Source: Shigella phage ESh25. Taken from it: a DNA stretch of 64,000 bases. Positions 1 to 64,000 of this stretch are shown in pieces (position 1 is the first letter of the stretch; each line of letters begins with the position of its first letter). A program made the translations under genes and the position numbers. Below the pieces are notes generated by a model, which did no database searches, had not been told where the DNA came from, and was given only the letters and a program-made list of their open reading frames with translations. The stretch lies in the sequence record ON528735; one strand, given 5' to 3'.

Positions 1-330
1 AAAATGATATAATGCAATAAACCACAATGGAATATAATTTTCAATTCGTGAATAATCTTTATTCCATTTAGTTTTAATAACATCATTAGCATTTTCAACT
101 AATAACTTATCATCGTGTGGAATAGGAATACTTTCATGGCTTTCATAATTATCGCTATGATGATGAAATGATGATGAATTAATACCACAAAATTTTAACC
201 AAGTTCGAGTTTTCATAGAATCAAATCCACGATAAGGAGTCGATTGGACGCATAACTCTTGCCTAATTTTCATTATACCACTATCATCATTTAATGCGCT
301 AAACGATGATTCAACACGATAAATTTTCAT
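1..330 (-). CDS. hypothetical early protein, N-terminal part only (gene runs past window start)
   Basis: Open frame from ATG at ~330 to position 1 with no stop; early promoter just upstream; not in ORF track because incomplete. Confidence 0.45.
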   Translation of the reverse strand, partial: MKIYRVESSFSALNDDSGIMKIRQELCVQSTPYRGFDSMKTRTWLKFCGINSSSFHHHSDNYESHESIPIPHDDKLLVENANDVIKTKWNKDYSRIENYIPLWFIALYHF

Positions 331-357
331 TTTATTATCCTCAGTAGCTATGGTGTT

Positions 358-387
358 ATAATACCACAACTAACCGAGGAAGTAAAC
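358..387 (-). promoter_or_regulatory. early promoter (-35 GTTTAC, -10 TATTAT on minus strand)
   Basis: Motif pair read on minus strand with ~17 nt spacer, followed by SD and ATG at 330. Confidence 0.5.
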
Positions 388-393
388 AACTTT

Positions 394-1077
394 TTATCGT
401 TTTGTTGGAAGAGATAGAGGATCGCATTCTTCCTCTGACGGAGCATCTTCAAGACCCATAGCATATCGCAAAGCATACTTCATCATCAGAATGTCTTTCG
501 CACAGTCATGAATAGAATCATGCGCAACGAATCCATCTAAAGTTCCCTTTGGAAGAGGACATGTGGTCATATCACGAACAAGCAGAAGTGCTTCAATTCT
601 GGTACGAATATCACGCTGATTCCAAAATTTACATGGTTCTAACTTAAATGTGTCAAGCTCATTCTCAGATACACCATTAAGACGCTGAATATCACGAATG
701 AGATCGACTAAAATTGGAAAATCAAATGACATTCCACGACACCAGCCTTGAGATTTCCAAGGATCGATATTATGTGCATTAATGTAATCATTAAATTTTG
801 CAATACCATCGATAGTGCTTACATCTTCATCGGATGGTGCAATATTTTTTCTAGCTTCAGGAGATTGATTCTTCCACCATTCGATAGTGCTTTTAGTAAA
901 AAGACGATGTCCTTTTTGGCTTTTTAAATCAAATTTGATTTTAATGCCACGTGAAACTAATTCATCAAATGTTTCAACTACTTCTGGGTTAGGGTCAAAA
1001 GCAATTACAGCCAAATCAATAACCGCTGCTTTTTCACCGCTTCCCATTGTTTCAAAATCTATAATAAAATCAAACAT
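394..1077 (-). CDS. dexA: exonuclease A (DexA)
   Basis: 227 aa; sequence recognised as T4 DexA; synteny next to dda. Confidence 0.9.
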   Translation of the reverse strand: MFDFIIDFETMGSGEKAAVIDLAVIAFDPNPEVVETFDELVSRGIKIKFDLKSQKGHRLFTKSTIEWWKNQSPEARKNIAPSDEDVSTIDGIAKFNDYINAHNIDPWKSQGWCRGMSFDFPILVDLIRDIQRLNGVSENELDTFKLEPCKFWNQRDIRTRIEALLLVRDMTTCPLPKGTLDGFVAHDSIHDCAKDILMMKYALRYAMGLEDAPSEEECDPLSLPTKR

Positions 1078-1334
1078 TAAATTTTCCTCGCTAAATCACG
1101 AATTTGACCTACAGTATAGTCTTGAATATAAACTTTATTGATAGGTTCATCAATAAATTTTGCCATAGATTCAATATCTTTTTGCATCTCTTCAAGACTG
1201 TATACTATCTTTAAAGCTTTTTCGCGAATAGTAACATTATCAGGTCCTGAATTTTCTTGAATGACAGCTTTAACATTTGCCATAAGAGATTTAAACTGGT
1301 ACCAACTCAACTCAATCATTAATAATCGCCTCAT
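1077..1334 (-). CDS. hypothetical protein (dexA.1-like position)
   Basis: 85 aa ORF, stop-start overlap with dexA; start unverified. Confidence 0.55.
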   Translation of the reverse strand: MRRLLMIELSWYQFKSLMANVKAVIQENSGPDNVTIREKALKIVYSLEEMQKDIESMAKFIDEPINKVYIQDYTVGQIRDLARKI

Positions 1335-1572
1335 AAAGATAGCTAATTTCGCCTAAAACATAATCACTGATTGTGACAGTTTTCACTTCACCACAAAAGA
1401 ATTCTAACGCAATTAAATCTCGTTCAATTTCTTCTAATTGAAGCATCAACTTACTAGATTCAATTTTTACAGTTTCACGATTTTTACCATGAGCAATTTC
1501 ATAAATTTCGCTAACTTTATCCTGAAGAAGATAAAACTGATCTTTAGTTATTTCCACGAATAGCTTCCTCAA
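1312..1572 (-). CDS. hypothetical protein (dexA.2-like position)
   Basis: 86 aa ORF in same-strand operon; start unverified. Confidence 0.5.
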   Translation of the reverse strand: MRKLFVEITKDQFYLLQDKVSEIYEIAHGKNRETVKIESSKLMLQLEEIERDLIALEFFCGEVKTVTISDYVLGEISYLYEAIIND

Positions 1573-1804
1573 ATTTAATTAGTAATTTACAGACACTTTC
1601 ATCTAGTGTAATTACCGTATCTGTATTACTGTGATATGATTGTTTTTCAATTCGTTTAATTGCTAATATAGTATCACTTATAAGATAAAGCTTGTGAAGG
1701 AGCTCAGCTCCTGTTACCATAACATCGAGATTATCTTGCTTATTAGTATGCTTCCTTATACCATCTATTAGACGATTTAAATATTTTGAATTGATGTTAA
1801 TCAT
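1544..1804 (-). CDS. hypothetical protein
   Basis: 86 aa ORF between dda and dexA. Confidence 0.5.
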   Translation of the reverse strand: MININSKYLNRLIDGIRKHTNKQDNLDVMVTGAELLHKLYLISDTILAIKRIEKQSYHSNTDTVITLDESVCKLLIKFEEAIRGNN

Positions 1805-1810
1805 ATAGCC

Positions 1811-3130
1811 TCACACATAAAACACATCATAACGACCACGGGTAACACCAACATAAAGAAGTTGTTGGGCCAATTCAGCATCTGCATAATGAATACAAGG
1901 CGTATAAATGAAAGCACGGTCTACAGACATACCCTGAGCTTTATGGAATGTTGATGCAGGAAGTGCTTTCACTTTACTAAACTGTGATTTAGCATCCCAA
2001 AAATCACTCCACGGAGCTTTTCCGCCTTTGTTCCAATTTTTATAAGTTTCTGCTGTTTTACCTAAAAACAGGTTAAACTTATATAGCTCTTCATCAGATG
2101 AAATTATTTTAATCTTTTCACGATAATATTCATCATCGCCGTAAGTTTCTACTGTTAAATCCCAATGACGAATTAAGTATTCTCCAGGAACACCACGGGC
2201 TTTAACAAACGTTGATGTATACTCTGCTTCTATAATACGAACTAATTGTCCGTTATTAAAAATAATTTCTGACACAGGCTTTCCATCAATTTTATATGTT
2301 TTAATTAATGGTTCCTGCATTACAATAATTTCACCGACAATAAAATCTTTATCAGTTTCAAAAATCTTTTTACGAATAATGCTATTTAACTTATCAACAG
2401 ATTTATTCGTAAATGCCATCACACGATTTTCAAACAAATCATCTAATGATTTAACAATTGAAAAATAATTTACCATAAAATCGCGTAAAGCGGTATCACC
2501 AGTAAATCCACGTACTCCATGCCCGTCAACAACTTTATCATAAATCCACTTACCGTTACGAACGTCAGTAGCTACATCAATAATAGGAGCATTACTGCGT
2601 TTAACTTCAGTGAGTTCACACTGATAAAAATCTTTATGTGTAAAGAATGGACTGATATAAGCAGTATTTTCTCCTGGGTCAACAGGTCTAATTTGCTTAT
2701 TATCCCCTATTCCAATTATAGTACACCACGGCGGGATAGTTGAAAGCAGAATTTTAAATAGCTTTCTATCATACATTGACACTTCATCGCAGATTAATAC
2801 CCTGCATTTAGCTAAATCTGGTACTTCTTTTTGTTCAAAAAGAACGTTTTCTTCATATGTTACCGGGTTAATTTTAAGAATACTGTGAATAGTACTCGCT
2901 TCTTTCCCCGACAGTTTTGAAAGAATCTTTTTAGCTGCATGAGTAGGAGCTGCTAAAATAATACCAGTTTCACCCGTAGATATTAAAGCTTCAATGATGA
3001 ACTTAGTAAGAGTAGTCTTACCAGTACCAGCAGGTCCATTAATAGTTACATGATGTTTCTTTTCTTTAATAGCCCTCATAACAATGTTAAAGGCATTTTT
3101 CTGGCCTTCGGTCAAATCATCAAATGTCAT
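1811..3130 (-). CDS. dda: Dda DNA helicase (SF1B)
   Basis: 439 aa; Walker A GPAGTGKT; near-identical to T4 Dda as I recall it. Confidence 0.95.
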   Translation of the reverse strand: MTFDDLTEGQKNAFNIVMRAIKEKKHHVTINGPAGTGKTTLTKFIIEALISTGETGIILAAPTHAAKKILSKLSGKEASTIHSILKINPVTYEENVLFEQKEVPDLAKCRVLICDEVSMYDRKLFKILLSTIPPWCTIIGIGDNKQIRPVDPGENTAYISPFFTHKDFYQCELTEVKRSNAPIIDVATDVRNGKWIYDKVVDGHGVRGFTGDTALRDFMVNYFSIVKSLDDLFENRVMAFTNKSVDKLNSIIRKKIFETDKDFIVGEIIVMQEPLIKTYKIDGKPVSEIIFNNGQLVRIIEAEYTSTFVKARGVPGEYLIRHWDLTVETYGDDEYYREKIKIISSDEELYKFNLFLGKTAETYKNWNKGGKAPWSDFWDAKSQFSKVKALPASTFHKAQGMSVDRAFIYTPCIHYADAELAQQLLYVGVTRGRYDVFYV

Positions 3131-3438
3131 CGGAAAGTCCCTGCAATTGGAATACTAACAATACGCCCAGTATCTAAAATTCGCTGATATAATCTTTGTG
3201 TGTCTACGTCAGGCTTAACATGTTTAACTTCTATTTTATTAAACCAAAATTTACGTGGAGTCTCAACTAATCTTGGAATTCCTTTACCTAAAGCTAGTCG
3301 ATACTGCTCTTTAAGAGTGGTAAATACTTTATCAGCAATCTTCCATTCAAAAAATACAGCAGGACGATGTTCATCAAGCGGAACTGGCGCCGTAAATCCG
3401 TCTTTGTCTCGGTAAACTATCGCATATACATAAACCAT
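3127..3438 (-). CDS. hypothetical protein (dda.1 position)
   Basis: 103 aa ORF overlapping dda start by 4 nt. Confidence 0.55.
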   Translation of the reverse strand: MVYVYAIVYRDKDGFTAPVPLDEHRPAVFFEWKIADKVFTTLKEQYRLALGKGIPRLVETPRKFWFNKIEVKHVKPDVDTQRLYQRILDTGRIVSIPIAGTFR

Positions 3439-3439
3439 A

Positions 3440-4186
3440 TTATCCTCGGATAAGTTTAAAAATTGAACAATTTAGCGGGTATCCTCTTTTCAGTTTAAGT
3501 TTATCAATAAAAGACAAGTTTTGATACCGCTCTACACCTTGAATAATTTTATCACACATGTCATATTGCATTTCTGCTTCTGACAACTTTTTCACAGTTT
3601 TCCAATCCGAGCCTTTAAGAAGAACGTTCAATTTAACAACTTCAGCGCCTTCTGCTATGCGAGAACCATCAATACGAGCTTTAAGTGCTATAATCGTTAG
3701 CTTAACGTCAGAAGTTTGTTTTGATTTAGAAAGCTGAGAAATGTGTTCAATTCGATTTTCACGTTTTTTCTGTATAGCTTTAATTTGATTATAAGTCTTT
3801 TTGATTTTAGCCCATTTCTTTTCATCTAAATTTAGTTTATGAACTTTTTTCGCAGATGAACGACCAATTCGCAAAGCAAATAAATCACGCTTTTCAATCA
3901 ACTCTTCTAAAGTATAATCAGAACGAAATGTATTATACTTTTTCTTTACTGCAATAACATTCCCTTTAATGTATCCAACGTTATTATCAAAACGTTCTAA
4001 TGATAATTTCTCTCCTTCAATACGATTATCAAAAGGTTCTCCCGAGTAAGCGCAAACTTTCTGATCTAAAATGTTCTTAATGTAATTGAAGTCTAAGTTA
4101 AAATCTTTAGAACGTCTTTTAGCAGATGCCTGAGTGTGCTCTAAACGACGTTTAATTTTACGAATTTGATTATTAGACAGTTTCAT
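3440..4186 (-). CDS. basic, Lys/Arg-rich protein; possibly Srd-like
   Basis: 248 aa; position between modA and dda where T4 has srd; assignment by synteny only. Confidence 0.45.
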   Translation of the reverse strand: MKLSNNQIRKIKRRLEHTQASAKRRSKDFNLDFNYIKNILDQKVCAYSGEPFDNRIEGEKLSLERFDNNVGYIKGNVIAVKKKYNTFRSDYTLEELIEKRDLFALRIGRSSAKKVHKLNLDEKKWAKIKKTYNQIKAIQKKRENRIEHISQLSKSKQTSDVKLTIIALKARIDGSRIAEGAEVVKLNVLLKGSDWKTVKKLSEAEMQYDMCDKIIQGVERYQNLSFIDKLKLKRGYPLNCSIFKLIRG

Positions 4187-4306
4187 ATTTTTCTCACATC
4201 TTACGGACGATTTAATACTTACTATAACATTTTTACCTTAACTTGTAAACAACTTTATGTAAAATGCTTTAAAAATTTCATGGTATAATGAATCTAAGTC
4301 CTTCCA

Positions 4307-4909
4307 TTATAGATTAAATCCTTCAAAATCAAGAGTATAGATAGTGTATGTTGAATACTTTTTATACTCATATCTATCTGCAATTCTAAATACACTTCCA
4401 GCTGGTATCATTACTTCTTGTTCATCTGAAACTAATTCCATATTACGATAACGATGGCTATCCGGAAACTTAAAGTTTGGATTGTATTCTTTACAGCGTA
4501 GAGCTTTTATAGCATACTCCTGGAAATTGAATACCATAGGAGCTTTGAATTCAAAAATAACTTGTGTGTTATACTCTAAACCGGAAGCAAAATGTAGAGC
4601 TATATTTTTATCATATGAAGCTGATACGACTTTATCAAATGTAATAATATCAATTCCTTGATTTAATACTTGCTTAGTCTCAGCTGGAACACCTCTCCAA
4701 AGAGGTTTATCGTTTGGAACCAAACGAGATTTGATTATTTCATTTAACCAAGTATGGTCATCTGGCTTATTAGTAATACAATGAATTAAAAGTTCAATTT
4801 CAGATAAATTAAACCCTTCAGAAAGCAATTCTTCACGAATAGAAGCACGCACCGATGCATCCATTGATTTTATTTTAAAATCTTTTAGTTGCATTACTGA
4901 GTATTTCAT
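4307..4909 (-). CDS. modA: ADP-ribosyltransferase ModA
   Basis: 200 aa; R...S...E(xE) ART-like motifs (LWRG, SASYD, EQEVMIP); paralog of adjacent ORF; T4 synteny. Confidence 0.75.
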   Translation of the reverse strand: MKYSVMQLKDFKIKSMDASVRASIREELLSEGFNLSEIELLIHCITNKPDDHTWLNEIIKSRLVPNDKPLWRGVPAETKQVLNQGIDIITFDKVVSASYDKNIALHFASGLEYNTQVIFEFKAPMVFNFQEYAIKALRCKEYNPNFKFPDSHRYRNMELVSDEQEVMIPAGSVFRIADRYEYKKYSTYTIYTLDFEGFNL

Positions 4910-5529
4910 TCAACTACCTCAATATCATAAACTTTAAATGTTCCAAATGAATCGTGTAATTTTTCTTTTGAAATAGAAGTTATTCTATACTTTCCAATTG
5001 GAATCATCCATTCTTGTTCATGTACAATCATCATTAAGTTATCAGTTCTTTCTGAATCTAACCCATCAGTATCTTCATACGTGTACTTAAACTCAGTATT
5101 AGGAGAAGAAAGTATAATATCGCTGATATGGTCAGAATAATTAAAAGCTTTATCAGTTTTTAAGCGAAGTACTATTTCAGTGAAATATTCAGCATAAGAA
5201 AAAGAACACGCTGTATGCAAACTAGTAGTAAATGAATCTACCCTGTTCGTTGAAAACACTTCTCCAACTTGCAAATCTTTAATAAGTTCTTTTGTCGATT
5301 TTGATATACCACGATATAATTGATAAGGCGATTTAGTTAAATGCTTTTTAATGATTTTATTCAACTGTCTGTGAAGAGCTTCATTCTTTTTTGCTTCCAT
5401 ACATTGCCAAAGAACAGACTGCTCAAAATCAGTAAATTTTTCACAGACCTTTTTATACATATCATATTGAAAATCAACGCTTTCAGCTTTTATAGATAAC
5501 TGTTCAACATCTGCAGGATTAATAATCAT
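4906..5529 (-). CDS. modB: ADP-ribosyltransferase ModB
   Basis: 207 aa; LYRG, FSTNR, EQEWMIP motifs; ATGA overlap with modA. Confidence 0.75.
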   Translation of the reverse strand: MIINPADVEQLSIKAESVDFQYDMYKKVCEKFTDFEQSVLWQCMEAKKNEALHRQLNKIIKKHLTKSPYQLYRGISKSTKELIKDLQVGEVFSTNRVDSFTTSLHTACSFSYAEYFTEIVLRLKTDKAFNYSDHISDIILSSPNTEFKYTYEDTDGLDSERTDNLMMIVHEQEWMIPIGKYRITSISKEKLHDSFGTFKVYDIEVVE

Positions 5530-5596
5530 GATAGCCTCCGTATACTTCAGAAGCTATCATATCATCGTTAGAAAGGAAAGTAAACAACTTTTTGAA

Positions 5597-5779
5597 TTAT
5601 TTTGCCCAGGGAGCCCAAGGCGGAGGGTCAAGATGGTATGAAGCTAGTTCTTCTAGAAGAGCATCTGGGGCTTCAATTCCATAATTCTGTAATACTATAC
5701 GGTACTCTTTCTTATAATCACTAGAATCATTCTGGATATTCGTAGAATGATTATCTTCTAACATCTCAAATAAATCCAT
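5597..5779 (-). CDS. hypothetical acidic protein
   Basis: 60 aa ORF. Confidence 0.4.
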   Translation of the reverse strand: MDLFEMLEDNHSTNIQNDSSDYKKEYRIVLQNYGIEAPDALLEELASYHLDPPPWAPWAK

Positions 5780-5787
5780 ATTAATTC

Positions 5788-6069
5788 CTAGCGATAAAAA
5801 CCAAATTGACGATTAGCTTCAATAATCTTTCTTTCTTCTTCGGACATTCTCCAGCGTAGTCCAACATCAAAATGAGCCCAGACCATCCTAACAAATGCAT
5901 TTATATCTTTAATATCTTCAATAATGAATGTTTTACTTTTAGAAGGTTGACTCGCTAATTTAACTTTATCGTCTTCAAACATGTCAAAAAGACCATATTC
6001 ATGAGCTCTTTTATAACCTTTAATAGTTAAAGCTTCAGAAGAAGAAAATGGTGAATCTGTATTCTGCAA
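5788..6069 (-). CDS. hypothetical protein
   Basis: 93 aa ORF. Confidence 0.5.
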   Translation of the reverse strand: MQNTDSPFSSSEALTIKGYKRAHEYGLFDMFEDDKVKLASQPSKSKTFIIEDIKDINAFVRMVWAHFDVGLRWRMSEEERKIIEANRQFGFYR

Positions 6070-6410
6070 AATATCTTCAGTATGCTTTATAATTAGAATA
6101 ACATTTTCTGGATATTTTCTTTCTTTTATATCTTTAATTAAAATATCCGGATTTTCTGCTAAAGGAATAATTAACGAGCATTTTTATCAAGTGTATTTAC
6201 TGATTTACCTTCTTTAGACATAAATCCTATTGAATACAGTTTTGCTACTTCAATCATGTGATTTCCTCTTGCCTACTAATGGACCACCAGGAATTTTGTT
6301 TTCCTGGATATATTTCTCATTTTCTTCCATCATTTTACTACCAATTTTAAGAAGCAAATCCATTGCTTCATTTGCTTTTGCTTTGGCCTCTTCTAACGTC
6401 ATATCTTTGC

Positions 6411-6614
6411 TCATGATTTATCACCGTAAATATCTCTCATTAATTTAAGAGCTGAGCGCTCTAATTTCTTTTCTTTCTCAGCACTAATCATTGATTTCAT
6501 CCATTCTTCCGATTCGTTCTGCATTTCTTTATTTGCCTGTTCAACCCAACCATCATCAATATACATTGAGTTTGGTCTATTGAACCATTCAAGCATTTTC
6601 TTCAGAACTTTCAT
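6411..6614 (-). CDS. hypothetical protein
   Basis: 67 aa ORF. Confidence 0.4.
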
Positions 6615-7086
6615 TTGTTTTACCTAAAACAATAGTAGGAGCATCGTCAAATTCATGAATTTTTAGCAATTTTGGATTTAAATTATTCCATACATAATAA
6701 ATAAAGTATGATAAAGCATCTTCACTCGCAATTATAAATTTATTTCCTTCATTTATTTTCCAGTCATATACTGAATCGTACGAATAAAAAGATAAAGGAT
6801 TACCATTATATTGTTCTGCGCTAACATTAATGTATTCGGATTTAGTAAATGCTTCAATTGCTCTAAACGGACTATTTGGCACAGTTTCAATAATTCCGAT
6901 CTTTTTAAGTTTTATTTCAACATCTTCTGGAACTGGCATTGAAACGAAATTTTCTACGAGATACATAGGGTTACAATAACCCTTATCAATCACTACGGCT
7001 ACAGTAATTGGAACATCTTTAGCAAACGACATGCTATTACTGCTAATATACATTTCAAACAAAATCGCTTCCATAATTTTCCTCAA
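6589..7086 (-). CDS. hypothetical protein
   Basis: 165 aa ORF. Confidence 0.5.
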
Positions 7087-7424
7087 TCACAAGATGTAGA
7101 TGAACAACTAGAATCACAAGAACTTCCACATGAATCACCTGCCCATACATGAACAGGAACATTGGTGTCATATGAATCAGAACTAGACTGTGTATTCTGT
7201 GCATTAGATGATATAGTAGGTACTGACCAGTGCCAAGGATTTTTATAATATTCTTGGGCTTCTTCATAAGTCATAGTAACTGCTTCTACTGTTCCATCTC
7301 CCATATAAACATATTCAACTACAGTTAAAGGAAGATAGTCATTTGAAATAGGAACTACACCTTCTCCCGGAGTTGTAGAGAAAAAATCTGTAAAGAAATT
7401 TTTAAACCAATTAAAGATAAACAT
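7083..7424 (-). CDS. hypothetical protein with hydrophobic N-terminus and Cys/Ser-rich C-terminal tail
   Basis: 113 aa; C-terminus [18 protein letters not shown]. Confidence 0.5.
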
Positions 7425-7636
7425 TACAAAAAGCCTCTTTGAAATTCGACTCTTTGAAATCCACCCCAGTCAGTATATCGCATTTCAGCATTGAACTCGA
7501 CTGAACCATCTGCATGCATCATGAATGAATGCGTGACGACATCACAATCCCAGCTTTTCATACCCCATTTATCAGAGATAGCTTTATCAAGAACCTTCTG
7601 AAGGTCTTCATTTGGTTTAATCCAACGATTTAACAT
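7424..7636 (-). CDS. hypothetical protein
   Basis: 70 aa ORF with early promoter upstream. Confidence 0.5.
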   Translation of the reverse strand: MLNRWIKPNEDLQKVLDKAISDKWGMKSWDCDVVTHSFMMHADGSVEFNAEMRYTDWGGFQRVEFQRGFL

Positions 7637-7662
7637 AGTGTTCTCCTCTATAAGATATTTTT

Positions 7663-7692
7663 ATTATACCACACTCATTTTGACATGTAAAC
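7663..7692 (-). promoter_or_regulatory. early promoter (-35 GTTTAC, -10 TATAAT)
   Basis: Consensus-like hexamers on minus strand upstream of ATG at 7636. Confidence 0.5.
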
Positions 7693-7705
7693 CATAAAAT
7701 GAAAA

Positions 7706-7727
7706 AAGGAATCCCGAAGGATTCCTT
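7706..7727 (-). terminator. intrinsic terminator hairpin (tetraloop)
   Basis: aaggaatcccgaaggattcctt inverted repeat just downstream of soc. Confidence 0.5.
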
Positions 7728-7734
7728 AAATTAT

Positions 7735-7992
7735 TTAACCACCTACACCTGGTGTAGGTGTAACAGTCCAAAGACCTTCATTAGCAGTGATCCATTCAGT
7801 ACGCTGATTTTCTTCATATACTGTAGAATATGCTGCTTTTTCAGAAGGGAATGTCTGATAATGAGCACCAGAAATTTTGTGAACATCAGAATAAAGAGGG
7901 AAAGCTACAGAAATTTCTTTACCCTGAATTGTACCACCATCAACTGCTTGGTCAAATGTTTTGATATTAACATAACCGCGAGTACTAGCCAT
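7735..7992 (-). CDS. soc: small outer capsid protein Soc
   Basis: 85 aa; MASTRGYVNIKTF...SVAFPLYSDVHKISGAHYQTFPSEKAAYSTVYEENQRTEW matches T4 Soc with a few substitutions. Confidence 0.9.
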   Translation of the reverse strand: MASTRGYVNIKTFDQAVDGGTIQGKEISVAFPLYSDVHKISGAHYQTFPSEKAAYSTVYEENQRTEWITANEGLWTVTPTPGVGG

Positions 7993-8008
7993 GTAATTCT
8001 CCTTTTAT

Positions 8009-8218
8009 TTAAATTACATGATTATTTATAATAAATTCTCGCGGAACGTTAAAATACCCGATTTTAGTTAATATAACAACATCGCCGTTAATAATTACCG
8101 GAGAATAATCTTCTGGAGCATTAAATTTCCAATGGGCTCTAATATTATATCCATCAGAACCAAATGCTCGCGTAGCTGGTCTCCCAGCTTTTTGCCATGC
8201 GTAGAAATCAAATTTCAT
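8009..8218 (-). CDS. hypothetical protein
   Basis: 69 aa ORF. Confidence 0.45.
   Translation of the reverse strand: MKFDFYAWQKAGRPATRAFGSDGYNIRAHWKFNAPEDYSPVIINGDVVILTKIGYFNVPREFIINNHVI
8023..8030 (-). promoter_or_regulatory. late promoter TATAAATA upstream of soc
   Basis: TATAAATA on minus strand ~30 nt upstream of soc ATG; soc is a late gene in T4. Confidence 0.5.
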
Positions 8219-8409
8219 TTTGAATGCTCTATAATTAATTTTAAAGCTTCTTCACTGACAAAAATTTCGTCAGGACCTTCTATAACTTCAACCATACGAA
8301 GTTGATTAGTTAAGAGCTCACATACGAGCTCCTTGTTATAATCTTTAAATAGCTGGTCAATACGTTTCTTATGGGCTTTCTTGAGCTGACGCTTATTTAA
8401 ACGAGCCAT
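8215..8409 (-). CDS. hypothetical basic protein
   Basis: 64 aa ORF, overlaps neighbours by 4 nt. Confidence 0.45.
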   Translation of the reverse strand: MARLNKRQLKKAHKKRIDQLFKDYNKELVCELLTNQLRMVEVIEGPDEIFVSEEALKLIIEHSK

Positions 8410-8927
8410 TAATAACCTCGGTCTTGACGAGCGAAGTTTTCAGCATTTTTCAGGTAATAAAGTTTAAAGATTTCTTCAGCTGACATTCCAAGAGCAATAA
8501 ATTTATTCATGAAAAAGTGAAATTGGTCAATCAGTTCAAATTTAATTTCAAGCTGATCTTCAGGAGATAAATCTTGAATTTTCTTGGATTGCATTTCAGA
8601 ATAACGTTTCTTCCAAGGTTTCCATACAGCAGAAGCTTCTTTTTCACCATTACTCATACCACCAAGAGAAGTATATAGCTCGCGAGTTTCATCTGCGATA
8701 TAATCGTCTTGGTTTCGCAACCAAGCAAGAACTTCTCCTGCAGTTTCAAGTGAATCAGGATGACGATTTGTTTCTGGTTTATCATTAGCCAAACGAATCT
8801 GTAGATGCCGCTGCATGTCAAGCATAACCTGCAGTGGGTCAATATTGTGCATAATATTCTCAGCATATGCACGATTTGCTTTATCAACACCTTCGATCAA
8901 ATGAGCGCATTCATTAAAGTAAGCCAT
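8409..8927 (-). CDS. 56: dCTPase/dUTPase (gp56)
   Basis: Track ORF (203 aa) trimmed to internal ATG giving 171 aa MAYFNECAHL..., the T4 gp56 length; T4 synteny. Confidence 0.8.
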   Translation of the reverse strand: MAYFNECAHLIEGVDKANRAYAENIMHNIDPLQVMLDMQRHLQIRLANDKPETNRHPDSLETAGEVLAWLRNQDDYIADETRELYTSLGGMSNGEKEASAVWKPWKKRYSEMQSKKIQDLSPEDQLEIKFELIDQFHFFMNKFIALGMSAEEIFKLYYLKNAENFARQDRGY

Positions 8928-8998
8928 TATTTTTCCTTTCAATTCATGGGTTAGTAGATTAATTATACAATAAATATATAAAGCAATAAGGAGGACAT

Positions 8999-9199
8999 AT
9001 GGTACAAAAATTAATGGCACTTGTTAATGCCATAAAAGGTAATAAAAAACGTATAGCTTTTACTATTTCTGCTATGGTAGGAATTTTACTCTGGAATTTT
9101 GTTTTATCACCAATTGCTATTGCTCATGGTGTTAATATTCCAGTAGTTACTCTTGATACATTTGTAGATTTAGCATTTGCTTTAGTTGGGTTGATTTAA
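8999..9199 (+). CDS. small two-helix membrane protein (plus strand)
   Basis: 66 aa; strong SD AAGGAGG 6 nt before ATG; hydrophobic segments; the only convincing plus-strand gene in the window. Confidence 0.5.
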   Translation: MVQKLMALVNAIKGNKKRIAFTISAMVGILLWNFVLSPIAIAHGVNIPVVTLDTFVDLAFALVGLI

Positions 9200-10224
9200 A
9201 TCTTAGCATATTTAGATAGCCGCATTTTAGCCATCAACCCCTGGGCAATATTATTTTTCATATATTCCATAATTTGTTCAGGGGTTGCACCTTCCTTTCT
9301 AATCATATCATTGACATCTTTTGATTTCCAGGGAGATTTATCCCAAAACATAACCCTTTCTCCTGCATCAACTAATTTAGTCATTCGTTTGATAGTGTCA
9401 GGGTGACGAGGTTCATTATCTAAAACCCACACTCGTCTATCTTTAAATGGAACAACTTCTAGGTCTAATTGACCACCTGTAATAGCTATACCATTTTCAA
9501 TAAAAAGTGAATCTATAGGTCCTTCTAGAACATATACATCACCATCTTTAACTCGTTCGACTCCATAGATTTTTGTTGCCTCAGGATAAGCTTTGATGGT
9601 GATATATTTTTGAGGAGCATCTTTCTTTAATGCACGCCCTTGAAAAGACTCAGCTTTTCCATTAGCATTATAAATTGGAATAACAAGACGAGGCTCAGGT
9701 ATTTCCTTTTTATATGTTCCCGGTGCTATGCTATTGACTAATTTAGGCCATTCGGTTGTAAACCAAAGAAATTTCCATTTATCCTTTGGAATACAACGAG
9801 CTTTTACATATTTTATAATTGGATGGTCTTCCGCCAATTTATCTAATCTAACACATGACGGAAGAGATTTAATTATTTTCTTCTCAGGTTGTTTAGGAAG
9901 TTCTTTAGGTTTTTCTACTGGACGACTTTTACCTTTTTCTTTTCTTATTTCAAAGATATACTCACGATATAAATCAGGTTCAAACTCCTTTAAATATATT
10001 CCGATTGGTGCATGATAGTTACAGTTATAACAATGAATATTTCCTTCATTATTATCACCATAATACCATCCACGAGCTTTATTCTGGTCGGTTTTTGAAT
10101 CTCCACAAACAGGGCATCTAAACCGCAATTTAAAAGTTGAACTATTATTTACTTGTGTGAATTTAGGTAAATGAGCTAGCGCACGATATGCAAACTCATT
10201 ATCAATCCAAGGTATTGATGACAT
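9196..10224 (-). CDS. 61: DNA primase (gp61)
   Basis: 342 aa; zinc ribbon CPVCGDSK...CYNC; T4 synteny. Confidence 0.95.
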   Translation of the reverse strand: MSSIPWIDNEFAYRALAHLPKFTQVNNSSTFKLRFRCPVCGDSKTDQNKARGWYYGDNNEGNIHCYNCNYHAPIGIYLKEFEPDLYREYIFEIRKEKGKSRPVEKPKELPKQPEKKIIKSLPSCVRLDKLAEDHPIIKYVKARCIPKDKWKFLWFTTEWPKLVNSIAPGTYKKEIPEPRLVIPIYNANGKAESFQGRALKKDAPQKYITIKAYPEATKIYGVERVKDGDVYVLEGPIDSLFIENGIAITGGQLDLEVVPFKDRRVWVLDNEPRHPDTIKRMTKLVDAGERVMFWDKSPWKSKDVNDMIRKEGATPEQIMEYMKNNIAQGLMAKMRLSKYAKI

Positions 10225-10226
10225 TT

Positions 10227-10391
10227 TTACTCTTCTTTTTCTTTAGATTCCTCTTTTTTCTTTTTAGGAATCTGTTCAGGACCTTTATTTACTACAGCGC
10301 CTGACGTTGTTCCAGTAGAGATATTTTCAGGATTACCACCTGAATCTCCAGCGACCATATCTTCTTTGATAAATTCTTTAAACGTTTTCAT
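10227..10391 (-). CDS. hypothetical small Gly/Lys-rich protein (61.1 position)
   Basis: 54 aa ORF below track threshold, found by manual translation; ATG one nt after upstream stop. Confidence 0.4.
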   Translation of the reverse strand: MKTFKEFIKEDMVAGDSGGNPENISTGTTSGAVVNKGPEQIPKKKKEESKEKEE

Positions 10392-10392
10392 A

Positions 10393-10749
10393 TTAACCTC
10401 TATTCATAAAAGCATTAAAAATTTGGTCATCAATAGATGGAATAGCAACTTTTTCTGCATCATTTAGCAAATCATTAATTTCATCAGATAGCATAACACA
10501 TGTACCTTTATTTCCTGTAATTGTTACTGCGCAATTACGAACGTTTTCTTTATTAAATTTTAGGTTAATATTTTCGTAATGAAAATCCTTTAATGCTGAA
10601 TATATTTTTAAAATAAAATTGTCTTTTACTACAATAAACCCAACCTCACTATTAAAACGTGGTTCATGGAAACTGTAATAAACCTTTTCATCTATAAAAT
10701 CGTATGAAATTTTTTCCATTTTTAAATATGAAAATTCAGAACTATACAT
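10393..10749 (-). CDS. hypothetical protein
   Basis: 118 aa ORF. Confidence 0.5.
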   Translation of the reverse strand: MYSSEFSYLKMEKISYDFIDEKVYYSFHEPRFNSEVGFIVVKDNFILKIYSALKDFHYENINLKFNKENVRNCAVTITGNKGTCVMLSDEINDLLNDAEKVAIPSIDDQIFNAFMNRG

Positions 10750-10761
10750 ATTAACCTCTAA

Positions 10762-11055
10762 TTACTCACCTACCACTTCAGCGATGATATTTTTATTATT
10801 AAAGTTTTTATCGCAATACAGAACATAATTATACTGCATTACACCACCAGACTTAAGCTGTTTTTGCACTTCAGCTTTCATTTCAGGGCGATCGCGCTCA
10901 ACGATATTCATAATATCTGCTTCAATTTGAGTTTCAACCTCGGTTTGATCAGCAGTCATAGACCATTCGCACAAATCTTTATCATAACCTGCCATAGCAG
11001 GCTGAGCAGCACAAGAAGCTAAAGCAAAAATTGTGGCAAAGATAAATTTTTTCAT
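10762..11055 (-). CDS. sp: spackle periplasmic protein (Sp)
   Basis: 97 aa with signal peptide MKKFIFATIFALASCAAQPAMA; T4 synteny between 61 and 41. Confidence 0.75.
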   Translation of the reverse strand: MKKFIFATIFALASCAAQPAMAGYDKDLCEWSMTADQTEVETQIEADIMNIVERDRPEMKAEVQKQLKSGGVMQYNYVLYCDKNFNNKNIIAEVVGE

Positions 11056-11115
11056 GATAATCTCCTCGGTAGTTTATGTTTATATAGTATCTCAATTTCC
11101 AACAAAAGTAAATAG

Positions 11116-11415
11116 TTATTTTAAAACTTCTGCGTAATCACATGTTACAAACTGTTTCTCTAGCTTGACGATTTTACGAAAGTATCTTTTGCATTGGCGA
11201 ATCTGCCTCTTCGTAGGACGTACAGCAAACTTAATAAATTCCACTCGACCAAATGGAGGACTTTCTTCTGCTGGAATATCTAACACCAATTCCCATGTAT
11301 CTGCAATAAGTGCTTTGAATTGCGTATTTTTCCTGACGTTATACGGAGTAGGTTTAAATAAAACAATATGCATATTATCCTCGGCAATCCACTTCACATA
11401 CTTTCTTGTCATCAA
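11116..11415 (-). CDS. hypothetical protein (61.4 position)
   Basis: 99 aa ORF. Confidence 0.5.
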   Translation of the reverse strand: MMTRKYVKWIAEDNMHIVLFKPTPYNVRKNTQFKALIADTWELVLDIPAEESPPFGRVEFIKFAVRPTKRQIRQCKRYFRKIVKLEKQFVTCDYAEVLK

Positions 11416-11557
11416 TGAAAGCTTTAACTAATGCTTTATTAACTTCAGCATACTGAGTAGTAGCCCATTGAACATCATCTTTCATCATTGTGGTTTCTTT
11501 AATAAACATGCTTTCATTCTTAAACCACCCCATAAAAACTACCTTTACCAATTCCAT
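11375..11557 (-). CDS. dmd: Dmd, discriminator of mRNA degradation
   Basis: 60 aa; size and position next to gene 41 as in T4. Confidence 0.7.
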   Translation of the reverse strand: MELVKVVFMGWFKNESMFIKETTMMKDDVQWATTQYAEVNKALVKAFIDDKKVCEVDCRG

Positions 11558-11586
11558 AACAATCTCCTCATTTAACCAACAAGACT

Positions 11587-11616
11587 ACTATACCATAGTC
11601 TTGTCAGCTTGTAAAC
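11587..11616 (-). promoter_or_regulatory. early promoter (-35 GTTTAC, -10 TATAGT) for dmd
   Basis: Hexamers with 17 nt spacer on minus strand, SD GAGGAG before dmd ATG. Confidence 0.5.
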
Positions 11617-13043
11617 TAAAATTTTAATTCATTTGCCAAAGCATCTAACTGAGCTCGAGCGGATTCGTTTCTTTGATAGCGATTCTGTTCAGCCTGAATC
11701 TGCTGTGAACCTGCTACTTCGTTCACTTCAGTTGGAGTAGAATCTTGTTCAATTTCTACCCATTTCTGATTTCCTTTTTGAACACCCATCAAAAACTTAT
11801 TCCATTTATTCTTATCACCGTATCGTGATTTGATTTGCTTAATGAGTTGTTGTTCAGCAGCTGCTAGCTCCTCGGTTTCAATGACCGCAAGCATAAAATC
11901 GGCTGTTGCTGGAAGGCCGGCAGATTCTGCAATATCGCTCATGTTAACATCAGAAGAATCCCAAGCTTGTTTACCAACCTGTGCTGCGGTCCAAAGAACA
12001 GTTTCGGTTTCAACAGCCAGAGCACGCAATTCCTCTGCGATAGCTTTAACAGTTGTGTAACTATTTTCTGAATAAACTCTAATGCGGCAAGATTTACAAA
12101 TACCCAGATAGTCAACAATAATGATTGTTGGAACAAAATTCTTCTTGAGCTTCAATTCATTCAAAAGAGAACGAAATGTATTAGCGTCTGCTCCACCGGT
12201 AGGATATTGTTTAACGATTAAACGGCCGAGAGTAGATTTCTCGCGCCATTTTTCCATTTTTCCTTTATACTCAGCGTAAGAAATATGCCCATCATCAATG
12301 TCATCAAGAGAAACATCAAGCATATTAGCGTCAATACGCTTAGCACAGACTTCTTCTGCCATTTCCATGGAAATGTAAAGAACATTATGTCCGAGCTGCA
12401 AATAATCTGCTGCCAATGAACACAGACCTAATGACTTACCGACGTTAACACCAGCCATTAAAACGTTCAGTGTTCCAGTTTCAGCTCCGCCTTTAGTAAT
12501 TTTATTTAGAATTTTGAGTTTAAATGGAACCTTACGAGCTTTATTCATATAAGATAGCCAACGTGCTTCGTAGTCATCCATCCAATCATGACCAACGTAA
12601 CTATCAAATGAAATTGATAATGCCTGACGCATGATGTCAGGAATAGCACCAACATCCGGCATTTTCTTATTTCGTTTTTCCAGAGGAAGCTCAGCATTAG
12701 TTTGAATTTCGATTATTTTAGACGTAGCATTAAACATCGCCCTTTGCTGAACATATTTTTCTGTTTCTTTTACTAACCAGCTGTGGTCTTCCGGAGAATC
12801 AGCCAGTTTTGAAATAAGTGTTTTTACACCAGAATATTCTGTTTCAGTAAATGAACTATTTTCTAATGCAACATTTAACGCATTAATAGATGGAACGCTA
12901 TGATACTCATTGACATGAGATTTAATTAATTTGAATGTATTTTTAGCTGGACCACTTTCAAAATATTCTGAATCCATATATGGCCAAACTTTTGAAAAAT
13001 AAGCTTGATCAAATATGAGATGAGAAAGAATAATTTCTACCAC
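11616..13043 (-). CDS. 41: replicative DNA helicase (gp41, DnaB-like)
   Basis: 475 aa; Walker A GVNVGKS; T4 synteny. Confidence 0.95.
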   Translation of the reverse strand: MVEIILSHLIFDQAYFSKVWPYMDSEYFESGPAKNTFKLIKSHVNEYHSVPSINALNVALENSSFTETEYSGVKTLISKLADSPEDHSWLVKETEKYVQQRAMFNATSKIIEIQTNAELPLEKRNKKMPDVGAIPDIMRQALSISFDSYVGHDWMDDYEARWLSYMNKARKVPFKLKILNKITKGGAETGTLNVLMAGVNVGKSLGLCSLAADYLQLGHNVLYISMEMAEEVCAKRIDANMLDVSLDDIDDGHISYAEYKGKMEKWREKSTLGRLIVKQYPTGGADANTFRSLLNELKLKKNFVPTIIIVDYLGICKSCRIRVYSENSYTTVKAIAEELRALAVETETVLWTAAQVGKQAWDSSDVNMSDIAESAGLPATADFMLAVIETEELAAAEQQLIKQIKSRYGDKNKWNKFLMGVQKGNQKWVEIEQDSTPTEVNEVAGSQQIQAEQNRYQRNESARAQLDALANELKF

Positions 13044-13052
13044 ACTTACTCC

Positions 13053-13397
13053 TTAAAAGAATTTAAATTTTTTCTTTGACCTTTTATTAAATGCATCTTG
13101 TAGTTGCATTGTAATACATTTTTCTACATGAGGAGCTAACTCAGCTTTTCTTTCTTGGTCAAGAACAGCAAAGTCCATTACAACCTTTCCATCAACCCAA
13201 TCCAGTTTAGTTACATACACTATATGTGTAGAACCATCTTCTAGTTTAATGACAATCTCCTGGATAACATTTTCCATGGCAGATTTAATTATCTTAAGAG
13301 ACTCGTTAAAAAGACGTTCTTTTCTTTCTTCTTCCCCCTCTTCGGAGGGGGATTCGTCGATAATTTCTAGATCTAAATCTAAATCATCTTTATTCAT
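13053..13397 (-). CDS. 40: gp40 head vertex assembly chaperone (probable)
   Basis: Position between uvsX and 41; track start is GTG, trimmed to ATG that overlaps uvsX stop; start uncertain. Confidence 0.6.
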   Translation of the reverse strand: MNKDDLDLDLEIIDESPSEEGEEERKERLFNESLKIIKSAMENVIQEIVIKLEDGSTHIVYVTKLDWVDGKVVMDFAVLDQERKAELAPHVEKCITMQLQDAFNKRSKKKFKFF

Positions 13398-14571
13398 TAA
13401 ATTCTTCCATATCACTTAACTGCTCGAGGTCAGTTTCTAAATCAGCAGCTGATTTACTTTTACTTTCTGGAGATTTAAATTTTTCAACCTTTGAGTTAAT
13501 CAATTCATCAACTTCAGCTTCAACAATTTCATTACTATCAATAGCACCTAATTGATAAGCACGTTTAATAGCATCTCGGAATGGTTGATGCTTAAATAAA
13601 GGACCCCAGAATGTAGTGCAGTTGGTATCTTTTGCACGCCAAGATTTTTCTTCGCGAATCATCTCACCGGTTTCTTCGTCAAGAAATTCACGAGCATACC
13701 AGCCATTTTTAGGTTTTACTACAAATCCTAATTCTAGAGCCATATCTAACAATCCAGAATAAGGATCGATACCACCGTCAAATTTAACATCAATAAAGAA
13801 TTTACTTTTTTCTTTAACGGTACGAGATTTTTCTACATTTAGAACAAATTGATATCCCTGAAGATCAGAACCATCTTTAATCTGACGTTTACCGATAATG
13901 AATACAGTATCAGCCGAATACATTACGCCTGTACCGCCTGTCATCACGGTTTTACTAAACATTTCAATTGTTTCAATTGTATGGTTAACCGCAACACATG
14001 GAATATTTTTAATGCTAAAGTAAGGAGTAACAATACGGAATAATGACTTCAGTGATTTAGCACGAGTCATATCTGCCACAGATTTTTCATTCAAGGCATC
14101 TTCCGTTTCTTTCTTAGAAGCCATATTACCGATTGAGTCGATGAATACAATAACCTTTTCACCACGCTCAATAGCTTCAAGCTGGTTCACCATATCAATT
14201 TTCAGCTGTTCAACTGACTGGATTGGTGTATGAATTACTCGTTCCGGGTCAACTCCCATAGATCGCAAATAAGCTGGAGTGATACCAAATTCGCTATCAT
14301 AGAATAGACAAACCGCGTCAGGATATTTGTTCAAATATGCCGCAACCATAGTCAAAGACATATTTGATTTAAAGTGTTTAGAAGGCCCTGCGAAAATAGT
14401 TAAACCAGACTGCATGCCGCCATCAATCGCACCAGAAATAGCAATATTAAGCATTGGGATTTTTGTACGGATTACATCCTTTTCATTAAAGAATTTAGAT
14501 GTAGTCAGTTCAGCAGTCATTTTAGAAGTTGAAGCTTTAATCAAACGGGATTTTAAATCTGCAATAGACAT
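13390..14571 (-). CDS. uvsX: UvsX recombinase (RecA-like)
   Basis: 393 aa; sequence recognised as T4 UvsX. Confidence 0.95.
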   Translation of the reverse strand: MSIADLKSRLIKASTSKMTAELTTSKFFNEKDVIRTKIPMLNIAISGAIDGGMQSGLTIFAGPSKHFKSNMSLTMVAAYLNKYPDAVCLFYDSEFGITPAYLRSMGVDPERVIHTPIQSVEQLKIDMVNQLEAIERGEKVIVFIDSIGNMASKKETEDALNEKSVADMTRAKSLKSLFRIVTPYFSIKNIPCVAVNHTIETIEMFSKTVMTGGTGVMYSADTVFIIGKRQIKDGSDLQGYQFVLNVEKSRTVKEKSKFFIDVKFDGGIDPYSGLLDMALELGFVVKPKNGWYAREFLDEETGEMIREEKSWRAKDTNCTTFWGPLFKHQPFRDAIKRAYQLGAIDSNEIVEAEVDELINSKVEKFKSPESKSKSAADLETDLEQLSDMEEFNE

Positions 14572-14648
14572 TCATTTTTTCCATAGGCATCATTATATTT
14601 TCCTCACTGGTTAAAGATAGAGTAATTATAACACAATAAATTTAGGCA

Positions 14649-15491
14649 TTAATCAACTGCTATTGGATGAATAGCATTAAACTTATGAAATGCTTCTGAT
14701 TTTTCTTTACGCGAAACACACATGCGAAGAACCTTTAATGGCTCGTCTTCTTCACCCAACGATTTTCGTTTTTCAATATTCGACGTTTTCCAACGAGCTT
14801 GCTCTGGAAACTCTCTATTGATTTGCTCAAGCGCTCTATTATGTTTAGAATTACTACGAATTGAACTACACCCACCAGGAGCTTGCGCTTTACCTGATAC
14901 AACCAGATATTTGAACAAGGCCAAATGCGGATAACCTTGATTAATTAAATTGAGAAATGCATACATATCTTCGCACAAATCAATTTTTCCATACCCAATT
15001 TGTTCTGTCGTAAGTTTTCCAAGGTCATACCATGTATTCGTGAATCCATATGAATTTTCACGATAATTACCCCAAGATGAAGTAATTTTAAAAATAGGTA
15101 GACGAGCATGGCCATGATAATACCCGCAATCCATGGCATCTTCAACGTATTGAATCAATTCATAGAACTGTTCATGAGTCAATTGATTGACTTTATCCAC
15201 ACAACGACGGTCATCTCTTTTTCGCATTGAACTCATACGAATAGTAGTATCATCGTCAATCATCCAGATTCGTTGGCCTGCATACATATCAGTAATTGCT
15301 TTACGAGTACCGGCAATTCCGTTTACATCATCAGGAATAGTTATAATTTTAGCTCTAGACCCATAGGCATCATAATAAGCTTTTTCTTCATGTTCACGCA
15401 CTACAATATGGGGTTCATAATCAGTCGGAAACATATCAAGGGCAGAAACTGCCCCGACCCGCTGATAACTTGGAATTACGAATTGAATCAT
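14649..15491 (-). CDS. DNA-modifying glycosyltransferase (not T4 beta-gt type)
   Basis: ~280 aa; DxD-like MIDDD motif; occupies the beta-gt locus between uvsX and 42 but is not the 351 aa T4 beta-glucosyltransferase; ATGA overlap with gene 42. Confidence 0.6.
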   Translation of the reverse strand: MIQFVIPSYQRVGAVSALDMFPTDYEPHIVVREHEEKAYYDAYGSRAKIITIPDDVNGIAGTRKAITDMYAGQRIWMIDDDTTIRMSSMRKRDDRRCVDKVNQLTHEQFYELIQYVEDAMDCGYYHGHARLPIFKITSSWGNYRENSYGFTNTWYDLGKLTTEQIGYGKIDLCEDMYAFLNLINQGYPHLALFKYLVVSGKAQAPGGCSSIRSNSKHNRALEQINREFPEQARWKTSNIEKRKSLGEEDEPLKVLRMCVSRKEKSEAFHKFNAIHPIAVD

Positions 15492-16228
15492 TTCCACTCA
15501 CCGTTATAATCTTTTTTCACAATATGAGTTTCGCCAGTATTCCACCAATGATCAACCAAGTAAAAATGACGAGAATATACATGAAGACTTCCGACATTCC
15601 ATATAATAGAACCTGCTTTATACTGACGAGATGAATCGCCGGCATTCAAATCAGATACTAATTTATCTAATACGTATTTTTGCCATGCATAATCATTACG
15701 GAATCCGAAGACCACGTCATTTGAGCGCATGCTTACTACTGCATTGACTTTCTTATCACGAATCAGGTACTGTACTGTATTAGTACACATGAAATCTGAC
15801 ATACCATCTTTATTGTAGTCAAATTGCATGGATGGACGAGTATAAATCATGATACCACGTCGAGAATCAGGATTTTGACCAAGTTCAGCTAAACACATAT
15901 CATACTGGGCATAGTTATCTTCTGACCAAATAGCCCAACCATAATTCGAGTTAATTTCGCCTTTAGAAGATGCTACCTGCTGCCAAATCTTTGGTGTTTC
16001 ACCTGGAATATCTTTAACAAACAAGCTCTTAGATTTATACCATTCAAGTTCGCGCTGAATGTATTCATCATTAAGAGCACCAAAAATAAACGGTTCATCT
16101 GCTACAAATGATGCGCCAATAATTTCAATAGTTTTAACACCAGTTTTATCAACTACGAAATCTTTTTCTTTTAATGCAAGCCCCAAATGAAGACGGATTT
16201 CTTCAACTGTCATAGAGTCACTAATCAT
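15488..16228 (-). CDS. 42: dCMP hydroxymethylase (gp42)
   Basis: 246 aa; thymidylate-synthase-like; T4 synteny. Confidence 0.95.
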   Translation of the reverse strand: MISDSMTVEEIRLHLGLALKEKDFVVDKTGVKTIEIIGASFVADEPFIFGALNDEYIQRELEWYKSKSLFVKDIPGETPKIWQQVASSKGEINSNYGWAIWSEDNYAQYDMCLAELGQNPDSRRGIMIYTRPSMQFDYNKDGMSDFMCTNTVQYLIRDKKVNAVVSMRSNDVVFGFRNDYAWQKYVLDKLVSDLNAGDSSRQYKAGSIIWNVGSLHVYSRHFYLVDHWWNTGETHIVKKDYNGEWK

Positions 16229-16381
16229 TTAAACCTCAATTGATACATTCATATTTAACTTGTAACAGTAATAAACCCCAACCTAAAATAATAGTTGGAA
16301 TCATAGCAGGAACTGTTACGCTATAGTATATACTTATTATAACCATCAAGATTAAAAGCAACACTGTTATAATTTTGCTTT

Positions 16382-16633
16382 TCATTCCTTCTCTCTGATG
16401 ATAATTACCTGATTTGGTTGTGCAGACTTTTTAGTTTCACCCGCAATTGACCAAATAAATGTAATAAACCAACCAATAATTGACCAGTTAAACAGTAAAG
16501 ATGTGAAAAAGATTCCTACTGTCGATTTTGACCCACGCATCAAGGCAATGAACCATGGAAGCATGTATATAATAATAGCCAACACACCTGAAACTAAAAC
16601 CATAAAAATTGAACCTGCTACTAAAGTTTCCAT
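16382..16633 (-). CDS. imm: immunity protein Imm
   Basis: 83 aa with two TM helices; T4 synteny. Confidence 0.85.
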   Translation of the reverse strand: METLVAGSIFMVLVSGVLAIIIYMLPWFIALMRGSKSTVGIFFTSLLFNWSIIGWFITFIWSIAGETKKSAQPNQVIIIREKE

Positions 16634-16640
16634 GTTTTCC

Positions 16641-17021
16641 TCACTTAGTCAAATTTTTTACACATGAATTATAAGAATTCACTACATACTCCATCGGAGC
16701 ATTTTTACCAGTACGCCATTGGTAATTATTAGCCCAATTAGCCCAAAGCTCGGCGCAGTAGTTTTCAATTTTTTCTTCGCGTGTAATTACATCAGAATTA
16801 CGATATGCTTGAGCAGATTCATCTGGACGAATAGCTTCGTCAAAATTCGCCTGCATTTGTTCGACTGTTTGATTTGGAGCTTCTTTATAACACTTGACAT
16901 TAGGATTATAAAATTTGCTTGAACAGTTTACAATTTTTCCTACATCAGACTGATTTACTACCGGTCCTTGAGCCACACAACCAGTAAGACCTAATGCAAT
17001 AACCAAAATAGCGATTTTCAT
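16641..17021 (-). CDS. lipoprotein (imm.1 position)
   Basis: Lipobox LTGC after signal peptide; track start is TTG inside the leader, real ATG 12 nt downstream. Confidence 0.55.
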   Translation of the reverse strand: MKIAILVIALGLTGCVAQGPVVNQSDVGKIVNCSSKFYNPNVKCYKEAPNQTVEQMQANFDEAIRPDESAQAYRNSDVITREEKIENYCAELWANWANNYQWRTGKNAPMEYVVNSYNSCVKNLTK

Positions 17022-17033
17022 TTCATTCTCCAA

Positions 17034-17110
17034 ATCCGTATCAGTAGTTGATATTGATATAGTACCATGGAAGAACAGTCTTGTAAACAGTTTTGTGAAA
17101 AATTTTTAGG
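17034..17110 (-). repeat. promoter-leader cassette copy A (early promoter + SD)
   Basis: Near-identical to 45385..45460 and 60146..60230: GTTTACA-17nt-TACTAT...tatcaactactgatac...ttGGAGAAnnAAATG. Confidence 0.6.
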
Positions 17111-17175
17111 GAATCCAAAGGGTCCAGAATCATCTGTTTTTCATAAGTATAGATTTATATTACTTGTGTGAAAAA

Positions 17176-17191
17176 GGGACCCGGAGGTCCC
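17176..17191 (-). terminator. intrinsic terminator hairpin
   Basis: gggacccggaggtccc downstream of gene 43. Confidence 0.5.
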
Positions 17192-17204
17192 TAGATTTAT
17201 TCTA

Positions 17205-19901
17205 TCAGCCAAACAGGAAGTCTAACGAAGCCTTTTCCTCATAGTCCATACCTGCCGATTCACACATACCCGCAAGCGGTTTAACAAACGATTTTTGGAA
17301 CAAAGTTGAGTAGTCAATCCAAGACAGTACGTCAGAACGAATTTCTTTTGGAAGTTCTGTACCCGACGGCCAAGCAATGCATTTGTCACCAAATGGATTT
17401 CCCTCACGTAATGGAAGAACCATTACCTTATTTCCATCCAAAATTGGAGCTACACCTAAACCGTTAACAGCTCGACGATAAGTTAGCACACCGCGAATAT
17501 GAAACGGACATTTAAATCCTGGCCAACCTTTATCATCATATTTCGCTATATCGTTCGCAGTTTTTACTTCAGCAATAACTTTATAGTCAAGTTGACGATA
17601 TTCTTTCTCGAAGTTCTTGTAATATTCTTGGACAGACTCTTCACCTTCCTGAAGAATACGACGAATACTTTCTTCGAGAGCTTCTTGTACTGCTTTTGGT
17701 GTTGAACTCTGCTGAGTTTCCATACCCATGATTTTTAGATGTGGTTCAGCAAATCGCTTATCTTCCATATCATAAACGTTCAGAGCATAACGCTTTTTCG
17801 CTTTCCAAAATCCACCAACGCCCTTTGAACCAAGCGGAGGGCAAGAAATAGCTTCACGGTCCATATGCATCAGATGCTCGCGGTTATTCATATAATCACA
17901 TAACTCACGATATGCAACATCAATCATAGGTTCCATCTTTTTCTTACCGAACTGATTCATGAATTCAACTAAATCGTTCTGCTCTTTGAATCGGTCAAGA
18001 CCAACTTTTTTAATAACTTTATCTACACAAACATATACCGAATCAGTATCACCTGCTGCGATGAAATCTTCATCATTAGTTCCGCATACTTTATTCAGAT
18101 ATTCATTAATTTTACGAGCAATCCACTGAATACCGACTTGACCAAAAATTGTGATAGCAGTAGCATTTCGCAAATCATAGTAACGGAAATGAATGTTACC
18201 AAGAGCACCATAAAGACTATTAATAAGAATTTTACGGTTCAGCTGATTTGTGTTAGCAAGTGTAGCTGCTTTTTCACATTCTTCAATCAAACTATTGAGA
18301 ACAGATTCAGTATAATTCGATAGTTCATTTAAGAAATCATCACTGAACTTAACATATCGTTCAACTTCAGGTTTAGTTGAACAAGACCCTGCGCCTTTCA
18401 TAATAATCTTTTTAATAGCTTCGGCATTCATTTCTTCAGCGAACATTTTCTTTTTCCAATCTTTACGCTGGAAAAATACTTTAGCGATTTCCTTTGGAAT
18501 GATACCTTCTTGATGCTTATCATACATCCATCCATTCGGAGAACAAGAATATTCATCACTCGGTTTAGGAGCTGTTCCTGCGATATATTCATGAATTGGA
18601 TGAACTTTAAATTGTCCACGAATAGTCTCAGGACTAATGTTAACCTGACGAATAATGCTCGGATACAGAGACGTCAAGTCAAAACTCATAATGTATCGAC
18701 GAGCAATTGGTTTAGGTTCAAACACAAATGCACCCGGAAAACTTTGTTTAACGTGCGAACCTTGTTGAGGAATAACCTTGTGTTCACCTTTCAATGAGTT
18801 AAAAATAATAGCATCCCAGGTTTTAATAGGACTCATTACACCAGAAAAAGGCATTTTAGCGTAATAAGACATACTTAAAACTAGATCGATAAACCCGCGA
18901 ATTTTATCAATTGCTTGAACTGATTCTACGTCAATGATGTTATAACTAATGTATCGTTGATGATTAGTCTCACGAAGTTTATTAATAGGACCATCATACG
19001 GTAATTTACCTTTTTTGGTTTCATGCTGAGCAACTGATTCCAAAGAGAATGACGGCAAATTAGTAAATGCGAATTTCTTATACAAATCTAAATAATCAAG
19101 AATAGATACGCCATCAATAGAATAAATTTCTTTGCTACCGTACATATTTTGGATAAGTTTAGATTTTACTCGACCGATTGGAGAGAAGCGTTTCATACTA
19201 CGTTCACCGAGAACCATTTTAACGCGATTCATGATATACGGAACGTCAAATCCCTCAATATTCCAACCAGTAAAAATAGCAGGTCGTTTCTGTTCCCAGA
19301 GATTGATATATTCCATGAGCATATCACGCTCATTATCGAATGGCATATAAATTACTCGGTCAAGAATTTCTTGAGGAACTTCATCACCACCTTCACAGTC
19401 AAGCTTAGCAGCTAACTTTGCATCCCATTTTGATACTGAACCATACATTGAATTCAAAAGGTCGAAAACATAAAAACGATCATCAATTGAATCGTAATGA
19501 GTGATAGCATCAATTTCATATTCAGCTTTCATTGGGTCAGGAAATTTATCACCAGTAACCTCAATGTCACAGTTAGCTACACGAACAAATTTTCGGTCAT
19601 AAACAATTTCTGAACCATATGTATCACTGATATAAGCGAGTTTAAAATCGTTCATACCGAGGGCTTCGAGACCGATGTCTTCCATTCGCTTCATCCAATC
19701 TCGTGCATCTTTCATTGATGGAAATTTTTGAGGAGCGCAGTTTTTACCGTAAATGTCTTTGTATTTTGATTCTTCCTTACAATGTCTAAACATAGTCGGA
19801 AGATATTCTACTTCGCGAGTACGTTCCTTTCCATTTTCGTCAATATAACGTTCAACAATATTATTTCCGACTGTTTCGATAGAGATATAAAATTCTTTCA
19901 T
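17205..19901 (-). CDS. 43: DNA polymerase (gp43, family B)
   Basis: 898 aa; exonuclease and polymerase motifs (DTDS); T4 synteny. Confidence 0.97.
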   Translation of the reverse strand: MKEFYISIETVGNNIVERYIDENGKERTREVEYLPTMFRHCKEESKYKDIYGKNCAPQKFPSMKDARDWMKRMEDIGLEALGMNDFKLAYISDTYGSEIVYDRKFVRVANCDIEVTGDKFPDPMKAEYEIDAITHYDSIDDRFYVFDLLNSMYGSVSKWDAKLAAKLDCEGGDEVPQEILDRVIYMPFDNERDMLMEYINLWEQKRPAIFTGWNIEGFDVPYIMNRVKMVLGERSMKRFSPIGRVKSKLIQNMYGSKEIYSIDGVSILDYLDLYKKFAFTNLPSFSLESVAQHETKKGKLPYDGPINKLRETNHQRYISYNIIDVESVQAIDKIRGFIDLVLSMSYYAKMPFSGVMSPIKTWDAIIFNSLKGEHKVIPQQGSHVKQSFPGAFVFEPKPIARRYIMSFDLTSLYPSIIRQVNISPETIRGQFKVHPIHEYIAGTAPKPSDEYSCSPNGWMYDKHQEGIIPKEIAKVFFQRKDWKKKMFAEEMNAEAIKKIIMKGAGSCSTKPEVERYVKFSDDFLNELSNYTESVLNSLIEECEKAATLANTNQLNRKILINSLYGALGNIHFRYYDLRNATAITIFGQVGIQWIARKINEYLNKVCGTNDEDFIAAGDTDSVYVCVDKVIKKVGLDRFKEQNDLVEFMNQFGKKKMEPMIDVAYRELCDYMNNREHLMHMDREAISCPPLGSKGVGGFWKAKKRYALNVYDMEDKRFAEPHLKIMGMETQQSSTPKAVQEALEESIRRILQEGEESVQEYYKNFEKEYRQLDYKVIAEVKTANDIAKYDDKGWPGFKCPFHIRGVLTYRRAVNGLGVAPILDGNKVMVLPLREGNPFGDKCIAWPSGTELPKEIRSDVLSWIDYSTLFQKSFVKPLAGMCESAGMDYEEKASLDFLFG

Positions 19902-19940
19902 AGATATTCCTTAGTTTATAGCCCGAGTTATTAGGCTCTT
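19902..19940 (-). promoter_or_regulatory. gene 43 translational operator hairpin
   Basis: RNA GAGCC-UAAUAACUC-GGGCU immediately 5' of SD and ATG; matches the classic gp43 autoregulatory operator. Confidence 0.7.
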
Positions 19941-19960
19941 GATATATTATACTCCAAATA

Positions 19961-19976
19961 AGGGGCCGAAGCCCCT
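19961..19976 (-). terminator. intrinsic terminator hairpin (UUCG loop)
   Basis: aggggccgaagcccct. Confidence 0.5.
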
Positions 19977-19979
19977 TGC

Positions 19980-20243
19980 TTAAATTAGTACTATTTGCCG
20001 GGTGAAAATTGTCAATCCATCTGCATTAATTGACTTAACGACTGCAGTAAAATGTTTTTGTTCTGGGTGAACTAGTTTTTGAAATTCTACTTGAAATTTT
20101 AGTTGGAGGTTTTCTGGTAAATCAAAAAGTGTTTCTGTCGCAGAAAGATTATATTTTTCTTTAAGAGACGCCATGTATTCTTGCGGAGTTATAGCAGTCA
20201 TATTAATTACCAATCGTATATTTAGGAACGAGTTTCCATTCAT
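19980..20243 (-). CDS. hypothetical protein between regA and 43
   Basis: 87 aa track ORF; alternative ATG at ~20201 overlapping regA stop gives 73 aa. Confidence 0.35.
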   Translation of the reverse strand: MNGNSFLNIRLVINMTAITPQEYMASLKEKYNLSATETLFDLPENLQLKFQVEFQKLVHPEQKHFTAVVKSINADGLTIFTRQIVLI

Positions 20244-20571
20244 GTTTTTGTTTAAAAGAAATAACTCGGAAGTTATTAGTTAAATCTTTCATAAAAGTTC
20301 TTTGTCCAGGAACGATTTCAATCAGTCCCCAATCTTCTAACAGCCATGCAATCGAATCACGACGAACTTCATCTTCTTCTGTCATTTCAACTTGACGGCC
20401 ATCCATACGAAGCATTTCTTTAAAATGAACGATATAGTATAGTCCTTTTTTCTGAAGAATATGACAGGACTGATACAGAACTTTATCTTTATTATTAGCA
20501 ATTCCCATACGAGTCAAAGTTTCTTTTACTTTCAGAAAATCTTCAGGTTTTTTAAGAGTAATTTCAATCAT
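20203..20571 (-). CDS. regA: translational repressor RegA
   Basis: 122 aa; T4 synteny after gene 62. Confidence 0.85.
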   Translation of the reverse strand: MIEITLKKPEDFLKVKETLTRMGIANNKDKVLYQSCHILQKKGLYYIVHFKEMLRMDGRQVEMTEEDEVRRDSIAWLLEDWGLIEIVPGQRTFMKDLTNNFRVISFKQKHEWKLVPKYTIGN

Positions 20572-20572
20572 T

Positions 20573-21136
20573 TTACCATTCCAATGCTAGTTTTTTGAGT
20601 TGTTTCTGTTCTTTTACGTTCTTAGTCACTTCTTTCAAAAAATCATCCGTGACTAATCCTTTAAGTTCTTTTAATACTAAAGGTAGTTTTCCATTTTTAG
20701 TAAGAATTGATTTATAGTTAATTGCATCATTTGTATTAACTTGATAACGCTTAGCAAGTAACTTAATAATCAATACTTCGGTAGAATCTTCTACCAGTTT
20801 TGCCCATTTACCATATCTTTTACCACGAGGAACTGCAGCCATTAGATAATTAAAATGAGCTTCATCACTTAAACCTGATCCAATTAAATTCATAGCATAT
20901 ACAGCTGGCATGCATTCAGGAAATTGTGATAATGCATTCTCAACCATGTATTTTGAATAATCTTTTTGAGCAATAGAGCATTTAGTTTTATTATTAATAG
21001 CTCCAATTATTTCAAAAAACTCATTTTCAGCTTTTTCTTTAAAAGAATCAGCAGCAGATTGGACAGCTGTCCAATCTTTTGAATACCAAGCAACTTGATG
21101 CTCGTTTAATTGAATATCATCTTCAAATAAGCTCAT
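20573..21136 (-). CDS. 62: clamp loader small subunit (gp62)
   Basis: 187 aa; T4 synteny. Confidence 0.9.
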
Positions 21137-21137
21137 A

Positions 21138-22097
21138 TCACTTCCACTGCATTTCGCATGCTAATTGAATGAAAAGATATGCTAAATGTAATTCCGTATT
21201 AGCCGCAATTCCATGATACTGGTTATTTTCACCAACAATTTCATACATACGAATAATACTTTGCGGAGTTACGCGTGTATAGATTTCTTCGGCAAGTTTA
21301 CCAACGAACCACGAATAATCAGCCGCATATTTTGGTGCTAAAGCTCTGAGTTGTTTAACATCTTTATTTTTGAGAGACTCAAGAACATCATCAATAGCAC
21401 CACGATCGTTAGTAACCAGTGATAAAATACCAGCATCCAAAACACCTTTAGACGAATAACTATCGAGCTCGCCAATAGTTTTACGAAAATCAGGAAAATT
21501 CTTTTTAACCAAAGCTGCTACAACTTTCATATCAGCTATAGCAATTCCTTCATGCTTACAGATTTCAGTCAATCGACGAATCATCTGCTTCATCATTTCA
21601 ATTTTATCTTCATCGGTCGGTTGACCGAACGTAATAACTCGGCAGCGTGACTGAAGTGGTTTAATAATACCATCAATATTATTAGCAGTAATAATAATAC
21701 TACAGTTTGAACTATAAGCTTCCATAAAGGAACGAAGATGTCGCTGAGACTCTGCTAATCCTGAGCGGTCAAATTCATCAATAACGATTACTTTTTGACG
21801 ACCATCAAATGAAGCGGCGCTGGCAAAATTAGTCAAAGGACCACGAACGAAATCAATTTTACAATCTGATCCATTCACAAACATCATATCAGCATTTACA
21901 TCATGACACAGTGCTTTTGCTACAGTTGTTTTACCTGTTCCTGGAGAAGGAGAATGAAGAATAATATGTGGAATCTTACCTTTACTTGTAATAGATTTAA
22001 AGGTTTCTTTATCAAAGGCGGGAAGAATACATTCATCGATAGTAGATGGACGATATTTCTGTTCAAGAATGTGTTCTTTTTCATTTACGGTAATCAT
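21138..22097 (-). CDS. 44: clamp loader ATPase (gp44)
   Basis: Track ORF trimmed to MITVNEKEH giving 319 aa; Walker A GTGKTT. Confidence 0.93.
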
Positions 22098-22131
22098 AAT
22101 TTCCTCATTCAAGTTTTAGTGTAAATTATAA

Positions 22132-22145
22132 AGGGCCGAAGCCCT
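22132..22145 (-). terminator. intrinsic terminator hairpin
   Basis: agggccgaagccct downstream of gene 45. Confidence 0.5.
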
Positions 22146-22148
22146 CTA

Positions 22149-22835
22149 TTAAAAATCGTGGGTAGAATCAGCTTCAAGAGCTACTACATAATTCGCATGT
22201 TCACCTTCAAATTTAGCAGCACCTTGTTTACCTTTTGCCCAGAGCAGAAGTTTATAATTTCCTGGTTGCATTTTCATATTTGCCATATTGATAATGAAAT
22301 TAAATGTATTTTCACCATCATAATCACCAAGAGTCAAAGAATATTTAACACGAGTCAAAGCAGAATCTTCTACTTTATTAAAACCGTTAATTATGATTTT
22401 ACCTTCTTTTACCGTGATAGCAATTGTATCAATTTGCAGACCACGAGATACACGCAGCAGTTGTTGAAGGTCTTCAGCTTTAATTTCAGTAACAACAGAT
22501 GCTACCGGAAATGGAATTGGTTTATTAGGAGCAACTACTGTACTCGGATCGGCTGCTGGCCAAAAAATTGTTGAGCGGGCATCAGCAATTTTAATATTTC
22601 CATCTTCTGACTGGGAAATTTCTGCATCATCATTAACTAAAGACAGAATACCGAGAAAACCGTTCAAATCGTAAATTGCTACATCAAAATCAATAACGTC
22701 AGAAATATTTGCTTCCGCATAAGTTGTACCATTAACTGCGCGAGTCATAATAAATTGACCTGATTTAAGCATAATGCCAGAGTTAATAGTAGCGAAATTT
22801 TTCAAAATATTCAGTGTGTCTTTAGATAATTTCAT
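22149..22835 (-). CDS. 45: sliding clamp (gp45)
   Basis: 228 aa; sequence recognised as T4 gp45. Confidence 0.95.
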   Translation of the reverse strand: MKLSKDTLNILKNFATINSGIMLKSGQFIMTRAVNGTTYAEANISDVIDFDVAIYDLNGFLGILSLVNDDAEISQSEDGNIKIADARSTIFWPAADPSTVVAPNKPIPFPVASVVTEIKAEDLQQLLRVSRGLQIDTIAITVKEGKIIINGFNKVEDSALTRVKYSLTLGDYDGENTFNFIINMANMKMQPGNYKLLLWAKGKQGAAKFEGEHANYVVALEADSTHDF

Positions 22836-23719
22836 TTCAATTTCCTATTTACATAATAGTTAGACCAGGACCGTACAGCACCCTGATAAGATTCGTCGTT
22901 AAACCCATTAGCTACTGCAATTTTACGAAATTTATTATAACTTGGTTTTCCGTAAGCATGCCATAAAGATTTTAATTCATCTTCATGTTCAATCCAAGTT
23001 CCTCTAGCTTTAGATTTTCTAAATTTTGATTTGAATTCCGGTAAATTATTTCTAACAGTTGCTTGAATTGAAGCTCTCTGTCTTCTTTCAGCATTATTCC
23101 ATAATTCTTTTTGAGATTTAGAAATTTTTGATCTTACACTTTCTGAATTCATTATATCACTAAACTTTTTAGCATAACTACAATCAAGATATTTCAATTT
23201 CATCTTATTTGAGAGTTTAAGCTTTTTCTCATCGGTCCAGTGATTCTTCATTGAATTAGATATTTTGTATTTTACTTCAGAACTATGTTTGTAACCTTTA
23301 CGAATACCGACATACTCAGGCGTAATTTCAGATTGCGAAAGCTTTACAATTTTTCCAGTTAAAACATTTTTATATGTTCCATATCCTTTAGCACCAATTA
23401 AAGTATTTTCATCTGCGTATGCTTTATTAAAATATTTTATATTACTTTTTGCTTTAACTTTTAATTGAAAAAATCTCTCCAATTTTCTTGGATCTAATAT
23501 AGTTTCAGCTAAAATTTTGACGGTATATTTAGTGGTTTTAATAAGTTCAAAATATTCATCGCTATAACTCGATGACACGCTTCCAGTATAAATCTTTCCA
23601 GCTGAATCAATTATATTTGTTCCATCGAAAATTGCGTTAATTTTTGAACCTATATAATAACACGGAAAAATATTTTTAGCTTCCCGCTCTGGAAAGCTAA
23701 TAAGATATACTAAATTCAT
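22832..23719 (-). CDS. GIY-YIG homing endonuclease (Seg-like)
   Basis: 295 aa; N-terminal VYLISFPE...CYYIGSK motif; C-terminal repeated basic Ser/Lys motifs (NUMOD-like); inserted between 45 and rpbA. Confidence 0.7.
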
Positions 23720-24105
23720 TTATTAAACTCGGCCACAATTGTTTCCGCAACAATTTGAGCAGCAACAATTAGACGTTCATCTGCATTACCACAATAATCA
23801 TCTTCAAGGCGTTCACCACATGAAGTCATAATAAATTTAGCACCGGCGTTTAGGGATTCTGTAGTATGTTTGCGCATTAGTTCAATCCATTTATTACTTA
23901 CTTCACGATCGATAGCTTCATAATACGCATGACGAGCAGGTGCAGATTTAATTTTGTTCTGAATAACTTCCATTGCGTTATCAGAAAGAGACAAAACCCA
24001 TGCTCGACGAATTTTATTTTGGTTTTGTGGATTTGATTCAGAACGCACGTGTTTTGGCTGAATATCTTTTACATCAACAGTATAATTCACAGTAATTTTA
24101 GTCAT
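23716..24105 (-). CDS. rpbA: RNA polymerase binding protein RpbA (probable)
   Basis: 129 aa; T4 synteny and size. Confidence 0.65.
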
Positions 24106-24114
24106 AATACACCT

Positions 24115-24303
24115 TTAGTCATAATAATCAGTAACAGTCCAAGCTTCATTTCTATTGGACATTATTTTTGTATATTCTGCTTTAAATGCATTCCTAAGCA
24201 TAGATTCAGTAACTATATGCTCTTCATTAGAAAAATTATTTCTCAGAATATATCGTTTTATTTCAGGAAAAGTTAATAGATGCTGTCCAGTTGAATATTC
24301 CAT
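24115..24303 (-). CDS. hypothetical protein (45.2 position)
   Basis: 62 aa ORF. Confidence 0.45.
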   Translation of the reverse strand: MEYSTGQHLLTFPEIKRYILRNNFSNEEHIVTESMLRNAFKAEYTKIMSNRNEAWTVTDYYD

Positions 24304-24358
24304 GTTTTTCCTCCATAGAGATTATACTCTAATAAATTAAAGCATAATCTCTTATAAA

Positions 24359-26041
24359 TTAAACCATTACAGTAAATCGACCAACTTTCTTCATTTGAAG
24401 ATGCTGACCATATTCTTGCGGGTCATGGTCTTTATGCGAAATTATAAAAACATTAGTGTTTTTCATTGAATTTATAATATTAGCTACACCTTTAATGCCT
24501 TCGGCGTCAAATGACCCATCAAACACTTCATCGAGTATTAATGTACTAATACTAACACCAGATACAATAGAAGCAATATCACGCCAAGTAAATAAAAGAG
24601 CAATATCAATTCTTGCCTTTTCACCTTCACTAAATGAAGCATAACTAAAATCTTCACGACCACGAGATTTAATTGTCTCATTAAATTCTTCATCTAATGT
24701 AAACACATAATCCGCTTCCATTATTTTAAGATAATGGTTAATCTGCTTATTAAATAATGGAATGTACTTTTTAATAATAGCACCTTTAATACCAGAATCT
24801 TTGAGCATATCAGTCAAAATTCCTCGGTGGTATTTTTCCATTACTAAATTAGTTTTTGTCTTAACAATTTTATCAAGTTCTTCTTGAAGCAGTGCTATTT
24901 CATCAGCATGGTCAATAAACTCAGAAGATGCTTTTTCTATAGCTGCTTTAACTTTTTTAGCTTTATCTACTGTCGTGATTAGAGATTGCTTTTTATTGCG
25001 AATATCATTTGCCAACGACTGCTGGGTTTTAATATTATCTCGGTATTCATCAACAAGAACTTTTAAATTATCACGATGTGTTGAAAGCTGTTCAAACGAA
25101 TGCGTACATTCAGAAACTTTATCTTTAATTTTAGAAACAACTTTATCACCTGAACTTAATTGTGACAAGCAGGTTGGACATAATCCACCTTCGTGATACA
25201 TATTAATGACTTTATTATACGAGTCAATTTTTGATTTAATTAAAACTGCTTCTTGACCGATTTTATTAAATGCATCAGTCGGGTCTTCATCTAAAACAAT
25301 ATTAACTAATCTTTCGTTAGCTTCTTCTATTTCCGATTTTAACGTTCTAGCTTCTTTTGCCAAATCATCATACATATTTTGCAGACGAGTAAGGTTGTCA
25401 CCCGTTAATTTTTTCTGGCGTTCAACGTTATCATTATATATTTTAATTTGTTGGATAATACTATCTTTTTTAACATCAAGCACTTGGTTCTGCGAATTTA
25501 ATTCACGTATTAGTGCTTTATTAAGCTTATCCATTTCAGCTAATGTTCCTACCTCAAGCAGGTCTTCCACAAGCTTTCTTCGCGCAGGGGTCGACAAACC
25601 CATGAAAGGGGTATACCCTGCTGTACCAAGGACAACAATCTGCTTGAAACTGGCATATGACATTCCGATAAGCTGTTCAAATTCTGCTTGGAAATCTTTA
25701 CTGCTGGCAGATTCATTAAGACGTGTACCGTTAACGGTGATTTCGAAAACGTTCGGTTTTTGTCCTCTTTTGATATAGTACTTTTTCTCATCATATTCCA
25801 TCCACAGTTCAACTAAAAGTTCTTTCTTATTTGTGCTGTTTATTAATTGACCTTTCTTTACATCACGAAATGGCTTACCAAAAAGCCCAAATGTGATGGC
25901 TTCTAACATAGTAGACTTACCACCGCCATTTCGTCCAGTAATAAGAGTTTTTTGAACCTTATCTAATTGAATGTCAATCCCATTTTGACCAACTGACATT
26001 ATATTTTTATATTTTACTCTATTAAGTTTAAAATTCTTCAC
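24359..26041 (-). CDS. 46: recombination nuclease subunit gp46 (Rad50/SbcC-like)
   Basis: 560 aa; Walker A GRNGGGKST, coiled coil, CxxC hook. Confidence 0.95.
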   Translation of the reverse strand: MKNFKLNRVKYKNIMSVGQNGIDIQLDKVQKTLITGRNGGGKSTMLEAITFGLFGKPFRDVKKGQLINSTNKKELLVELWMEYDEKKYYIKRGQKPNVFEITVNGTRLNESASSKDFQAEFEQLIGMSYASFKQIVVLGTAGYTPFMGLSTPARRKLVEDLLEVGTLAEMDKLNKALIRELNSQNQVLDVKKDSIIQQIKIYNDNVERQKKLTGDNLTRLQNMYDDLAKEARTLKSEIEEANERLVNIVLDEDPTDAFNKIGQEAVLIKSKIDSYNKVINMYHEGGLCPTCLSQLSSGDKVVSKIKDKVSECTHSFEQLSTHRDNLKVLVDEYRDNIKTQQSLANDIRNKKQSLITTVDKAKKVKAAIEKASSEFIDHADEIALLQEELDKIVKTKTNLVMEKYHRGILTDMLKDSGIKGAIIKKYIPLFNKQINHYLKIMEADYVFTLDEEFNETIKSRGREDFSYASFSEGEKARIDIALLFTWRDIASIVSGVSISTLILDEVFDGSFDAEGIKGVANIINSMKNTNVFIISHKDHDPQEYGQHLQMKKVGRFTVMV

Positions 26042-26301
26042 AAAAGATTCCTTTTAATGTATCTTTTAGACCATTCTATCATATCATCATAATCTAAAAA
26101 GTATTCATCAAATTCAGCCATGCAAACAACACCTTGTGCTGTTTTTGATGTAATATAAATTATTCCAACATATCTAGAATCTTCTTCGGTATAATCAATG
26201 TTTGCTATGAATTCATCATTAATGTCAAATGTCGAAAACTTCACAGTATGCATCCTTAATACAAGATACAGCCATATCTTGTAATGATTTAGGTGTGTCA
26301 T
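26038..26301 (-). CDS. hypothetical protein
   Basis: 87 aa ORF. Confidence 0.5.
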   Translation of the reverse strand: MTHLNHYKIWLYLVLRMHTVKFSTFDINDEFIANIDYTEEDSRYVGIIYITSKTAQGVVCMAEFDEYFLDYDDMIEWSKRYIKRNLL

Positions 26302-26488
26302 TATCTAAAATGTTGAAGTTAAAAGATACAGCCCAGTCAGTGCAGACCGTGACCTTTTTAATACAATTATCTTCAACTTCTAGTGGTTCAAACCAATATT
26401 CAATAATTTCTTTATGCCCAATATCATCTTTTACTTCGCATTCAAAATGCTGACTCATCATAACATTTTTAAATTCATCAAAAGTCAT
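26225..26488 (-). CDS. hypothetical protein
   Basis: 87 aa ORF. Confidence 0.5.
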   Translation of the reverse strand: MTFDEFKNVMMSQHFECEVKDDIGHKEIIEYWFEPLEVEDNCIKKVTVCTDWAVSFNFNILDNDTPKSLQDMAVSCIKDAYCEVFDI

Positions 26489-27504
26489 TGTGTTGCCTCT
26501 ACATATAGCTGATTTGCATATTGAATAAGTGCTTCACGGTCAGAATCAGTGATGTCTGGAATTGCATTAATGTATTCTTCCATCAATGTCTGAAGCGATT
26601 GAACTTCAACTTCTTCACTGTCATCTGACTCGACAGAGTTATCAATCTTTGACACAACTCGTAATGAATGCACAACTTTTTCTAGTTCAGATTCGAACTT
26701 CGTCAGATTTTTGTCTACTTCAGTTACTATAACACGTACTGATAGATTTGTAAAATCTTTATAGTCAATTTTTCCTTTAAATGGATAATGAATTCTACGA
26801 TGCCAGGTAGTATTGTTTGGAATAAATTCCATTCGTTCTGTTTCTGTATCAAACATCCAGAACCCACGAGGGTCATTCTCGTCACCTGCAGTTAGTGTCC
26901 ATGGTGTCCCAATATATCTGACGTTTGCAGCCTCAGAAATAGTATGGAAGTGACCAGACCACACTTCTTTATAAGTCTTAAGGAAATCAGGTTCAAGACC
27001 ATGAGATTTCATTCCTTTATAAAAATAAAATCCATTCAGTTCCCAGTGACCAACACAAAAAGAAGCAGATGAAGTTTTGATATGCTCAAGAATTTCACCA
27101 GTATTTTCTTCACACATCCAAGGAATTAAATCAATTAAACATCCGTCAAAATCTACTGTAGTAGGCTTATCATATACTTTAACATTAGGATATTTAGCCA
27201 AAAGCTCAGTAGAGGCATTTGGATGCATTACATTTTTATAGTGGAGATCGTGATTTCCTACAATAGTATGTAATGTGATTCCAGCACCATCAAGCATTTG
27301 AACTATTTCACGGGCAAACTCCATAGTTTTATGCGTGATTGCTTTTCGCACATCAAAAATATCACCATATTGAATCCATACAGTAATTCCATTTTTCTTA
27401 GAATATTCTATCGCTTGCTTAATTCCATCAATTTGAATACCGCGAATCCACTCATCATCAGCTTTAACGCCTAAATGCCAATCACCTAAATTTAAAATTT
27501 TCAT
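26485..27504 (-). CDS. 47: recombination nuclease subunit gp47 (Mre11/SbcD-like)
   Basis: 339 aa; phosphoesterase motifs (GDWH, GNHD, GHWE). Confidence 0.95.
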   Translation of the reverse strand: MKILNLGDWHLGVKADDEWIRGIQIDGIKQAIEYSKKNGITVWIQYGDIFDVRKAITHKTMEFAREIVQMLDGAGITLHTIVGNHDLHYKNVMHPNASTELLAKYPNVKVYDKPTTVDFDGCLIDLIPWMCEENTGEILEHIKTSSASFCVGHWELNGFYFYKGMKSHGLEPDFLKTYKEVWSGHFHTISEAANVRYIGTPWTLTAGDENDPRGFWMFDTETERMEFIPNNTTWHRRIHYPFKGKIDYKDFTNLSVRVIVTEVDKNLTKFESELEKVVHSLRVVSKIDNSVESDDSEEVEVQSLQTLMEEYINAIPDITDSDREALIQYANQLYVEATQ

Positions 27505-27641
27505 ATATCAAGAACCGTCATTGAAATGCAAAATAAAATTATTGAAATAAACCCATCTGGTGTGCTAAAGAACCCAATCCAACATGCTCTAGTGAATAGA
27601 TAAAATGCAAGAAAAAGTATCACATATCCAAGAAATATCAT
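27501..27641 (-). CDS. small hydrophobic protein (~46 aa)
   Basis: Manual translation MIFLGYVILFLAFYLF...; SD GGAG; its TGA overlaps the gene 47 ATG. Confidence 0.35.
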   Translation of the reverse strand: MIFLGYVILFLAFYLFTRACWIGFFSTPDGFISIILFCISMTVLDI

Positions 27642-27664
27642 TATATCAAACTCCGTATAAAGCT

Positions 27665-27683
27665 AAAGGGCCGAAGCCCTTTA
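27665..27683 (-). terminator. intrinsic terminator hairpin
   Basis: aaagggccgaagcccttt. Confidence 0.45.
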
Positions 27684-28883
27684 TTTTGTAATAATGTCAA
27701 ACTGTTCTTTAAAGCAGAAGCTTGAATCTTGGTGCTGATACAAAAATTCATATGCTTTTTCTCGCTCACGGTCATAAAGAGCTCGGTCAGATGACAGTTC
27801 TTTAATACGTTCAAATGTTGATTCCATATCATTTTCATCAAACCAAATGATACCGCTATCATGCGAGGTCAAAGGAGTATTATCAACACGGAATTTTAAA
27901 TTTTCGCCAGTAGATTTCCAAAATACCGGAATTGTTCCACATGCACCAAGCTCGAGATGAGTATATTCTAAAGAGCGCTGTAGATATTTTTTATCCAACT
28001 TACTCAACTGATAACCAAAACCGGATTTACTCATACGTTCAAGCATTTCGCTATTTACATAACGGTCAAGAATTTGCGTTGGCAAATTAGGAGCAATTTT
28101 AATTTGGTCTACTTGATGAAGACGATAATACTCGTATGGAATTCCTTTTTCTTTAATAGGAATGAACGCTGGAGAACGTTCCAGACCTTCCATAATAGTA
28201 CTTAGTCCTGCAGGTTTAAGATGTTTTTCGTGAAAATCAAACATCTGATAAAAACCTTTCCATGTAGTCGTACGACCAATCCAACGGTTGATATTCATAT
28301 TAATTTCAGAAACATCTTTCCAATAGGTTGATCGAACTTTCGCAATATCCATAGGAGGCTGAAAGTTATATACGGTCGGTGCTTCTTCAATATCATCAAA
28401 CAGAGAAACTGTTTCAGGATACCATTCTTTCATCAGAACTTTATTAAAATCACCATTATCAGAATGGCTAAAAATAACATCAGCTCGACGAACAGTTTCT
28501 TCTAATCCCAAATTTCGACGCAAAGAAAGAGAAGAATGGTCATGCTGATAAACTACAACACGAACAGAAGGTTTAATGTTATCAATAATTTTTTTATAGT
28601 TATTAATAGTGTCTTCTTCAACCGAAGTAGCAGGAACTGAATTGATAATTAGAATATCACAATCATTTACCAGCTTAAGTGTTTTATCGTATTCTTTTGC
28701 CAATAAAACCGGAATTGAAAATGATTTATAATCATGCGCGCAATTACGAGTAAATGATTTATCTTTAGCATAAACCAAAGTCACTTCATGACCATTTTTA
28801 ATAAACCAATCACGTTGCTCGAGTGAGAATTTTGTTACACCACAACCTTCAAGACCTCGAGCCATAAAAATACATACTTTCAT
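27681..28883 (-). CDS. agt: DNA alpha-glucosyltransferase
   Basis: 400 aa; sequence recognised as T4 alpha-gt. Confidence 0.93.
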   Translation of the reverse strand: MKVCIFMARGLEGCGVTKFSLEQRDWFIKNGHEVTLVYAKDKSFTRNCAHDYKSFSIPVLLAKEYDKTLKLVNDCDILIINSVPATSVEEDTINNYKKIIDNIKPSVRVVVYQHDHSSLSLRRNLGLEETVRRADVIFSHSDNGDFNKVLMKEWYPETVSLFDDIEEAPTVYNFQPPMDIAKVRSTYWKDVSEINMNINRWIGRTTTWKGFYQMFDFHEKHLKPAGLSTIMEGLERSPAFIPIKEKGIPYEYYRLHQVDQIKIAPNLPTQILDRYVNSEMLERMSKSGFGYQLSKLDKKYLQRSLEYTHLELGACGTIPVFWKSTGENLKFRVDNTPLTSHDSGIIWFDENDMESTFERIKELSSDRALYDREREKAYEFLYQHQDSSFCFKEQFDIITK

Positions 28884-28935
28884 TTAATATCCTCATTGTT
28901 TTGGTTTATTTTACCAAAAATTTATAAAGCAATAT

Positions 28936-28951
28936 AGGAGCCGAAGCTCCT
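28936..28951 (-). terminator. intrinsic terminator hairpin
   Basis: aggagccgaagctcct. Confidence 0.45.
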
Positions 28952-29126
28952 ATTCGCATAATACACCGTATAGAGGCTCATTAGAGCTTCTAAATTTTAT
29001 ACGCTTATATGTTATAGTTCCTTCTGCTTTAGCTTTATCATGAGACTCTTTAAAGCGTCTCATCATTTCCTCTTTAGAGGAACGAATTTTATTATAATCT
29101 ATTTCAGAAGTCTGGATGTTCATCTT

Positions 29127-29333
29127 TCATAACTGCCACCATTTTTTGACTTGATAAGAATCAACCCACACTTTCATATTAGGGTCTGCTCTTACAATAG
29201 GAGGATTAACTTCTTTAATTGAACTATCATGGTATTCTTTTTCAGAAATTTTCACACAAAGATGACCATTCAAAGATTCAGTAAATCCTGCATTAATTTT
29301 AAGACGCTTGAATTTTACGTGTGTAAGCATCAA
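29127..29333 (-). CDS. hypothetical protein
   Basis: 68 aa ORF. Confidence 0.45.
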   Translation of the reverse strand: MMLTHVKFKRLKINAGFTESLNGHLCVKISEKEYHDSSIKEVNPPIVRADPNMKVWVDSYQVKKWWQL

Positions 29334-29616
29334 TCATATCCTCAATCTGCGATCTAGTAGTCTTCCAAAGAATACTGATAAGTTCATCGTTATATGGCTG
29401 TTTTAGAATATCCCGACTTTTCTTGATAGCATATTCGTATTGAGCAAAATTATTATTTTCAGCCGCAATCTGAGCATGCTTATAAAGACGATTCAGTTCG
29501 CGTTTGTTTTTAGACAATAACTTATTTGCTTTTCTTTCTGCTTCAAGACGGTTCTTTTCTTCAATAGAAGAAATAAGCTTTTCCACTTCATCATTAATTT
29601 CGGGTTTATCAGTCAT
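29299..29616 (-). CDS. hypothetical protein
   Basis: 105 aa ORF. Confidence 0.5.
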   Translation of the reverse strand: MTDKPEINDEVEKLISSIEEKNRLEAERKANKLLSKNKRELNRLYKHAQIAAENNNFAQYEYAIKKSRDILKQPYNDELISILWKTTRSQIEDMIDAYTRKIQAS

Positions 29617-29617
29617 A

Positions 29618-29836
29618 TTATTTCTCTAATATAAAATAAAAATCATCATCTGTTAAATGATACCGATAGTTTAATTCTACACCATTAGATTTAAAAGCGG
29701 TATCATACGGATTTTCTGGATCAATATCAATGTCAAGAGCTAAAACTTCCCTGAGATACATTTTAAGTAAATAGGGAATAGCTTCAACTTCAGGTATTTC
29801 TTCCAAGAATCCGGAGAGGTTAATCGTTAGCCTCAT
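29618..29836 (-). CDS. hypothetical acidic protein
   Basis: 72 aa ORF. Confidence 0.45.
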
Positions 29837-30377
29837 ATAAAAAATCCAAACTAGGAGAATCGTCTACAACACTTTTCTTTTCAGCCCCCGGTGTTCTATA
29901 GGTTGATTCTTCGTAATGCGTCATTTTATCGTAGATGTCTTGAATAAAAGTTTCATCTACTAACGCAACCATATCGTCGTCACGGCTGTCATAGACATTG
30001 TGAACGAAGTAACTATATTTCTTTGCAACTTCCTTACGTTCTTTTTTAATACGTTGGACGAATGCATTAAAACAAGCTTGAGTTATATATGCATGTGGGT
30101 TTTTATATTTCGTTTCATCAAAATTATGAAGCCCCTTAATAGAAGCTTCTATACCATCTGCAATCATTTCTTGTTTCCAGGACTGGGTGTATCCTGAAAA
30201 GTTGAAACGTTTAGATAAGCCTTCTGCAATAAGCATAATGGCTAATCCGATAGTATCATTCTGACGAACTACTTTATTTGGGTCTTTATTATTTGCTAAT
30301 TCTGTTTTCCAATCAATAATAGCTTGTAAAAGCTCTTTATTGTTTACGTAATTATATTTAGGCTTAGTTTCTGACAT
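29820..30377 (-). CDS. 55: late sigma factor gp55
   Basis: Track ORF trimmed to [11 protein letters not shown] giving 185 aa, the T4 gp55 length. Confidence 0.9.
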
Positions 30378-30455
30378 TTTCACCTCTTAGCTCAATTCAT
30401 AGATCTATTATATCATAATATTTGAAGATCTATCTTAAAGCATAGAGGATATCAG

Positions 30456-30725
30456 TTATCTAAGTAAACAGTATGCTTGGAATACTTTTTCCATCATCTT
30501 TTTAAATTCATGAATATCTATATAATGACTAGTTAGATCAGCATGATATAAAAAGTCTAAAAACTTTTCATGTGTACTAACATATTCACTTTCATTTAAT
30601 TCAGAAACATGGCTTTCCCAATATCCAACACCAGTCTTATTTGGGAAAAATGAAATTTTCATGTATTGGTCAACATAGAAAATGCCATAATTTTCAATAG
30701 TAATAGAAATATTAATAAATTTCAT
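30456..30725 (-). CDS. hypothetical protein
   Basis: 89 aa ORF. Confidence 0.45.
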   Translation of the reverse strand: MKFINISITIENYGIFYVDQYMKISFFPNKTGVGYWESHVSELNESEYVSTHEKFLDFLYHADLTSHYIDIHEFKKMMEKVFQAYCLLR

Positions 30726-30937
30726 ACATTCATCAACTTAGCCGCTTCGAGAGCTGCATCTAGTGAATCAAATTGATCGACATATTCAATCAGTTTGCCG
30801 TAATTAGCGTATAACCACCATTGGCTAAATTCATACTCAAGGATAAATCCATTTCCTTCAATTTGAGTTAAACCAATGCCATTTGTATTTACTTCATACC
30901 CAGCAAGACGTAAATCGTTAATAAGAGCTTCGTTCAT
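30722..30937 (-). CDS. hypothetical protein
   Basis: 71 aa ORF. Confidence 0.45.
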   Translation of the reverse strand: MNEALINDLRLAGYEVNTNGIGLTQIEGNGFILEYEFSQWWLYANYGKLIEYVDQFDSLDAALEAAKLMNV

Positions 30938-30939
30938 AA

Positions 30940-31266
30940 TTATACCTTAGTAATTTTCAGGTCTACAAATTTTTTCTTGCGTTGATTTTTCATACGACGA
31001 ATAGTTTTATCGGAAATTTCATGCTTTTGATAAGCTTTAGATTCTACACCAAAAGCTTTAACATCAAATTCTGACAAGATATATTGAACCAACAATTCAC
31101 GGACAGTATTGCGTCCAATTTTCTGATCATTCTGTTTCATCGTCTGATGAAGCTCTTTTTCCCATTTATCCAAAATTTGAGGAGTTACAATATCGCCTTT
31201 TTCTAGCAAAGAAACTACTTTATCATATGCGTAAGAATTGATGGCGTTTTTAATTTGAATAGTCAT
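30940..31266 (-). CDS. hypothetical protein
   Basis: 108 aa ORF. Confidence 0.5.
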   Translation of the reverse strand: MTIQIKNAINSYAYDKVVSLLEKGDIVTPQILDKWEKELHQTMKQNDQKIGRNTVRELLVQYILSEFDVKAFGVESKAYQKHEISDKTIRRMKNQRKKKFVDLKITKV

Positions 31267-31304
31267 ACATTATCCTCAATTACGTTAAAATTTTATTATC
31301 CAAA

Positions 31305-31320
31305 AAGGGCCGAAGCCCTT
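31305..31320 (-). terminator. intrinsic terminator hairpin
   Basis: aagggccgaagccctt. Confidence 0.45.
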
Positions 31321-31519
31321 AGCTAAACTGTTTGGCACCCTTCCAGCCTTCGTACATCATTGCGACTGACAATGACAAAGCTCCTTCGCATGCTGCATAC
31401 TTATTATTCCAGAACCAATTTAGAAAAACTTCATCCTCAATACCATTGTGTTTCATGTTCTGGAAAAATTTGGCGCGTTCTTCACGAAGCTTTTGCGATA
31501 ACATAGATTCAGGATTCAT
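31319..31519 (-). CDS. hypothetical protein
   Basis: 66 aa ORF. Confidence 0.4.
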   Translation of the reverse strand: MNPESMLSQKLREERAKFFQNMKHNGIEDEVFLNWFWNNKYAACEGALSLSVAMMYEGWKGAKQFS

Positions 31520-31658
31520 TTAAATTTTCCAGTTACCGTTTTCATCAATAAATTTAATCCAGTCATTTACTGACCACTTAGTTGTATCGCCTTTTGGAGT
31601 AACATTTAAAGTATATAGCCCTTGCTTAAAAAGCATTCGTTTGATATTCATATTTTCC

Positions 31659-31991
31659 TCAGCTGTAACGATAGCACTCGTTTGATTTACGCTTAGCAAC
31701 TAGTTGAGAAGTATTATAATCAAAATCATCGTCAATGTAAACTGATTTTTTCAACTTTCTTACTTCACCACGTAATTGGCGATTTAGCTCATCTTTAACT
31801 TCTGAATCAATACCTTTCATTCTACGCCATTTATCTGAGCGAAAAATGTTTTCAACCATATCTTTATGACTTACACCGTCTGGAGCTTTACGCTTTCCAA
31901 AATAGTCATAATCACGCACTTTTAAGTCTTTACGACGATACGTTTTACCCATGGAGTTTAATTTCCTTAGCAACTGAACTAAATGCAGCAC
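31659..31991 (-). CDS. hypothetical basic protein
   Basis: 110 aa ORF. Confidence 0.45.
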   Translation of the reverse strand: MLHLVQLLRKLNSMGKTYRRKDLKVRDYDYFGKRKAPDGVSHKDMVENIFRSDKWRRMKGIDSEVKDELNRQLRGEVRKLKKSVYIDDDFDYNTSQLVAKRKSNECYRYS

Positions 31992-32285
31992 GATCGCAAA
32001 TCATGCGTTTATGTAACTTGAGTATAATATAGCAAACTTCAAAACTATTTACATGAGTAACACGAACAGCATTACCATTAATGAGATAATACTGTCCCTT
32101 TTTAATTTCTTTATCAACCACAACCATATCAAATCCTCAAAGGCAATTCATATGTTAATAATACCACGGTTTGAACTTGTTGTAAACAACTTTGTGAAAA
32201 ATATTTTAGGGAATGACAAGAAGGGAACGATAGCTTAGAATGGTAATATACAGAATGCGAGAAAGAAAGGCCCAGAGGGCCCGTC

Positions 32286-32609
32286 TTAATCTTCTATGAT
32301 ATCTCTATCATATCCAAGTGAAATGAGAGTTTCTTTGAAGTGTTTAATGTTCTTTTGTCTAGAATCATTAATGAAAATGACAGGATACCGAATATTAAGA
32401 GATGTGAATCCGGCGCGTTTGGCAAGAGATACAATCAGTGGACGATCATACTCAATCTTACCATTATTAGTAAGAACTTTATAAAAAGTAAAAGGAGCAT
32501 TGAGCTCCTTTAGAAGTTTTGTAACTGATTGACATCCAGGACAACGACCTACTTCATCTGGAATTCCATAGACTTCAATCTTATTCTTTAAGTTCGAGTT
32601 TTGTTCCAC
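32286..32609 (-). CDS. nrdH: NrdH-like glutaredoxin/thioredoxin-fold protein
   Basis: CPGC redox motif; lies 5' of nrdG/nrdD as nrdH does in T4; 150 aa track ORF starts at GTG with implausible N-terminus, so start placed at an internal GTG; start uncertain. Confidence 0.45.
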   Translation of the reverse strand: MEQNSNLKNKIEVYGIPDEVGRCPGCQSVTKLLKELNAPFTFYKVLTNNGKIEYDRPLIVSLAKRAGFTSLNIRYPVIFINDSRQKNIKHFKETLISLGYDRDIIED

Positions 32610-32892
32610 GAGAAATAATTCCTTGGTAAGCCCAATAAGGAGGATTAACAGAATCCTCACCAGAGTTTTCTTCAGGAAAATAAACCTGGATAACGAAGCC
32701 GGATTCATCAAAGGTAAAATAAACCGTAGGCAGTTCACCTAACAAATCGGCACGAGCGTTGATTTCTTCGAGGTCTTGTTCACGTCCAGTCCAGAAGCTT
32801 GGGTTCAGACTACATTCATAGAAATAATAGTCATTACCGAACATATCAAAACCATTCCAACTCTCTACTACATACCGCTCAAAACTAATCAT
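32581..32892 (-). CDS. hypothetical acidic protein
   Basis: 103 aa ORF. Confidence 0.45.
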   Translation of the reverse strand: MISFERYVVESWNGFDMFGNDYYFYECSLNPSFWTGREQDLEEINARADLLGELPTVYFTFDESGFVIQVYFPEENSGEDSVNPPYWAYQGIISRGTKLELKE

Positions 32893-33226
32893 AATTAATC
32901 CTTTTTATCAAGAACCGCATTCAGCTTGTTAGTAATTTTATCCAGACGCTCATTGAACTCACTAGAAGATAAGCCCTTTTCTGGAGAAATTAAACTAATC
33001 ACGAAAAATATAGCAATAAAAGGAATAAGGAAAATAGCTCTCCAACTGCCATAAACAGAAAGAATGTTACAGTTGTAAGAAAATCAGCTAAACCTTTACG
33101 AAATTTATACATATTTACCCTTAATTAATTAACCAAGCATTGATAAGCACTAAACTATATTGCGAATAAAATTCTGGACCAAAATGAAAAATCATATCAT
33201 TTATAGTATCCATAATGTAATTCAAT

Positions 33227-33697
33227 TTAATCATGTGTCCACACCCCATCGGTATTTGACCAAAGTCGTTGATTATCTGATCCTCGCCACAGCTTTTTGG
33301 TCGGAAGATTTTTCTCATACTTCCCATCAATAATAACATCAACATATTTAAGCATTTCTAGTTGTTTAATATCTTCAAACTTATATCCTGTCCACAACCA
33401 AATGCTTTTATTGGGATAAAGATTTTTAATAGTTTGAACCACAGAGTGAATCACGTCTCTGTTATCAGGATAAAGAGGGTCACCTCCGGTTATAGTTAAT
33501 CCTTCTATATAATCATTATTCAAACATTCAATTAATTGTTCTAATGTTTCACCGGTGAATGGAATACCATTTCTAGCATTCCATGTTGATTTATTATAAC
33601 ACCCTTCGCATTTATGCAAACACCCCGTAACGAAAAGAACTGTCCTGCATCCAGGACCATTAACAAAGCAGCACGGGTATATTCTGTCATAATTCAT
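33227..33697 (-). CDS. nrdG: anaerobic ribonucleotide reductase activase NrdG (radical SAM)
   Basis: 156 aa; cysteine cluster CLHKCEGC; follows nrdD. Confidence 0.9.
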   Translation of the reverse strand: MNYDRIYPCCFVNGPGCRTVLFVTGCLHKCEGCYNKSTWNARNGIPFTGETLEQLIECLNNDYIEGLTITGGDPLYPDNRDVIHSVVQTIKNLYPNKSIWLWTGYKFEDIKQLEMLKYVDVIIDGKYEKNLPTKKLWRGSDNQRLWSNTDGVWTHD

Positions 33698-34526
33698 TTA
33701 TATATTTCCAATTATAGCCTTCAACACTTTTACGTTCGCCATTTAAACATTTTAAAATATTTCCTTTGCTAGAAATATTAAAATATTTTGCTGCGTCTGG
33801 TATATAATTAAATGTTTTTAAAAGAACACCATCTTTATATGCGCCAAATAAATTAAGAGTATATTTTTCTCGAAGACGCTGATGTTTCCTTTTCATAACC
33901 TCAGGATTTGCATACGCCAACTTCAATGAATTTCTGTGTTTTTCTTTTACTTCAGGTTTTTGCATTGCTAACTTAGTTAGCCTGGAAATTTTATTTCTAA
34001 CTTCGTCAGTTTTCATTGCATTTGACAAATTTAATAAAGTTTTATTTCTAACTTCAGGTTTTTGCATTGCTAACTTAGTTAGTTCTCTATGTCTTTTTCT
34101 AAAATCGTCATCCTTCCATATATTTTTCGATAATTTTGACATAGAGCGGTGAAATAATTCCTTTTCACTGGAATACAATTTAAAAATTTCATCCAATTCA
34201 TCCGCATTAAATCTATCGGTATTCGAGTTTATCATTCTATGAAAGGCATAACACATTTTACTATTGCTTGTTTTAGCTAAATAGTAATGAGCTAACGCAT
34301 GGTCATAATATGACAAATTAACAATATTCCATTTATCTGTTTTATATTCAGGAAATATAGATTTGGGAAGCACGTGATGTGCTTCCGTTTTTCCTTTTAT
34401 TTTAGGATTATTATAATTTTTTGTTATCAAATCAACATATGACAATAGTAAATCATTATTTTCTTCAAATATTAAAGCTAATTTATCATTCACAAAATCG
34501 CAAGGATAAAATCTATCATAATTCAT
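33687..34526 (-). CDS. HNH homing endonuclease (Mob-like) fused to a duplicated nrdG 5' end
   Basis: 279 aa; HHVLPKS...N...H motif; first 14 residues MNYDRFYPCDFVND parallel nrdG MNYDRIYPCCFVNG. Confidence 0.7.
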   Translation of the reverse strand: MNYDRFYPCDFVNDKLALIFEENNDLLLSYVDLITKNYNNPKIKGKTEAHHVLPKSIFPEYKTDKWNIVNLSYYDHALAHYYLAKTSNSKMCYAFHRMINSNTDRFNADELDEIFKLYSSEKELFHRSMSKLSKNIWKDDDFRKRHRELTKLAMQKPEVRNKTLLNLSNAMKTDEVRNKISRLTKLAMQKPEVKEKHRNSLKLAYANPEVMKRKHQRLREKYTLNLFGAYKDGVLLKTFNYIPDAAKYFNISSKGNILKCLNGERKSVEGYNWKYINEL

Positions 34527-36340
34527 TGGTGTTTAACCCTATGCATGATTTCTTTATTTTTGCCAAGATTAAATCCGCGCTCGTTCGGATTTCCCAAATA
34601 ACCACATGTTCTTCTTATTGTGTTCATCTTTTTAGGATCAGTTTCTCCACAAATAGAACAAACAAATCCGTTTTCAGTAGGAGTCATTTCATGGGTACTT
34701 CCGCATGTAAAACACTTATCTACTGGCATATTAACACCAAAATAATCTAAATGCTGTGCAGCATAATCCCACACGGCCTCAAGACCTTTTAAGTTATTTT
34801 TCATATCAGGAAGTTCAACATAAGAAATGTGACCACCTGTCGCAATGAAATGATATGGCGCTTCACGAGAAATCTTTTCAAACGGAGTAATATTTTCTTC
34901 TACTGAAACATGGAAACTGTTAGTGTACCAGCCTTTATCAGTAACATCTTTTACGCTTCCATATTTTTCTGTATCGAGTTTACAGAAGCGATAACAAAGG
35001 TTTTCAGCAGGAGTCGAATATAAACTAAAAGCAAACCCAGTTCTTTCAGTCCACTGTTTAAGACGAGCATTCATTTTAGTTAAAATTTCTTGTCCAATAT
35101 CACGACCGACAAGAATATTCAATTCATGAATACCAATGTATCCTAAAGACACTGAACTTCTACCGTTTTTAAATAACTCAATTATGTCGTCATCAGGTTT
35201 AAGACGAACCCCGAATGCACCTTCTTGGTAAAGAATAGGAGCAACAGTCGCTTTAACTCCTTTTAAGGAACTAATTCTACACATCAAAGCTTCAAAACAT
35301 AAATCCATTCGTTCATTGAACAATTCGATAAATTTCTGTTCATTGAACTGTGTTCCAATATAAGAATCTAATGCGATACGAGGAAGATTCAGTGTTACAA
35401 CACCGAGATTATTACGTCCATCAAGAATTTCATTGCCAGTCGAATCTTTCCATACGCTCAAGAAACTACGACAACCCATTGGAGAAACAGGAATAGATGA
35501 GCCAGTGATAGCTTTATTGTTCTTAGCTGAAATAATATCAGGATACATTCTTTTGCTTGCGCACTCTAAAGCAAGTTGCTTAATGTCGTAATTCGGATCG
35601 TCTTTATAAAGATTAACGCCTTCTTCAACGAACATAACAAGCTTAGGGAAAATAGGAGTTATCCCATCACGACCAAGACCTTTAATACGATTTTTCAGAA
35701 TTGCTTTCTGAATCATTCGTTCAGTCCAGTCAGTTCCCGTACCAAATGTAATTGTTACAAAAGGCGTTTGTCCGTTTGAACTAAAGAGAGTGTTTACTTC
35801 ATATTCATAAGCTTGGAATGCATCGTATACATCTTTTTCTGTTTTAGATTGAGCATAATTTAACGCATCAGCGATTTGCCATTTTTCTGCATCCTCAATA
35901 TGTTTTGCATAGGTGCGTTTAACATAAGGAGAAAGTACTTTATCTACATTCGCAAAAGTCGTTCCGCCGTATTGGTGAGAAGCAACCTGTGCAGTAATTT
36001 GTGCCATAATTGCAGTAGCAACGCCAATTGATTTAGGAGTTTCAATCTGTGCATTACCAAGCTTAAATCCGTTCTCAAGCATTCCTTTTAAATCTACTAA
36101 ACAACAATTAGTAAATGGAAGAGCAGGGGAATAATCAATATCATGGAAATGAATAATTCCGCTTTCATGCGCTTTCATAATAAAAGACGGGACCATATTT
36201 TTGGCAATGTGTTTAGACACAATACCAGCCATAAGGTCCCGTTGAGTTGGAAAAACACGAGAATCTTTATTAGCATTCTCGTTTAAAAGGTCTTTATTAG
36301 TTTTATGAATCAATCCTTCAATTTCTTTTTCAATTGTCAT
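34523..36340 (-). CDS. nrdD: anaerobic ribonucleotide reductase NrdD, intron-less
   Basis: 605 aa continuous ORF with glycyl radical region and C-terminal Cys cluster. Confidence 0.95.
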   Translation of the reverse strand: MTIEKEIEGLIHKTNKDLLNENANKDSRVFPTQRDLMAGIVSKHIAKNMVPSFIMKAHESGIIHFHDIDYSPALPFTNCCLVDLKGMLENGFKLGNAQIETPKSIGVATAIMAQITAQVASHQYGGTTFANVDKVLSPYVKRTYAKHIEDAEKWQIADALNYAQSKTEKDVYDAFQAYEYEVNTLFSSNGQTPFVTITFGTGTDWTERMIQKAILKNRIKGLGRDGITPIFPKLVMFVEEGVNLYKDDPNYDIKQLALECASKRMYPDIISAKNNKAITGSSIPVSPMGCRSFLSVWKDSTGNEILDGRNNLGVVTLNLPRIALDSYIGTQFNEQKFIELFNERMDLCFEALMCRISSLKGVKATVAPILYQEGAFGVRLKPDDDIIELFKNGRSSVSLGYIGIHELNILVGRDIGQEILTKMNARLKQWTERTGFAFSLYSTPAENLCYRFCKLDTEKYGSVKDVTDKGWYTNSFHVSVEENITPFEKISREAPYHFIATGGHISYVELPDMKNNLKGLEAVWDYAAQHLDYFGVNMPVDKCFTCGSTHEMTPTENGFVCSICGETDPKKMNTIRRTCGYLGNPNERGFNLGKNKEIMHRVKHQ

Positions 36341-36810
36341 TTTAAACTCTTTCTAAGCTGCTTCTTAAATGAAGCTATTAATTGTGTTTTAGTGTCAGAT
36401 TCATTATATTCAAATCCTCTTTGAAGCATCTCAGCCATCATTTCCTCTTTTCCTAAACGAGAAAATTCCTTTGATTTATCTCCAACAAAGTTAGGGTGAA
36501 TATTATTTTGGGTGTAATCGGATTTTAAATAAGTAAGTAAATTTTCTAACCATTCAAGATAATCAACACCTTGCCCCTTTAAGCCAGAACGATTAAATTT
36601 ATGTTTCATTTGACCTTCTGCGGCATTGCAGAGATTACAAAGCAATCCACGTACCTTTCCTGCTTTTGGTCCATTTAATTCATGGTCATGGTCGAGGTGA
36701 TTAGCTTGAACATCAGGATTTAGTTCTCGTTGGCAAATTAAGCATTTACCGTTTTGTGCATCATAAAATTTCTGTTTTTCTTCTTTGTATAATTTGCCAG
36801 TCAATAGCAT
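36337..36810 (-). CDS. 49: endonuclease VII (gp49)
   Basis: 157 aa; HLDHDHELNGPKAGKVRGLLCNLCN motif. Confidence 0.9.
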   Translation of the reverse strand: MLLTGKLYKEEKQKFYDAQNGKCLICQRELNPDVQANHLDHDHELNGPKAGKVRGLLCNLCNAAEGQMKHKFNRSGLKGQGVDYLEWLENLLTYLKSDYTQNNIHPNFVGDKSKEFSRLGKEEMMAEMLQRGFEYNESDTKTQLIASFKKQLRKSLK

Positions 36811-36851
36811 AATAAACCCTTACCTTAAATAGATAAGGGTATTTATTATTT

Positions 36852-37355
36852 TCAAGTATTGTAAAACATTTGATTCAATCGCTTATATTGCCGAATCTTT
36901 TGGTCAGAAAAAGAAATTTGGGTTTCAAGCCATTCAATATATTCTGCCGCAGCTTGCATCAAATTTCCTTCATAGCCATCGTTATTTTCTTGTGCAGCTA
37001 ATTTAGCTAATGCGTATGAAATACGTTCACCTTGAAAATCAGCTTTAGGCTTCTGAACAACTTGATTAGTTCTATCTACAACTTCTTCAATTTCGCCATT
37101 TTCTACTGATTCAGTATTCCACAAGCACCAATACGTAATTGGCTTATCGTAGATGTTAATAATCTTTCCATCAGAAAGTTCAATTTCAATAATTCCAGTA
37201 TCAGGCTCTATATCATCTTCACATTCTTTTGCAAGTTCACGAACTTTAAAGACAGTACCTGCACTAAGTTCCGGCCAGTAATTACACAGCCCTTTATCAG
37301 CACGATTAATTCTAAACCACTTATCTACTGTAATCATGTCCCATCTCCATATCAA
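36852..37355 (-). CDS. hypothetical protein
   Basis: 167 aa ORF. Confidence 0.5.
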   Translation of the reverse strand: MIWRWDMITVDKWFRINRADKGLCNYWPELSAGTVFKVRELAKECEDDIEPDTGIIEIELSDGKIINIYDKPITYWCLWNTESVENGEIEEVVDRTNQVVQKPKADFQGERISYALAKLAAQENNDGYEGNLMQAAAEYIEWLETQISFSDQKIRQYKRLNQMFYNT

Positions 37356-37460
37356 TTATGTCATTTATTGTAGGTTCATTATATACTGTTTCTTCATCAG
37401 TGTAAACCGGTTCTTCCGGCTCTGGCTCTACTGTTCCCCATCTAGCCGCCCACCAAGGTT

Positions 37461-37781
37461 TTATAGCGTAATCCATTCTCGTATTGTCTGAGTTACTACA
37501 CGTTCACGGGGCTCGACTAGTTCAACAGTCGGAACTGCATAATACCAGTCAGAATGGTAAGAACCTGAGCGAGATTCATTTACAGACACATGTACGTTAT
37601 GTTTTGGACTAAAATAAACGCACTGCCGATATTGGCATTTGCCATCTTGTACCCAATCTTCTATTTCGACAGGTTTAAGATAATCCGAAAAATCGAAATC
37701 ATAATTTTCTGAAAATGCATCATGGTCTTCGATGATTTCGCTCAGAACTGCATCAACATCTAATTTATTTTCAATATTCAT
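37461..37781 (-). CDS. hypothetical acidic protein
   Basis: 106 aa ORF. Confidence 0.5.
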   Translation of the reverse strand: MNIENKLDVDAVLSEIIEDHDAFSENYDFDFSDYLKPVEIEDWVQDGKCQYRQCVYFSPKHNVHVSVNESRSGSYHSDWYYAVPTVELVEPRERVVTQTIREWITL

Positions 37782-37791
37782 TTTTCACCAA

Positions 37792-38001
37792 TTAATTTCG
37801 CAATTTATTAAGTTCTTCATCATCAATCCAGGATTCTAGTCCTGATGGCAGGTCACATTCAATTTCCCAAAGAAGTTCTTCAATTTTCTGAAGACGATCT
37901 AATTCTTCGGCTGGAATAGTAACCATTGACGGAGTTCTTGATACACTAATATCGTAAATCATATTTACCCCAGTTTGACCATGCAATCGCCATATTTCCA
38001 T
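37792..38001 (-). CDS. hypothetical protein
   Basis: 69 aa ORF. Confidence 0.45.
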   Translation of the reverse strand: MEIWRLHGQTGVNMIYDISVSRTPSMVTIPAEELDRLQKIEELLWEIECDLPSGLESWIDDEELNKLRN

Positions 38002-38180
38002 TTAGAAATAGACTTTTCACCGTTAGAATAATAAACTTCGAGTTTAGCACGATTATTTTTAATTTGAATAACCTTTGCTGTCATCAAAGTTCCATACCCG
38101 TAATAAACTGCAACCTCATCACCTACATATACCGCGCTTCCGCGGTAGTCATGGATATAATCAGTTCCTTCGAGCATCAT
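37965..38180 (-). CDS. hypothetical protein
   Basis: 71 aa ORF. Confidence 0.45.
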   Translation of the reverse strand: MMLEGTDYIHDYRGSAVYVGDEVAVYYGYGTLMTAKVIQIKNNRAKLEVYYSNGEKSISKWKYGDCMVKLG

Positions 38181-38440
38181 TTAAAGTATTCCCGCAATTG
38201 GTCAAATCCACCAATATGACTTCCATCAGGAGCAAATACCTGGGGCATTGTTAAGCCGATTTGAGTATCACGACCTAGTTTAGTCAGAAGCTCAGCGATT
38301 TTCTCATCATCAAAAACACCTTTTTCCGGCATAATGTTGATAAATTCAAACGGCTGTTTCTTCACGGTCAAAAGACGTTTTGCATTATCGCAATACACGC
38401 ATTTATGAATGTTGCTATCATAACCATATACTTTAAACAT
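38177..38440 (-). CDS. nrdC: glutaredoxin/thioredoxin NrdC
   Basis: 87 aa; CVYC active site. Confidence 0.85.
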   Translation of the reverse strand: MFKVYGYDSNIHKCVYCDNAKRLLTVKKQPFEFINIMPEKGVFDDEKIAELLTKLGRDTQIGLTMPQVFAPDGSHIGGFDQLREYFK

Positions 38441-38441
38441 A

Positions 38442-38699
38442 TTATTCCTTAATTCCTAGTACTTGTTTAAAAGTCTCGTCGTAATCAAGACTTTGGCCCG
38501 TTTGTTCTTTATGTTTGTATATAATATCACTTACTTCTGATAGCATATTTTTATATGAACGAGTTAAAGCAGATTTAAGCACGCTGTATCTATCAGGAAA
38601 TTTACCATGTTCATTATAATAAGCTATTGCTAATTCACGGACTGCTTTTTCAGCAGCCTCCATATATTCTTTACGCTTGGTCATTTTCTTCTCGGTCAA
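38442..38699 (-). CDS. hypothetical protein
   Basis: 85 aa ORF. Confidence 0.45.
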
Positions 38700-38988
38700 A
38701 TCGGTGTTTACAATGGCGACATTTATAACGAAGATTACTAGTCTGCCAATGAACTAATTGTACCTGTTCAGTACCGCATTCAGGACATTTAGGAACGTTT
38801 TTAGAAGCCCTTTCGCGACGTTCAACCATAACCATAATGGCATCCCAAGCAGGAGGTTTAAAGTCTAAATCGTCACAACCATGAATCTTTCCACGCATTT
38901 CTAGATCGTCTTCTTCACCAGCCATAATAATTTTAATTAAACTGGAATTACTTGAAGCTGCAATGTCTTCTAATAGACGCTTTTTCAT
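38671..38988 (-). CDS. zinc-ribbon protein
   Basis: 105 aa; CPECG...CRHCKH. Confidence 0.5.
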
Positions 38989-39914
38989 TTCAATACCTCA
39001 ATAGCATTACGTAAACCATTTGCTTTTGCATTAAGAGCTTTTAACAATTTGGTGTGTTCGGCAATATGGGCTTCAACTTCAATCAAACGAGCATTGAGAT
39101 ATTCGCGTTCTTCGCTCAGATTATCAACCTTTTCTACTTTAGGCTCTTTTACAACTGTCTTATATGTATTAGGGTTCTTCAGTTTAATTAGAATGCGTGA
39201 ACTATATAACATTGAACCGTTATCTTCGGTTTCGTCATACATTTCTACTACGTCCATGATTTTTAACATCATGCGAAGTTTATAAGACAACGAACGAATA
39301 GTTTTGTTGTGCTTATTAATTTCTTTAGCTGTCATGGTGCCGAGATTACGTGAGTAATAATAAGGAACCTGGATATTAATTAATACTGATGAACCACCTG
39401 GCTTGTGTGTTACTTCATCAGCAATAACCCAGTCCTTAACGTGAACTGTATTTGTACGGTCATCGCCCGCGGTAAATAGTTTGCGAGCATGCTTAAAAAG
39501 CATATTCACTTGGTCATTGAATTGACAAGCAAATTTATCAGCAAATTTAGTTTCAGGAATGGTAGATAACCAATCAGCCAAATGGGTCTTTTTAACATCG
39601 TTAACAACAGTAAATTCAACCAAATCGGTTATAGATGTCTCAGATTTAATGAAGCTTGGCTTCATAAAGTTTTTAATGTTATCACGAGCTACAGTAGAAG
39701 ATAACATACGAGAACGTTTAAACCATTCAAGCAAATTACCTGACGAATGAGAATAAGCGTTTTGAGTATCTTTACAGATATGATTTTCCTGACCAACATA
39801 TTGAAGGAAATCACGAAGAATATTATTGATTACTGCTCTGTGTCCGATCTGATAATTACGGTGTTTAGTAATAAGACTGTCAAAATAATCAATATAATGT
39901 TTACGAGTTTTCAT
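38985..39914 (-). CDS. coiled-coil tail protein, family member 1
   Basis: 309 aa; N-terminus MKTR...; C-terminal ~50 aa heptad-rich. Confidence 0.55.
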   Translation of the reverse strand: MKTRKHYIDYFDSLITKHRNYQIGHRAVINNILRDFLQYVGQENHICKDTQNAYSHSSGNLLEWFKRSRMLSSTVARDNIKNFMKPSFIKSETSITDLVEFTVVNDVKKTHLADWLSTIPETKFADKFACQFNDQVNMLFKHARKLFTAGDDRTNTVHVKDWVIADEVTHKPGGSSVLINIQVPYYYSRNLGTMTAKEINKHNKTIRSLSYKLRMMLKIMDVVEMYDETEDNGSMLYSSRILIKLKNPNTYKTVVKEPKVEKVDNLSEEREYLNARLIEVEAHIAEHTKLLKALNAKANGLRNAIEVLK

Positions 39915-39966
39915 GTTCTTCTCACTTGGTTAATGATTTATACTCCGAGCCATCCTTGGCTTTAAA

Positions 39967-40968
39967 TTACTTAATTAACTGTAAAGCTTGTTCAAGACGA
40001 TCAAGACGATTAACAGATTCTTCCCAAATCCTTTTAGCCTGCTCATATTCTTTCTGCGCTTTATTAGAAATTTCTAGAACTTCTTTATAAGCTTTTTCTA
40101 ATGCAATAACTTCTGGACGAATTTCTACCGGTTCAGGTGAATCGTCAAGATTATCCATTAGTTCCTCAAGGGTAGTTTCTTCTTTAGGAGTATTCACAAT
40201 TTCATCACATTTTTGCTGGTAAATTTCTTTATCAGTCGGTGAGCACGCACACTTTACTTCACGAAGGCTAATTATAATTTTATATCCTTCCCAACCACAC
40301 ATATTTTTGAAAGGATATGTATGAATACTTTTTACAGTTTCCATACAGCCCAAAACCGCCTCTAATTGATAAGTTATAGTGCTAGCAATTGAGAAAAATT
40401 TATTAATATTCTTTTGGTTAGCGTTTGGTGTAAAAAATCCATAATTCACAAAAATAGCTACTTTATTTTCATCAAGCTCATATTCTTTTACGATAATCAT
40501 ATCAGAAGCCAAAGGATGAATTTGACGATAATCGCCATAACATAATTTAGAAGCTGATTTTAGAATTTGTCCTTTGAAAAGTCTGAAATTACTAATCCAA
40601 CGACGAGTAAAAATATTCTTAGGGTCTTCTTTGGTATTAAGATGATAAGAATTAACATCACCGAACCAATTGTATCCTATTACACCTTTAGTTCGTTTAA
40701 TTTCTTTCCCAAAATTACCAAGAATATCCCGATTAACCAAATATGAAAGAAGACGAGACCCTTTAAAGATTATCTTAATATCATCTTTATCTACACGGCT
40801 AGAAATTTCACGAACTTCATGAATAAATTTACTGGAAGAAACAATACTTGCATCAATACTGCTGAGCCATTGATTGATAATAGAAAGAACAGCGTTCTGA
40901 CTAGACATGGGTTTAACTTTATCATCAATAACGCTATTGAATGATTTGATATATTCGTTACGAGTCAT
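39967..40968 (-). CDS. coiled-coil tail protein, family member 2
   Basis: Track ORF trimmed to ATG (MTRNEY...) preceded by GAGGAG SD and early promoter; C-terminal coiled coil. Confidence 0.55.
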   Translation of the reverse strand: MTRNEYIKSFNSVIDDKVKPMSSQNAVLSIINQWLSSIDASIVSSSKFIHEVREISSRVDKDDIKIIFKGSRLLSYLVNRDILGNFGKEIKRTKGVIGYNWFGDVNSYHLNTKEDPKNIFTRRWISNFRLFKGQILKSASKLCYGDYRQIHPLASDMIIVKEYELDENKVAIFVNYGFFTPNANQKNINKFFSIASTITYQLEAVLGCMETVKSIHTYPFKNMCGWEGYKIIISLREVKCACSPTDKEIYQQKCDEIVNTPKEETTLEELMDNLDDSPEPVEIRPEVIALEKAYKEVLEISNKAQKEYEQAKRIWEESVNRLDRLEQALQLIK

Positions 40969-41025
40969 ATTAATCTCCTCAGTAGAAAGTAAGAACATTA
41001 TACCACATCCTTGTGGTAAAGTAAA

Positions 41026-42045
41026 CTAGTTTAGTGCATTTAGTGCGTTGTTCAGTTTAGAACGTTGCTTCGTGAGATTTTTGACTTTTTCTTGTGCTTT
41101 TTCTAGCATCTTTTCAGCTTCTAACACTTCATTGGTCGCTTTAACGAGTTCATCATCTACTGCCTTAAGGGACTTCTCAATCGCATCCGCGTGCCATTTT
41201 TCAACAGGTTTAAGACTCGGATTTTCAATAGGAAGAAAATTCACTTTATTAAATTTCCATGCATCTTTATTACCTGAGCTATACATCCAAAATTTAGGAT
41301 CGTTTGATAAGCAATTAGATAAATTTAAGTTATCTTGCACTTCCTGCTTTTTCTCTTGCGGGACTTCGTCCTTTCTCAAAAAATCATATTTAAATGAAAC
41401 AACCATATCAAGTTCATATGTTGTTGTGTCTAATTTAAATCGTTCAAAACGAGGTAAAATCTTAGATTGAACAGCAGCAACAACATCCATATACTTAAAT
41501 GCTTCTGTCAGCTGTGATTTAAGGCATTCACAAATTGAAAGAGAATTTTTTGTATTAGGTTTAAAGCTAATTCGTGCAGTTCTATTATTTTCTTTTAACG
41601 GTCTTACTTCCATCTGAAGAGTATAACCATCAAATTTCAGGTTCTTTAAGTTAATGTCAGAACCTTTTAATCGACTAGCCGTCGACAAAATTTGCTTTAA
41701 TTGTTTACGGAATAGAGCAATAAATCTCCATTCAAGACGGTAATGATTTGGATTAAAAAATCCTGTTGATAAATCAACCTTACTCTGACCAACGCCTTGA
41801 ACAAATAGAGGATTTTTATAATCAATAGTTTTACAGAAATCGGTGAGCTGTTCGCGAGCAGTCATTTGCGTAATATATCCAGCTTTATCAAAATGTCGCA
41901 GCCATTCACTGCTATTCATATACTTAAAGTGAATGGAACTATTAACTCTATCAGGGTCTAAATTATTTTGGCACAAAAATGTCATAACATCACGAGTATA
42001 GCTGGCATTACGAACCATATCTTCAATTTGAGAACGAGTTTTCAT
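41026..42045 (-). CDS. coiled-coil tail protein, family member 3
   Basis: 339 aa; MKTRSQ...; C-terminal coiled coil. Confidence 0.55.
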   Translation of the reverse strand: MKTRSQIEDMVRNASYTRDVMTFLCQNNLDPDRVNSSIHFKYMNSSEWLRHFDKAGYITQMTAREQLTDFCKTIDYKNPLFVQGVGQSKVDLSTGFFNPNHYRLEWRFIALFRKQLKQILSTASRLKGSDINLKNLKFDGYTLQMEVRPLKENNRTARISFKPNTKNSLSICECLKSQLTEAFKYMDVVAAVQSKILPRFERFKLDTTTYELDMVVSFKYDFLRKDEVPQEKKQEVQDNLNLSNCLSNDPKFWMYSSGNKDAWKFNKVNFLPIENPSLKPVEKWHADAIEKSLKAVDDELVKATNEVLEAEKMLEKAQEKVKNLTKQRSKLNNALNALN

Positions 42046-42053
42046 GGTGTTCC

Positions 42054-42941
42054 TTAAGATTTAAGTAAATCAACAATTTTAATTAATTTTTCACGTTCAG
42101 ATTTAGCTTTACTACTCAATCCAGATAGTCTGAATATTTCATCATCATATTGTTGAATAGAAATATTTAGCTCTTCAATTTGCTTATTAAAATAATCAAT
42201 TTGTTCAGAATGTTTTTCGTTACTACGAACTGGTACAGGTTTTGTAGGTAATTTAGATGAACTGGATTCATCCGGGCGATAAATTAAAATACAACTTGAA
42301 CCAATTGGACATTTTGCACCAGATGAATATTCTAATGTTCCGGCTTCTTTTAAAACTTCAAAAGCTAAACAGAGATGATGCCCCATATTAACATAATCTG
42401 TAGAGCGAGCTCTGACGTAATAATCATCTCCACGAGTGCTAAATTTAAAGCATTTAAGGTCTTCTGTATTATTGGTCTTAAAAATCATTTGTTTATCTAG
42501 ACCTTTAGCTAATCGAGCGCCTAATGCTAATAATCGTCGTTGATTTTCCCACAAATCCTCAATCATTTGATCGAATGATAATTTTGGCATTAGTCGACCA
42601 TAAAGGTCATATCCTTTATTATAATTGCGAAGAATTTCACTTGCATTAATACGAGACAATGCTCCAATTTTATTAAGGGCTTTCATAATGCGATTAGATA
42701 AACCCATTCCAGACCCGTTTGTTCGCTGTAAATGTTTTTCTAATCCAAATCCAATATCAACTTTAAATTTATCTAAAATTTCAGCATGAACATCTCTGTC
42801 AATAACATTCAAATCCAAAGTTGGGTTAAATCTATGAAAAAATTTATCTGGCTCTCCACGACGAAGTACAGTCCATTCATTCAATTTTTTATTAACTAAA
42901 GATTTAATTACTGCATTGACATTATTAATTACTACTGACAT
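42054..42941 (-). CDS. coiled-coil tail protein, family member 4
   Basis: Track ORF (TTG start) trimmed to ATG with GAGGA SD; C-terminal coiled coil. Confidence 0.55.
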   Translation of the reverse strand: MSVVINNVNAVIKSLVNKKLNEWTVLRRGEPDKFFHRFNPTLDLNVIDRDVHAEILDKFKVDIGFGLEKHLQRTNGSGMGLSNRIMKALNKIGALSRINASEILRNYNKGYDLYGRLMPKLSFDQMIEDLWENQRRLLALGARLAKGLDKQMIFKTNNTEDLKCFKFSTRGDDYYVRARSTDYVNMGHHLCLAFEVLKEAGTLEYSSGAKCPIGSSCILIYRPDESSSSKLPTKPVPVRSNEKHSEQIDYFNKQIEELNISIQQYDDEIFRLSGLSSKAKSEREKLIKIVDLLKS

Positions 42942-42948
42942 ATTTTCC

Positions 42949-43356
42949 TCACTCAATTTCAATTTTACTAAATATACAGAATAAGATGGAACAGACTATA
43001 TAAGCACCACACACAGATTGAACTAATACCATTCCAAAGAACCAAACGATATTATCAAACAATGTCTGTTTTACGTCGAAAGGACGTAAACTTACAGTAA
43101 TATTATCACCTTTTTCTATTGATGAATACATCTCTGGGGAAATATATTCACTAAATCTATAACCGTCTTTGAGTTCATATACGGCAATAAACGATAAACT
43201 AGACCCCTTTCCTTGAGTTCCTGTAAGGGTATTAACTACAGTAACATCATAATCTTTATAATGCATATAATCATTAATTGCGTAATAACCATATGCAATT
43301 ACTACGCATAAACAACATATCAATAAATTCAATCTTTTAATTATCAACTGTTTCAT
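42949..43356 (-). CDS. membrane protein
   Basis: 135 aa with N- and C-terminal hydrophobic helices. Confidence 0.5.
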   Translation of the reverse strand: MKQLIIKRLNLLICCLCVVIAYGYYAINDYMHYKDYDVTVVNTLTGTQGKGSSLSFIAVYELKDGYRFSEYISPEMYSSIEKGDNITVSLRPFDVKQTLFDNIVWFFGMVLVQSVCGAYIVCSILFCIFSKIEIE

Positions 43357-43411
43357 AATAATCTCAATTAAAAGGGCTTAGAACCATTATACCATCCTTG
43401 GTATAAAGCGG

Positions 43412-43939
43412 TTATGCGAGTACCGTCTTTAACCGTTCTTCAAACTTCCGAAGAGTATTTTGGCGTTCAGCTCTTTGCTTTTTGTAAGTTTCAATACGCT
43501 CTGAAATGAGAGTATATCGTTCATTTACTGATTCTTTCATAAAATCAGGAATTTCACGAGAAGCTTTAATCTCGTCAAATTTATCAATAACAACTTGCTC
43601 TTCAGCAATTAAGTTATCATACATCAAAATATCTTTCTTGATGAACTCAATATCTTCTTGAGTTACACGAGATAATTTAGATGCTTTATCCTTTTTGTAC
43701 TGTTCGTTAGTATCACGAGACCAGTGTAATGTACGATTTTTATTCGTATTCTTGTAAATTTCTACAATACCAATCTCATCGATAATAACGATCCAATTCC
43801 AACGGGATTTGTAAATTTGTCCTCCATCAACAGTGATTTCACCTCCGATTGAGATGTCATTAAAGAACTTGCTTTGTGCTTCTGATTTAAATTTACCATC
43901 GTTGTAATTTACCAGGTTGAAAATATCTTTAGCATTCAT
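43412..43939 (-). CDS. hypothetical protein
   Basis: Track ORF trimmed to MNAKDIF...; the first 20 track codons lie inside a promoter cassette. Confidence 0.55.
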   Translation of the reverse strand: MNAKDIFNLVNYNDGKFKSEAQSKFFNDISIGGEITVDGGQIYKSRWNWIVIIDEIGIVEIYKNTNKNRTLHWSRDTNEQYKKDKASKLSRVTQEDIEFIKKDILMYDNLIAEEQVVIDKFDEIKASREIPDFMKESVNERYTLISERIETYKKQRAERQNTLRKFEERLKTVLA

Positions 43940-44010
43940 TTTCTGTTCCTCCGTAGTTGATAGTTGTATAGTACCACAGAGGAACGGTCTTGTAAACAAC
44001 TAAAAGAAAC
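43940..44010 (-). repeat. promoter-leader cassette (second type)
   Basis: Shares ...tatcaactacGGAGGA... leader with 63597..63660 and the cassette in 63925..64000. Confidence 0.5.
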
Positions 44011-44314
44011 TTCTTTCACAATTTTTTCCACTGAACCAAGCGCTCACTGCTTTCTTAGTCTCAGGAGCAGTGTTATCCATAAACCATTCAAAGGCAGCCT
44101 TTTTATGATTCTGGAGGGCTTCTCGGGCTTTAATCTGCTCACGGTCTATTAACACTAACATATGAGCCTTTCTTGTCACCATGGGCTTCTTATGATTTTT
44201 TGAATACTCCCAATCATTTGTCCATCGCATCGTTGTTGCGAACTGAAATACTGCTTCTTTAATTTTAGTTTCATAAATTTCACGAGCCTTTGAGTATAAC
44301 ATCATTACCTCCAT
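44000..44314 (-). CDS. hypothetical basic protein
   Basis: 104 aa ORF. Confidence 0.45.
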   Translation of the reverse strand: MEVMMLYSKAREIYETKIKEAVFQFATTMRWTNDWEYSKNHKKPMVTRKAHMLVLIDREQIKAREALQNHKKAAFEWFMDNTAPETKKAVSAWFSGKNCERSFF

Positions 44315-44403
44315 TTACCAGTTTAATTCTAGTCATCTTTTTGATGGCAGTCCATATAATCTATTTCTGAACTGCCTTTTTGTCATAGAAGACCTCTTAT
44401 GAA

Positions 44404-45372
44404 TTATTTCAGAAGAGTAACCTCAGCGATTTCTTCCCAACCGTTTTTGTCGGTCATAATAAAGTCAGCAAGATAAAGAGCAGTACGCAGTGAAACATTG
44501 CGTAAACGATTAACATTGACTTTCATCCATGATAATGCTTTATAAGTTTCTTCATCAGAAAGACCGCGCTTTTGCATCATGTCAGTTGAAAGAATAACAT
44601 CTTCAACCCTGACCATAATTTCTTCATTAGCGTGAACACCCAAATCCAAATAAACTGAGCGGGACACTAATGCTTGTAAATGTGGAGCAAGTTTAGTACC
44701 ACGGTCTAATTCGCGGTCAATGTCAACGTTTGTGATAAAAACAATCGTTCCTTTAAATTCAAACTCACGCTCAATGCCTTTTTCTTCTAAATAAGAAGAT
44801 GCAGTGCTCCAGCAGACTTTACGGGTCTCTCCAGTGTCCAGAGCAGCTTTTAGAAGATTAAGAATGTCCATATCAGAGAAAACATCCACATCATCAATCA
44901 AAAGGACAGAATTCGCTTCACGATTATTCCAAAGCTGCTCATAAAGACCAATACCAGAGATTTTACCGTTAATGCTTTTATATTCAATGTATCCATTATC
45001 ATTTGCTTTATTTAAAGCTTTATCTAAAGAATACGTTTTACCAATACCTGCTGCACCAGAGATAATTAATGAACGAATGTTTCCGTTAATAATACCATTC
45101 GTCATCATTCCCATAACATTAAATCTTTTATTAATGCGGGTTTTCATATCTTCATATGATTCTTTAACTTCTTCAACTTTTACACCATCATATGAAATGT
45201 CTGATTTGTAAACCCAAACACCGCGACGTTTACCGTCAATTTCAACAAAAACTTTACCATCTCCTTGTGCATCTACCGGAGCATTATCAGGGAACCACTC
45301 ACCTAAGAGTTCAAAAGTTCCAGAGATTTCTTTACCGAAGTAGATACCCTTATTAATAGTTACAGTTTTCAT
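44404..45372 (-). CDS. AAA+/P-loop ATPase
   Basis: Walker A GAAGIGKT and Walker B LLIDDVD; track TTG start trimmed to ATG. Confidence 0.65.
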   Translation of the reverse strand: MKTVTINKGIYFGKEISGTFELLGEWFPDNAPVDAQGDGKVFVEIDGKRRGVWVYKSDISYDGVKVEEVKESYEDMKTRINKRFNVMGMMTNGIINGNIRSLIISGAAGIGKTYSLDKALNKANDNGYIEYKSINGKISGIGLYEQLWNNREANSVLLIDDVDVFSDMDILNLLKAALDTGETRKVCWSTASSYLEEKGIEREFEFKGTIVFITNVDIDRELDRGTKLAPHLQALVSRSVYLDLGVHANEEIMVRVEDVILSTDMMQKRGLSDEETYKALSWMKVNVNRLRNVSLRTALYLADFIMTDKNGWEEIAEVTLLK

Positions 45373-45384
45373 TTTATTCTCCAA

Positions 45385-45460
45385 ATCCGTATCAGTTGAT
45401 AGTTGTATAGTACTATAAAGCTTTATGCTTGTAAACCGTTTTGTGAAAAATTTTTGAAAT
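45385..45460 (-). repeat. promoter-leader cassette copy B
   Basis: See 17034..17110. Confidence 0.6.
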
Positions 45461-45466
45461 AAAAAA

Positions 45467-45484
45467 GGGAGCCCGAAGGCTCCC
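45467..45484 (-). terminator. intrinsic terminator hairpin
   Basis: gggagcccgaaggctccc. Confidence 0.5.
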
Positions 45485-45486
45485 TA

Positions 45487-46500
45487 TCATTTATAATAAC
45501 TTCGGTGGTTTTCAAGATAGACCTTCTCAAGGAAGTCATCCCAGAAACTCATGTCTACTTTTTGCTGCATACCGTTCTTAGAAGCTTCAGTAGATGCTGC
45601 TTCTACTTGATCGACCACATCTTCCAAAAACTCTTGAACTGTTTTAAATGGATGTTTACCCAACTTCACGTCGAGAATAAATGGAGCATCTTTGAGTGGA
45701 TAAACCAAGTCACCAGTTTTGTAAATTTCCAATAGTTGGAGTCCACCACGGCAAGCATGACTCAGAGCTTTCCAGTCAATACCTTCATTGGCTTCGGCCT
45801 TACGAGCACGTTCACCATATTCAGCATCTAATTTGTTCAGTGACTGCTTAAGCTCAATAAGAGAAAGCGTTGTCTGATATTTACGACCCAACACAGTGTA
45901 GAACGTTTGTGGGCCTGTTTTCTCATGATTATGGAACACCCATTCACAGAATTCGTTTTCTGGAAGACGATGCTTAATATCTTCAACTTTATTTCGACGC
46001 TGCTTAATGGAACCGTCTTCTTGGTAATCAACCCATTGCTCAGGGATTTGATTAACTACTTTCAATACATCACGTAATGCAGCCAAACGAGAACCCTTGA
46101 CACCGTATTTAGAAGCTTGCTTGCGGACATATCCTAAATAGGATTTCATGTTAGTCGTATAAAAACGAGAACGGTTGTCTTGGATAAATTTCCATACATC
46201 AGGCAAATCAGATTTAACCACTAGTTCAGGCGGAGTGTGAAGCATATCCAATGCTACAGTTTCACCATCTGCTGCTAATTTAAAGAAATACTTAAGACTG
46301 TATAGTTCATGGTCAATATCATCTTTAGTGTTTTTAGATGATGTGTTGTTAGTGTTTTTACTCATGTGCTCTTTGACATTTCCGATAAGAATATCGCGAG
46401 CAGGAGGAACAAAGATTTCTTTAAAATCTACATCAGATTCTGGGGTAGAAGTTCCATAAAGATGACTACCAAAATAGCTTTTCATTACTGTTTTCATCAT
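45487..46500 (-). CDS. nucleotidyltransferase-fold protein (pol-beta superfamily-like)
   Basis: 337 aa; N-terminal GSHLYGTSTPESDVDF matches G[SG]...D.D NTase signature. Confidence 0.55.
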   Translation of the reverse strand: MMKTVMKSYFGSHLYGTSTPESDVDFKEIFVPPARDILIGNVKEHMSKNTNNTSSKNTKDDIDHELYSLKYFFKLAADGETVALDMLHTPPELVVKSDLPDVWKFIQDNRSRFYTTNMKSYLGYVRKQASKYGVKGSRLAALRDVLKVVNQIPEQWVDYQEDGSIKQRRNKVEDIKHRLPENEFCEWVFHNHEKTGPQTFYTVLGRKYQTTLSLIELKQSLNKLDAEYGERARKAEANEGIDWKALSHACRGGLQLLEIYKTGDLVYPLKDAPFILDVKLGKHPFKTVQEFLEDVVDQVEAASTEASKNGMQQKVDMSFWDDFLEKVYLENHRSYYK

Positions 46501-46970
46501 TCAGCCTTATATTCAATAACAGGACATACTTTAGCTTTACGAGCTTTTAAAAATTCAACGATAACCGATTTCTTGGGTTGAATAGGAGGTAAACCTTTAT
46601 ACGCCCTATCAATATTTTCTACGTGTAAAGCATAATCCTTTTTCCATTTATAATCTTTATATTTTTCACGCAAATGTGCAGGAATAACAAATGAACCGAT
46701 AATAAGTAAAACAACCAAAAGCGCAAGTATAAATGCTGATGGAAGAAGAGTCCATAAACTACCGAAAATAAGCCAACGTTGTAGGCTTTCTGCACAAATA
46801 ATTGTTAGACCTGCGAGTATAGTACATCCGAAAAAAGAAACGAAAAATGTAGGGATAACAATAGACCAAAAGTATGCACACAGTGTCTTAGGTCGTTTCC
46901 ATTCGTCGTTAAACAGTTTGAATAATTTATAGTGCCAAGAGTTTTCATTAATAATCATAATTATAATCAT
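46497..46970 (-). CDS. membrane protein (multi-pass)
   Basis: 157 aa with several hydrophobic helices; ATGA coupling to the nucleotidyltransferase gene. Confidence 0.5.
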   Translation of the reverse strand: MIIIMIINENSWHYKLFKLFNDEWKRPKTLCAYFWSIVIPTFFVSFFGCTILAGLTIICAESLQRWLIFGSLWTLLPSAFILALLVVLLIIGSFVIPAHLREKYKDYKWKKDYALHVENIDRAYKGLPPIQPKKSVIVEFLKARKAKVCPVIEYKAE

Positions 46971-47488
46971 CCTTTCATTGAAGGTGTAACAGTTGTTAAA
47001 TACTTAATCATAGCCTCAGCTTCTGATTTTGATAATGAAATTTCTCCATTGTTTTGACGAATAGAAATAAAATCCGGATGACGGTCACCACCAGCTTTTA
47101 AAACACACATATAAGTATCAGTTTCATCTTCAATATTTGAAATGATTGAAGCAGTTCCACATGAATGCGGTTTTTGATAAATCAATACAGCTTTTCTTCC
47201 GCCATTTGACTGTTCATAAACTTTTAATACATCAAACAAATCACTTCTTTTATCAATAGCTAAAATGTTATTTTCATCTTCAACGTTAAATCCTTCGGAT
47301 ACTTCATAAAGTGTTACCCATAAATCGCCAATATCAATAACAGCGTTCACTTTTCCATGACTTTCAAGAGCATGACAAATTTTCTTGATTTCGTCATAAC
47401 TCATTTTAATAATATCATCTCCTTGAATAAGAAAGATGTCATTTTTAAATTCAACACGAATTAAACCACTTCCACTTGAAATAAACAT
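46967..47488 (-). CDS. hypothetical protein, paralog pair member
   Basis: 173 aa; C-terminus ...SKSEAEAMIKYLTTVTPSM similar to next ORF. Confidence 0.5.
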   Translation of the reverse strand: MFISSGSGLIRVEFKNDIFLIQGDDIIKMSYDEIKKICHALESHGKVNAVIDIGDLWVTLYEVSEGFNVEDENNILAIDKRSDLFDVLKVYEQSNGGRKAVLIYQKPHSCGTASIISNIEDETDTYMCVLKAGGDRHPDFISIRQNNGEISLSKSEAEAMIKYLTTVTPSMKG

Positions 47489-47494
47489 ATTTCC

Positions 47495-48049
47495 TCACTT
47501 TGAAATCATAGTTGGAATGACAGAATCAAGATAATTCTTTAGCGCAATAGCTTCGTCTTTGGTAAATGTGACAATATGTGCTCGAGAATCATCATTTTGG
47601 CGAACAAGTACGACATCGCCATCTTCATAAGAAGTCTTGACATCCAAAGTCGTAGTATAGTTTGCAGCTACTGGATTAATAATGCTAGCACCGCGATCTT
47701 TAGCCCATTGAAGTTTAACCTTTTCGGGTGTTTCGACTGTTTCAGATTCCAAGAATTCTTTCACCTTGGCAACGAATGTTGCCCAATTGTTGATAGAAAG
47801 ACACATAAATTCAGTTTCAATATTACCGCCGTAAAGGCCACGATAAAAACGAACTTGGAGGTCGCCTGTAATATTAGTTACACCGGTAACTCCTGAGGGA
47901 GCATAAGATAAAATCGCAGCCAGTTCCATAGGAAGAATAGTAATACTATCGTCTTCCTGCGTCAGAACGTATACATTATCACGTTTTTCGATAACCAGGT
48001 CACCGAACAAATCAGTTGTTTCAATTACAGCTTTCATATTATTTACCAA
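47495..48049 (-). CDS. hypothetical protein, paralog pair member
   Basis: 184 aa; C-terminus ...TKDEAIALKNYLDSVIPTM. Confidence 0.5.
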   Translation of the reverse strand: MVNNMKAVIETTDLFGDLVIEKRDNVYVLTQEDDSITILPMELAAILSYAPSGVTGVTNITGDLQVRFYRGLYGGNIETEFMCLSINNWATFVAKVKEFLESETVETPEKVKLQWAKDRGASIINPVAANYTTTLDVKTSYEDGDVVLVRQNDDSRAHIVTFTKDEAIALKNYLDSVIPTMISK

Positions 48050-48224
48050 TTAAAGTTTCAATATAAGAATCAAGATTTACTTTAGCTTCTTCCATAAGAA
48101 TTTTGTATTTAATCTTGTTAGCATGTCCGGAGAAAGCTGATTCATCAATAATTGTTGATGTATGAACAGCTCTACTATACGTCTCAATTAATTCTCTTAA
48201 TTTAAAAGCCTGCTCACTTGTCAT
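48039..48224 (-). CDS. small helical protein, family member
   Basis: 61 aa; MTSEQAFKLRELIE... Confidence 0.45.
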   Translation of the reverse strand: MTSEQAFKLRELIETYSRAVHTSTIIDESAFSGHANKIKYKILMEEAKVNLDSYIETLIGK

Positions 48225-48387
48225 TACATACTCCTTTGAACCATATCAATAATGTTATTCACCAGATTATAAGTAAACATTGGGTAATTATATTGAATCA
48301 TCACATACACAACAAACAAAACTTTCATTCTCTTCTCCTTGGCAGTTGACAAGATTACTATACCATAACCTTGCCAACTTGTAAACC

Positions 48388-48561
48388 ATTAAATGGCGTT
48401 TTCAATAAAATTCTGAAGCTTTGTGTGAGCATCAACCATGATTTTCATTTCTTCTTTGGCGAAAGCTGTACCTCTTTCCCGAGAAGAACATTCATAGTCA
48501 GAAACTGCATTAGCATATTCTTCAATTAGTTTCATTAAAAACATCTGCTTTTCAGTTTTCA
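48388..48561 (-). CDS. small helical protein, family member
   Basis: 57 aa by manual translation (MKTEKQMFLMKLIEEY...); below track threshold. Confidence 0.4.
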
Positions 48562-48746
48562 TTATTCCACCTAATCATTTCAAGATATTGAACTAACTTA
48601 GCTTTAGATTTATCCAAATCCTTTTTAGCTGTTGCTATACCGTCGTATGAATATCCTTCACAATGCTCAACTGCTAATTGGTATGAATCTATTTCAATAT
48701 CACGTGCTAATTTAATGATTTTTTCAAACTGTTCACGTGTTAGCAT
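48552..48746 (-). CDS. small helical protein, family member
   Basis: 64 aa; MLTREQFEKIIKLARD... Confidence 0.45.
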   Translation of the reverse strand: MLTREQFEKIIKLARDIEIDSYQLAVEHCEGYSYDGIATAKKDLDKSKAKLVQYLEMIRWNNEN

Positions 48747-48748
48747 AC

Positions 48749-48952
48749 TTAAGCTCTCGTATTATGATCAATAATTTCATCAAGAAACATATCTAACGCT
48801 TCTATAGCATTATCCACTTTAGTTTCAAAGTCTTTAATGCCTTTATTCGAAATACCCGATGAATACCAAGCAAAGTCAATCAGCTCTTCATCTGCTTTAC
48901 GAATTGAAGCCACTAATTCCTTGATTTTATCTGCTTGCTCTATACTAATCAT
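48749..48952 (-). CDS. small helical protein, family member
   Basis: Track ORF trimmed to [14 protein letters not shown]... Confidence 0.45.
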   Translation of the reverse strand: MISIEQADKIKELVASIRKADEELIDFAWYSSGISNKGIKDFETKVDNAIEALDMFLDEIIDHNTRA

Positions 48953-49140
48953 TATTCCACCACATATGACAGAGAGAATATTGCACACGCCATGTGAGTT
49001 GCAACTTCATCACACATATTATAACGTTTCTTAAGAAGTTCTACAAGTTCTTCACTAGTAACTTCATCCATGTCGACGAAAAAATCACCATTAATGATGA
49101 CGTAGATATTTCCTTCTTGATTAAGTGCTTCAATTTTCAT
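48952..49140 (-). CDS. hypothetical acidic protein
   Basis: Track ORF trimmed to MKIEALNQ... after SD AAAGAGGAG; upstream track codons lie in promoter/leader. Confidence 0.45.
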
Positions 49141-49214
49141 GATGTTCTCCTCTTTATCTAATAGTTGTATAGTATCACGGCTCAAACGAAAAGTAAACCG
49201 GTAAAATGAAAAAA

Positions 49215-49230
49215 GTCTCCCGAAGGAGAC
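49215..49230 (-). terminator. intrinsic terminator hairpin
   Basis: gtctcccgaaggagac. Confidence 0.45.
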
Positions 49231-49235
49231 TAATG

Positions 49236-49622
49236 CTATTCGAGGGAAAGAAGATATTTACTTTGGTAAAACATTCCAGTAATATCATCTATCGTGCTTT
49301 GGATGGCTGGAGGCATTTCTTTATAAATGCTGTTAGATTGGTCTAGTATGCGATCAATCATTTTAATTGTGTCGGTAGGAAGTTTACTGGCATCTGGAAT
49401 TGAAGGCGTGTATTTTCTACCAGAATACCCCAAATATTGCTCACCAAATTTATCAATCAAATCTGGCAACTCGGAGAAAATAAAATCGTATGCTTTGTGT
49501 CTAGCATAACTTTTAGTTTCAAAATGTGCAGAATGAAAATAAGCTTGTGCAGCCATTAATAAACCTAAGTATTCATCTGCCTTTGAAGGTTTTCCACTTT
49601 GTGAAAAGTCGCTGAATTTCAT
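49236..49622 (-). CDS. hypothetical protein (rI.-1 position)
   Basis: 128 aa ORF. Confidence 0.5.
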
Positions 49623-49912
49623 TCAGTCTCCAATTTAATGTTCATAATTCTAGCGTATGATTGTGCCATCTCCGCGCCTCGTTCTATACATTCAAAATCA
49701 GAAGAGCACGGGTCATTTTTATAGGTCGTTCTCATAAAACTATAGAACTGTTCAGATGATTCTACGCTTTTATTTTCAAAAAGCATATAAACATGTCTAA
49801 TACCAGATTCCATAAATTTATCAAAATGAGGATCGACATTCGCTTCAATTGGTGGAGATAAAGCAAATGACAATCCTAGCATGGCAAAAAGTGCCGTTGC
49901 TTTTAAGGCCAT
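49619..49912 (-). CDS. rI: lysis inhibition regulator RI
   Basis: 97 aa; signal-anchor MALKATALFAMLGLSFALSPPIEA; recognised as T4 RI. Confidence 0.85.
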   Translation of the reverse strand: MALKATALFAMLGLSFALSPPIEANVDPHFDKFMESGIRHVYMLFENKSVESSEQFYSFMRTTYKNDPCSSDFECIERGAEMAQSYARIMNIKLETE

Positions 49913-49924
49913 AAAGGCCTCCTA

Positions 49925-50137
49925 TCATTTTTGTCCTGTATTTACTTTATGCCGATGCACGGCCTTAACTTTATCAAGGTATTTTTCAAAATTTCGCAAT
50001 CTAGTATAGTCTGCCGGAGATTGGTTGAGTGATACTTCTCGACGCAAAGCTGAAATGATATTTCCAACTTCCCTACGAATTTCATCTAATTGAAGCACAG
50101 TAAGATTGCGAAGTTGCTTTTCAGTTAATTGTAGCAT
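49925..50137 (-). CDS. hypothetical protein (rI.1 position)
   Basis: 70 aa ORF. Confidence 0.45.
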
Positions 50138-50179
50138 ATATACCCCTTTAGTTAGATAAACCTATTTATAACTTTTGCA

Positions 50180-50761
50180 CTAACCGAGCTTTTTAGTTAA
50201 TTCATTCCAATGTTTTCTGCACAAAGAAACATAAATTTCATCACCAATACAGATTTGATTACCTTCTTTAACCGGTGTTCCATCTTCCATTAATCGAGCT
50301 GTCATAATAGCCTTTTTACCACAATGACAAACTGCCTTTAGTTCAATAAGTTTATCTGCAATCGCCAAAAGTTCTTTAGAACCTTCAAATAATTTTCCAG
50401 CGAAATCAGTCCTTAGCCCATAAGCCATAACAGGAACATTATATGTATCAACAATTCGACTTAATTGATGCACCTGTTCAGTTTTTAAAAACTGAGCTTC
50501 ATCTACAAATACACAATGAATATCTTTTTGTGCTTCAGCCCATTTATAGAACTCGAAAATATCCATATCATCTGTAATAATATTCGCTTCCTGTTTAATT
50601 CCAATGCGAGAAACGACTTCACAGACAGAATCACGAGTATCAATAGCAGGCTTAAGAACTAATACACCCATTCCGCGTTCTTTATAATTATGTGCAGCAG
50701 TCAAAAGAGAAGCAGATTTTCCAGCATTCATTGCTGCGTAAGTAAAAATTAAACTCGCCAT
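50180..50761 (-). CDS. tk: thymidine kinase
   Basis: 193 aa; P-loop AMNAGKS, C-terminal Zn ribbon CHCG...C. Confidence 0.9.
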   Translation of the reverse strand: MASLIFTYAAMNAGKSASLLTAAHNYKERGMGVLVLKPAIDTRDSVCEVVSRIGIKQEANIITDDMDIFEFYKWAEAQKDIHCVFVDEAQFLKTEQVHQLSRIVDTYNVPVMAYGLRTDFAGKLFEGSKELLAIADKLIELKAVCHCGKKAIMTARLMEDGTPVKEGNQICIGDEIYVSLCRKHWNELTKKLG

Positions 50762-50770
50762 ATCACCTTC

Positions 50771-50956
50771 TTAAAGCGTATTCACATAAGCTATTAATTC
50801 GTTTTCTTTCTTATCAAACCGATCAGCAAATTCTTCTTGCTGATCGGGAGATAGCGGGCCGTATTCATCATAAAAGGTGTTTGCTTCTGTATGCTCATCT
50901 AGAAGTTCATGGATAAGCTCAAACAATTTATCTTTTTGTTCTTTACTCAGACTCAT
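50771..50956 (-). CDS. hypothetical acidic protein
   Basis: 61 aa ORF. Confidence 0.45.
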   Translation of the reverse strand: MSLSKEQKDKLFELIHELLDEHTEANTFYDEYGPLSPDQQEEFADRFDKKENELIAYVNTL

Positions 50957-51122
50957 ATATTAATTTCCAGGAGTTTTAAAATAATTCGCTTTTGCTTAAA
51001 TATTTCCATAGTTAAATGACCAGTATCTTTTTGACCGATTCCAATGGCAAAACCTTTATTGACAGCGAGTTCAATTAAATTATCAAGCTCACGTAACACT
51101 TCATATTGTAACTCAAAACTAT

Positions 51123-51350
51123 TCATTTCGGTTTACCTTCTTTAACGAAATCAGGATAAGGATAAAATCCTGAATAAAATCCTTCACCTTTATGATTGAT
51201 GCATCCTTTATTAGAACAATAGCACCAATAATCGAAATCACAAGCCATTTCATCATTACATAAAGCAAAAACAACTGGCCATTCACACTTTTCGCAGTGG
51301 GCATTTTTAAGAATACTAGTTTGGCTCATAACCATGTAACCTTTAAACAA
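51123..51350 (-). CDS. Cys-rich small protein
   Basis: 75 aa; HCEKCEW...C...CYC...C; start unverified. Confidence 0.45.
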   Translation of the reverse strand: MFKGYMVMSQTSILKNAHCEKCEWPVVFALCNDEMACDFDYWCYCSNKGCINHKGEGFYSGFYPYPDFVKEGKPK

Positions 51351-51538
51351 TATTCTTCTACATGTTGTTTACGACCTTTCCTATCAATAAAGGTATATTC
51401 AACGAATGTTCCAATATAGTCTTTATCTACATCATGTGGACTATTAATTGGGCATTTAGTACGGCAAATGCGTTCCCATTGACGAATAATTTCCACTTTG
51501 TTTTTAGGATCAAACGGATGCGGGTAATGTACTTTCAT
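51326..51538 (-). CDS. hypothetical protein
   Basis: 70 aa ORF. Confidence 0.45.
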   Translation of the reverse strand: MKVHYPHPFDPKNKVEIIRQWERICRTKCPINSPHDVDKDYIGTFVEYTFIDRKGRKQHVEEYCLKVTWL

Positions 51539-51989
51539 AATCCACCACTATTAAATCAATATCAGGAGTAAACATGTCGATTAATTTAGAAACCTTATCC
51601 CAATCGCCGCCAGCAATACCGCAACCTATGCGTGGAATGTAAATTACTGGTTTAAACAAAAGGGTTTCTGCCTGTAGATTTAATTCTATCATGCAGTTTA
51701 CTAAAGCACCATAATCAAGATTAGGACCCGGTTCGTATTGTGTATACAGGTTATAGCATATACCAAATCCCGTAGGACTATGTTTAAAAACAATAGACAT
51801 ATCGCCTAATTTATCACGAGAACCGTACTCGGTAGTGGTTTTATCTATTTCTAAAATTTTGGGATAGGCTCTTGCTAATTGACCCGCTACGCCAGAGCCC
51901 ATTGTGTGGAAGCAATTGCACCCGTGCGCAATAATATTACCTTGAAGAAATAGGGCGACAATATCGCCCTTGATATATTTTACAATCAT
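51510..51989 (-). CDS. macro-domain protein (ADP-ribose binding/processing)
   Basis: 159 aa; GCNCFHTMGSGVAGQL motif typical of macro domains. Confidence 0.6.
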   Translation of the reverse strand: MIVKYIKGDIVALFLQGNIIAHGCNCFHTMGSGVAGQLARAYPKILEIDKTTTEYGSRDKLGDMSIVFKHSPTGFGICYNLYTQYEPGPNLDYGALVNCMIELNLQAETLLFKPVIYIPRIGCGIAGGDWDKVSKLIDMFTPDIDLIVVDYESTLPASV

Positions 51990-52327
51990 CTAGTACTCAA
52001 TCCTCGATTATAAGAATCTACTAAACGGTCAACCATTGAATGACAAGCGGCTTTATCTTTCTCCTCCGCAACTGAACATTCTAAAGTATTCCACTTTTTA
52101 GCATATCGTTTTAACAATGTATCATTTTTATATCTGCTTGATTTATCTCTTTCTCCGTCTTTATATGCATATATTAATTTCTGCGCAAATTCAGCTTGGC
52201 ATGCTTTATTTTTCCCACAATAATCCGCGGCAGTACGGTTTACATACTCTCTAATTTCAGTATATGATGTATCTGCTAACACAGAAAATGAAATTAATCC
52301 TATACATAAAACCAAAATTTTAGTCAT
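51986..52327 (-). CDS. secreted protein (vs-region)
   Basis: 113 aa with signal peptide. Confidence 0.5.
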   Translation of the reverse strand: MTKILVLCIGLISFSVLADTSYTEIREYVNRTAADYCGKNKACQAEFAQKLIYAYKDGERDKSSRYKNDTLLKRYAKKWNTLECSVAEEKDKAACHSMVDRLVDSYNRGLSTR

Positions 52328-52865
52328 TTACTATTTCCAAAAGTTTATTATTTTTAAGGTAATTAGCCTTTTCTAGGACTTCAGAAGCATATTTAGAACC
52401 TGCTTTAACATTCCATCCCGAATTATAAGAGGATATTGCTTTTCTTATATCGCCCTTATGTATATTTAACCAATAAGAAAGTTCAATGTACGCCCAGGAA
52501 GCTGAATTGGACCGTTTATTCAACATTCTTTTTATTTCAGCATCGGTCATATTATAACCAAGTTCCTTAACTCTTGCTCGCATAGTAGGCAAATAATTTT
52601 GGAACATTCCATAAGCGTGATGCTTTGGTTTAGATTTTAAATTAACTCCGCCAGAGCTTTCTTGCCATAAAATAGCAGCCATTATATGACCTAATCCGCT
52701 CTTGTGGATATTTTTGTGTGTTTTATATTTTCCATCCTTAGAAAATTGTTCCCCGAATTGATACGCGTAACGCATGTTATCGAGTTGGACATTACTGAAA
52801 GTATGCTCGGAGCTATGTGCCATCATTGAAATGGCCAATAGACCAGCGAGTAGTGCTTTTCTCAT
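52320..52865 (-). CDS. secreted lytic transglycosylase-like protein
   Basis: 181 aa; signal peptide; QESSGG motif. Confidence 0.5.
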   Translation of the reverse strand: MRKALLAGLLAISMMAHSSEHTFSNVQLDNMRYAYQFGEQFSKDGKYKTHKNIHKSGLGHIMAAILWQESSGGVNLKSKPKHHAYGMFQNYLPTMRARVKELGYNMTDAEIKRMLNKRSNSASWAYIELSYWLNIHKGDIRKAISSYNSGWNVKAGSKYASEVLEKANYLKNNKLLEIVND

Positions 52866-52872
52866 GCTTACC

Positions 52873-53334
52873 TCATTGAGTTTTAATTACTGCTTTAGAA
52901 GCCTTTCCTGGTAAACGACGACTGTTGATAATTGCCATCCTACATTGAAGTGACGGGTTTTTGAACTTCTCATTAGGTTTACAAACCGTAAATCCAAGCC
53001 AAAGATTTCCATCTGTAATTTCCAAACGCCCAGGACGATATTCAACCCCATCAATAAAATCCTCGTCAATGTCAGGACGTGGAGGCATACTCAGGAATTC
53101 ATTAACTTCTAAAACATGGTCTTTTATTTTATGGAATAATTCAAAAACGTATGTCTCATCAATCTCCCGTTGAATTGCGCGATCAAGAAGATGTTGAGAA
53201 TATTTTAGATGAAACGATGAGACCCCTGCTGCTTTTGATGCCTCACGAATCTCATTGTTAATTTGACGAAACTCCGACTCAAAGTGACGACGGAGCTTAT
53301 TTCGACGGATAAAAACTTCTGTGTTGATAGTCAT
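52873..53334 (-). CDS. regB: endoribonuclease RegB
   Basis: 153 aa; T4 synteny and size. Confidence 0.8.
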   Translation of the reverse strand: MTINTEVFIRRNKLRRHFESEFRQINNEIREASKAAGVSSFHLKYSQHLLDRAIQREIDETYVFELFHKIKDHVLEVNEFLSMPPRPDIDEDFIDGVEYRPGRLEITDGNLWLGFTVCKPNEKFKNPSLQCRMAIINSRRLPGKASKAVIKTQ

Positions 53335-53361
53335 GTTATTCTCCTCTTAACTGATAGAAAA

Positions 53362-53391
53362 ATTATACCACAGTCAAGAGGAAAAGTAAAC
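53362..53391 (-). promoter_or_regulatory. early promoter (-35 GTTTAC, -10 TATAAT) for regB
   Basis: Consensus hexamers, then SD GAGGAG and regB ATG. Confidence 0.55.
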
Positions 53392-53393
53392 AG

Positions 53394-53672
53394 TTATTCT
53401 TTAAATCTAATCAATTTATTCATAGACTTTGAAACTTCTGCACGAACCTCATGTAAGTTTTTAAGCTGTTCAAGACGCTGCTCATAGTAAGCAATTTCAT
53501 CTTCTTCGAGACAGTCCTGTGAATCTTCTTTAAGATAACGTGCATAGTCCTGAAAAGCTTTACGGACTACTTCCTGGAAGTCATCAAGACTTTGAATTTT
53601 CTTAGGAGCGGCAGATACACGACGAGGTGCAGTATAATACTCATAACCAAACCCTGCACTTAATTGAGCCAT
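53394..53672 (-). CDS. hypothetical protein
   Basis: Track ORF trimmed to MAQLSAG... (TAATG overlap with upstream gene). Confidence 0.45.
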
Positions 53673-53935
53673 TAGTATTTTTCCTCTGGTTGGAACACTG
53701 CACGACAAGCCCACATACTGGCTTCTTTGAGTTTCGTTTTAGCAATAGTTAACTGATCGAGGCTTTCAGCATAATTCTTCGCGAGTTCATCATCTTCACA
53801 ATTATCTAGTGCTTCCCAGAATTCATCGTATAAAGCGTCAAAGATAAGTCCTAAACGAACTTCAGCGTCTTTAATAGCATTTACTTTACCGATTTTTTTC
53901 GTCGGTATGTGGCTTATAACCTTTAATATCTTCAA
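53672..53935 (-). CDS. hypothetical protein
   Basis: 87 aa ORF. Confidence 0.45.
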
Positions 53936-54153
53936 TCATATTTGACTTCCTCACCAGTACATAAATCATATTCAACTAAACGAATAGGTTCATGAATGCC
54001 ATATCCTTGAACAGAAATTTCTGTCGTAGGATAAATTCCATTAATATCACCCATATTCCAGGCTTCATTAAATTGCTGTTCGCCTGAATTACTAAACCAC
54101 TCGGCGAAAGCATTTAGCACATCTTTAGAACCTTCAATAATTATCTTTGCCAT
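53932..54153 (-). CDS. hypothetical protein
   Basis: 73 aa ORF. Confidence 0.45.
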   Translation of the reverse strand: MAKIIIEGSKDVLNAFAEWFSNSGEQQFNEAWNMGDINGIYPTTEISVQGYGIHEPIRLVEYDLCTGEEVKYD

Positions 54154-54515
54154 TACAAACTCTCAGTAAAGGTACGAGCAATAACGTCGCGCTGCTGTTC
54201 CGGAGTCAGAGAGTTAAAGCGAACTGCATAACCGGATACACGGATGGTCAGCTGCGGATATTTTTCCGGATGCTTAACTGCATCTTCCAGAGTTTCGCGA
54301 CGCAGAACGTTAACGTTCAGGTGTTGACCACCTTCAATTTTAACTGTAGGCTGTTGCTCAATTTCAATTTCACGGGCATGCAAACCATAGAAAATTTCTG
54401 GGTCTACAAAAGAGTCCTCTTTAAAGGTTTTAGAGACAATAATTCGTGCTTGAATACCATCTTCAAAATAAATAGTACCTTTATGTGTGCCTTCAAGAAT
54501 TTGATATGCTTTCAT
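54153..54515 (-). CDS. autonomous glycyl-radical cofactor-like protein (GrcA/YfiD-like)
   Basis: 120 aa; C-terminal [25 protein letters not shown] glycyl radical signature. Confidence 0.65.
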
Positions 54516-54522
54516 ATAAACC

Positions 54523-54903
54523 TCAATTAGAAAATAAATTTATCCAAGATTGTTCTTTAATTAAAAATGGCTCAGAATCATATGCCATTAAACTTTGGGT
54601 GATTAGTCCTTTAAAAGGCCCATCAATAAATTCCATGGTAAAATATGGAATTTTATTCATTAGCCGTGCATTAGGAGCAGTACACAAAACTCTGCATCCT
54701 TTGAATACGCCTTTTTGTAATTTGTATTGCTTGGGATAAAATTCGCTCAAAATGTTATTATTTGCTAAAATTTCAAAATGATTCACCAATTTATTTTTAA
54801 TAGTTTTTGGCGAAAAATAAAGATATTCGAAAAGCTGAGTGTCTGTCATCATTGCATTCCGATTACGAAAAACTGTGGACGAGTAATACCACCAATGCAA
54901 CAT
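54523..54903 (-). CDS. hypothetical protein
   Basis: 126 aa track ORF; start probably internal. Confidence 0.45.
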
Positions 54904-55436
54904 TTAATATTACAGCAGCAGTGTACAGTGTCAATATGGACACTATAAATCTTATCCATATCAGGAGATTTGACAGGCTCATCAATTATATACAAAATTC
55001 GCGAAAGCGATAAACCTCTGAACTTGCTTCCTTTATTACCAATAAAACTGCGCACAGAATCAGTAAATAAACGAAAACGTATATCATCATTAGAATAACG
55101 CGAAAATTCCTTTTTAATATTATCTGCGGAAATTTTAGCGTAAGCTGAAGTATTAGAAAGAACAATAACTGTTCCACCGTCATACAACCAATTAGCGGCA
55201 AAATTAGTTACTGCAGTTGATTTACCAGATTGGCGTCCACCATCTAGTCGAAGTGTACAATATTGTTTAAGCAAGTCTTCAAATGGTGGGATATAATCGT
55301 TTTTACAAATTTCTTCTACTCTAGCATCAGAATGGTGTGTAAAAGCATTCATCAGGGATAGATAAGGACCAGTTAAAAATGTTCTCATTTTATTCTCTCT
55401 AAATTTGGGCCATTCCATGGCGCATGAATTGTCCAT
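54849..55436 (-). CDS. P-loop protein
   Basis: GGRQSGKST Walker A; start probably internal (MRTFLTG...). Confidence 0.45.
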   Translation of the reverse strand: MDNSCAMEWPKFRENKMRTFLTGPYLSLMNAFTHHSDARVEEICKNDYIPPFEDLLKQYCTLRLDGGRQSGKSTAVTNFAANWLYDGGTVIVLSNTSAYAKISADNIKKEFSRYSNDDIRFRLFTDSVRSFIGNKGSKFRGLSLSRILYIIDEPVKSPDMDKIYSVHIDTVHCCCNIKCCIGGITRPQFFVIGMQ

Positions 55437-55533
55437 TTCTGTATTTACCCATTACCGCACTTGGGCTCGACCTTATTACAGGTTGGCGGGAATCCCTCAC
55501 AGAATCATGAGGTCCAGGTTATTCCCATGTTAT

Positions 55534-55950
55534 TTAAATGTAAATATTTTTGCCGTAATACTTATACCAGTGTGGCTTCATTAAAATTTTTTCATCGAGT
55601 CGTTGTTGACTCAACTTAATAGCTGATTTGCATGGATTATAATCATTTTTCCATTCTACTGGAATATCGCTGATGTCAGGAACTTCAGTATCTTTTATAC
55701 TGAACCCGCGTTTTAAGCATTCCGTTATAATGTCCGATTGACGCTTTCGCAAAAATTCTAACTTATCGTAAAAGAAAGTAACATGACCAGAACCTAAAAT
55801 AAATTTAGAAGATATTTTAAAATCTTTAACGCGCTTACCGTTTGCCACATGCTTACGAACTATACCAAAAACACGCGGCAATTCACGGTATTCTGCGATT
55901 AAATGTTGATCAGCAAGTTCAGATACTAAAGTCAAATTAATACGAGTCAT
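55534..55950 (-). CDS. denV: endonuclease V (pyrimidine dimer glycosylase)
   Basis: 138 aa; recognised as T4 DenV. Confidence 0.9.
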
Positions 55951-55975
55951 TTTATCCCTCCAAGTAACTGTGAAT

Positions 55976-56005
55976 ATACTATCACAATTCTAGGAGAAAG
56001 TAAAC
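55976..56005 (-). promoter_or_regulatory. early promoter for denV
   Basis: GTTTAC -35 and TAGTAT -10, then SD GGAGGG. Confidence 0.5.
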
Positions 56006-56009
56006 AACT

Positions 56010-56540
<531 letters not shown>

Positions 56541-56996
56541 TTAAAAGAGGCTGTTCATTATTCGGTAAAGTGAAGGACCCATCACATATTGCCACTGAGT
56601 ACGAGGAATAAGAGCAAAAGCATCCATCTCTGGAATCATAACACCATCTTTATTTTCAAAATAAGACTCGCAATGGCAATTTCTAAACATCTCATGCTCT
56701 ACTGGAATCGTATAATAAAACAGCTGTAAGTCTTTATTACTAGAATATTTAAATACACCTAGGTCTTCTAGAAGGTCTGGATTATAATTGCTAAAACCGG
56801 TCTCTTCTAAGCATTCTCTTCGTGCTGCATCTAGTGCGCTCAAATCAGAATTTTCTACACGGCCTTTTGGAATATCCCAGCGATGTGCCATCATTCCAGG
56901 CTTACGAGAACCAGTAACCCGTCCCATGAATAAATCTTTATCTTCTGTCATAAAGATAATACCAGCTGATAATGTTTTCATTTTAATTTCCTGCAT
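56541..56996 (-). CDS. nudE: Nudix hydrolase NudE
   Basis: 151 aa; Nudix box GRVENSDLSALDAARRECLEETGF. Confidence 0.8.
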   Translation of the reverse strand: MQEIKMKTLSAGIIFMTEDKDLFMGRVTGSRKPGMMAHRWDIPKGRVENSDLSALDAARRECLEETGFSNYNPDLLEDLGVFKYSSNKDLQLFYYTIPVEHEMFRNCHCESYFENKDGVMIPEMDAFALIPRTQWQYVMGPSLYRIMNSLF

Positions 56997-57376
56997 TCGG
57001 TGATAAAATTATTTAAATTTTGAGTATATTTCTTTTCATCAAAAATCTTTTGCTGCCTACGTAAACGCCATGGCATTTCAATGAACGTGTACCATATCCC
57101 AGATAATATTGCTGCTGTAAAAATATTAACAAGTATGGTTAAAATAATCCAATCTCCCGTTCTGTCTACTGGACTTTCTCCAAAGAAGCAAAATACAAAT
57201 GATGTCACAGGAAAACTAATAATATACCACAGAATCATAATCTTATCTGTGAACCAATCAGTGTTCGTTAATTTAGCGCGACCATTATGAATACACACGA
57301 ATTTATCATCTGTTGCAGTAGATGGCTTAACTGGTTGATATCCCATTCTAAACTCCCTAATCAGCAAATTTTTCAT
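56978..57376 (-). CDS. membrane protein
   Basis: 132 aa with TM helices. Confidence 0.5.
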   Translation of the reverse strand: MKNLLIREFRMGYQPVKPSTATDDKFVCIHNGRAKLTNTDWFTDKIMILWYIISFPVTSFVFCFFGESPVDRTGDWIILTILVNIFTAAILSGIWYTFIEMPWRLRRQQKIFDEKKYTQNLNNFITECRKLK

Positions 57377-57462
57377 ATCTTCGGAACAGCCATTCTAGTC
57401 AACTCTATCAACTGAAATGCCATCATCCCCATCATCTAAATCATACCAGCGAGTTTTTAAAA

Positions 57463-57837
57463 TCATTTGATTTTCCTACAATCATTCACGAATTCTTTCA
57501 TTGATTCATTTTCAATATAAGACATGTAGTTATTATATTCTTTTAATTGTATTTTGTAATCCTTTTTTCTTTGCCAATTTATTTTAAAATTATCATAATG
57601 AAAATATAAAATAATACCAAAGAATGAAAATAATGAAATCGCTATAGTATAATGAAGTTCACTCCAAACTTCTATTATATCTACTATACCGCTGACATTA
57701 CTGCGGATGTTTAAAATAATACAGTCAATCATTAATCCAATAAGACTACCAGCAAGAGCTGCAGCCAACGCCACAGCAAAAATTAAAAATGACTCAGAAA
57801 AAGAATATTTGACTTTATTTAGTTTTGGCTTTTGCAT
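57463..57837 (-). CDS. membrane protein
   Basis: 124 aa with TM helices. Confidence 0.5.
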   Translation of the reverse strand: MQKPKLNKVKYSFSESFLIFAVALAAALAGSLIGLMIDCIILNIRSNVSGIVDIIEVWSELHYTIAISLFSFFGIILYFHYDNFKINWQRKKDYKIQLKEYNNYMSYIENESMKEFVNDCRKIK

Positions 57838-58232
57838 CGTGATTCCTTAACAAATTTCATAATTTCGTTAAATTCATGCATATCTAATTTAAGCTGGTGT
57901 TCCTTTTTAATCTTTTTACACTGAGCTTTCCATTCACGTACACGTTTACGATAATGCCTTCCTTGATACCAATATCCTACCCAATTTACAGGTACCAATA
58001 AAAATGGAACTACTAATGGAAGAATTAATACTAACAAAAATATTACGCCAGATTCAATATCAGTCATAAAGTCTATAACCATTCCAACAACCAATAGAAT
58101 TACAAATGATATAGCTGTCACAGGACCTATTAATACATCAGTAGGAATTAGCTGACGCTTTAGTTCATACTTCACAGGTTTACTTGGAAGGTATAGTGAT
58201 GGCTTTGACATATTCTCTACATTCCTTAACAA
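57819..58232 (-). CDS. membrane protein
   Basis: 137 aa with TM helices. Confidence 0.5.
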   Translation of the reverse strand: MLRNVENMSKPSLYLPSKPVKYELKRQLIPTDVLIGPVTAISFVILLVVGMVIDFMTDIESGVIFLLVLILPLVVPFLLVPVNWVGYWYQGRHYRKRVREWKAQCKKIKKEHQLKLDMHEFNEIMKFVKESRCKSQN

Positions 58233-58785
58233 ATTTTTCTAATAATAAATCGCTTTCAAAATTAGGATTTTCCACGAATTTATCAAAAAGATCATCAACG
58301 ATAGTTAAGATATTCTTTTTATTAAGAATACGCTTATTTTCATATTTTGTTTCAGAGTCAACTATAAGAGTAAAGAAATATTTCTTTCCCTGAAATTTTA
58401 CCGTAGTATCAATATAGAACAAATTTGACTTTTGTAAATTACGTTTAAACCATGCGTCACTTAAACTGTAAACGCCAAGATAATCATAATCGTCGTTTAA
58501 ATAACATACTGTCCATTCAGGAGAAATGAAATCAGTAAATTCAACATCAAAATCACATGTTAATGAATGAATTGATTCAATACTGTTAATAAGTATTCCA
58601 GGACGTATTAAAGACTTTTTACCTTTATAAAATCCAGAAAGACTTTCATCAGTTTCATATGAAGAACCCCAATAATAATTACGTCCTTCTGCCATACGTT
58701 TAAGAGCATTTAATAATTGGTCTGGAACATCAACTTGTCTTTGGAATTCTTCAAACATTGAATTGAAATCACTTTGCATTTTCAT
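58180..58785 (-). CDS. hypothetical protein
   Basis: 201 aa ORF. Confidence 0.5.
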   Translation of the reverse strand: MKMQSDFNSMFEEFQRQVDVPDQLLNALKRMAEGRNYYWGSSYETDESLSGFYKGKKSLIRPGILINSIESIHSLTCDFDVEFTDFISPEWTVCYLNDDYDYLGVYSLSDAWFKRNLQKSNLFYIDTTVKFQGKKYFFTLIVDSETKYENKRILNKKNILTIVDDLFDKFVENPNFESDLLLEKFVKECREYVKAITIPSK

Positions 58786-58806
58786 TCCTATTTACTCCAA
58801 GTAATA

Positions 58807-58820
58807 GGGGCCGAAGCCCC
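58807..58820 (-). terminator. intrinsic terminator hairpin
   Basis: ggggccgaagcccc. Confidence 0.5.
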
Positions 58821-58827
58821 TTTATCA

Positions 58828-59421
58828 TTATTTCAGAGAATTAATGTATTCCTGAACATCAGCAGAGGTAGTTTCAACCCCAGAAATATTGCCATTAAAG
58901 GTTTCAACTCGGGCAAGAGTATCTTCAATATCAACCTTAGTCAGCGCTGCAATTTCAACTACATCATCAGCAGTACTAATTCCGAGGGCATTAGCGGCGC
59001 GAGTTTCACGGATATATTCCAATTTAACTGCAAGTTCTTGGCGAGCATCATCTAACTCAACTACTTTCTTGGCGATTTCAATTCGCATTTCAGCATAACC
59101 ATCAGCTTTAGTAGTCAACTGCTCAGCTGTTCGACGATATAGTAAACCGAGTTTAGCATGCATTGTTACATCTTGACCTTCCGAAAGAAGCTTGCGAATT
59201 TCACGCTCTTTTGATTCGGCCTGCTTATTCTTTTCGACAATAAGTTCACGAATACGCTTTTCTTCATTAATAGATTTAACAGAAGCAGTTTTTAGATCTT
59301 TAATCTTATCAAGTAGTTTTGCTGCTGCAGCAGTATACTGTTCTTCAACAGATAGATTTTTAGCCATAGCAGAACCAAGTTTAGTGCGAATAAACTCAAC
59401 AATTTTCTTCAGTGTGTTCAT
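58828..59421 (-). CDS. coiled-coil protein
   Basis: 197 aa; long heptad-rich helices. Confidence 0.45.
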
Positions 59422-59477
59422 AGTATTTCCTTAGGTTGGTATAATTAGATAATATCACGTTTTAATAGATTGTAAAC

Positions 59478-59813
59478 TTATTCTTCGTCTAGCTCATCGA
59501 TAAAGACGTTGATGGCCTCGATAACGGCATCATTGATAGCCAATAAAATAAAATCATCGTCAGTACCTTTAGAAGATTCTAAAGCATTGATATATGCTTG
59601 GTTGGCGAGTTCCCAAGCCTTTTTAAAATAAGGAGCTTCATCATCGGGGCCAACGAAACGTACGCCTTCAAAGATACGTTTGGCATAATCTAACACCCAT
59701 TGTACAGGCATGTTTTGAGAACGTTCGTTAAACTCTTTAAAGTCCTTAGATTCAAAAAGCTCTTCAGGATAATTATTTCTATTACAAAAAGCTTTACTAA
59801 AGTTACGTTTCAT
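59478..59813 (-). CDS. hypothetical protein
   Basis: 111 aa ORF. Confidence 0.45.
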   Translation of the reverse strand: MKRNFSKAFCNRNNYPEELFESKDFKEFNERSQNMPVQWVLDYAKRIFEGVRFVGPDDEAPYFKKAWELANQAYINALESSKGTDDDFILLAINDAVIEAINVFIDELDEE

Positions 59814-59869
59814 AATGTTTTCCTCATTTGTATAGGCTCATAATATCTCAATCATGAGCCTATGTAAAC

Positions 59870-60133
59870 TTATTTCATATTATTGAAATATTCTTCTGCG
59901 ATTTCGTCGTTATCATGGTAAACTTTAGAAGACAGTTTAACATAACTTTCAGCAGTGAACATGTTAATCACAACCTTTACAGTATACCACTGACCGTCTT
60001 CATTGCCCATTACCGCATAAGTTTCAAACATCGGATGATCAGGACCGATAACTTTAATATCATTCACTGTACGACCGAAATCTTCTGAAACACATTTCAT
60101 AAAGAAGTTGAACAGTTCGCCGTAATTATCCAT
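59870..60133 (-). CDS. hypothetical protein
   Basis: Track TTG start trimmed to ATG (MDNYGELF...). Confidence 0.45.
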   Translation of the reverse strand: MDNYGELFNFFMKCVSEDFGRTVNDIKVIGPDHPMFETYAVMGNEDGQWYTVKVVINMFTAESYVKLSSKVYHDNDEIAEEYFNNMK

Positions 60134-60145
60134 TTCGTTCTCCAA

Positions 60146-60230
60146 GTTGTTTTCTGTATCAGTAGTTGATAGTTGTATAGTACCATGGAAGAACAGGGAT
60201 GTAAACAGTTTTGTGAAAAAATTTTTAAAA
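60146..60230 (-). repeat. promoter-leader cassette copy C
   Basis: See 17034..17110. Confidence 0.6.
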
Positions 60231-60343
60231 AGTTTTAGGGAATTCTAGGGTCAGGAGGGGCAATTAAAAGATAGGATAATATATTATAAAGGGTAGAAAC
60301 TAAATGATGCCTAGAGAGGCCCGGAAAGGCCTAGATACCAAAA

Positions 60344-60367
60344 AGCCCCAACCTTTTGGTCGGGGCT
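60344..60367 (-). terminator. intrinsic terminator hairpin (8 bp stem)
   Basis: agccccaaccttttggtcggggct. Confidence 0.55.
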
Positions 60368-60374
60368 AAGAATG

Positions 60375-60848
60375 TTATTTGATTTGTTTAGCAGACCAAA
60401 TGTGGTCTTTAATAATTTTTTGGATGTCTTCAACATACTCTAGGTCATGAGCATGTGGGTTATCTTTGAAACTATAAGCACGAGCTAGCTTTTGGCCTTC
60501 AGTTTTGATTACTAAAAGCTCTTTAAGGATAGCTTCATATTTAGAGATAATTCCTTTAACAATATTTTTTTCTTGTGTAGTTTTAGGGTCTGCTTTAGGA
60601 GCAGGTTTACCCGAAGCCTTTGCAAAAGCAGCGCCAGTAGCAACCAAACTTTTCCAGGCCATACTAACTGCATTCCCTGTAAATCCTTCGGCTTTCATAT
60701 CACGAGCAAATTGGAATCGTGATTCATCGGAAGCATCTTTATAGGAATATTTACCCGCGGCAATGGCTGCTTTTGCGACAGCTTGAATTTCGGTGCTAGA
60801 TGCTTCATTTAACACCGCTTCATTTAAAAATTGAGCATATGATTTCAT
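60375..60848 (-). CDS. protein with capsid-targeting-like N-terminus (candidate internal protein)
   Basis: 157 aa; N-terminus MKSYAQFLNE resembles the T4 internal-protein targeting sequence MKTYQEFIAE; Ala/Lys-rich. Confidence 0.5.
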   Translation of the reverse strand: MKSYAQFLNEAVLNEASSTEIQAVAKAAIAAGKYSYKDASDESRFQFARDMKAEGFTGNAVSMAWKSLVATGAAFAKASGKPAPKADPKTTQEKNIVKGIISKYEAILKELLVIKTEGQKLARAYSFKDNPHAHDLEYVEDIQKIIKDHIWSAKQIK

Positions 60849-60898
60849 CTTATTTCCTGTTTTAATTCGTGGTTTTAATATACTTATTTATACCAAAA

Positions 60899-60922
60899 AG
60901 CCCCAACCTTTCGGTCGGGGCT
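60899..60922 (-). terminator. intrinsic terminator hairpin at end of tRNA operon
   Basis: agccccaacctttcggtcggggct, near-duplicate of hairpin at 60344. Confidence 0.55.
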
Positions 60923-60969
60923 AAGCCTTGCGGCAACCTTGTCGGGGTTCCACCTGCTAAGGCAAGTGT

Positions 60970-61066
60970 TTGTACGAAACGCCGGGATTCGAACCCGGTT
61001 ATTAAGCAGTTGACGCTACTTAATATTTTTAAAAGGCCATATCTCGACCATATCCGAACGTTCCGT
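60970..61066 (-). ncRNA. tRNA-like stable RNA (acceptor stem + T-arm, enlarged interior, no encoded CCA)
   Basis: ACGGAAC...GTTTCGT acceptor pairing and CCGGG-TTCGAAT-CCCGG T-arm; reminiscent of T4 small stable RNAs. Confidence 0.35.
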
Positions 61067-61238
61067 CAAAAACGCTACTCGGCTTACGGCAAAGATATTT
61101 CCTCGAATCGATAATTCGGTGCGCCGTTTCTGCTGTGATATAAGGGGACATTAACAAAACATAAAGATTTATTAATGCCAGTCCTTAAACAGGGAACATC
61201 AGTCCGACGACTTACCGGTAGCGACCCGGCTTCTTGTT

Positions 61239-61314
61239 TGGTCGAGGCAGTAGGAATCGAACCTACGACCTAGGACTTAGAAGGTCCTTGCTCTTCCTTC
61301 TGAGCTATGCCTCG
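61239..61314 (-). tRNA. tRNA-Arg (anticodon UCU)
   Basis: Manual fold: 7 bp acceptor, D and T arms, loop CTTCTAA, encoded CCA. Confidence 0.75.
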
Positions 61315-61318
61315 GATT

Positions 61319-61393
61319 TGGCGGACGTGATAGGATTCGAACCTATAACCAATCGCTTAACAGGCGATCGCTCTGCCATTGAGCTACACATCC
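61319..61393 (-). tRNA. tRNA-Asn (anticodon GUU)
   Basis: Manual fold: loop CTGTTAA, GGTTCGAAT T-loop, encoded CCA. Confidence 0.7.
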
Positions 61394-61397
61394 AAAT

Positions 61398-61484
61398 TGG
61401 TGGGGAGTGGTGGAGTCGAACCACCCGAGTCGCAATGACAATGGATTTACAGTCCACACCGCTACCTCTACGGGATAACTCCCC
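61398..61484 (-). tRNA. type II tRNA-like, possibly tRNA-Tyr (GUA)
   Basis: 87 nt; acceptor GGGGAGT/ACTCCCC, T-arm GGTGG-TTCGACT-CCACC, long variable arm, candidate loop CTGTAAA; D-arm irregular. Confidence 0.45.
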
Positions 61485-61493
61485 AAATTAATT

Positions 61494-61568
61494 TGGTGGC
61501 CCTGGGTGGAATTGAACCACCATCTGGCGATTATGAGTCGCTTGCTTGAACCTTCCAGCTACAGGGCC
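61494..61568 (-). tRNA. tRNA-Ile/Met type (anticodon CAU)
   Basis: Manual fold: loop CTCATAA, encoded CCA. Confidence 0.75.
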
Positions 61569-61569
61569 T

Positions 61570-61645
61570 TGGTGCTGATTGACGGAATCGAACCGCCGAC
61601 CTTCTCATTACAAGTGAGTTGCTCTACCTACTGAGCTAAATCAGC
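61570..61645 (-). tRNA. tRNA-Thr (anticodon UGU)
   Basis: Manual fold: loop CTTGTAA, encoded CCA. Confidence 0.75.
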
Positions 61646-61650
61646 AAAAC

Positions 61651-61740
61651 TGGCGGAGGCGATAGGATTTGAACCTATGAGTCGCCGGAGCGACTGCCGG
61701 TTTTCAAGACCGGTGCATTAAACCACTCTGCCACGCCTCC
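61651..61740 (-). tRNA. tRNA-Ser (anticodon UGA), type II
   Basis: Manual fold: long variable arm, loop CTTGAAA, encoded CCA. Confidence 0.75.
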
Positions 61741-61743
61741 AAA

Positions 61744-61751
61744 TATTTATA
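61744..61751 (-). promoter_or_regulatory. possible late promoter TATAAATA at segB 3' end
   Basis: Exact 8-mer on minus strand overlapping last segB codons, a few nt 5' of tRNA-Ser; could be chance in AT-rich DNA. Confidence 0.3.
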
Positions 61752-62355
61752 TATTGTTAATTTGATTTAGAATTCTTTTTGCTTGAGTATGACTTACGCC
61801 AATATGCTTAGCATATTTAGATAATTCACCCCGCTTAGAAAAATCATATAATTTAGAAATTTCTATTCTTCTTTTTCTTTCATCCGCAGAAACTTTTGCT
61901 TCGTTTGCTTTTGCTATTTTACGTTTAGCTTCTTGAGAATGAGTTTTACCAGCAAAGCCATTTTTCATTAATCCATTTGAAGACCATCCTTTTAATTTTC
62001 CGTTAGAATGTGCCTTTTTAACACCCAATGAAATTAATTCGCGTTGCTGATCTGTCATAGGATAATTATTTATATGATCCCATCCACCTTCACCTCCAAG
62101 TTTTAAATTATACACATCTGGTCTATTTAAAAACTCTTCTGTGACAATATTTTTCTCGGCTTCAAGCATAGATTCTTTATCATCAAAATACTCTAATATT
62201 TCTTTAGAAAAATTTTCTATGCCATATTTATCTTGGGCTCTTTTTAATAATTTACCAGAACCCATATATCCATCATCTAAATTTTCGGTAGAATGCACAC
62301 CAATATAAATTTTATTATTAATTTTATTTGTTATTTTATAAAGATAAAAATGCAT
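61747..62355 (-). CDS. segB: GIY-YIG homing endonuclease SegB
   Basis: FYLYKITNK...IYIGV motif; embedded in the tRNA cluster as in T4; track ORF starts at ATG 62397 (216 aa), I prefer ATG 62355 next to the motif. Confidence 0.8.
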   Translation of the reverse strand: MHFYLYKITNKINNKIYIGVHSTENLDDGYMGSGKLLKRAQDKYGIENFSKEILEYFDDKESMLEAEKNIVTEEFLNRPDVYNLKLGGEGGWDHINNYPMTDQQRELISLGVKKAHSNGKLKGWSSNGLMKNGFAGKTHSQEAKRKIAKANEAKVSADERKRRIEISKLYDFSKRGELSKYAKHIGVSHTQAKRILNQINNI

Positions 62356-62401
62356 ATCAGTCCCTAATAAAGAACTGAGCGTCTCACGACGAGTCATAAA
62401 T

Positions 62402-62475
<74 letters not shown>

Positions 62476-62480
62476 AAATT

Positions 62481-62567
62481 TGGTGCGAGAAGTGGGACTC
62501 GAACCCACAAGGAAATCATTCCGCAGCATTTTAAGTGCTGTGCCTTTACCAATTTGACCATTCTCGC
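62481..62567 (-). tRNA. tRNA-Leu (anticodon UAA), type II
   Basis: Manual fold: long variable arm, loop CTTAAAA, encoded CCA. Confidence 0.75.
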
Positions 62568-62568
62568 G

Positions 62569-62641
62569 CTGGGAATAAAGGACTCGAACCTTTGCATCTA
62601 GCAGTCAAAGTGCTATGCCTTACCAACTTGGCTAATTCCCA
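62569..62641 (-). tRNA. tRNA-Gln (anticodon UUG), no encoded CCA
   Basis: Manual fold: loop CTTTGAC; abuts tRNA-Leu (dimeric precursor arrangement). Confidence 0.7.
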
Positions 62642-62738
62642 ATTATTAACAAAGGCTCTCAAACAAGAACCCTTGATGATAGAGGGTATTAATCAGTGCG
62701 GTATGAGTTAATAATAACAAATAGTTCTTAAAGCATAT

Positions 62739-63026
62739 TTAACATTTATGATAATACATATTTACGATGCATTCAAGACCCAAAGGATTCTTGAAAATAT
62801 CATATTCAAGAAGACCTTTTTCTGTTTCAATAAAGAAATCAAAATTTACTGTATTAAATTTACGGTCTTCCTTCACTAATTTAACTTGAGAAGATGAACG
62901 GTCAATGTAAACTTTTTCAACTTCAAAACATGTTAAAATGCCATAATCATCAATCAAGGCTTTAGCTGCTTCTTGATCATATTTATATCCATTTTCAATG
63001 GATGATACTTTTGCATAAAAAATCAT
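62739..63026 (-). CDS. hypothetical protein
   Basis: 95 aa ORF. Confidence 0.45.
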   Translation of the reverse strand: MIFYAKVSSIENGYKYDQEAAKALIDDYGILTCFEVEKVYIDRSSSQVKLVKEDRKFNTVNFDFFIETEKGLLEYDIFKNPLGLECIVNMYYHKC

Positions 63027-63028
63027 TA

Positions 63029-63418
63029 TCAGCCTTCATCAACAATAGTATGAGTGTGGGCATTTACAATTTGCCACCAATCAAAGCGATTAGAACCATA
63101 CATTGGTTTGTTCTCATTTTCTTTGATAATGTCACGGAGTTCATCTTCGGTAGCGGCTTTCGCGATTAAATCAGCATATCCACCGCGAGGATAATAATTA
63201 TCACCTGCAAAAAGTAAAAAGTTTGGTTTAATGTTATTGAACTCTTCAAGAGTAATAACTGTTCCACCAGGTTGAACAATATCTACATAACTATATCCTA
63301 ATTTTTGAGCAGCATCTACTGCTTCAAGCAAGGTATCATGAGCCCATCCAATTTGGCAATCTGGCTTTTCAGATGGATTAGCCTGATAATCTGCATATAC
63401 TTTATACATTTTACTCAC
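63029..63418 (-). CDS. hypothetical protein
   Basis: 129 aa ORF. Confidence 0.5.
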   Translation of the reverse strand: MSKMYKVYADYQANPSEKPDCQIGWAHDTLLEAVDAAQKLGYSYVDIVQPGGTVITLEEFNNIKPNFLLFAGDNYYPRGGYADLIAKAATEDELRDIIKENENKPMYGSNRFDWWQIVNAHTHTIVDEG

Positions 63419-63596
63419 CTTTAGAAATTTTATCCATAACGATAGCGATTAAACCAATTAAAAATGCTACTACAAGCGAAAACACATTTTCTGCTGTAGT
63501 TAATAATCCGCATATAAATCCAACAAACATTGAAAAACTAAAAGCAGAAGCAGAAATTGCAATAGCAACATTTCGAATTAATTCACAGCGTTTCAT
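63411..63596 (-). CDS. small membrane protein
   Basis: Track ORF trimmed to MKRCELIRNV...; two hydrophobic helices. Confidence 0.45.
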   Translation of the reverse strand: MKRCELIRNVAIAISASAFSFSMFVGFICGLLTTAENVFSLVVAFLIGLIAIVMDKISKGE

Positions 63597-63660
63597 TTTA
63601 TTCTCCTCAGTAGTTGATAGGGTAATAGTATCACTACTAAAACCCCGTGTAAACAACTTT
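63597..63660 (-). repeat. promoter-leader cassette (second type)
   Basis: GTTTACA-17nt-TACTAT...tatcaactactGAGGAGAAtaaaATG; partner of the cassette in 63925..64000 and related to 43940..44010. Confidence 0.5.
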
Positions 63661-63666
63661 GTGAAA

Positions 63667-63924
63667 TTATTTTAAATCTTCTAATCGTTTCTTCATCTTA
63701 GAACCATTTTTAGCGATTTCTCCTGCGTCAGAGCATAATGCTAAAAGTGCTTTAACTTTAGTTTGGTCTCCTTTAAAAGACGAAGGATCGACTGCAGCAG
63801 CAAGTTCTTTAATACGAGAGAAAAGACGCTCAGCTTCAGCTAAAGCCATTCCAAGCTTTACTTCCATACCATGAGAAGATTCAGTGATAATAGTTTCTGT
63901 AGCAAACTCTTTATAAGTTTTCAT
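63667..63924 (-). CDS. candidate internal protein with capsid-targeting-like N-terminus (IPI-locus position)
   Basis: 85 aa; N-terminus MKTYKEFATE resembles MKTYQEFIAE; sits just past the tRNA cluster where T4 has ipI. Confidence 0.5.
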   Translation of the reverse strand: MKTYKEFATETIITESSHGMEVKLGMALAEAERLFSRIKELAAAVDPSSFKGDQTKVKALLALCSDAGEIAKNGSKMKKRLEDLK

Positions 63925-64000
63925 TTTTATTTTCCTAATTAATTTTGATGAGGTAATAGTATCACTACCTCATCAGTGTGTAAACAACTTTGTGAAATTA
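63925..64000 (-). promoter_or_regulatory. early promoter plus leader for the IP-like gene
   Basis: GTTTACA...TACTAT hexamers and SD before ATG 63924. Confidence 0.5.

Follow-up and report, generated by a model that had tools for sequence, protein, structure and literature searches.

The stretch of Shigella phage ESh25 analysed here (record ON528735, 64,000 nt, called the window) carries the ortholog of phage T4 gene vs.6, and we put at roughly 85% the reading that vs.6 of T4-like phages supplies a stand-alone pyruvate formate-lyase (PFL) radical domain that repairs oxygen-cleaved host PflB. The gene is GrcA-like, with the glycyl radical domain and motif, and is orthologous to T4 Y06I. This is textbook T4 biology, already known and not a new lead. 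The gene is also a mosaic of phage and host sequence, a modest evolutionary curiosity and the only part of possible interest to a specialist.

The gene and its surroundings comprise the following features.
52873..53334: regB (Pfam REGB_T4, 5.9e-69)
53672..53935, minus strand: vs.4, 87 aa, with an Acb2/Tad1 hairpin domain (Pfam PF24729, 3.3e-15)
53932..54153: vs.5
54153..54515, minus strand: vs.6 / Y06I ortholog, GrcA-like, 120 aa, an ATG-to-TAA reading frame, stop codon included
54523..54903: vs.7
54907..54934, minus strand: candidate early promoter of vs.7-vs.6-vs.5-vs.4, a sigma-70-like TTGACA-16-TAATAT 5′ of vs.7, from a consensus scan
55534..55950: denV
56010..56504: lysozyme gene e

An earlier note on this DNA had called a gene of 120 aa at 54153-54515 without giving a strand; the reading frame confirms it, on the minus strand. 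A putative Shine-Dalgarno sequence, GAGG, can be read at 54521..54524 (minus strand), 5 nt 5′ of the vs.6 ATG, where it overlaps the TGA stop of upstream vs.7; at the other end the TAA stop of vs.6 and the ATG of the next gene share bases in TAATG. Such tight packing is typical of T4 early gene blocks. An antisense reading frame of 127 aa (54147..54530, plus strand) was rejected as the shadow of the real vs.6 gene. Match counts from a promoter and terminator scan of positions 52800-56100 were not above the shuffled expectation, so the promoter-like site 5′ of vs.7 counts as a consensus match and nothing further. The T4 record X04567 has a -35/-10 pair annotated at the equivalent place.

Several neighbours deserve separate mention. 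The vs.4-type gene (53672-53935, minus strand), two genes downstream of vs.6, is a T4-type anti-CBASS sponge, labelled 'anti-CBASS protein 2' in one close relative. A 195-aa reading frame 5′ of vs.7 (54849-55436, minus strand) falls in PHROG 1488, of unknown function; it has a P-loop-like motif, GGRQSGKST, and a weak match to a terminase large-subunit ATPase profile (PHROG 2, 2.5e-6), and its product may be an uncharacterised small ATPase. Between e and denV, X04567 has ipIII and ipII; in the window denV is followed directly by e, with both genes absent at 55950-56010. A 159-aa reading frame adjoining vs (51510-51989, minus strand) sits where T4 has tk.4; orthologs of tk.4 give a match to the A1pp/macro phosphatase domain (PMC1524935). 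Farther away, at 61242-62641 on the minus strand, lies a T4-type tRNA region with nine matches, one of which (61403-61482) is barely above its gathering score (30.3 versus 29). With Rfam at gathering thresholds over the whole window, this tRNA cluster was the only match, and none fell near vs.6.

Gene order and sequence agree on orthology. The window belongs to a T4-like phage: the 3-kb surroundings of vs.6 are 98% identical in nucleotides to many Tequatrovirus genomes (e.g. Shigella phage CM8 and Escherichia phage Elenatom), many of which label the gene "autonomous glycyl radical cofactor (GrcA)" or "pyruvate formate-lyase". The order regB, (vs.3), vs.4/Acb2, vs.5, vs.6, vs.7, vs.8, denV is that of both X04567 and RB69. 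The protein has 98.3% amino acid identity to "ORF 63.1 (AA 1-120)" of X04567 and 94.2% to RB69 "vs.6" (tblastn), while the flanking vs.7 and vs.5 are 68% and 74% identical to those of RB69. On these comparisons the window gene is the ortholog of T4 vs.6 (Y06I, ORF 63.1). Nolan et al. 2006 (PMC1524935) compared six T4-like genomes, listed vs.6 as a Gly_radical ORF and found it conserved in all of them, and our tblastn search found homologues in 1,588 of 50,697 phage records. The PHROG 1209 profile (121 positions) covers residues 1-120 of the protein (5.7e-63).

The C-terminal half of the protein is a PFL-type glycyl radical domain. Pfam PF01228 (Gly_radical) matches residues 60-101 with E=2.5e-18 and 67 bits against a cut-off of 22.2. 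Among solved structures the best match is E. coli GrcA (6OWR, NMR; E=9.3e-42, residues 22-120 on 28-127), followed by PflB (1H16/2PFL; E=5e-26, residues 58-120 on PflB 697-759). Alignment to E. coli GrcA, the check that the earlier note had proposed, thus holds far beyond chance, and the C-terminal glycyl radical signature named there is present; the protein runs five residues past the string quoted there (TESL). Identity to E. coli GrcA 68-127, the structured domain of 6OWR, is 100% over residues 61-120, which makes a structure model of the phage protein unnecessary; AlphaFold2 run on the single sequence gave a mean pLDDT of 34.8 and was unusable. The alignments to 6OWR and 1H16 also place the radical glycine.
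54231..54233, minus strand: codon of the predicted radical-site residue, Gly95 in RVSGY, by translation and alignment

Its counterparts are G102 of GrcA and G734 of PflB (equivalence per PMC12338860). The protein is therefore what is called an autonomous glycyl radical cofactor, being small and stand-alone, with a PFL-type domain carrying the RVSGY glycine in its C-terminal ~60 residues. The NCBIfam GrcA model (TIGR04365) aligns to residues 20-120 over model positions 25-126 with an E-value of 1.2e-45, and its score, 154.9 bits, lies below the curated cut-off of 170 because the N-terminal half is diverged and phage-specific. For this reason we class the protein with a phage Vs.6/Y06I branch of GrcA-like proteins and not as a bacterial GrcA equivalog.

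What such a protein does is known from its T4 and E. coli relatives. Knappe and co-workers found one spare-part protein of ~14 kDa each in E. coli (YfiD) and T4 (Y06I) (PMC8683613, JBC 2021). As that paper recounts Wagner et al. 2001 (BBRC 285:456), these two are the only validated spare-part proteins, the PFL activating enzyme installs a glycyl radical on both, and both form a complex with O2-cleaved PFL and restore its activity, a rescue that for the T4 protein was seen in vitro. GrcA residues 61-127 take the fold of PFL 693-759 and insert into PFL. Tight binding and efficient activation require the disordered residues 1-60, and catalysis does not (PMC8683613). The radical passes from GrcA G102 to PflB C419 (PMC12338860). 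The suggestion in the earlier note of a GrcA-like spare part for an oxygen-damaged host enzyme is accordingly supported through the T4 Y06I ortholog (98.3% aa identity), to the extent that PMC8683613 relates the original work, and a benefit in vivo is something we infer. Both halves of vs.6 are under purifying selection (dN/dS ~0.1-0.17).

In the proposed mechanism, vs.6 would be expressed from the early vs.7-vs.4 gene block and its product would dock on host PflB whose radical domain oxygen has cut at Gly734. The host activase PflA, a radical SAM enzyme, would remove a hydrogen from the phage protein at Gly95, and the Gly95 radical would then serve PflB Cys419, restoring the step that turns pyruvate into acetyl-CoA and formate. 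The radical-domain half, apparently copied from E. coli grcA recently, would fit host PflA and PflB exactly. T4 shut-off of host expression would presumably leave the cell with no new GrcA or PflB, and the phage copy could keep the fermentative supply of ATP and acetyl-CoA going in a micro-oxic infection. Sustained PFL would also provide formate for the phage NrdD and might in this way sustain anaerobic dNTP synthesis; formate is the reductant of class III ribonucleotide reductases, that of T4 included (PMC4493059).

The N-terminal half is phage-specific and, by analogy with GrcA, would matter for binding to cleaved PFL, so binding by the phage protein could differ from that by the host protein. 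One might go further and see in it a decoy or regulator that occupies PflA or PflB and redirects or damps host pyruvate metabolism. The 59 phage-specific N-terminal residues are indeed conserved across phage lineages (with an MKAYQ... start), and it is the N-terminal half that governs binding and activation in GrcA. However, a blocker would have no need for a radical glycine and an entire catalytic-fit domain kept host-identical, as they are here, and Y06I is reported, in the account of PMC8683613, to restore PFL activity. We regard a decoy as very unlikely and prefer the repair of PflB.

The window encodes a second glycyl-radical component, as the earlier note had said in pointing to nrdD and nrdG; Pfam and NCBIfam matches identify both genes.
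33227..33697, minus strand: nrdG, activase of NrdD (TIGR02491, 197.2 bits against a cut-off of 126.1)
34523..36340, minus strand: nrdD, anaerobic (class III) ribonucleotide reductase, 605 aa (Pfam NRDD 1.1e-171, Gly_radical 1.2e-25, NF006732 909 bits)

NrdD also passes TIGR02487. Its gene is one uninterrupted 605-aa reading frame, and no group I intron was found by Rfam anywhere in the window. Between nrdD and nrdG, a 279-aa reading frame (33687-34526, minus strand) matches the homing-endonuclease PHROG 655 (7e-37), with a weak I-HmuI NUMOD-like match.

With nrdD and nrdG in the same window as vs.6, the small protein could be imagined to serve the phage reductase, radicalised by NrdG and replacing the O2-cleaved C-terminus of NrdD instead of that of PflB. 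A role in nucleotide metabolism was speculated on in PMC1524935, and two phages have the GrcA-like gene next to those of the reductase system: Salmonella phage SE_PL between nrdD and nrdG, and Aeromonas phage Aswh_1 immediately after nrdG. The adjacency is equally well explained by PFL formate feeding NrdD, and the sequences speak against the idea. BLASTP of the Vs.6 protein against the window NrdD gave a best E of 2.6 with the radical motif unaligned, hence no similarity to the NrdD C-terminus, whereas the domain is identical to that of E. coli GrcA and matches PflB at 5e-26. NrdG, for its part, fails the model of PflA-type activases (TIGR02493 PFLA, 50.2 bits against a cut-off of 231.75), and the T4 protein is reported, again in the part of the literature relayed by PMC8683613, to work with the PFL activase and cleaved PFL. 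The candidate was rejected on the missing BLASTP similarity to the phage NrdD, and we consider it very unlikely. The absence of that similarity, together with the failure of NrdG on the PFLA model, indicates two distinct glycyl-radical systems, with Vs.6 depending on host PflA and PflB. The activase of the Vs.6 protein is host PflA and not phage NrdG, a statement carried over to this phage by analogy.

The two systems may still be coupled through formate. A T5-like phage, chee130_1, has the GrcA-like gene and a class III reductase ~29 kb apart, and nrdD was present in every sampled phage lineage with a GrcA-like gene, a count of four lineages, too few to serve as a statistical test. Co-occurrence in these four fits PFL-made formate feeding NrdD.

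The vs.6 gene falls into two parts of different origin.
54338..54515, minus strand: phage-specific 5′ part, codons 1-59, GC 0.34 and GC3 0.20 (typical of phage), ~50% nt identity to E. coli grcA
54163..54337, minus strand: host-identical patch, gene nt 179-353, codons 60/61-118, corresponding to E. coli grcA nt 200-374 with one mismatch

Against grcA of E. coli ER1709, the sole mismatch of the patch is synonymous, at gene nt 336, and the exact run is 157 nt. A blastn search of 5,426 complete E. coli genomes matched only gene nt 179-363 (54153..54337), at 97.8% to grcA in every genome. In the codon alignment there are zero differences from codon 61 to 111; synonymous differences cluster in the last three vs.6 codons, and the sequence past the stop is unrelated. 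Over the last 61 codons, identity to grcA is 97.3% for E. coli, 89% for Citrobacter, 84% for a Klebsiella sp. and 82% for Salmonella. The patch encodes the counterpart of GrcA residues 68-127, nearly the whole structured domain in the NMR model (61-127). Its GC is 0.50 and its GC3 0.43, a GC3 reached by 0.4% of 58-codon stretches in the minus-strand reading frames of at least 100 codons in the window. In the 5′ part, alignment to the GrcA HMM starts at residue 20-22, and dN/dS between T4-type and RB69-type phages is ~0.1.

The direction of transfer was from host to phage, since the divergence of E. coli grcA from those of Citrobacter and Salmonella is even across its two halves and the patch has the GC of the host; transfer from phage to E. 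coli was ruled out on the same two grounds. Convergent codon optimisation as the cause of the identity was likewise ruled out, the 5′ half of vs.6 having a GC3 of 0.20. A literature search found no report of the vs.6 mosaic among the papers that it covered, although it may have been noticed earlier.

A nearly perfect copy of host sequence, with host-like GC, over nt 179-353 might suggest that vs.6 is recently captured DNA without function for the phage. The gene is nevertheless full-length and in frame with a Shine-Dalgarno sequence, it is conserved in the 1,588 phage records, including lineages without the host-identical stretch, dN/dS is ~0.1 for either half, and the 5′ half represents an old phage form of this gene that has diverged. 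Functionless capture is thus extremely unlikely, and a working spare part for PflB remains the reading that we prefer.

The patch is widespread within a narrow set of phages. It is carried by 632 GenBank phage records at 95-99% identity and by six of 80 IMG/VR loci, and all carriers examined are of T4 or RB69 type. In the sampled records it starts at E. coli nt 200, with one exception at nt 205. A comparison of 10 GenBank phages and 80 IMG/VR loci with 81 grcA genes from enterobacteria, Pasteurellaceae and others gave no host-matched patches outside the T4/RB69 group. Phages without the patch, namely Krischvirus GEC-3S (an E. coli phage), T5-like phages, Klebsiella Jiaodavirus and Slopekvirus, Citrobacter phage Margaery, the jumbo phage SE_PL and Aeromonas phage Aswh_1, reach only 70-88% identity to any of the 81 host genes in their 3′ halves, with exact grcA runs of at most 56 nt.

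Divergence between T4-type and RB69-type phages collapses at the patch boundary. Upstream there are 18-19 differences in 178 nt, four of them in the 20 nt that adjoin the boundary, and in the patch 0-4 in 175, no more than within one group. The corresponding dS values are 0.43 and 0.07, and for the window against RB69 the upstream and patch differences give p=2.8e-4 by Fisher's exact test. This collapse dates the patch to long after these phage genera separated. Judged by dS, the split of E. coli and Citrobacter (0.42) predates it as well. Other phage pairs have a 3′ half dS roughly half that of the 5′ half, so some of the rate difference is intrinsic, though not a five- to six-fold one. At one synonymous site in the patch (phage nt 219, E. 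coli nt 240), ER1709 has C and SK1144 has T, and both states occur in both phage groups.

These patterns raise the possibility that the radical-domain half of vs.6 in T4- and RB69-type phages has been overwritten repeatedly by host grcA through homologous recombination in lytic infection, to which we give somewhat less than even odds. The ends of the tracts would then be set by the edges of host-phage homology, that is, the universally conserved peptide and the stop codon. The alternative would be one grcA capture followed by spread among phages as a patch-sized segment. The collapse at a homology edge and the shared polymorphism favour repeated conversion over a single capture, the polymorphism being one site and thin evidence. 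To our knowledge, virulent T-even phages are not usually thought to recombine with the host chromosome.

In the Klebsiella phages of Jiaodavirus, the 3′ half has a GC3 of 0.57-0.59 against 0.24-0.26 in the 5′ half. These 3′ halves are marginally closest to grcA of Klebsiella, Pseudocitrobacter and similar hosts, at ~87-88% (Klebsiella 86.9%), in a host set that did not include K. pneumoniae proper. By composition, they may represent an older host-derived replacement that is now diverging.

As an annotation the gene brings nothing new, hundreds of GenBank phage records already naming GrcA. It belongs with nrdD and nrdG to a set of anaerobic and micro-oxic metabolism genes in T-even phages that suits the gut. 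The mosaic provides ~175 nt of what is in essence E. coli sequence within an old phage gene, a natural marker of host-phage exchange, and the patch delimits as a functional module the structured radical domain, which has to match the host. If repeated conversion is true, the phage spare part would be kept matched base for base to E. coli PflA and PflB while its N-terminal half evolves independently.

Compared with known systems, the window gene is closest to T4 Vs.6/Y06I (ORF 63.1). Both encode 120 aa and differ at six of 363 nt and at two residues (Q54P and R73H); at residue 73 T4 has His and the window copy Arg, as in E. coli, and there is otherwise essentially no difference. The neighbours are alike, with vs.7 upstream and both vs.5 and vs.4 downstream, and the two genes have the host-identical 3′ patch in common. 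The other phages of PHROG 1209 (T5-like, Krischvirus, Slopekvirus, Jiaodavirus, jumbo and Aeromonas phages) have the same architecture and a phage-type N-terminus, but their 3′ halves are 70-88% identical in nucleotides to any enterobacterial grcA sampled and the host-identical patch is found in none of them. E. coli GrcA (YfiD) is likewise a small stand-alone protein, with homology detectable from Vs.6 residue ~20 on; the phage protein has 7 aa fewer and an N-terminal half that is encoded by AT-rich sequence and is only weakly similar, with ~30-50% amino acid identity in aligned blocks, and its gene belongs to a lytic phage and is expressed under phage signals. Unlike PflB, it lacks the catalytic barrel (PflB 1-695) and so is unable to act alone.

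Follow-up and report, generated by a model that had tools for sequence, protein, structure and literature searches.

ORF157 of Shigella phage ESh25, a candidate T-even-type internal head protein with a CTS-like N-terminus

The internal proteins (Ips) of phage T4 are delivered into the host as inhibitors of its defence. All three are injected GmrSD inhibitors, and Ip1, Ip2 and Ip3 each act on a distinct GmrSD type IV enzyme (PMC12373910). Growth on ECOR17, for example, requires Ip3. The T-even Ips are dispensable and behave as plastic cassettes, and IPI* (Ip1) adopts a compact fold of two beta sheets with flanking helices (PMC3012670). Both IPII and IPIII of T4 start with MKTYQEFIAE↓A, where the arrow marks the cleavage site of the capsid targeting sequence (CTS). 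Amber-suppressor experiments on IPIII have assigned CTS residues 4 and 7 to targeting and residues 8 and 10 to processing (PMC9026906). A second described system of accessory genes is formed by the PeSL cassettes of phages RB49 and phi1, in which promoter and stem-loop modules shuffle ORFans and for which a repeat recombination mechanism has been demonstrated (PMC2839356).

Given that the three T4 proteins are injected GmrSD inhibitors, further CTS-bearing proteins are prime anti-defence candidates. CTS-bearing internal proteins are well known as a class, and another Ip is unsurprising to specialists. Here, we describe a candidate, ORF157, that is encoded in a window of 64,000 nucleotides from Shigella phage ESh25 (ON528735). 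The original prediction, made from the sequence, read this gene as a candidate internal protein. Our analysis supports that reading in that the defining features that can be read from a sequence are all present, and ORF157 is very probably a further member of the T-even internal-protein class. As far as shown by the literature and annotations that we searched, a scope outside of which the original Ip catalogue (Repoila et al. 1994) lies, the ORF157 family is undescribed, as are its locus, late-promoter cassette and cross-genus breadth.

Locus, cassette and homologues of ORF157

ORF157 occupies positions 60375..60848 on the minus strand. It starts with ATG, ends with a stop codon at 60375-60377 and encodes a protein of 157 aa (17.3 kDa, pI 9.2) whose translation opens with MKSYAQFLNEAVLNEASSTEIQ; the N-terminal residues of the 157-aa product are MKSYAQFLNEAVLNEASS. 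A Shine-Dalgarno sequence, AGGA, can be read on the minus strand at 60855..60858, 6 nt 5' of the ATG. ORF157 is a real and constrained gene. Its dN/dS is 0.06 against the copy in Yersinia phage fD1 and 0.10 against the Mosigvirus copy, and these values, together with 511 conserved copies and mass spectrometry (MS) peptides, led us to reject the possibility that it is not a real gene.

Many Tequatrovirus genomes (AdolfPortmann/Bas44, R5505, RB18, PP01 and others) match the region at 59800-61300 with 96-99% identity. The gene order follows that of T4, with denV, e, nudE, e.3-e.8, rnaC, rnaD, the tRNA cluster and the ipI locus all on the minus strand. ORF157 lies between rnaC and e.8, outside the classical ipI and ipII/ipIII loci. 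Directly upstream of it is the rnaC/rnaD block (60973..61237, minus strand), which consists of homologues of two small stable RNAs of T4, rnaC (60973-61111, 136/139 identical to T4) and rnaD (61118-61237, 103/119 identical to T4), and the next gene after rnaD is tRNA-Arg (61239-61314). The gene had been placed just before the tRNA cluster, which holds in plus-strand coordinates but not in the direction of transcription, where ORF157 follows the tRNA genes and rnaD/rnaC. Its position had also been called a non-T4 one. T4 indeed has no gene between rnaC and e.8, where it carries a single hairpin copy, but the same position is filled in four genera.

The difference from T4 is a 555-bp insertion at the ORF157 locus that is bounded by 36-nt direct repeats. 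The upstream copy (60890..60925, minus strand) contains a hairpin at 60899-60922, and the downstream copy (60335..60370, minus strand), which is 97% identical to the upstream one, contains a hairpin at 60344-60367. The single hairpin of T4 is a hybrid, with its loop as in the upstream copy and its tail as in the downstream copy, and thus the T4 state resembles the product of a deletion by recombination between the repeats. Furthermore, a gene of the ORF157 family is found directly downstream of the tRNA cluster in Tequatrovirus, Jiaodavirus, Tegunavirus and Mosigvirus, which argues that the position is ancestral and that T4 is the phage without the gene. On these comparisons, T4 has probably lost ORF157. 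The gene is a dispensable, polymorphic cassette in a plastic region, absent in T4 and present in 511 records, and the family has been overlooked because it is missing from T4.

No Ip candidates other than ORF157 and Ip5 were seen in the window. The latter, encoded at the T4 ipI locus (63667..63924, minus strand), is an 85-aa protein that starts with MKTYKEFATE. Its PHROGs match is phrog_3499 'internal head protein', and PP01 Ip5 has the identical sequence. In ESh25, denV abuts e, which leaves the ipII/ipIII locus empty.

ORF157 appears to form a transcription unit of its own, as the original prediction had claimed. The order of elements is a terminator hairpin, TATAAATA, the ribosome-binding site, ORF157 and a second terminator hairpin. 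Each 36-nt repeat consists of a GC-rich hairpin followed by a T-run and thus has the form of an intrinsic terminator; the upstream copy is predicted to end the tRNA/rnaD/rnaC transcript and the downstream copy to end the ORF157 transcript. TATAAATA, which we take to be the T4 late-promoter consensus, matches at 60885..60892 on the minus strand, 36 nt 5' of the ATG, and is built partly from the upstream repeat, whose tail GGTAT is joined to AAATA. No sigma-70-like site was found upstream of ORF157. The motif occurs 8 times in the window against 11 occurrences expected, several of them inside genes, so that it is not enriched and by itself is weak evidence. We dropped the count as evidence and retained the conserved position of the motif across genera. 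The succession of terminator, TATAAATA, a spacer of ~30-38 nt and ATG recurs in Tequatrovirus, Jiaodavirus and Tegunavirus with differing hairpin sequences. It is present at the fD1 copy, in Klebsiella phage KpV477 (Jiaodavirus) with a hairpin of unrelated sequence, and in Yersinia phage fHe-Yen9-01 (Tegunavirus), where it precedes a tandem pair of paralogues. The Mosigvirus copy has AATAAATA, a 7/8 variant of the late-promoter motif. From this arrangement, we infer that ORF157 is transcribed late.

The ORF157 family is widespread. Homologues are found in 511 records of Escherichia, Shigella, Yersinia, Klebsiella, Salmonella, Citrobacter and Serratia phages, with one locus per genome. They are annotated as 'hypothetical protein' in all records but one, a UniRef entry from Klebsiella phage KPKp that reads 'Internal head protein'. 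A profile search against known families, which had been suggested along with the original prediction, matched ORF157 to its own PHROGs family, phrog_2280 (E 3.7e-59), whose function is listed as unknown, and to no known Ip family. A HMMER profile search, run exhaustively over 1.84 billion representatives, retrieved 13 proteins that all seem to be family members or pieces of them, and it gave no bridge to any other family. Sequence searches of Pfam, NCBIfam and PDB with ORF157 gave nothing above noise, and BFVD and PDB contained no fold match. BLAST against the Ips of T4 and PP01 revealed no similarity to IPI, IPII, IPIII, IpIV, Ip10 or Ip5 outside the N-terminus and likewise did not join the CTS of ORF157 to those of the named Ips. 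A literature text search for RB32ORF132c and similar names returned nothing, and no match to the family was found in the text searched from the supplements to the accessory-gene screen of Silas et al.

Putative capsid targeting sequence and protein architecture

How closely does the N-terminus of ORF157 resemble a CTS? The original prediction had pointed to a likeness between MKSYAQFLNEA and the CTS of T4 internal proteins, and it was borne out by the comparison of the sequences, by pattern scans and by the presence of the critical residues. The putative propeptide comprises residues 1-15 (MKSYAQFLNE↓AVLNE↓; 60804..60848, minus strand). Its first ten residues are identical to the start of IPII and IPIII at 5/10 positions, with S/T, Q/E and L/I among the replacements, and the Ala after the Glu is common to them. 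At the positions determined for IPIII, ORF157 has Tyr4, Phe7, Leu8 (Ile in IPIII) and Glu10. ORF157 thus combines an aromatic fourth residue with a Phe at position 7, as expected of the targeting determinants, and a hydrophobic P3 with a Glu at P1, as expected of a gp21 site.

The motif is conserved as a peptide. Every full-length protein from the HMMER search has a CTS-type start, and the starts of the homologues (MKTYNEFLNE, MKFKEFLAE, MLEYSEFLKE, MLKFNEFLAE, MINFSDFLNE, MKSFSSFLNE and MISFNEFV..LITE) retain the motif at only 25-40% identity elsewhere. Position 4 is Y or F across the homologues, F7 is invariant, and in each start a Glu stands immediately before the conserved domain. The first 33 nt of ORF157 match T4 ipIII at 22/33 positions. 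This partial nucleotide match, together with the retention of the motif in diverged homologues, argues that the peptide is conserved and that the segment is not a DNA recombination linker.

Is such a start specific to internal proteins? An in-window scan with the pattern ^MK[ST][YF].[EQ]F[ILVA].E over 1206 start/ORF combinations with lengths of 40 aa or more gave three matches, which were Ip5 (63667-63924), ORF157 and a 54-aa ORF similar to gene 61.1. The last of these starts with MKTFKEFIKE, belongs to the early primase operon and is not known as a packaged protein; the motif alone is therefore insufficient to identify an Ip. A looser pattern was applied to the T4, PP01 and fD1 loci and to ~104 kb of AdolfPortmann outside the window, and it matched only annotated internal proteins and the ORF157 family. 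Overall, the CTS pattern scans returned the known internal proteins, the ORF157 family and one or two small ORFs. Judged from these comparisons, the CTS resemblance of ORF157 is not due to chance.

The propeptide contains two hydrophobic-x-Glu sites, L8-N9-E10↓A11 and L13-N14-E15↓A16. The second LNE↓A site is created by a tandem 15-nt duplication, TTTTTAAATGAAGCG / GTGTTAAATGAAGCA (60801..60830, minus strand), whose copies are identical at 12/15 positions. E15 is invariant in the family alignment and is the Glu directly ahead of the folded domain. The homologues P0004, P0005 and P0011 have a single cleavage site only. For related proteases, propeptides with multiple sites are known, and these sites are thought to ease fragment clearance (PMC5694885). 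The N-terminal tryptic peptide of the uncut form would be SY[A/T]QFLNEAVLNEASSTEIQAVAK, or SYTQFLNEAVLNEASSTEIQAVAK; gp21 trimming would instead expose the semi-tryptic peptides AVLNEASSTEIQAVAK or ASSTEIQAVAK. The N-terminus has no hydrophobic segment when read by eye, and a secreted or membrane protein was rejected as an explanation.

Downstream of the propeptide, ORF157 is predicted to be an all-helical, two-domain protein. The mature protein opens with an N-terminal domain (residues 16-75; 60624..60803, minus strand) that has three helices and is conserved across genera. This domain is followed by a flexible Lys/Pro/Ala-rich linker, AKASGKPAPKADPKTTQ (residues 76-92; 60573..60623, minus strand), with a net charge of +3, and by a C-terminal helical hairpin domain (residues 93-157; 60378..60572, minus strand) that contains a further L-K-E site at residues 108-110. 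The AF2 model has a mean pLDDT of 75.6. Its N-terminus is poorly ordered, with pLDDT <50 at residues 5-15, its three-helix domain (residues 18-71) reaches pLDDT 84-91, and the linker is disordered and leads to a coiled-coil-like C-terminal helical hairpin. The N-terminal domain is common to the homologues of Yersinia and Klebsiella phages (56-58% identity), whereas those of Yersinia phage fHe-Yen9-01 and the Klebsiella phages have a different C-terminal domain. At the boundary between the linker and the C-terminal domain, the gene contains an A7 homopolymer tract (60565..60571, minus strand), at which database homologues are truncated in both alternative frames. Full-length ORF157 contains 21 Lys, 3 Arg, 26 Ala and no Cys and has a net charge of +5, and its trimmed form is calculated to be a protein of 142-147 aa (15.5-16 kDa, pI 9.3-9.4).

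Packaging, proposed function and alternatives

Virion proteomics of a close relative bears on the packaging of ORF157. The g140 protein of Yersinia phage fD1 is 157 aa long and ~97% identical to ORF157. LC-MS/MS of purified fD1 virions (dataset PXD026812) listed g140 as particle-associated at a strict threshold (two or more peptides, mean spectral count of 2 or higher) and marked it as lacking a T4 counterpart (PMC8309999 Table S3). The products of the adjacent genes e.7 and e.8 went undetected in this sample, whereas g129 (IpIV-like) and g146 (IPI-like), the remaining two proteins with a CTS, were found (PMC8309999). The preparation was contaminated, with 113-137 of 277 phage proteins found, including DenV, lysozyme, NudE and rIIB, along with 672 host proteins (PMC8309999). 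Given that it was not clean, the detection of g140 is consistent with packaging but falls short of proof. The paper on phage fPS-2 reports no proteome. In the part of the raw MS tables that was covered for the Klebsiella ValerieMcCarty phages, which are not among the database matches, 0/6 expected peptides were present.

From these observations, a T-even-type internal head protein is the best explanation of ORF157, and we favour it moderately with all of the following steps included. ORF157 would be transcribed late from its own TATAAATA promoter and insulated by the terminators on both sides. The N-terminal 10-15 residues would act as a CTS that binds ORF157 to the scaffolding core of the assembling prohead. 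The prohead protease gp21 would then cut after Glu10 and/or Glu15, with Glu15 as the family-wide conserved site, and the mature, basic, Lys-rich product of 142-147 aa would stay in the head with the DNA and be ejected with the genome into the next host. The targeting, cleavage and injection of ORF157 are presumed steps, and CTS-dependent packaging taken by itself is fairly likely.

What would the injected protein do? By analogy with Ip1, Ip2 and Ip3, it would most likely neutralise a first-response defence, and the prime suspect as its target would be a nuclease that attacks modified T-even DNA, such as a type IV enzyme of the GmrSD family. If ORF157 is packaged, we give such a specific anti-defence role an even chance. 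Beyond the CTS, sequence and fold searches detected no similarity of ORF157 to IPI*, Ip2, Ip3 or any anti-defence protein. This lack of likeness to known inhibitors, a dN/dS of ~0.1 and the conserved ancestral position argue against a fast arms-race effector. A more far-reaching reading, which we offer tentatively and consider rather doubtful, is that phrog_2280 is an ancestral internal-protein family of the Tevenvirinae that was lost from laboratory T4 by repeat-mediated deletion and hence has remained unstudied. Its members would be transcribed late and delivered via the CTS, would pair a conserved effector domain at the N-terminus with a C-terminal domain open to exchange, and would inhibit a first-response defence other than the GmrSD subtypes blocked by Ip1, Ip2 and Ip3. 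As an addition to this reading, the A7 tract might yield a short isoform that consists of the N-domain only and a long one.

The alternative that survives best is that ORF157 is packaged without a specific defence target and serves as a bulk basic protein, either in neutralising the charge of the DNA or as an aid to packaging or ejection. Such a bulk basic role has classically been ascribed to IPII and IPIII, and a general DNA-associated role of ORF157 is a serious rival to the anti-defence role. The Lys/Ala-rich composition, the net charge of +5 and the KP-rich linker would suit it, as would the strong purifying selection (dN/dS 0.06-0.10) and the conservation of an ancestral gene position in four genera. 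With the ipII/ipIII locus empty in ESh25, a substitute bulk protein is plausible, and in T4 heads the contacts of internal proteins to DNA phosphates are made via lysines only (PMC3012670). However, T4 and many of its relatives manage without ORF157, its predicted architecture is a folded one of two domains, the C-terminal of which is swappable, and IPII and IPIII themselves, once considered bulk proteins, proved to be specific GmrSD inhibitors (PMC12373910). We regard a purely bulk role as unlikely.

It is less probable still that ORF157 is expressed late but acts in the cytoplasm or in assembly only, so that it is not packaged and its CTS likeness has no targeting function. A CTS with 5/10 identical residues is a diverged one, the early 61.1-like ORF has a CTS-like start as well, cytoplasmic proteins contaminate the fD1 virion proteome, and every database record except one names a 'hypothetical protein'. 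These points are opposed by a motif that four genera retain as a peptide in a protein that otherwise diverges, by the preservation of the experimentally critical CTS positions, by the invariant hydrophobic-x-Glu site directly before the folded domain and by the failure to detect the neighbours e.7 and e.8 in the same fD1 sample. Very improbable is an accessory role in the prohead core or scaffold, of the gp67 or gp68 kind, in which ORF157 would be directed to the core, undergo gp21 cleavage at several sites and leave the head as peptides, with no mature protein injected: two N-terminal sites plus the internal L-K-E at residues 108-110, a late promoter motif and a predicted coiled-coil-like helical hairpin of the kind that scaffolds often have are in keeping with it, but the gene is dispensable and absent from T4, at least 2 peptides were detected in mature fD1 particles, and core proteins are encoded by conserved core-genome genes and not by cassettes.

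The reading of ORF157 as an internal head protein would have consequences beyond ESh25. The family is present in ~500 sequenced phages, including BASEL-collection and therapeutic-type phages, which makes it a widespread and testable candidate anti-defence factor that could help to explain host-range differences among near-identical T-even phages. In addition, the CTS variant and the duplicated cleavage site would widen the known sequence space for packaging cargo into T4-type heads.

Comparison with known systems

ORF157 is closest to IPII and IPIII of T4 (Ip2 and Ip3) and to the polymorphic T-even Ips (Ip4-Ip13, IpIV, Ip10 and Ip5), with which it has the CTS M-K-[ST]-Y-x-[EQ]-F-[IL]-x-E↓A in common. 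Like them, it is a small, basic, Lys/Ala-rich protein with a Cys-free mature part and a sequence unlike that of other Ips, and it is the product of a dispensable gene that lies in a plastic region near the tRNA cluster and varies among close relatives. ORF157 differs from the T-even Ips in four respects. Its locus is rnaC/e.8 and not ipI or ipII/ipIII. Its CTS is more diverged (S3, A5, Q6, L8 and N9) than that of any named Ip, and its cleavage motif is duplicated. The T4 genes ipI, ipII and ipIII have sigma-70-like promoters and no TATAAATA within 90 nt, and thus their regulation is unlike that suggested for ORF157 by its late-promoter motif. Finally, most named Ips are sporadic in occurrence, whereas the ORF157 family is found in four genera at one conserved position.

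The GmrSD inhibitor of T4 whose structure has been characterised, IPI* (Ip1), would match ORF157 in its delivery logic of a CTS, gp21 processing and injection. The propeptide of IPI is 19 residues long. The mature proteins differ in that a two-domain, all-helical structure is predicted for ORF157, in contrast to the beta-sheet fold of IPI*, and the two have no sequence similarity.

The organization of the locus resembles that of the PeSL cassettes. ORF157 differs from them in that its promoter is of the late type and not a strong early sigma-70 promoter, with none within the repeated element, and in that its repeat is a 36-nt terminator hairpin and its cassette occurs at one locus only (511 records). 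In common with the PeSL cassettes, ORF157 is a single accessory ORF that has its own promoter and is bracketed by repeated stem-loops, and its presence or absence can likewise be explained by recombination between the flanking repeats.

Truncation of ORF157 homologues at an A7 tract

The gene of the candidate internal head protein ORF157 contains an A7 tract (60565-60571, minus strand) at the boundary of the linker and the C-domain. Premature ends exactly at this tract are seen in database homologues that represent three distinct sequence backgrounds. The truncations occur in both alternative frames, with a stop after ...QEKKYC in one and after ...QEKISLKELSPNMKLSLKSF in the other. The homologue in Klebsiella phage KpV477 carries a premature TAA shortly past the linker. 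Possible causes of the truncations are an error in sequencing the homopolymer, decay of the gene, or slippage yielding an isoform with the N-domain alone.

Further genes with capsid targeting-like starts

Three ORFs of Yersinia phage fHe-Yen9-01 (gp153, gp154 and gp156) begin with a sequence of the capsid targeting sequence (CTS) type; their locus, L004, holds them at 2700-2858, 3422-3991 and 4001-4537. The ORF157-family paralogues gp154 and gp153 lie in tandem after one shared terminator and TATAAATA, and their N-termini read MLQYNEFLKESLISE and MLEYSEFLKELFCE, respectively, each with the proposed protease cut before an alanine. The nearby gp156, a 52-aa ORF, starts with MKTYIEFINE. Given these three starts, fHe-Yen9-01 may possess a cluster of CTS-bearing genes adjoining its tRNA region.

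In the window, a gene 61.1-like ORF of 54 aa (10227-10391, minus strand; phrog_1823, unknown function) has the N-terminus MKTFKEFIKE, and its residues 1-7 are all identical to those of T4 IPI. This ORF follows the stop codon of the preceding ORF by at most one base and lies immediately upstream of the primase gene in a shared early operon, and no late promoter motif accompanies it. Either the ORF encodes a packaged peptide that has gone unrecognised, or it serves as a warning that the CTS motif alone is no proof of packaging.

The tRNA region and the e.8 start codon

A GIY-YIG/NUMOD3 homing endonuclease gene (216 aa; 61747-62397, minus strand) is flanked by tRNA-Gly and tRNA-Ser, whereas segB of T4 has tRNA-Ile and tRNA-Arg as its neighbours. 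The tRNAs of the window (Gln, Leu, Gly, Ser, Thr, Met, Tyr, Asn and Arg) also form a different set from those of T4 (Gln, Leu, Gly, Pro, Ser, Thr, Ile and Arg). For the e.8 homologue, the mechanical ORF call placed the start at a TTG (60145); alignment with T4 rejects this codon and puts the real ATG at 60133, giving 87 aa.

Internal protein loci of T4

The T4 ipII/ipIII locus (55951-56009) is empty in the window because the lysozyme gene e (56010-56504) directly adjoins denV (55534-55950). At this position, T4 carries IPII and IPIII, and PP01 carries IpIV and Ip10.

In AdolfPortmann, the closest relative, a 77-aa ORF (853-1086 of its locus, L008; minus strand) annotated as 'hypothetical protein' starts with MKTYQEFIAE, followed by the proposed cut and an alanine, and matches phrog_8111, 'internal virion protein'. 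This ORF is an unannotated internal protein gene adjoining ipI. The window phage has the recognised internal protein gene Ip5 in its place, and therefore the ipI locus varies even among phages with 98-99% identity in the neighbouring sequence.

An early-promoter-like sequence, tttcacaaagttgtttaca...gtgatactattacc, occurs once on each side of the Ip5 gene (63667-63924), and the two copies lie at 63630-63665 and 63945-64000 (minus strand). Ip5 and its flanks are a second repeat-bracketed cassette in the window, which resembles the promoter plus stem-loop (PeSL) elements of RB49 and phi1 in its sigma-70-type promoter.

What the first reader, a model, noticed from the sequence alone, without database searches (positions are those of the whole stretch)
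63667..63924. Divergent internal-protein gene at the IPI locus
The 85 aa protein begins MKTYKEFATETIITE, an even closer match to the capsid-targeting consensus, and sits just beyond the tRNA cluster where T4 carries ipI. The rest of the sequence does not look like T4 IPI as I remember it. The locus is known to be hypervariable among T-even phages, so this may be an IP with a different restriction target.
Basis: partly seen in the sequence, partly recalled or inferred. Interest (0 to 1): 0.55.

Follow-up and report, generated by a model that had tools for sequence, protein, structure and literature searches.

The report
Known T-even internal protein gene Ip5
This 85-codon gene is Ip5, an already named but functionally unsolved "internal protein" that T4-like phages probably pack into the head and inject with their DNA; published transposon data I found suggest it helps the phage on one uropathogenic E. 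coli strain.

Summary
The ORF is real (63667..63924, minus strand, 85 aa) and sits in the slot where T4 carries ipI, between tRNA.4 and 57B. It is not new. It is nucleotide-identical to the annotated gene Ip5 of phage RB51, is a full-length member of PHROG 3499 "internal head protein", and occurs in about 270 sequenced T-even phages including T2.

Only the leader resembles T4 IPI, IPII and IPIII. It has the capsid-targeting residues Y4 and F7 and an I-T-E prohead-protease motif at residues 13-15, as in IPI. The predicted 70-aa mature part (pI 9.2) is a confident three-helix bundle. It has no detectable sequence similarity to IPI*, and the predicted fold differs.

The gene is a cassette bracketed by two 56-nt early-promoter/hairpin repeats that also flank ipI in T4.

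Function is unproven. Silas et al. 2025 tested ip4-10 against a GmrSD panel and found no target. In the HIDEN-SEQ preprint's supplementary tables, insertions in Bas37 gene bas37_0261 (mature part identical to this protein) are about 4-fold depleted on E. coli CFT073 and unchanged on three other clinical strains. CFT073 carries two intact GmrSD-family genes.

Verdict: already known gene, with a testable target hypothesis.

The parts
63667..63924 (-). ip5 coding sequence (85 codons plus stop)
   Evidence: ORF list. 100% nucleotide identity to RB51 Ip5. PHROG 3499 'internal head protein', residues 1-85 of 85, E=3.7e-50. 100% amino-acid identity to ip5 of PP01 and teqskov.
63880..63924 (-). Leader (capsid targeting sequence), codons 1-15: MKTYKEFATETIITE. 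Predicted prohead-protease (gp21) cleavage after E15.
   Evidence: Y4 and F7 match the targeting-critical residues of the IPIII leader (PMC9026906). I13-T14-E15 matches the I-T-E19 at which T4 IPI is cut to the 76-residue IPI* (PMC3012670). An (I/L)-x-E motif ends the leader, at position 10, 11 or 15, in every family member where one is recognisable, despite indels. AF2 confidence is low for residues 1-18. All three amino-acid differences from Bas37 fall in the leader.
63670..63879 (-). Predicted mature Ip5* (70 aa, 7.5 kDa, pI 9.2), a three-helix bundle
   Evidence: AF2 pLDDT above 90 for residues about 19-85, helices 4-44, 54-63 and 67-84. pI and mass. No informative PDB or BFVD fold match. 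Purifying selection.
63933..63936 (-). Shine-Dalgarno AGGA, 8 nt before the ATG
   Evidence: Read directly from the sequence.
63945..64000 (-). Upstream 56-nt repeat. T4-type early promoter (-35 TTTACA at 63984-63979, TG-extended -10 TACTAT at 63961-63956) overlapping a 13-bp hairpin (63946-63975).
   Evidence: Repeat family D2. Promoter scan. Hairpin -17.4 kcal/mol, z=-4.2. Almost identical to the sequence upstream of T4 ipI.
63614..63669 (-). Downstream 56-nt repeat, 84% identical to the upstream copy. It is the early promoter of tRNA.4 (63653-63625) with a weaker hairpin, and forms the right border of the ip5 cassette.
   Evidence: The same element lies between ipI and trna.4 in T4.

Best explanation
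The gene is Ip5, one of the interchangeable internal-protein cassettes of T-even phages.

Proposed mechanism. The precursor's N-terminal leader (MKTYKEF...) carries it into the scaffolding core of the prohead. The prohead protease gp21 removes the leader after I-T-E15. About 70 residues of a small, basic, all-helical protein remain with the packaged DNA and are injected with it. In the new host the protein neutralises a strain-specific defence before any phage gene is expressed. The most likely target is a type IV (GmrSD-family) restriction enzyme that cuts glucosyl-hmC DNA, and the type found in E. coli CFT073 is the leading candidate. The cassette is exchanged between phages by recombination in the two near-identical early-promoter/hairpin repeats that flank it.

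Shown here: the gene's identity, the leader and cleavage motifs, locus equivalence with ipI, the flanking repeats, purifying selection, the predicted fold, and lack of homology to IPI, IPII, IPIII and Bas37_0260.

Taken from published data: the conditional fitness defect on CFT073.

Inferred: packaging, cleavage site, injection, and the nature of the target.
For: Identity.

Leader and cleavage logic: with CTS genetics summarised in PMC9026906.

Same slot and same regulatory flanks as T4 ipI, whose product is known to be packaged and injected; PMC3012670.

A TATAAATA late-promoter motif lies on the coding strand inside gene 1, upstream of 57A-57B-Ip5, in RB51.

All four internal proteins with a known target inhibit type IV restriction. 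Ip1, Ip2 and Ip3 each block one GmrSD variant (PMC12373910). Bas37_0260 blocks McrBC (10.1101/2025.11.20.689424).

bas37_0261 is Ip5 with an identical mature part. In Extended Data Table 7 it is non-essential on K-12 (18 of 18 TA sites hit). It is depleted on CFT073 (log2FC -2.09, adjusted p printed as 0.00000) and unchanged on CFE299 (-0.01), CFE303 (-0.01) and CFE336 (+0.26).

The upstream gene 57B is also depleted on CFT073 (-1.56), as expected if insertions there are polar on ip5. An insertion in ip5 cannot be polar on 57B.

CFT073 has two intact GmrSD-family ORFs in its immigration control region (c5421 is listed in PMC4437046).
Against: No virion proteomics or N-terminal sequencing of Ip5 was found.

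Silas et al. expressed ip4-10 against a panel of GmrSD variants and found no reproducible inhibition. I could not confirm that their 'ip5' is this sequence, or whether the CLS_001 enzyme was active in their assay.

The CFT073 effect is about 4-fold in one pooled competition. The authors did not comment on it or validate it with a clean deletion.

The CLS_001 GmrSD gene is in about a quarter of complete E. coli genomes. It may also be present in the clinical strains where Ip5 was dispensable.

The only promoter seen directly upstream is of the early type.
Confidence: 0.62

Rival explanations
1. Ip5 is packaged and injected as above, but its target on CFT073 is not a type IV or GmrSD enzyme. It could be another defence or host factor.
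For: ip4-10 gave no reproducible inhibition of the GmrSD panel. CFT073 carries other systems, for example SanaTA and a type I R-M next to the GmrSD genes. The helical-bundle fold gives no clue.
Against: All four internal proteins with known targets hit type IV restriction. T-even DNA is already resistant to most type I-III enzymes. The authors of PMC12373910 propose that both Ip loci target GmrSD variants.
Confidence: 0.2
2. Ip5 is a generic basic head-filling or DNA-associated protein with no specific host target. It would simply replace IPI-III in charge balance or DNA packing.
For: Mature pI is 9.2, similar to IPI* (9.0) and IPII* (9.6). In this window no Ip gene lies at the second Ip locus between e, denV and vs.8, so Ip5 may be a main internal protein here.
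Against: It is fully dispensable on K-12 but specifically needed on one clinical strain. Strong purifying selection acts on a defined fold. The T4 IPs once thought generic each turned out to have a specific target.
Confidence: 0.1
3. Ip5 is not packaged. It would be an early cytoplasmic protein whose leader is a relic.
For: A T4 early promoter lies directly upstream, and there is no TATAAATA in the 76 nt available upstream in the window.
Against: T4 ipI has an almost identical upstream region, and IPI is packaged. Leader residues Y/F4 and F7 and a terminal (I/L)-x-E are kept in paralogues only 39-51% identical. A late-promoter motif exists further upstream in the operon.
Confidence: 0.06

Closest known systems
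Ip5 of phages RB51, T2, T6, RB15, RB70 and PP01 (PHROG 3499; UniRef 'Ip5 internal head protein'). The family of extra Ips is credited to Repoila et al. 1994, which I could not read.
   Same: The same gene. It is 100% nucleotide-identical to RB51 Ip5 and 95-100% amino-acid identical to the others, in the same position between 57B and tRNA.4.
   Different: Nothing of substance. The Bas37 and T2 alleles differ at three leader residues (Y4F, E10K, I12T).
T4 IPI / IPI* (inhibitor of GmrSD of E. coli CT596)
   Same: Same genomic slot and almost identical flanking promoter/hairpin repeats. Similar leader (MKTFKEF...ITE|A versus MKTYKEF...ITE|S). Similar size and basic pI.
   Different: No detectable similarity beyond the leader. 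Ip5 is predicted all-helical, whereas IPI* has two beta-sheets flanked by helices (PMC3012670). The target is not known to be shared.
Bas37_0260 (McrBC inhibitor at the ipI locus, HIDEN-SEQ preprint)
   Same: CTS-bearing small protein in the same hypervariable locus. In Bas37 it lies directly downstream of Ip5.
   Different: It is a different protein: 77 aa, mature pI 6.5, similar only over the first 11 residues. It is absent from this window, where ip5 abuts the tRNA.4 promoter.
Ip5 paralogues at the second Ip locus (for example UFV13 gp128 next to lysozyme e; RB69ORF127c per the RB51 annotation)
   Same: 39-51% identical over the full length, with the same helix pattern and leader logic.
   Different: They sit at the e/denV locus, are 93-94 aa long with a C-terminal extension, and presumably have a diverged specificity.
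PeSL mobile regulatory cassettes of T4-type phages (Arbiol 2010; Comeau 2014)
   Same: The ORF is bracketed by direct repeats, each combining an early promoter with a stem-loop, which allows cassette swapping.
   Different: According to Arbiol et al. the IP-locus elements are analogues, not homologues, of PeSLs. They are based on T4 early promoters and have weaker, AT-rich stems.

Membership tests
T-even internal proteins (CTS-bearing, gp21-processed, injected) | N-terminal capsid targeting sequence with the targeting-critical positions 4 (aromatic) and 7 (Phe) | tested here: met
   MKTYKEF has Y4 and F7, the same as IPII/IPIII MKTYQEF. The criteria come from PMC9026906.
T-even internal proteins (CTS-bearing, gp21-processed, injected) | Prohead-protease motif (L/I)-x-E at the end of the leader | tested here: met
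   I13-T14-E15|S, the same tripeptide as the IPI site ITE19|A. An (I/L)-x-E motif ends the leader in homologues. Actual cleavage was not observed.
T-even internal proteins (CTS-bearing, gp21-processed, injected) | Encoded in one of the two variable Ip loci, flanked by early-promoter/hairpin repeats | tested here: met
   Located between 57B and tRNA.4, as ipI is in T4. Flanked by 56-nt repeats shared with T4.
T-even internal proteins (CTS-bearing, gp21-processed, injected) | Physically present in the virion in processed form and ejected into the host | not testable with these tools
   No proteomic report was found.
Ip5 family (PHROG 3499) | Full-length sequence match to the family profile and its named members | tested here: met
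   E=3.7e-50 over residues 1-85 of 85. Identical to RB51 Ip5. P0002 and P0003 are named Ip5 for T2 and RB70.
IPI (T4 ipI product, IPI* fold) | Homology of the mature region, and the IPI* fold (two beta-sheets flanked by helices) | tested here: not met
   BLASTP aligns only 25 leader residues. The AF2 model is all-helical. No PDB hit to IPI*.
Inhibitors of GmrSD-family type IV restriction enzymes | Relieves restriction of glucosyl-hmC phage by a specific GmrSD enzyme | not testable with these tools
   A published panel test of ip4-10 was negative. Indirect support comes from the CFT073-specific Tn-seq depletion and from the GmrSD genes in CFT073.

The most novel reading that the evidence does not exclude
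Ip5* is the cognate injected inhibitor of a GmrSD-family type IV restriction enzyme of E. coli CFT073. The candidates are the CLS_001 enzyme c5421/C_RS25605 (WP_000648234), whose gene is found in about 25% of complete E. coli genomes including O157:H7, and its neighbour C_RS25630. If so, this would explain why Ip5 is the commonest occupant of the ipI slot. It would give a fifth Ip-target pair, with an all-helical inhibitor fold.
Probability: 0.28. Interest if true: 0.5.

Novelty: already known. Interest (0 to 1): 0.3.

Why it matters
As a sequence feature it is ordinary: a named, widely annotated accessory gene of T-even phages. Its value is as an orphan member of a system now known to decide host range. 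Each characterised internal protein disarms one type IV restriction enzyme. Ip5 is among the most widespread Ips and still has no target. The unremarked CFT073-specific depletion of Ip5 insertion mutants, together with the GmrSD-family genes in that strain, turns "function unknown" into an experiment with a few strains. This is relevant to choosing or engineering T4-like therapeutic phages for uropathogenic and O157 E. coli.

Tried and rejected
Pfam gave only sub-threshold noise.

A PDB sequence search found nothing meaningful.

The word-indexed protein search found only 5 close clusters. The exhaustive search of 1.84 billion representatives added only two 41-42% relatives. No distant family exists to exploit.

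The key primary papers are not in the library: Repoila 1994, Rifat 2008 and Bair 2007. Statements about them come second-hand from papers that cite them.

Literature searches for 'Ip5' plus phage terms found nothing.

The idea that this gene is the newly reported McrBC inhibitor of Bas37 was tested and rejected. That protein is bas37_0260, a different one, and it is absent here.

I missed the CFE331 row of the Tn-seq table and did not spend further look-ups on it.

T4 locus L002 was not available to scripts, so the translate tool was used instead.

Full report
**Observation**

Nine tRNA genes lie at 61239-62641. Between them and the ORF are homologues of T4 tRNA.2, tRNA.3 and tRNA.4. The window ends 76 nt upstream of the start codon.

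In T4 the order is tRNAs, trna.2, trna.3, trna.4, ipI, 57B. In RB51 the order is the same with Ip5 in place of ipI. So the gene does occupy the ipI slot.

**Identity**

The region is 98% identical to RB51 and RB68, and is shared by about 700 phage records. The ORF itself is nucleotide-for-nucleotide identical to RB51 gene Ip5. That gene is annotated [quoted passage not shown].

- The protein is 100% identical to ip5 of PP01 and teqskov.
- It is at least 80% identical in about 270 phage records.
- It matches PHROG 3499 "internal head protein" end to end, E=3.7e-50.
- Database clusters carry the names "Ip5 internal head protein" for T2 and "Ip5" for RB70.

The gene is therefore already known and named. 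Reviews credit the additional Ips to Repoila et al. 1994, a paper I could not read.

The family is very narrow. There are only three clusters at 50% identity among 1.84 billion representatives. The others are 39-51% paralogues, some of which sit at the second Ip locus next to lysozyme e.

**Anatomy of the protein**

Similarity to T4 IPI, IPII, IPIII and to Bas37_0260 is confined to the first 11-25 residues.

According to the genetics summarised in PMC9026906, residues 4 and 7 of the leader direct capsid targeting, and residues 8 and 10 direct processing.

- Ip5 has Y4 and F7, as IPII and IPIII do.
- At 8-10 it has A-T-E, which lacks the I/L of the protease motif.
- At 13-15 it has I-T-E followed by S. 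T4 IPI is cut after the same tripeptide...STITE|A, to give the 76-residue IPI*.
- An (I/L)-x-E motif ends the leader, at position 10, 11 or 15, in every family member where one is recognisable (five close relatives and three distant ones). This holds despite indels, including an allele with a 10-residue leader, MQTYQTFITE|S.
- In the Bas37 and T2 alleles E10 is K, which leaves only the E15 site.

I therefore predict cleavage after E15, giving a 70-residue, 7.5-kDa protein of pI 9.2. That is close to IPI* (9.0) and IPII* (9.6).

AlphaFold2 on a 7-sequence alignment gave mean pLDDT 85. Residues 1-18 have low confidence and residues about 19-85 form a three-helix bundle with pLDDT above 90. This is unlike IPI*, which has two beta-sheets flanked by helices. 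Fold searches returned only an Ip5 homologue or generic helical hits.

The mature part is under purifying selection. Synonymous versus non-synonymous codon differences are 7:0 against Bas37 and 32:7 against ECML-359. All three differences from Bas37 in the leader are non-synonymous.

**Anatomy of the locus**

The ORF is bracketed by 56-nt direct repeats, 63614-63669 and 63945-64000, which are 84% identical and 331 nt apart.

- Each contains a T4-type early promoter, TTTACA-17-TACTAT with an upstream TG.
- In the upstream copy the -10 element sits in the loop of a 13-bp hairpin, -17.4 kcal/mol, z=-4.2.
- The same two elements flank ipI in T4 and are nearly identical there.

So ipI and ip5 are alternative cassettes between conserved recombination and regulatory borders. 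This is the known picture. Arbiol et al. state that Repoila et al. saw PeSL-like, early-promoter-based elements at both IP loci, and that these may confine IP shuffling to those loci.

No late-promoter motif lies in the 76 nt available upstream in the window. In RB51 a TATAAATA lies on the coding strand inside gene 1, upstream of 57A-57B-Ip5.

**What it does: evidence from the literature**

Silas et al. 2025 (PMC12373910) showed that T4 Ip1, Ip2 and Ip3 each inhibit one distinct GmrSD type IV restriction enzyme. They propose that both Ip loci encode such inhibitors. They also expressed ip4-10 against a panel of GmrSD variants and found no reproducible inhibition.

The HIDEN-SEQ preprint (10.1101/2025.11.20.689424) reports that Bas37 gene bas37_0260, at the ipI locus, is a CTS-bearing inhibitor of McrBC. 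I fetched Bas37 (MZ501089) and found two things.

- bas37_0260 is a different 77-aa protein that this window lacks.
- The neighbouring bas37_0261, labelled "ipI" there, is Ip5. Its mature part is 100% identical to the window protein.

The preprint's Extended Data Table 7 therefore contains fitness data for this very protein, and the authors do not discuss them.

| Comparison (against K-12 BW25113) | bas37_0261 (Ip5) log2FC | 57B (bas37_0262) log2FC |
|---|---|---|
| K-12 reference library | non-essential, 18/18 TA sites hit | non-essential, 33/34 TA sites hit |
| CFT073 | -2.09 (mean 263 to 61; adjusted p printed as 0.00000) | -1.56 (adjusted p 0.003) |
| CFE299 | -0.01 | +0.13 |
| CFE303 | -0.01 | -0.86 (not significant) |
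| CFE336 | +0.26 | +0.48 |

The 57B result on CFT073 is what polarity on ip5 would give. The reverse polarity is impossible, because ip5 is downstream of 57B. Polarity of ip5 insertions on bas37_0260 would push the value the other way. So Ip5 appears to be specifically useful on CFT073.

**A candidate target**

CFT073 carries a GmrSD homologue, c5421, in its immigration control region (PMC4437046). Silas et al. place it (C_RS25605, WP_000648234) in their largest cluster, CLS_001.

- In the genome the ORF is intact, although RefSeq now splits it into two features.
- A second GmrSD-family gene, C_RS25630 (550 aa), lies on the other side of a type I R-M system.
- Both match GmrSD-like defence profiles strongly.
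- The CLS_001 gene is present in about 1,290-1,400 of 5,426 complete E. coli genomes, including O157:H7 strains. Several Ip5 phages were isolated on O157:H7.

This makes Ip5 against a CFT073 GmrSD enzyme a reasonable and directly testable hypothesis. It remains an inference for three reasons. The enzyme is common and may also be in the strains where Ip5 was dispensable. The published panel test was negative. And the Tn-seq effect is modest and unvalidated.

**Verdict**

The object, however, is the long-known Ip5 gene and not a new divergent IP. Packaging, processing and injection are inferred from strong sequence and locus logic, not demonstrated.

The most likely function is a strain-specific injected anti-defence protein, probably aimed at a type IV restriction enzyme. 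The alternatives are less well supported: a non-type-IV target, a generic DNA-associated filler, or a protein that is not packaged.

Novelty: already known. Interest is low to moderate, raised slightly by the testable CFT073 lead.

Noticed in passing
window 10227..10391 (-): A 54-aa ORF directly upstream of the primase gene 61, in the position of T4 gene 61.1 (name from memory; PHROG 1823, unknown function). It begins MKTFKEFIKE|D, a textbook capsid-targeting leader with an I-K-E protease motif. It lies far from the two Ip loci, which are said to hold all IP genes. The rest is Gly/Ser/Lys/Glu-rich and low in complexity.
   Followed up: partly
window 60375..60848 (-), repeats 60335-60370 and 60890-60925: A 157-aa ORF (RB32ORF132c homologue; PHROG 2280, unknown function) begins MKSYAQFLNE|AVLNE|A, a CTS-like leader. 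It is bracketed by 36-nt direct repeats, 97% identical, that form GC-rich terminator-like hairpins. This is a second cassette of a different border type, possibly another internal protein.
   Followed up: partly
window 54849..56504: No Ip gene lies at the second Ip locus. Lysozyme e (56010..56504), denV (55534..55950) and the vs.8-like ORF (54849..55436) are almost contiguous. RB51 has Ip4 there and T4 has ipII and ipIII. Within this window Ip5 is the only annotated internal protein.
   Followed up: partly
window 61747..62397 (-): A GIY-YIG homing-endonuclease ORF (216 aa) splits the tRNA cluster between tRNA-Ser and tRNA-Gly. This is a different position from segB in T4 (between tRNA-Arg and tRNA-Ile). 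The tRNA set also differs from T4: tRNA-Tyr and tRNA-Asn are present and tRNA-Pro is absent.
   Followed up: no
L008 (Bas37, MZ501089) 1364-1621 and HIDEN-SEQ Extended Data Table 7: The gene labelled 'internal head protein ipI' in Bas37 (bas37_0261) is Ip5, not IPI. Its insertion mutants, and those of the upstream 57B, are significantly depleted on E. coli CFT073 only. The preprint does not mention this.
   Followed up: yes
L009 (E. coli CFT073 NC_004431.1) 3554-5773 and 12397-14049: The CLS_001 GmrSD gene of CFT073 is one uninterrupted ORF. Current RefSeq annotates it as a truncated DUF262 pseudogene plus a separate 'GmrSD restriction endonuclease domain' protein, and the same split appears in other E. 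coli genomes. A second GmrSD-family gene sits beyond the adjacent type I R-M system.
   Followed up: partly
window 60166-60221: A third, weaker copy (63% identity) of the ip5-flanking promoter repeat lies upstream of the 91-aa ORF at 59870..60145. This suggests the same early-promoter module is reused across this hyperplastic region.
   Followed up: no
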